In this document: piece after piece, positions 1 through 16,813 of the stretch
Position numbering within the stretch: position 1 is the stretch's first letter
Layout of the letters: each line of letters begins with the position of its first letter
Assembly (NCBI GenBank): GCA_049972095.1
Contig: JBMFKQ010000033.1
Location: 1-16,813 of the forward strand
Direction: 5' to 3'
DNA length: 16,813 bases
DNA from: Elusimicrobiales bacterium
Lineage (GTDB): Bacteria > Elusimicrobiota > Elusimicrobia > Elusimicrobiales > UBA9959
Program-made: the position numbers and the translations under genes
The notes under the pieces: model-generated
Databases searched by the model: none
Seen by the model: only the letters and a program-made list of their open reading frames with translations
Told to the model about the DNA's origin: nothing

Positions 1-105
1 CATCACTTTTTATTACTCTTTCTTGTATATTATACACAAATTTTCCCAAAAAATCATGAAAAAATGATGAAAAAAACTAAAAAACTTCAGTCTAAAAAAT
101 TAGAT

Positions 106-153
106 TTCAAAATCCAAAAATTTATTTTTACTTCCCACCTCTCACATTTTAGC
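106..153 (+). repeat. Degenerate heptamer array, copy 1
   Basis: ttcaaaa tccaaaa (106-119), then ttttact tcccacc tctcaca ttttagc (126-153). Confidence 0.5.
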
Positions 154-155
154 TA

Positions 156-1769
156 TTACCTGCCACCTACATAAAGATCATTTCCCTTGTCATCTACTAT
201 TATAAAAGCAGGAAAATCACTAACCTCTATCATCCAAACCGCCTCCATACCAAGATCAGCAAAATCAACAACATCAACCTTTTTTATACACTTCTCAGCT
301 AAATATGCTGCTGGGCCACCAGGTGAGCCTAAATAAAAGCCACCATATTTCTTACAGGAGTCAGTTACAGCCTGGCTTCTATTTCCTTTTGCAATCATTA
401 TCAGCGAAGCCCCCTTTGACTGAAGAAGCTCGACATATGAATCCATCCTTCCTGCAGTGGTTGGTCCCATTGAACCTGATGGTTTATTATAAGGTTTTTT
501 TGCAGGCCCTGCATAGTAAATTGGATACTTTAAAAGATAATCTGGAAGTTTTTTCCCTGCATCAATCATCTCCTTAAACCTTTTATGAGCAAGATCCCTT
601 GCAACAACAATCCTTCCATTTAAAAGAAGCCTTGTTCCAACAGGATACTTTGAAAGCTCCTTAAGTATATCACTCATTGGCTTATTGAGGTCAATTATAA
701 CACCATTTCTACTGCCATATTTTTGGCGCCATTCATCCTTCATAAATCTCTCAGGCTCCATACAAAGCTCTTCAAGCCACACCCCTTTTTCATCTATCTT
801 ACCAATAGCCTGTCTGTGAGCCATACAAGAAACTCCAACTCCAATGGGACAGCTTGCACCGTGTCTTGGAAGCCTTATAACCCTAACATCAAGAGCAAAA
901 TACTTCCCACCAAACTGCGCACCCAAGCCAAGTTTATATGCCTCATCAAGAAGATATTCTTCCATATCTAAATCTCTAAAACCATAAGATTCATCATCTG
1001 GTTTTGTAGGAAGTCCATCAAGATATCCAGTTGATGCAAGTTTTACTGTTTTTAAAACATAATCAGCACTCGTCCCACCTATTACAAAAACTAAATGATA
1101 TGGTGGACAAGCCGCCGTTCCAATTATCCTCATCTTTTCAACAAGAAAAGATTTCAGTTTTTGTGGCGTTAGAATGGCTGCAGTTTCTTGATAAAGAAAT
1201 GTCTTGTTTGCAGATCCCCCACCCTTTGCTATAAACAAAAACTCATATTCATCTCCTTGAGTTGAGTATATCTCAATCTGAGCTGGAAGATTTGTGCCAC
1301 TGTTTTTTTCATCATACATATTTAGTGGAATGGTTTGAGAATACCTTAAGTTTTCTTTTTGAAATGCCTCAAATATCCCCTTTGAAATGTATCTTTCATC
1401 ATCCACACCAGTAAAAACCATATCTCCCTTTTTGGCTATAACTGTAGCTGTGCCTGTATCCTGACAGAGTGGAAGTTCAAAATTCCTTGATATAATAGCA
1501 TTCTCTAAAAAAAGATATGCTATGTATTTGTCATTATCAGATGCCTGTGGATCTTCAAGTATAGATGCTATTTGCTTTAGATGTCTTTCACGGTATAAAA
1601 ACTCTATGTCTCTAAATGCAGTTTCTGCTAAGATTTCAAGTGCCTTTGGCTCAACCTTAACAAACCTCCTACCTCCAACATTAAATTTTTCTACATACCT
1701 ATCAGTTATCAATCTATATTTAGCCTTTGGCTTTGGAAAATCAATTATCCTTTTAAATCTAAACTTCAT
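156..1769 (-). CDS. fumA: Class I (Fe-S) fumarate hydratase, single-chain FumA/FumB type
   Basis: 537 aa; motifs [57 protein letters not shown] upstream (~1774-1779). Confidence 0.93.
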
Positions 1770-1796
1770 AACTCCTCCTAACAGAAACTTATTTTA

Positions 1797-2942
1797 TTAC
1801 TTCCACACGCCAGGCAGATATGTTCCATCAGGGCATCTACCATCTTTTAAGTTGTTTTTTATAACAAAAAAACCTCTCCTTTCAATAGCAATGCTTCCAT
1901 CAGGACAATAAGTATTCTCACCATCAGGATTATAAATATTTCCTGTGTAAACATATCTCAAGCCAATGTCCATTGCTATCTTCCTTGCCTTAACAAGAGT
2001 TTCTTTTGGTGTTGGAGGGGTGTCCATCATCTTGTAATTTGGATAGAATCTTGTAAAATGAAGCGGCACATCTGCACCAAGATTCTCTTTAATCCATAGA
2101 GAAAGCCTTTTTATATCATCATCGCTATCATTAACACCTGGAATTACTAAATTTACTATCTCAAGGTGTCTGCCTGATTTTTTTATAACCTTTATAGTTT
2201 CTAATATAGCTTTAAGATCACCAGATGTATATTTTCTATAAAACTCTTCATTAAATCCTTTTAAATCAACTTTAACAGCATCAATATATCTTAAAAGTTC
2301 TTCAAGCGGCTTTTTATTTATAAACCCACCGGTCACAACTATATTCTTTATCCCTCTTTCCTTTGCAATCTTTGCTATGTCAATCATATACTCATAAAAA
2401 ACAAATGGCTCAGAGTATGTATAAGCTATTGATCTTGAACCAGTTTTCAATGCAAGCTCAACTATCTTTGAAGGCTCTATATATTCATCAGACTCCTCAA
2501 CACCCCTTTGAGATATCTCCCAATTCTGACAATACCTGCATCGCATATTACAACCTGCACATGCAATAGAAAATGATTTTGTACCAGGAAGAAAATGAAA
2601 AAAAGGTTTTTTCTCAATTGGATCTACATTGGCTGCAACGACCTTCCCATAATTCAAGGTATAGAGAACACCACCAATATTCTGTCTCACCCTACAAAAT
2701 CCAACAGCACCATCACTAAGGATACAACCCCTTGGGCACAAACCGCATTTTACTTTTTTGTCATCAAGTTTTTCATAAAACATTGCCTCTTTTAAAAAAA
2801 CTTCCTTTTCTGACTTATCTTTCTCACTCTTTTTATCATTATCCTTTTTAGTGTTAGTATAAACATCATAAACCAATCCCCAACTTATAAACATAATAAG
2901 TGCAAAGCAAACAAATATAGCTGGATATGAAACCTTTTTCAT
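1797..2942 (-). CDS. amrS: AmmeMemoRadiSam system radical SAM enzyme with N-terminal hydrophobic helix
   Basis: CGLCPRGC..GFCRVR N-terminal Cys cluster, DPIEKKPFFHF, CNMRCRYCQNWEISQ (CxxxCxxC), YTYSEP, VDLKGF, HFTRFYP, YVYTGN. Start is ATG 2942 or TTG 2945, after GAGGG. Confidence 0.88.
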   Translation of the reverse strand: MKKVSYPAIFVCFALIMFISWGLVYDVYTNTKKDNDKKSEKDKSEKEVFLKEAMFYEKLDDKKVKCGLCPRGCILSDGAVGFCRVRQNIGGVLYTLNYGKVVAANVDPIEKKPFFHFLPGTKSFSIACAGCNMRCRYCQNWEISQRGVEESDEYIEPSKIVELALKTGSRSIAYTYSEPFVFYEYMIDIAKIAKERGIKNIVVTGGFINKKPLEELLRYIDAVKVDLKGFNEEFYRKYTSGDLKAILETIKVIKKSGRHLEIVNLVIPGVNDSDDDIKRLSLWIKENLGADVPLHFTRFYPNYKMMDTPPTPKETLVKARKIAMDIGLRYVYTGNIYNPDGENTYCPDGSIAIERRGFFVIKNNLKDGRCPDGTYLPGVWK

Positions 2943-2987
2943 CAAACCCTCTAAAGAGATTGCATAATTCTTTTATCTTTATTAGCT

Positions 2988-4427
2988 TTATCTTGAAAAA
3001 ACTCTAACCTTTTTAAATCTCGCAGGGCTTGAAGCATGGCTCATTCTAAATATCTGTGAAGGTTGCCCTTTACCACAATTTGAAACGCCATAGAGCTTCC
3101 AGTATTTCTCATTTGCTATGGCATCACAGCTTGACCAGAATTTTGGGGTTATACCTTGATAAACTGGATTTTTAACCATCCTTGTTATCTTTCCATTCTC
3201 AACTAACCAGCCAATCTCACAACCAAACTGAAAGTTTAACCTTTTTTGATCTATGCTCCAGGATTTATTATTCTCCATTATTATGCCCTTTTTTGTGCTT
3301 CTTATTATATCCTCATACTCCCAATCACCAGGCATAAGGCTTAGATTTGTTATTCTTATTATAGGTATGCTTCTGTAGGAATCAGCCCTGTTTGCACCTA
3401 AACTTCTTTTATGAGCTATAGTATGAGCAAATTCTCTATTTGTCATATAACCTGTCAAAATACCATTTTTAATTATATGCCATCTTTGTGCTCTAACTCC
3501 ATCATCATCATAACCACAGGTTGCAAGCCCACCTGGTAATGTTGTGTCTGCAACAAGATTTACTATATCACTACCATATCTAAATTTGCCAAGCTTATCG
3601 GTTGTCAAGAAACTTGAACCAGCATAAGACTCTTCATAACCTAAAACCCTATCAAGCTCTGATGCATGTCCTGTTGATTCATGAATCTGTAGAGCAAGTT
3701 GATCCCCATATATTATAAGATCCATCGTATCATCAGGGCAGTTATCTGCAGTTAAAAGTGCAACCGCTTCTTCCCTCACCCTTTCAGCATTATCCAAAAG
3801 CTTAAGATCATCAACAAACTCCCATCCCATAGAAAGCATAAAAGCATGCCCTCCAGGATAGGATCTTGTCTGAACCTCATTTCCTTCAACAGCTGTTGCG
3901 GAGTATCCAGCACCTGTGTAGTAAAGGATCTGCTCTATTTCAGAGCCGTCCGTTGAAGCATAATATTTATGAGTCTTAACAAAACTCATCTTTGATGAAG
4001 CTATCTTAATTTTATTATTCTTAAGAAGGATATCGTTGATAGAATAAAGCATGTTTATTTTGTCCTCAAGGCTTATAGAAAATGGATCTTTAAGAAGCGG
4101 TGTTTTCCATACATCATGATATGCAGGCTCAGGAGCAAGTTTAACCTTTGAATTTCTTACAAGCGATGAAGCCTTTGCTATCTCAATAGCATTTTTTACA
4201 ACACTCTCAACCTCTTTCATTGAAAGATCATTGCTTGATGCAAAACCCCAGCCTCCATTATAAAGAACCCTTACACCAAAGCCAAGTGTAATATCATCTT
4301 GAAGTGTTACTACCTCTCTGTTTCTAACACCTATGTTTTGATTTCTCTCCTCTATTATTCTTATATCACCAAAACTAACATTCCTTGTTTTCATTATCTC
4401 AACTGCCCTTCTTAAAAATCCCTTCAT
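2988..4427 (-). CDS. tldD: TldD/PmbA family metalloprotease, catalytic TldD subunit
   Basis: GFGVRVL..GGWGFAS, HESTGH (HExxGH zinc motif), YDDDGV, RITNL, C-terminal CGKGQP. Confidence 0.9.
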   Translation of the reverse strand: MKGFLRRAVEIMKTRNVSFGDIRIIEERNQNIGVRNREVVTLQDDITLGFGVRVLYNGGWGFASSNDLSMKEVESVVKNAIEIAKASSLVRNSKVKLAPEPAYHDVWKTPLLKDPFSISLEDKINMLYSINDILLKNNKIKIASSKMSFVKTHKYYASTDGSEIEQILYYTGAGYSATAVEGNEVQTRSYPGGHAFMLSMGWEFVDDLKLLDNAERVREEAVALLTADNCPDDTMDLIIYGDQLALQIHESTGHASELDRVLGYEESYAGSSFLTTDKLGKFRYGSDIVNLVADTTLPGGLATCGYDDDGVRAQRWHIIKNGILTGYMTNREFAHTIAHKRSLGANRADSYRSIPIIRITNLSLMPGDWEYEDIIRSTKKGIIMENNKSWSIDQKRLNFQFGCEIGWLVENGKITRMVKNPVYQGITPKFWSSCDAIANEKYWKLYGVSNCGKGQPSQIFRMSHASSPARFKKVRVFSR

Positions 4428-4436
4428 TTTTCCCCC

Positions 4437-5756
4437 TTAAAACTCAGTTGAAGAAGAGAAGTTAAAATCAGAGATCTTCAAGGCTGGAGTATATACACCA
4501 CCATACCAGAACTCATAAGCCTCCCTTTCAAGTGAAATATCTTCAATGTTATTCATAGCCTCAACAATGCTCTGTGTAAATCTCATATTTTTAACAGCAC
4601 CTACAATCTTTCCATCCTTAACAAGAAATGTTCCATTTCTTGTCATACCTGTTAGCTCAAGTGTTTTTGGTTTAAGAGGATTAACATAGTGCAACTCGCT
4701 TACAATTATTCCATAATCAGTTTCTTTTATTATTTCATCAAAACTCTTTTTCCCTCCTTCAACCACAATAGCCACAGGGATAGCGCCAAAAGCGTTTGGT
4801 TCAAAAAGAGAATGCCCTGTATATTCAAAACCAGTAAGATGAGATGTCTTTTTGTCTGTCACAAGATTTTTTGCAACACCATTTTCTACAAGAACAACCC
4901 TTTTCCTTGGATATCCCTCAAAATCAAAAGGCATAACAGAAAGGGGAAAATCAAGAGGGTCTTCTGTTATGGTTAGCATATCACTGAAAATTTTCTTTCC
5001 AATATTCTGTGAAAGGAAACTTCTGTTTTCATAATACGCAAGGGCATTAAAACCAAGGTAACCCATAAACCCAAAAAGCTCAACACATGCCATAGGTTCA
5101 AGTATAACGGTGTATCTATCGGGTTTTATATCCAGAGTTTTTGATGACATATCAGATTTTTTAATAGCCCTTTCATTTATTCTTTCATAATCTATATCAT
5201 CCTTCCATGAATACGCAGTAGCCTTTCCATAGCTCTTATTTTTGTTGACAGTAATTTCATAAGATACAGATGTTGAGATATTCTTCTGACAAAGTCCGTT
5301 ACTATCAGCAATAACAGTCTGACAAACAGTATCACTTATTATACCGTATGAAAGCCTTAGGGTTTTTTTACAAAACCTCATCATATTTTTTATTCTCTTT
5401 GCTCTATCTACGGGAGTTATCTGAGTAGCCCTTTTATCAAAATACCTTGTTGAGTTTATTCTAACATTGGATTGTGTTGGATATGGGACGAATTCAAGAG
5501 ATCTTGAATATTTTAGCTTTTCTTTAGCCTTCTCAATGGAGTTTTTTATACTTTCATTATCAAACTTTGAAATAATAAATCTAACAGCCTTTTTATCATC
5601 AACCACTCTTACATCCATATACTCATCTTTTCTTGAAACATTCTGTGATATTTCATTATCTCCAAATCTTGTGAGATTTTCTATTGAACTAACAGCAACT
5701 ATGTGAGTATAATATCCATCAAGCATTTTAATAACCTTTTCAAGAGGCATATTCAT
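4437..5756 (-). CDS. tldE: TldD/PmbA family protein, non-catalytic TldE/PmbA-like subunit
   Basis: TRFGDNEISQN, YTVILEP, PFDFEG, LVENGV, TGH, TGMTRNG, NMRF; no HExxH motif; lies 9 bp upstream of tldD. Confidence 0.85.
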   Translation of the reverse strand: MNMPLEKVIKMLDGYYTHIVAVSSIENLTRFGDNEISQNVSRKDEYMDVRVVDDKKAVRFIISKFDNESIKNSIEKAKEKLKYSRSLEFVPYPTQSNVRINSTRYFDKRATQITPVDRAKRIKNMMRFCKKTLRLSYGIISDTVCQTVIADSNGLCQKNISTSVSYEITVNKNKSYGKATAYSWKDDIDYERINERAIKKSDMSSKTLDIKPDRYTVILEPMACVELFGFMGYLGFNALAYYENRSFLSQNIGKKIFSDMLTITEDPLDFPLSVMPFDFEGYPRKRVVLVENGVAKNLVTDKKTSHLTGFEYTGHSLFEPNAFGAIPVAIVVEGGKKSFDEIIKETDYGIIVSELHYVNPLKPKTLELTGMTRNGTFLVKDGKIVGAVKNMRFTQSIVEAMNNIEDISLEREAYEFWYGGVYTPALKISDFNFSSSTEF

Positions 5757-5770
5757 ACAAACCCCCTTTT

Positions 5771-6490
5771 TTAAACACCACTGTTTTGGGGTGGTTGATT
5801 TTCCTGATGAGTCTCGGGATTTTGAGTCTCTTTATGTTTTTTACGAGCTTTTGATTCTGATGAGGATGATTTTATAGTGAAATCAGGACTTTCAACCCAT
5901 TTTTTTAAAGAATCGTCATCCTTTATAATGAAGCGCGGTTCTAATTCAAAAACAACAAATTTATTCCTTCTTATTCTCTCAACAGTTTCATCAAATGACA
6001 AATCACTTACAACAGAGTTTACACTGAGAACAGTATATGTATGAGGGCTAACCCCTGCCATATAAAGCCCACCATTTGCAGCATGGCCAAGCACCACCTG
6101 TTTTTCACCTATATTTGAAAAGGCATTAATAACATCATTTTTATCAACAAAGGGGCAGAGTGAGTTAACCCACACTGCCTTATCAGCCCCGGTCTTGAAA
6201 GCATACTCAATTGACTTTATAAGAGCATTACCATAAGATAAATTTGAAACATCAAGATACCCCGGCTCATAGGGATCAAGCCATCTAAGATCAGGGAACT
6301 TTTTTGTAAAAAAGTATGATATCATCATCATATAATCAGAATCTGACTTTATGTTAGAGTATGTTTTTATTGTTACATCCCTTGTTATATTAACTGCCCT
6401 TTCAATGCCAAAGCTTTTTTTTATCTCATAATCAACAGTTTCCATAGCAGGTGACATAACTATAAAGATAAGAGCATTTTTTCTGTTCAT
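5771..6490 (-). CDS. Divergent DUF2064 / TIGR04282-like (CofC-like nucleotidyl/glycosyltransferase fold) protein
   Basis: Pattern ALIFIV..P, YGNALIKSIEYAF, AVWVNSLCP, VVLGHAANGGLYMAG follows DUF2064 order (G.R...AF, G.D.P, VLGPA.DGGYYLIG). Start is ATG 6490 or TTG 6499. Confidence 0.65.
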   Translation of the reverse strand: MNRKNALIFIVMSPAMETVDYEIKKSFGIERAVNITRDVTIKTYSNIKSDSDYMMMISYFFTKKFPDLRWLDPYEPGYLDVSNLSYGNALIKSIEYAFKTGADKAVWVNSLCPFVDKNDVINAFSNIGEKQVVLGHAANGGLYMAGVSPHTYTVLSVNSVVSDLSFDETVERIRRNKFVVFELEPRFIIKDDDSLKKWVESPDFTIKSSSSESKARKKHKETQNPETHQENQPPQNSGV

Positions 6491-6520
6491 AATATTCAAG
6501 ATAAATTATACAATTTTATT
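6486..6520. promoter_or_regulatory. Putative bidirectional sigma70-type promoter
   Basis: + strand TTCATA (6486-6491), 17 bp spacer, TACAAT (6509-6514); - strand TATAAT (6510-6505). No SD sequence for either divergent gene. Confidence 0.55.
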
Positions 6521-7621
6521 ATGCATTACAGAAAGGTACTTGTGTTTGGCGGAAGTTTTGATCCACCCCATCCAATTCATATCAGGATGCTCAAAAAAGC
6601 AATAGAACTTGTTAAACCAAACAAAATAATAGTTGTTCCAACATATATATCGCCTTTTAAAAAAAATCATCTTTTCAGCTACACTGATAGAAAATCCATG
6701 CTTAGAAATCTATTAAAAAAAATGCGCCTTAATTTTACAATATCAGACTTTGAATATAAGAGAAAGAGAAAAACATATACATGGATGCTTATAAATCACC
6801 TTAAGAGAAAATATCCAAATTGCAATATATACTTCCTAATAGGATCAGATAATATAGAAAAGATAAATGAATGGAAAAGAAGTGATTATTTAATTAAAAA
6901 CCTAACATTTGTTGTTGCAGAAAGAGATGGATATCCTCTTAAAAAAAGTGCTTATCAAAAACTTAAAATTCTTAAAATTAAAGAAAGATTCACAAATCTA
7001 TCATCAACACAGATAAGAGATGAGATTTTTTTAGGCAATCTAAAAAATTTAGCTCCACAAACAAAAGCATACATTGAAAAAAAACTTAGAATAAAAAAAC
7101 TTTTAAACACTGTAAAAAAACTGATGACTCCATCAAGATGGAACCATACAATGCAAACAATCAAGCTATCAACAAAACTTGCATGGATTTATGGTGCCGA
7201 TACAAAAAAAGCCTTTCTTGCAGCCCTTTTTCATGATTGTGCAAAAGACCTTGATATCGAAACTCAGATAAAACTTGCCATAAAAAGCAAAATGAAAATA
7301 AAAAGATTTGATGATATAATAAAACATGCCCCCCAGATAATTCACCAATGGGCTTCTGTGGCAATAGTTAGAGATAAGTTCAAAATCCATGATAAGGATA
7401 TCCTTTCAAGCATATCAAAACATGCAACCGGCAGTAGAAAGATGTCCCTTCTTGATATGATAGTTTATGTAAGCGACATAGCCTCACCAGATAGAGACTT
7501 CAAAGAAGCTTCAGAAATAAGAAAAGAGGCATTTAAAAACATAAAAAAAGCATTTGAAAAAGCAAAGAAGATAAAGTTAAAATATGTAAAGAAGAAAAAA
7601 GGATTTATTTATGAGAATTAG
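6521..7621 (+). CDS. nadD: Nicotinate-nucleotide adenylyltransferase NadD fused to a YqeK-like HD-domain Ap4A hydrolase
   Basis: FGGSFDPPH, SPFK, FLIGSD, SSTQIR in the N-half; RWNH, FHDCAK, HQW, HATG, SD..SPDR (YqeK HD pattern) in the C-half. Confidence 0.9.
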   Translation: MHYRKVLVFGGSFDPPHPIHIRMLKKAIELVKPNKIIVVPTYISPFKKNHLFSYTDRKSMLRNLLKKMRLNFTISDFEYKRKRKTYTWMLINHLKRKYPNCNIYFLIGSDNIEKINEWKRSDYLIKNLTFVVAERDGYPLKKSAYQKLKILKIKERFTNLSSTQIRDEIFLGNLKNLAPQTKAYIEKKLRIKKLLNTVKKLMTPSRWNHTMQTIKLSTKLAWIYGADTKKAFLAALFHDCAKDLDIETQIKLAIKSKMKIKRFDDIIKHAPQIIHQWASVAIVRDKFKIHDKDILSSISKHATGSRKMSLLDMIVYVSDIASPDRDFKEASEIRKEAFKNIKKAFEKAKKIKLKYVKKKKGFIYEN

Positions 7622-8420
7622 TCTTAAAACATTATTTTATCTTTTCGTGATTATTATTGTACTATCATCACTAATAACATTAAATATGCCGCTTACTTCA
7701 AGAATTATAAAGGACAATAATATTTATATAACATTCTTTACACCACGCCCACTACTTCTTGAAATCCAAACACAGCCGAGAAATATAATTATAAAAGAAA
7801 TAAACTCAGATATCCCAGAAAAGGGGAGCAAGATATCTTATGCATCAGAAATGCTTGAAAAAGCTGCTGTAAAAGAAGATCCAAGCGAAGTTTTTTATTT
7901 TGAGATGAACAGAGATGTTTTTGAAAAAATGATAGAGGCTATCAAAAACTGGAAAATCAATCCTAAAAACCTCTTCAGATATTTCTCAATCATCTTAAAC
8001 TCACATTCAAATCTAAGCCTTTATGACAGAATAAATCTTGCTATTGAGCTTATGAAAACAAATAAAGATAATATACTTTATGTTAAAATGTCTTTTTCAA
8101 ACCAGTCTTGTGATGATTCCAAATCATTAAAATCACCAATTGCTCTTCTTTTATTTCACCCATCAAAAATGAAGATCTCATCATCAATTATAAATACACT
8201 GCGCTTAGCTGGAATAGACATCATTGATTACAAAAAAGCAAAGACAAAAGAGGGAAACACATATATTGTAATAAAATCTGAACAGAGCCTTGAACTTGCC
8301 AGAAAAACAATAAAGATACTTAATCAAAAATCAGATATATCAATAACAATAAACCCAAAAATCATATATGATATGGAAATATACATAGGAAGTGATTTTA
8401 TGGAGGCAAAATGGAGGTGA
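7611..8420 (+). CDS. Membrane-anchored protein with LytR_C-like C-terminal domain (degenerate LCP family)
   Basis: N-terminal TM helix; SNLSLYDRINLA resembles the LCP TNLS motif; C-terminal L..AGIDII...T.I...A......DMEIYIGSDF; sits between yqeK and rsfS as LCP genes often do. Confidence 0.55.
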   Translation: MRISLKTLFYLFVIIIVLSSLITLNMPLTSRIIKDNNIYITFFTPRPLLLEIQTQPRNIIIKEINSDIPEKGSKISYASEMLEKAAVKEDPSEVFYFEMNRDVFEKMIEAIKNWKINPKNLFRYFSIILNSHSNLSLYDRINLAIELMKTNKDNILYVKMSFSNQSCDDSKSLKSPIALLLFHPSKMKISSSIINTLRLAGIDIIDYKKAKTKEGNTYIVIKSEQSLELARKTIKILNQKSDISITINPKIIYDMEIYIGSDFMEAKWR

Positions 8421-9484
8421 TGAAAATATTTACATCAGCCATAGAAAAAGGAGCAAGCGATATACACATAATACCAGGGAAACCCCCTTATATGAGGTTA
8501 AAAGGTGAGATGATTCCAATAATTGAAAACATAATCCTTTTACCAGAACAGGCAAAGGCTTTAATTTACGGCTTGCTTTCAGATTCACAAAAAGCAAGAT
8601 TTGAAGAAAACCTTGAACTTGATTGCTCATTTGCAATAAAAGGGCTTGCAAGATTCAGACTTAATGTTTTTATGACTAAAAACGGGATTGAGGCAGTAGC
8701 AAGAATAATACCATCAAGAATTCCAACACATAAAGAGATAGGGCTTTCAGATGAGATTATCTCACTTGTTGATCAGCCAAAAGGGCTTATTCTTGTAACA
8801 GGACCAACTGGTTCAGGAAAATCAACCACACTTGCCTCGCTTATAAACATAATAAATGAGAAACACAAACTTAACATAATAACTATAGAGGATCCCATAG
8901 AATTTGTTTACGAAAGCAAAAACTCAATAATAAGACAGAGAGAAGTTGGTCAGCATACAAGATCTTTTGCAAACGCTTTAAGATCTGCATTAAGAGAAGA
9001 TCCTGATGTTATTCTTGTTGGTGAGATGAGAGATCTTGAGACAATTCAACTAACACTTACTTCCGCGGAAACAGGGCATCTTACCTTTGCAACACTTCAT
9101 ACTCAGGACGCAGCAACAACAATTGACAGAATAATCGATGTTTTCCCACCTCATCAACAACAACAGATAAGAATACAGCTTGCATCATCTCTGAAATGTG
9201 TTATATCCCAGATACTTCTCCCAAGAAAAGACGGTAAAGGGCTTGTTGCAGCAAGAGAGGTTATGTTTATGACATCTGCAATATCAAATCTAATAAGAGA
9301 AGGTAAAACTCATCTGATATACAGTGCAATAGAAACAGGTGCAAAATTCTCTATGATATCTATGGACAAATCCCTTGCGCTTCTTGTTAAAAATAACATA
9401 GTTGATATGGAAGAAGCCATTTCAAGAACAACTGATAAAGAAAACTTCAAGAAATTTCTCTACGCAGGAGGACAGATTCAATGA
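8411..9484 (+). CDS. pilT: Type IV pilus retraction ATPase PilT
   Basis: GASDIH, Walker A GPTGSGKST, Asp box TIEDPIE, ALREDPDVILVGEMRD, His box ETGHL..TLHT, AISNLIRE (AIRNLIRE-like). Confidence 0.93.
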   Translation: MEVMKIFTSAIEKGASDIHIIPGKPPYMRLKGEMIPIIENIILLPEQAKALIYGLLSDSQKARFEENLELDCSFAIKGLARFRLNVFMTKNGIEAVARIIPSRIPTHKEIGLSDEIISLVDQPKGLILVTGPTGSGKSTTLASLINIINEKHKLNIITIEDPIEFVYESKNSIIRQREVGQHTRSFANALRSALREDPDVILVGEMRDLETIQLTLTSAETGHLTFATLHTQDAATTIDRIIDVFPPHQQQQIRIQLASSLKCVISQILLPRKDGKGLVAAREVMFMTSAISNLIREGKTHLIYSAIETGAKFSMISMDKSLALLVKNNIVDMEEAISRTTDKENFKKFLYAGGQIQ

Positions 9485-10329
9485 AAAGTATAATTGAAAA
9501 AATTCTCTCAGACGAAGAACTAAGCAAACTTATAGAACTAAAAAAAATACAGGAAGGTGAAATAATATTCAATGAGGGGGATGACTCACATTCAATTTTT
9601 TTTATACTGGATGGAACTGTTACAGTTGAAAAATCAATAAACGAAAGCTATAGTGAGTTCAAGGAGCTTGCATATATTCAAGCTCCTTCTTTTATAGGTG
9701 AAATAGCCCTTTTTGAGGACCTTAAGAGAACAGCAAGGGCAAGAGCAAAAACACAGTGCAAAGTTGCTGAGCTTTCAAAGGAAAACTTTAATAAAATCCT
9801 TGAAAAGAACCCTACACGAGCAATCGAAATCCTCTTTAATATATCAAAAACACTTGCATTAAGGCTTGCACACACATCAAAGGAACTGACACTTCTCTAT
9901 GATATATCAAAGTATTTATCTGAAAGCTATACTGACGAAAAAGAGTTTCTGAAAAACATATTCAATGAGATAAAAATGTATTTTTCAGAATGTGAGGTAG
10001 AGGTTTATTACTATAACATATTTAATGAAGAATTTGAAAAGATATTTGAGCTTGATAGATCCAAAGATTTTGAGCTTGATATCAAAACCACAAATTCATC
10101 GAGATGGTTAGACAGGCAAAGATACATAGCTATAATAAAGGATGATAAAAATACTCAAGCAGCTGCGGTATTCATATTTCACAGAGAAATCTCACAACAC
10201 CAGATCAATGATTACACAACAATATTTAATACAATATCTTATATAGTATCTGCTGGACTCAAAGGAACTGCAAGAAATAAAGAGATGATCTTAATAGAAA
10301 GGCTTAAAAGGAAGAAAGGCGAATTATGA
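9481..10329 (+). CDS. Cyclic nucleotide-binding domain protein with C-terminal GAF-like region
   Basis: GEIIFNEGD..SIFFILDG, FIGEIALF...RTARARA phosphate-binding cassette; ELTLLYDISKYLS resembles a GAF entry helix; no CRP HTH recognised. Confidence 0.8.
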   Translation: MKSIIEKILSDEELSKLIELKKIQEGEIIFNEGDDSHSIFFILDGTVTVEKSINESYSEFKELAYIQAPSFIGEIALFEDLKRTARARAKTQCKVAELSKENFNKILEKNPTRAIEILFNISKTLALRLAHTSKELTLLYDISKYLSESYTDEKEFLKNIFNEIKMYFSECEVEVYYYNIFNEEFEKIFELDRSKDFELDIKTTNSSRWLDRQRYIAIIKDDKNTQAAAVFIFHREISQHQINDYTTIFNTISYIVSAGLKGTARNKEMILIERLKRKKGEL

Positions 10330-10715
10330 AAGATAAAAGATACTATAGAAAACTTGCGATTGAAGCAGCAAGGATAATAAACTCTAAAAAGGGTGAAAAC
10401 ATTGTTATCTTTGATGTAGAATCTAAAACTGGACTTTTTTTCTACGCTATTATAACAACGGCATTATCAGAACCACACATTAATGCAATAGAAGAGGAGA
10501 TAGTAAAAAAATTTAAAAGAGAGTTTAATGAATATCTAATTCATAGAGATGGCATAGAATCAAAACAATGGAAGGTTCTTGACTATGGTGGTATTGTTAT
10601 TCATATAATGGACAGTAGCTCAAGAGATTTTTATGCTATAGATAGAATATACTTTGACTCAAAAGTTATTTCGTGGAAGCCCAAAAAAAGGATCAAAACA
10701 AAAAGTAAAAAATGA
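10326..10715 (+). CDS. rsfS: Ribosome silencing factor RsfS
   Basis: KKGENIVIFDV, IITTA.S..H..AI, DG....WKVLDYGGIVIHIM....RDFYAIDRIY. Confidence 0.92.
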   Translation: MKDKRYYRKLAIEAARIINSKKGENIVIFDVESKTGLFFYAIITTALSEPHINAIEEEIVKKFKREFNEYLIHRDGIESKQWKVLDYGGIVIHIMDSSSRDFYAIDRIYFDSKVISWKPKKRIKTKSKK

Positions 10716-12313
10716 GACCATCAATTATCCAGTCTGAAATAAGAGAGATTATCAAAAAGGAATTTGGCTTGCTGGCAGAGTTATTTACAATTGTCCCCCC
10801 ACCGTCTTATGTAAAATATGATGCTGCCACAAATTTTGCAATGATATGCGCAAAAAGGTTATCAAAAAAACCAGATGAGATTGCAAAAAAACTTATTGAG
10901 ATACTCAAGTCAAATGGGTTTAATGCAGAGTTCATTTCAGGTTTTGTAAATATAGAATTTCCCTTAGATATATATATAAGACACATAAAAAAGATCTTGA
11001 GCTGTGAAAAACCATTCTTTAAAGAAGAAAACTCTAAAGAAAAAATAAATATAGAGTTTGTATCTGCAAACCCAACAGGGCCACTTCATCTTGCATCAGC
11101 AAGCGGCGCTGCTCTTGGTGATTCTCTTGCTAAGATATTTTCAGAGCTTGGATACTCTGTCAGCAAGGAATACTATGTAAATGATTGTGGCAGACAAGTA
11201 AGACTTCTTGGAGAGTCACTGCTTTCAAGGTATTTAGGGAAAGAGCCACCAGAGGATGGTTATCATGGAGAATATCTCATAGAAATAGCCTTACTTCTTC
11301 CACCTCAAGCAAAAAACTGGGCTGCAAATAATGATGTAGAAAAATTCTCAAAATTTGCAATAGATTTAATAGTAAAACAACAGAAAGAGGATCTTGAAAG
11401 ATTTGGTGTTAAATTTGATAGATGGTTTTACGAATCTGAACTTTATGAAGAAAAACTTCCAGAAAAGGTACTTGAAATTCTTAAAGAAAAAGGGGCTGTT
11501 GAGCAAAAAAATGGTGCTTTATGGCTTAAAACAGGAGATGAAAAAGACAAAGAGAGGGTCTTAAAAAGATCAGATGGAACAAACACATATTTTCTAAATG
11601 ACCTTGCTTATCACTGGACAAAGTTTAAAAGAGGTTTCACAAGAATAATAGATATATGGGGGGCTGATCATCATGGATATATATCAAGGATGAAGGCAGG
11701 TATAGGTTTTTTAGGTTTTGATGAGTCAAAATTCACTGTTGTAATACATCAGCTCGTATCAATAAAAAAAGAAGGCGAAATACTCAAGATGTCAAAAAGA
11801 GCAGGAAAATTTTACACGCTCAGACAACTCATAGAAGAAACATCAAGCGATGCAGTAAGATTTTTCTTCACAATGAGAAGTCCAAATACACATCTTGTTT
11901 TTGACACAGATCTTGCTAAAAAGCAGTCAGACGAAAACCCTCTTTATTATGTTCAATACGCTCATGCAAGAATATCATCAATAATAAAAAATGCTTACCA
12001 GAAAAAAATTGACCTTTCAAAAGAGAATTTTGATGGGTATGTATTAAATGACGATGATAGAAGAATACTCAAAAGGATATTCTGGTTTGAGAAGGTGATT
12101 GAAGAGTGTGAAAAAGAGTTGACACCACATCACATAACCCTATATCTCATAGATACTGCAAAGGATTTCCACTCATACTATGAAAAAAATAGGGTTATAG
12201 ATGAAAACAAACCAGATCAAACCGCAGCAAGGATATTTATACTCAAAGGGCTTAAAGCTGTTATAAAGAAAGGGCTTGATATAATAGGCGTCAGTGCTCC
12301 TGAATTAATGTAA
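10712..12313 (+). CDS. argS: Arginine--tRNA ligase
   Basis: IEFVSANPTGPLH, EYYVND.GRQ, DLAYH, WGADHHGY, KMSKRAG, ENPLYYVQYAHAR, FHSYY, GVSAPELM. Confidence 0.96.
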   Translation: MRPSIIQSEIREIIKKEFGLLAELFTIVPPPSYVKYDAATNFAMICAKRLSKKPDEIAKKLIEILKSNGFNAEFISGFVNIEFPLDIYIRHIKKILSCEKPFFKEENSKEKINIEFVSANPTGPLHLASASGAALGDSLAKIFSELGYSVSKEYYVNDCGRQVRLLGESLLSRYLGKEPPEDGYHGEYLIEIALLLPPQAKNWAANNDVEKFSKFAIDLIVKQQKEDLERFGVKFDRWFYESELYEEKLPEKVLEILKEKGAVEQKNGALWLKTGDEKDKERVLKRSDGTNTYFLNDLAYHWTKFKRGFTRIIDIWGADHHGYISRMKAGIGFLGFDESKFTVVIHQLVSIKKEGEILKMSKRAGKFYTLRQLIEETSSDAVRFFFTMRSPNTHLVFDTDLAKKQSDENPLYYVQYAHARISSIIKNAYQKKIDLSKENFDGYVLNDDDRRILKRIFWFEKVIEECEKELTPHHITLYLIDTAKDFHSYYEKNRVIDENKPDQTAARIFILKGLKAVIKKGLDIIGVSAPELM

Positions 12314-12784
12314 TATCTTTAACCTTTTCTCGCACTTAAAAGCAAGAATAAAAAAGAGATCAGACAATCTGTTAAGATATATTGCAGATTCTTTTTTCTT
12401 TAAACTCCATGCATATATCTCACATATTCTTATCTTTGCTCTTATAAGATTTAGAAGAGATGATATCTCATTCCTGTGAAAAAAAACAAACTCCTTAACA
12501 TTAATATCGCCGTTAAGTTTTATAAACTCATCCACCATCCCAATAAATCTCCCAAAATCGCTTATCCTCCATCCGGCATTCACTGACATAACAGCCGAGT
12601 TTGCCTTCTGTATTTCCGATAGAAATGAAAGTTTTTTTTCCTTTACTACAACAATAGAAATCAAGCCATTGATCTCATCAATCAATGCATTTAGAAGCAC
12701 AAGTATGGAATCCTTCCTTATTCTTTTGCCAAAAATATCAGTAAAACCATTATCCCCTTCTCCAATTTTAGTCTTATATCTCAT
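12305..12784 (-). CDS. PduO/MMAB-type ATP:cob(I)alamin adenosyltransferase (short, divergent)
   Basis: GEGDNGFTD..G.RIRKDS, IDEING, R..IR.CE, YLNRLSDLFFILA; ATG at 12784 lies 1 nt after the OPT stop codon. Confidence 0.8.
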   Translation of the reverse strand: MRYKTKIGEGDNGFTDIFGKRIRKDSILVLLNALIDEINGLISIVVVKEKKLSFLSEIQKANSAVMSVNAGWRISDFGRFIGMVDEFIKLNGDINVKEFVFFHRNEISSLLNLIRAKIRICEIYAWSLKKKESAIYLNRLSDLFFILAFKCEKRLKILH

Positions 12785-12785
12785 A

Positions 12786-14666
12786 CTACTTAATAAGTTC
12801 AATAAGAACCGTTATTAAGGGCATAAGCAGAGAGCCAACCATCGCCTCGCCTGCAATAAGTCCGGAAGCCATTGGTGTTGCACAAAGTTCAAATGAGCCA
12901 TTTTCCCCTGGAGAAAGTTTTCTCCATGTAAAAGCAAACATGCTACCTGCTGCAATGGCGAGGTTAAGAGATGCTGGAAGTATTAAGGCAAAGCCAAGTG
13001 CAGCTGGTATTGGAACCCACCAGAACCTTGTAACCTCATGCCCCTCTTTATCCTTCTTCTTAAAAGAAAGTAGAATTTCAAACGCAATACCTATAAATAT
13101 AGCCCATATAGATGCCTTTAAAGCACCATAGGGAAGGTAAGAAAGTCCCTTTTCCATAACTATGGCAAGTGTTGCAATCTTAAGTCCAGTTGGTGCTGAA
13201 AGCTGACCAGGATTTAAACCTATACCGTATGTTTTCTCAAGTATATTAAACATTATTGGAGTAAGAATAGCCCCTATTGGAACAACAAGAAGCTGTGCAA
13301 TAATTAAGGTTTTAAATTTCCCCCCAAGTCTTTGTGCCACCCAGAAAGATGGAATGACATTTTCACTTGTAGCCTGAGGGTTTGCACTTATGTATGCAGC
13401 AGTAAGATTTGAACGTATCTGACTTGGCCATAGTATCCCATAGAGAAACTGAGTAGCATTTGCCATAAGAGATACAGGACCGGAACCTGTAATTCCAAGG
13501 ACCCTCAACCCTGCAACTATAAGAACAGGCTGTATTGCAACTGCAAGAAGAACCTCAGCCCATGGCATTGAAAACCATTCACTTGTCATCCACACAAGAA
13601 AAATAACACTTATAGCAACGCCAACCCACACCCACCAGCCAGGAACATGCTCATCAGCAAGAGATTTAAAATCATCATGATCTTCCTTGCTTATTCTTCT
13701 TTTCCTACCAAAGATATGTTTAAAAACTGGTATAGCCACACTTGTAAGCGCTGCTGCTATCATCATAGCAGTTGCAGGCCACATCATCCATTGAACCACA
13801 TATTTAAAATGTGATGATGATGTAACAAACTCAGCTGCCTTTCCACAGCTTGAGTTAAGAAAATCAAAAGCCTTTGTTTTATCAACACCTTCAAGTGATG
13901 CATAACTATTTATCACATCAAGACACCTCGAAAAATTTTCGCTGCTTACACCAGAAAGTGCAGCATACCTTGCAACGGTATCACCAAATATATTAACAAG
14001 CCAGCTGCCAAGAAGTCCAGAAAGTCCAACTGAAAGAGGCACAAGCATGCCAATACCAAAGGCTGCAAACTCAGGTCCAAAAGCAATGTTAAGAGATTGA
14101 TTTGCAACAATCGGCTGAATCACTCCAAATCCATCTCTCAAAAAAGTAAGAAAACCTGAGCCGGCAGTTGTAAGCATCAAAACATTTCTTTTTTTTCTGT
14201 TAACAACACCTGCCTCAGGATCAGAAAGTGTTTTTGCGACAATAAGTGTTGCTTTACTTGCAGGCCATGGAAGGGTTTTATCCTTAAGTATGGATCTTCT
14301 TGGAAATATCCCCATAAATATTCCAAGATTTGCAGAGACAACCAACCATAAAAACATCTGAAGTGTAGATAGATTAAATGATATGTCCCTTTGAAATATG
14401 GTTTGAATGTAATAGAATGCTGAAAGTATAACTACCATAAATGCAATTCCGGATACAAGCCCTATCATTGTTTGTGTAATGTTCAGTTGAATAGCAAGTT
14501 CTTTTGATGACATCTTATGTGCAAACAGATATGCAACTAAAAACATACCGGCAATAGTAAGATCAACGCTTTGCCCAAGTTTCAATGTAACATAGGGCGT
14601 TGCTGCAGAGGCAATAGCACAAAGGATAAAGGATACAAACATTACCTTCCAGTTAAAATCTTTCAT
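12786..14666 (-). CDS. OPT/YSL family oligopeptide or metal-chelate transporter
   Basis: Many TM helices; YVTLKLG, NITQT, LPWPAS.AT, L.APTG, ASGLIAGEAM; TAAGGAG SD upstream. Confidence 0.85.
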   Translation of the reverse strand: MKDFNWKVMFVSFILCAIASAATPYVTLKLGQSVDLTIAGMFLVAYLFAHKMSSKELAIQLNITQTMIGLVSGIAFMVVILSAFYYIQTIFQRDISFNLSTLQMFLWLVVSANLGIFMGIFPRRSILKDKTLPWPASKATLIVAKTLSDPEAGVVNRKKRNVLMLTTAGSGFLTFLRDGFGVIQPIVANQSLNIAFGPEFAAFGIGMLVPLSVGLSGLLGSWLVNIFGDTVARYAALSGVSSENFSRCLDVINSYASLEGVDKTKAFDFLNSSCGKAAEFVTSSSHFKYVVQWMMWPATAMMIAAALTSVAIPVFKHIFGRKRRISKEDHDDFKSLADEHVPGWWVWVGVAISVIFLVWMTSEWFSMPWAEVLLAVAIQPVLIVAGLRVLGITGSGPVSLMANATQFLYGILWPSQIRSNLTAAYISANPQATSENVIPSFWVAQRLGGKFKTLIIAQLLVVPIGAILTPIMFNILEKTYGIGLNPGQLSAPTGLKIATLAIVMEKGLSYLPYGALKASIWAIFIGIAFEILLSFKKKDKEGHEVTRFWWVPIPAALGFALILPASLNLAIAAGSMFAFTWRKLSPGENGSFELCATPMASGLIAGEAMVGSLLMPLITVLIELIK

Positions 14667-14777
14667 ATCATCTCCTTATACATTAGTATCTGACATAAAT
14701 AAATGATACAAAAGAATTGTGTTTTTTAAAAATATCTTCAAATACTTTGCCCATCAAGATGCATCATACAGTTCAGA

Positions 14778-14806
14778 TGTTATAATTTATTGTGATATGC
14801 TATCAT
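14778..14806 (+). promoter_or_regulatory. Extended -10 promoter(s) for rmuC
   Basis: TGTTATAAT (14778-14786) and TGCTATCAT (14798-14806); GGAGG SD at 14831-14835. Confidence 0.5.
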
Positions 14807-14839
14807 TTAATAATAAGAGTTAGCTAATTTGGAGGCTTT

Positions 14840-16060
14840 ATGTCAGCATTTCTTTTAACAATTATAATTCTATTGTTAGCAGTAATTATCTTTTATGTAG
14901 TTGTCTCTACAAAAAACAAAGAAAAGGAGTTAGAAAAAATAAAAGAAAGCATATCCTCACTCATACAGACTATACTTAGCGAAAACTCAAGAATAAGAAC
15001 AGAGATATCATCTTCACTTAACTCATCAATACAAAGCCTTACCTCAACAATAACACAACTTACAGATATAAATCTACAAAAACTTTCTGAAATAAACCAG
15101 ACACTTAACAGAGAACTCAAATACCTTGAGGAAAAGAACGAAAAGAAACTTGAGGAGATGAGAATCATTGTTGATGAAAAACTACATTCAACACTTGAAA
15201 AAAGACTTTCAGAGTCATTTAGCCTTGTTTCTAAGCAACTTGAAAGCGTTTATAAAGGAATAGGGGATATGCAGAGACTTGCCTCAGATGTCGGAGATCT
15301 TAAAAGGGTTTTGACAAATGTAAAACAGCGTGGGATCTTTGGAGAACTTCAGCTTGAAAAACTCCTTGAAGATATTATGACAAAAGAACAATATATAAAA
15401 AACGCAGCTATTAAAGAAGGAAACTTTGTAGAGTTTGCTATAAAAATACCATCAGGGGCAGAAGATGAAAAATACATTCTTCTTCCAATAGATTCAAAAT
15501 ATCCGCAGCAGGACTATGAAAGAATACTTGATGCTCAAGAAAAAGCAGATACAGATGCTTTAAGCAAAGCAGTTAAAATGCTCGAAGCAAGGATATTGAC
15601 TGAATCAAAAGATATGCATAACAAATATATAAATCCACCACAGACAACAGATTTTGCTATTATGTTTCTTCCTGTTGAGGGGCTTTTTGCTGAGGTGCTT
15701 AGAATTGCTGGTCTTTTTGAAAGGGTAAGAAAAGAATATGGAGTTATAATAACAGGACCTACAACCATAACTGCAATACTTAACAGCCTGCAGATGGGAT
15801 TTAGGACTCTTGCTATAGAAAAAAAATCTCATGAGGTATGGAAAATTCTTGCTGCTGTAAAAACTGAATTTGTAAAATTTGGAGAATACCTTTCAAAAAC
15901 AAGGAAAAAACTTGAGGATGCTGCAAACGAGATAGAAAGAGCAGAAAAAAGAACCTCTATAATAGGTAAAAAACTCAAAAGTGTAGAAACAATATCTACA
16001 GAAGAGTCAAAAATTATACTTGAATTAGACAATGACGAGAAAGAAATAAATGATAATTAG
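14840..16060 (+). CDS. rmuC: DNA recombination protein RmuC
   Basis: N-terminal TM helix, coiled coil, VDEKL..TL..RL..SF, KQRGIFGELQL, IDSKYP, DFAIMFLPVEGLF, GPTT..AILNSLQMGF. Confidence 0.93.
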   Translation: MSAFLLTIIILLLAVIIFYVVVSTKNKEKELEKIKESISSLIQTILSENSRIRTEISSSLNSSIQSLTSTITQLTDINLQKLSEINQTLNRELKYLEEKNEKKLEEMRIIVDEKLHSTLEKRLSESFSLVSKQLESVYKGIGDMQRLASDVGDLKRVLTNVKQRGIFGELQLEKLLEDIMTKEQYIKNAAIKEGNFVEFAIKIPSGAEDEKYILLPIDSKYPQQDYERILDAQEKADTDALSKAVKMLEARILTESKDMHNKYINPPQTTDFAIMFLPVEGLFAEVLRIAGLFERVRKEYGVIITGPTTITAILNSLQMGFRTLAIEKKSHEVWKILAAVKTEFVKFGEYLSKTRKKLEDAANEIERAEKRTSIIGKKLKSVETISTEESKIILELDNDEKEINDN

Positions 16061-16149
16061 AATTAAATTTTGAAAATCTTAAAATCTTTTATTCAAAGGA
16101 GCTTGCCACTTTTAAATCCACATAAGGAAATAAAAATCCTTTTGGAGTT

Positions 16150-16169
16150 TGAGGGGCATAGCCCTCTCA
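16150..16169 (+). other. GC-rich hairpin downstream of rmuC (terminator-like or REP-like)
   Basis: TGAGGGGC-ATA-GCCCTCTCA with one bulged base; no clean U-tract follows. Confidence 0.4.
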
Positions 16170-16217
16170 CTTAGTATCATTAATAAGCCTTAACAAACTA
16201 ATGATTTAGCTGTCTAA

Positions 16218-16290
16218 TCCAATATTCAACATCTAACATTCAAAATTTAACATCATCTTACTTTTCACCTTTCTCCTTTTATCTTTCATC
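16218..16290 (+). repeat. Degenerate heptamer array, copy 2
   Basis: tccaata ttcaaca tctaaca ttcaaaa tttaaca (16218-16252), then tcttact tttcacc tttctcc ttttatc tttcatc (16256-16290). Confidence 0.7.
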
Positions 16291-16345
16291 AATTAAAATC
16301 AGATAAAACTTATAAAATTTGTAAAATTAAATTTATCCATTTCTG

Positions 16346-16432
16346 GGAGGGATGGCTGAGCGGTTGAAAGCGCCGGTCTCGAAAACCGGTGTCCGAGTAA
16401 TCGGACCGTGGGTTCGAATCCCACTCCCTCCG
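16346..16432 (+). tRNA. tRNA-Ser(CGA), 3' CCA not encoded
   Basis: Acceptor GGAGGGA/TCCCTCC with discriminator G; anticodon stem CCGGT/ACCGG, loop CTCGAAA (CGA at 16380-16382); long variable arm GTCCGA-GTAA-TCGGAC; T-arm GTGGG-TTCGAAT-CCCAC. Confidence 0.97.
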
Positions 16433-16433
16433 T

Positions 16434-16549
16434 GCTTTGCTGAGAAATGCGAAAGCATTTCGTGGGATTCGAAAAGCCCTCAAGCAAAACATATGCAATT
16501 CAGTTTTGCGAGGGGGGACTTGCGAAAAATTTTGCGGTGAGCAAAGTTT
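16434..16549 (+). ncRNA. Putative structured tRNA-trailer element with an anti-T-arm segment
   Basis: Hairpins at 16444-16461, 16477-16514 and 16527-16549; 16462-16473 is the reverse complement of tRNA 16413-16424. Confidence 0.5.
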
Positions 16550-16595
16550 ATAATTCAAAATTTAAAATTTCACCTCTCACCTTTCACGTTTCAAA
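16547..16595 (+). repeat. Degenerate heptamer array, copy 3
   Basis: tttataa ttcaaaa tttaaaa tttcacc tctcacc tttcacg tttcaaa, all in phase. Confidence 0.7.
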
Positions 16596-16635
16596 TATTC
16601 TCATTTGATTCGCATTTATTTGCCAATTCTTTAAA

Positions 16636-16683
16636 TGATATAATAGATATTACAACAGTTTCAGTTATACAAGGTTAAGGAGG
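16636..16683 (+). promoter_or_regulatory. Extended -10 promoter and strong SD for the last ORF
   Basis: TGATATAAT (16636-16644); TAAGGAGG (16676-16683), 5 nt before the ATG. Confidence 0.6.
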
Positions 16684-16688
16684 CAAGT

Positions 16689-16813
16689 ATGTCAACATTT
16701 GAATGGATAGCTTTTTTTGCTATAGCGTCTGCTATGGTAAATGGAACGGGTATTTATATGGTTTACAAGGCAAAGAATTTAGTTTATAAATTTAAAAACT
16801 ATTTTTTGTGTTT
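16689..16813 (+). CDS. Partial (5' end) membrane protein, possibly a ZIP-family metal transporter
   Basis: Not in the ORF track. Reads MSTFEWIAFFAIASAMVNGTGIYMVYKAKNLVYKFKNYFLC and stays open to the window edge; TM1, basic loop and start of TM2 resemble ZIP N-termini. The CDS is well supported, the family is tentative. Confidence 0.55.
   Translation, partial: MSTFEWIAFFAIASAMVNGTGIYMVYKAKNLVYKFKNYFLC

Follow-up and report, generated by a model that had tools for sequence, protein, structure and literature searches.

A probable RtT-like tRNA-linked repeat, truncated at its 3' end, behind a tRNA-Ser gene of an Elusimicrobiales bacterium

Introduction

What is the compact, hairpin-rich block that directly follows the tRNA-Ser(CGA) gene in a contig of an Elusimicrobiales bacterium, and with what does its perfect complement to the T arm of that same tRNA pair? 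The window, by which we mean the whole 16,813-nt stretch of DNA analysed (contig JBMFKQ010000033.1), had received a first-pass annotation that raised both questions. It described the hairpins and the antisense segment, considered the block to be neither a simple terminator nor an att direct repeat, proposed either a cis switch acting on the T arm of the tRNA precursor or a small element that targets tRNA genes, and could assign it to no named family. Here, we compare the block with its copies in the same genome, in related genomes and in distant phyla.

Results and discussion

A structured block begins one base past the tRNA-Ser(CGA) gene

All features of the locus lie on the plus strand. The host gene, which does not encode CCA, occupies 16346..16432 (ARAGORN; Rfam RF00005, 63.4 bits), and its T loop and the 3' strand of its T stem (positions 54-65, TTCGAATCCCAC) fall at 16413..16424 by sequence and tRNA alignment. 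A single unit is present, beginning at 16433, one base past the gene and on the same strand. Comparison of copies identifies the linker or trailer TGCTTTGCTGA (16433..16443), which is of the TGCTTTNCTAAG type, as the semi-conserved start of the unit. Hairpin H1 follows (16444..16461, GAAATGC-GAAA-GCATTTC), with a 7-bp stem and a GAAA loop that are evident from the sequence, the copy comparison and folding; the stem is maintained among copies while its sequence varies, and in another subfamily 18 of the 20 units have one of 9-12 bp. The next element, the anti-T segment GTGGGATTCGAA (16462..16473), is an exact 12-nt reverse complement of TTCGAATCCCAC (16413-16424), as the first-pass annotation had it. 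Sequence, covariation and folding define helix P2 together with the variable hairpin H2 (16477..16514, CCCTC-AA-GCAAAAC...GTTTTGC-GAGGG, bulged), and alignment with intact copies places helix P3 at 16519..16551 in incomplete form, with its 5' strand, GGTGA loop and inner 3' strand present. The local hairpin AAATTTTGC-GGTGA-GCAAAGTTT (16527..16549) can, like the other hairpins and the anti-T of the annotation, be read directly from the sequence.

Folded as RNA, the block (16433-16560) has a predicted free energy of -40.5 kcal/mol (z = -3.6), which none of 200 shuffled sequences equalled. That it is no plain terminator was borne out, with zero terminator-like sites (GC-rich hairpin plus T run) on either strand of 16100-16813. 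It also matches no Rfam family: the window and eight complete-unit loci returned only tRNA at both gathering and permissive thresholds. The annotation had further suggested that the 3' GCAAAGT segment pairs alternatively with GCTTTGC (16434-16440), giving two mutually exclusive folds. This pairing is present in the window copy, but the trailers of other copies (TGCTGGTGCT, GCTTTTCT) cannot form it; the second fold is not conserved, and judged from these sequences the pairing looks accidental.

Copies of the block follow other tRNA genes

The window's genome comprises 1.44 Mb in 58 contigs with 34% G+C, and the sequencing runs that contain the window stretch are labelled hot-spring metagenomes. 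BLAST with the block yielded eight matches in this genome, every one directly 3' of a tRNA gene and on its strand, at seven different tRNA genes among the genome's 42. The copies lie behind Ser-CGA (the window), Ser-GGA (99% identical, at a contig end), Arg-GCG (two tandem units) and Gly-UCC, with partial copies behind Asn (3' part only), Ser-UGA and Gly-CCC (a 5' stub each). Among relatives, ARAGORN found a tRNA at 28 of 30 loci, and at one of the two tRNA-less loci the cognate tRNA lies 2.2 kb upstream. The expectation that copies would follow other tRNAs was therefore confirmed both in the genome itself (8/8) and in relatives (28/30).

Two subfamilies can be told apart in this genome (G000). 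One (contigs C33, C26 and C4) has GGGATTCGAA and the trailer TGCTTTGCT and lies behind Ser tRNAs with the T loop TTCGAAT; the other (contigs C21, C9 and C15) has GGGAATCGAA and the trailer TGCTGGTGCT and lies behind Arg/Gly tRNAs with the T loop TTCGATT. A search for an autonomous parent element at the truncated copies of tRNA-Ser(TGA) and tRNA-Gly(CCC) came upon ordinary genes and no further second tRNA end, and this candidate was rejected.

Complete units end in a direct copy of the host tRNA's 3' end

Intact units share one order: the tRNA, a trailer (of the TGCTTTNCTAAG type, or a terminator in some genera), H1, CG plus the anti-T, GAAAG, P2, GCGG and P3. A single base separates P3 from a direct repeat of the tRNA's 3' part, which begins at T-loop position 57, runs to the discriminator and takes in CCA where the host tRNA encodes it. 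The anti-T of such units forms the 5' strand of a closing helix, P1, and leads into an invariant GAA(A)G junction; P2 is closed by YCC.C / G.GGR around the variable hairpin H2, and P3 is a long hairpin. By exact search, the terminal copy was full-length (17-19 nt), exact and at a fixed offset in 27 of 40 units; it reached at least 14 nt in 5 further units, and the other 8 lack it, 3 of these being mis-hits to a nested element.

Past the terminal copy, the trailer and H1 of the locus recur, or in other genera the terminator, so that the true layout is one of tandem units of which the last is cut. Arrays are seen directly, with two units behind the tRNA-Arg of this genome and up to 2-3 in relatives.

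Two variations on this anatomy were noted. At the tRNA-Tyr loci of one genus (L154-L165), the H1 loop and its surroundings (CCAACTGCTTGG) are strongly conserved across tRNAs while the outer stem varies. At five loci of relatives (L009:1630-1990, L012, L024, L026 and L030), the anti-T is split precisely after CGTGGG by a further GC-rich module, ~135 nt long and present once or as two tandem copies. This module contributes a hairpin and paired flanks (GGACAGC/GCTGTCC) of its own as well as a core resembling P2/P3, and in the units it interrupts the remaining anti-T stops tracking the host tRNA.

Measured against intact units, the window copy is missing its end. The P3 outer closing strand is gone past ~16551, where the family match stops, and the P3 closing strand and 17-nt tRNA 3' copy expected at 16552..16583 are replaced by unrelated AT-rich DNA, which indicates that the unit is truncated or decayed. 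No second tRNA-Ser(CGA) 3' end was found near the copy with up to 3 mismatches allowed; a candidate decayed copy at ~16566-16582, agreeing by eye at 9 of 17 positions, was rejected. Covariance model R1 scored the window copy (16457-16583) at 61.8 bits, whereas the genome's other copies reached 91-133 bits. The window copy is probably a relic. Since it lacks the terminal tRNA copy, its anti-T has no partner within the unit. The annotation's statement that the block is no att direct repeat does not extend to the family: complete members end in a direct tRNA 3' copy, which the window's copy has lost.

Three covarying helices form a junction closed by the anti-T

The structure was assessed on 37 aligned units and three helices, with P1 defined as the anti-T plus the first 8 nt of the terminal copy. 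Standard pairs filled 91.5% of cells compared with 78.8% in shuffled alignments, a value attained by none of 500 shuffles, although related sequences inflate such shuffle statistics. Both sides vary at 24 of the 36 pairs across the 37 units, and sliding the partners lowered pairing to 39-52%. P1 was paired in 90.5% of cells, with double changes at 5 of its 8 pairs, and P2 showed double changes at 7 of 11 pairs, including columns 24/64, which are U-A in 21 and C-G in 16 of the 37 units. All three helices, P1, P2 and P3, covary. G-U occupies columns 74/105 in 33 of 37 units, and such pairs assign the structure to the tRNA-sense strand. Free-energy folding of complete units, unaided, returned the same three-way junction (z = -6.6 and -4.8). 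In P1, the anti-T and the initial 7-9 nt of the terminal copy are paired, which closes the three-way junction.

The anti-T also tracks the host tRNA, as the first-pass annotation had anticipated. Over positions 57-65, the anti-T matched its own tRNA at a mean of 7.1 of 9 positions (40 units) compared with 5.5 for 1530 non-cognate pairs, and none of 10,000 permutations attained the observed mean. Examples of T-loop sequence and anti-T are TTCGAGTCCC and GGGACTCGAA for Leu-GAG, TTCAATTCCC and GGGAATTGAA for Pro-GGG, TTCAAATCCC and GGGATTTGAA for Asp, and TTCGAGTCCT and AGGACTCGAA for Trp. The terminal copy repeats the sequence of the host tRNA, and this accounts for the co-variation of the anti-T with that tRNA.

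The family shares the architecture of E. coli tRNA-linked repeats

E. coli K-12 has 22 tRNA-linked repeats (TLRs) at ten loci, whose 3' end is the last 18-19 bp of the upstream gene (PMC8144298). First described in 1978, these repeats had "no known function" as of 2021, with the exception of three TLRs behind 5S rRNA that bind Hfq and CsrA in vitro (PMC8144298). In our searches, the Rfam RtT model (RF00391) recovered 18 of the 22 E. coli TLRs. The closing helix of the RtT consensus joins an internal GgGaaGGAU to AUCCuuCcC of the terminal tRNA copy, and inspection of 16 E. coli units by eye showed an internal segment that differs according to host tRNA among those of Tyr, Pro, Ser and Arg.

The likeness to E. 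coli TLRs and RtT (the RtT/RttR of the tyrT-tyrV operon) is one of design. Both kinds of unit immediately follow a tRNA (or 5S rRNA) gene and share its strand, and both occur alone or as short tandem arrays. In both, a complete unit finishes with a copy of the final 17-19 nt of the gene upstream, after which the trailer or terminator is repeated, and a segment inside the unit closes the structure by pairing with this terminal copy. The 3' end that marks the TLR class is present, exact over 17-19 nt, in 27 of 40 units of the family, while the truncated window copy is without it. The differences lie in the core, which in Elusimicrobiota and CPR bacteria is a three-way junction with GAAAG, GCAG/CGAG and GCGG junctions, and in the closing helix, which starts at T-loop position 57 compared with position 59 in RtT. 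The hosts also differ, being Elusimicrobiota and CPR bacteria here, and the window's subfamily starts at the discriminator with no terminator between tRNA and unit. RF00391 gave no match at E <= 10 in window positions 16250-16700, nor at E <= 1 in eight complete-unit loci, and model R1 run with filters off against E. coli TLRs at 7 loci gave none either. Since homology to RtT is undetectable, the link to E. coli TLRs is architectural only. The annotation's verdict that no named family applies nevertheless needs amending, because the architecture is that of E. coli tRNA-linked repeats and RtT.

We read the block as a 3'-truncated member of RtT-like tRNA-linked repeats, belonging to an uncatalogued sequence family, widespread in Elusimicrobiota and present in some CPR bacteria, in which the anti-T and the terminal copy form P1, and we put the probability of this reading at roughly 0.6; the processing and spread that go with it are what we infer. 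The unit would be a passenger RNA of the tRNA transcription unit, and tRNA 3'-trimming enzymes would set and stabilise the ends of the unit RNA. The recurrence of the TLR design in distant phyla, with an unrelated but strongly covarying core and one helix adapted to each host tRNA, shows that it is not an enterobacterial oddity. Either the design is functional, or it lets non-coding DNA colonise tRNA loci efficiently, and the family supplies many natural variants of the tRNA-specific helix for testing what purpose that helix has.

Spread of units between tRNA loci

Cores cluster by genome rather than by tRNA. In one MAG, tRNA-Leu(CAG) and tRNA-Glu(TTC) are followed by units with identical cores but with terminal copies that each fit their own tRNA, and where identical cores occur at different tRNAs the match often reaches position 63 only. 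The orthologous tRNA-Tyr locus of one genus, followed through 12 genomes, is filled in 7 (1-2 units), reduced to a stub in 2 and empty in 3. At one further locus (L085:1-2460), a 2.2-kb insert lies between a tRNA-Ser(CGA) gene with encoded CCA and its element plus tRNA copy. The insert holds a small HTH-like ORF, an N6/N4 DNA methylase (PF01555, E = 3.4e-24) and a 274-aa ORF that has no match in Pfam, and it is possibly a restriction-modification cassette carried as cargo.

Several of these observations would be expected of a non-autonomous mobile element whose anti-T guides insertion to matching T loops and whose tRNA copy is the target duplication: identical cores frequently match only up to position 63, the tRNA-Tyr locus is filled, stub or empty depending on the genome, and one unit carries 2.2 kb of cargo that includes a DNA methylase. 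Such guidance would also suit the occurrence of copies at at least 20 different tRNA species, the confinement of each subfamily in the window's genome to tRNAs that share one T-loop heptamer (Ser versus Arg/Gly), and the sharing of the family, with cores 70-80% similar, between two distant phyla. However, the machinery for mobilisation was not apparent. PF07282 (TnpB), PF01548 (IS110) and PF00078 (reverse transcriptase) were each absent from all 5 genomes searched, which are incomplete to varying degrees (91-100% complete); PF00589 (Phage_integrase) identified only two Xer-sized (~300-aa) tyrosine recombinases per genome in the same 5 genomes, and none of these genomes has an integrase beside any unit. 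Nor do the units look like MITEs, as their ends are not inverted repeats and the repeated flank is not fixed but ranges from 17 nt to >45 nt. The duplicated flank extends to varying points in the trailer, H1 or terminator of the locus, and such end points fit tandem units with a cut last unit better than target duplication. We consider guided insertion unlikely, and hold the same doubt about its broadest form, in which the units are gene-less, self-targeting mobile RNA/DNA elements with the anti-T as guide and a tRNA-like 3' tag for copying or processing by host enzymes, and the E. coli TLRs are a second branch of an ancient class of tRNA-gene parasites.

The genome-wise clustering of cores, the states of the tRNA-Tyr locus and the lack of matches to mobilising enzymes in the five genomes searched instead favour tandem amplification combined with exchange at the T loop. 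Under the tRNA-linked repeat reading, units would multiply in tandem by unequal crossover, and they may pass from one tRNA locus to another through recombination or template switching within the T-loop sequence that the loci share.

The terminal copy as the favoured partner of the anti-T

Since the tRNA and the terminal copy are identical in sequence, the covariation of P1 cannot by itself name the partner of the anti-T. The first proposal for this locus had been a cis switch: in the precursor, the anti-T would invade the T arm of its tRNA and thereby govern how the tRNA folds or how its 3' end is processed. Two features of the window copy agree with it: complementarity is perfect over 12 nt, and the tRNA itself is the sole possible partner left. 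The GAA that always follows the anti-T points the same way, as it faces TTC (54-56), which is available in the tRNA alone and absent from the terminal copy. In addition, units of the window's subfamily begin directly past the discriminator, with no intervening terminator, and would thus be co-transcribed with the tRNA.

Four lines of evidence from the wider family speak for the terminal copy. P1 formed with the copy explains the same covariation and is preferred by folding. In decayed units (L145, L153, L140 and L147), the first 6-7 nt of the copy, the P1 strand, have been kept while its tail has diverged. A terminator often stands between the tRNA and the element in many genomes, among them those of another Elusimicrobiota family, CPR bacteria and E. 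coli. The GA(A/G)AA junction is retained where pairing with the T loop is impossible, as in E. coli RtT and at L070. Taken together, the decayed units, the intervening terminators and the retained junction favour the terminal copy as the partner. An essential tRNA would, moreover, suffer from unfolding of its T arm. A cis switch is therefore quite improbable, the conserved and covarying partner of the anti-T being the downstream tRNA copy.

A local hairpin between the anti-T and the GCCCGC that follows it was also considered and rejected: it is impossible with other T stems (GAGAGAGTCGAA in L060), and column 24 covaries with column 64.

Possible resemblance of the unit ends to a tRNA

Some RNAs borrow tRNA processing through tRNA-like structures, as in the tRNA-like domain of tmRNA and the 3' tRNA-like ends of some other RNAs. 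Part of the family may do something similar. One genus has tRNA-Tyr units in which the segment preceding H1 (GGTGGTAGGAA) equals the 5' acceptor strand of the tRNA, the complement of its 3' end. Across 20 units of that subfamily, the longest run of complementarity between the pre-H1 segment and the acceptor 3' strand averaged 5.45, compared with 3.78 for 344 non-cognate pairs, and 0 of 5000 permutations attained the observed mean. The mimic measures 8-11 nt in some units and 2-4 nt in 9 of the 20, and it is absent in the window's subfamily. In the units that have it, P1 and the copied 5' acceptor strand before H1 would imitate the acceptor/T-arm half of a tRNA: the pre-H1 segment, H1, the anti-T and the terminal copy would stack as an acceptor/T-stem, leaving the discriminator (and CCA, where encoded) free, and this stack would be the portion of a tRNA that 3'-end enzymes recognise. 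As in tmRNA-type structures, a 5' segment and the 3' end would form a helix that bears the acceptor 3' strand, the discriminator and sometimes CCA; unlike in those, a three-way junction stands in place of the T loop, the acceptor helix occurs in some units only, and the mimicry is putative.

The same features could be those of a degenerate tRNA paralogue, laid out as 5' acceptor strand, H1, 5' T-stem strand, inserted core, positions 57-76 and terminator, and acting as a tRNA-like decoy or tag towards, for instance, enzymes or toxins that bind tRNA. An acceptor-strand copy of up to 11 nt precedes H1 in several units, the 3' part is identical to that of the tRNA, including CCA where encoded, and the unit then has its own copy of the terminator. 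Its core, however, is homologous across tRNA identities and phyla and so was not derived from each local tRNA; the acceptor mimic is missing from about half of the units as well as from the window's subfamily, and neither ARAGORN nor the Rfam tRNA model recognises the units. We give a paralogue origin little credence.

Known integrative elements use the part of tRNA genes from the T loop to the 3' end as att site, and a direct repeat over this interval is the usual footprint of tyrosine-integrase integrations. Such elements resemble the units in that a tRNA 3' direct repeat flanks the insert and the tRNA gene stays intact. They differ in that the unit is only ~120 nt long, has no integrase and recurs with the same body at many tRNAs, each with its own repeat, and in that its conserved features are base-paired helices, not protein-binding arms. 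That the units are residues of larger elements integrated by a tyrosine integrase at such a site is very improbable, for although the direct repeat runs from the T loop to the tRNA 3' end and one unit surrounds a 2.2-kb island, no integrase adjoins a unit in the five genomes searched, which have only two Xer-like genes each, the ~120-nt body recurs across tRNAs and genomes with compensatory changes, unlike random deletion scars, and the repeat fits each different tRNA, which would be beyond the reach of one integrase.

Distribution of the family

BLAST detected the family in 4 of 41 related genomes, the window's included, with ~20 copies in each of two. Model R1 found units in 44 of 151 Elusimicrobiota genomes, and 34 of 45 genomes were positive in one Elusimicrobiota family of small genomes. 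A BLAST query taken from one genus matched in at least 28 of its 31 genomes, often several times and in tandem. Scanning one genome per species for the exact motif yielded 54 stretches. The stretches preceded by a tRNA came from Elusimicrobiota MAGs, two Saccharibacteria, one Minisyncoccia and one other bacterium; one orphan unit lay in a Nomurabacteria MAG, and the remaining stretches look like chance matches in GC-rich genomes. R1 scored the CPR units at 62-88 bits, and cores are 70-80% similar between the two distant phyla. In total, copies adjoin at least 20 different tRNA species.

A full-text literature search for units in Elusimicrobia or CPR bacteria retrieved only papers on E. coli TLRs. 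Copies of the unit terminate contigs, and DNA contigs from two runs are fragmented, breaking in the repeat; because it breaks assemblies at tRNA loci, the family is worth cataloguing.

The diversity of the superfamily exceeds what model R1 captures. Behind tRNA-Ser(UGA) in three other genera, in genomes negative by BLAST (L105, L110 and L111), a hairpin is followed by GGGATTCGAA and by other or longer cores, and one of these loci has a near-perfect tRNA 3' copy ~300 nt downstream. In the window's own genome, tRNA-Ala(GGC) is accompanied by a different, AT-rich tandem repeat with units of ~222 bp (G000 contig C4:71046-71603 and the end of C21). Each of its units terminates in 35 nt copied from the 3' part of the tRNA and contains GACCTTACC, which is complementary to the first bases of the copy. 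The repeat appears to be a second TLR-like family that is closed in the same way.
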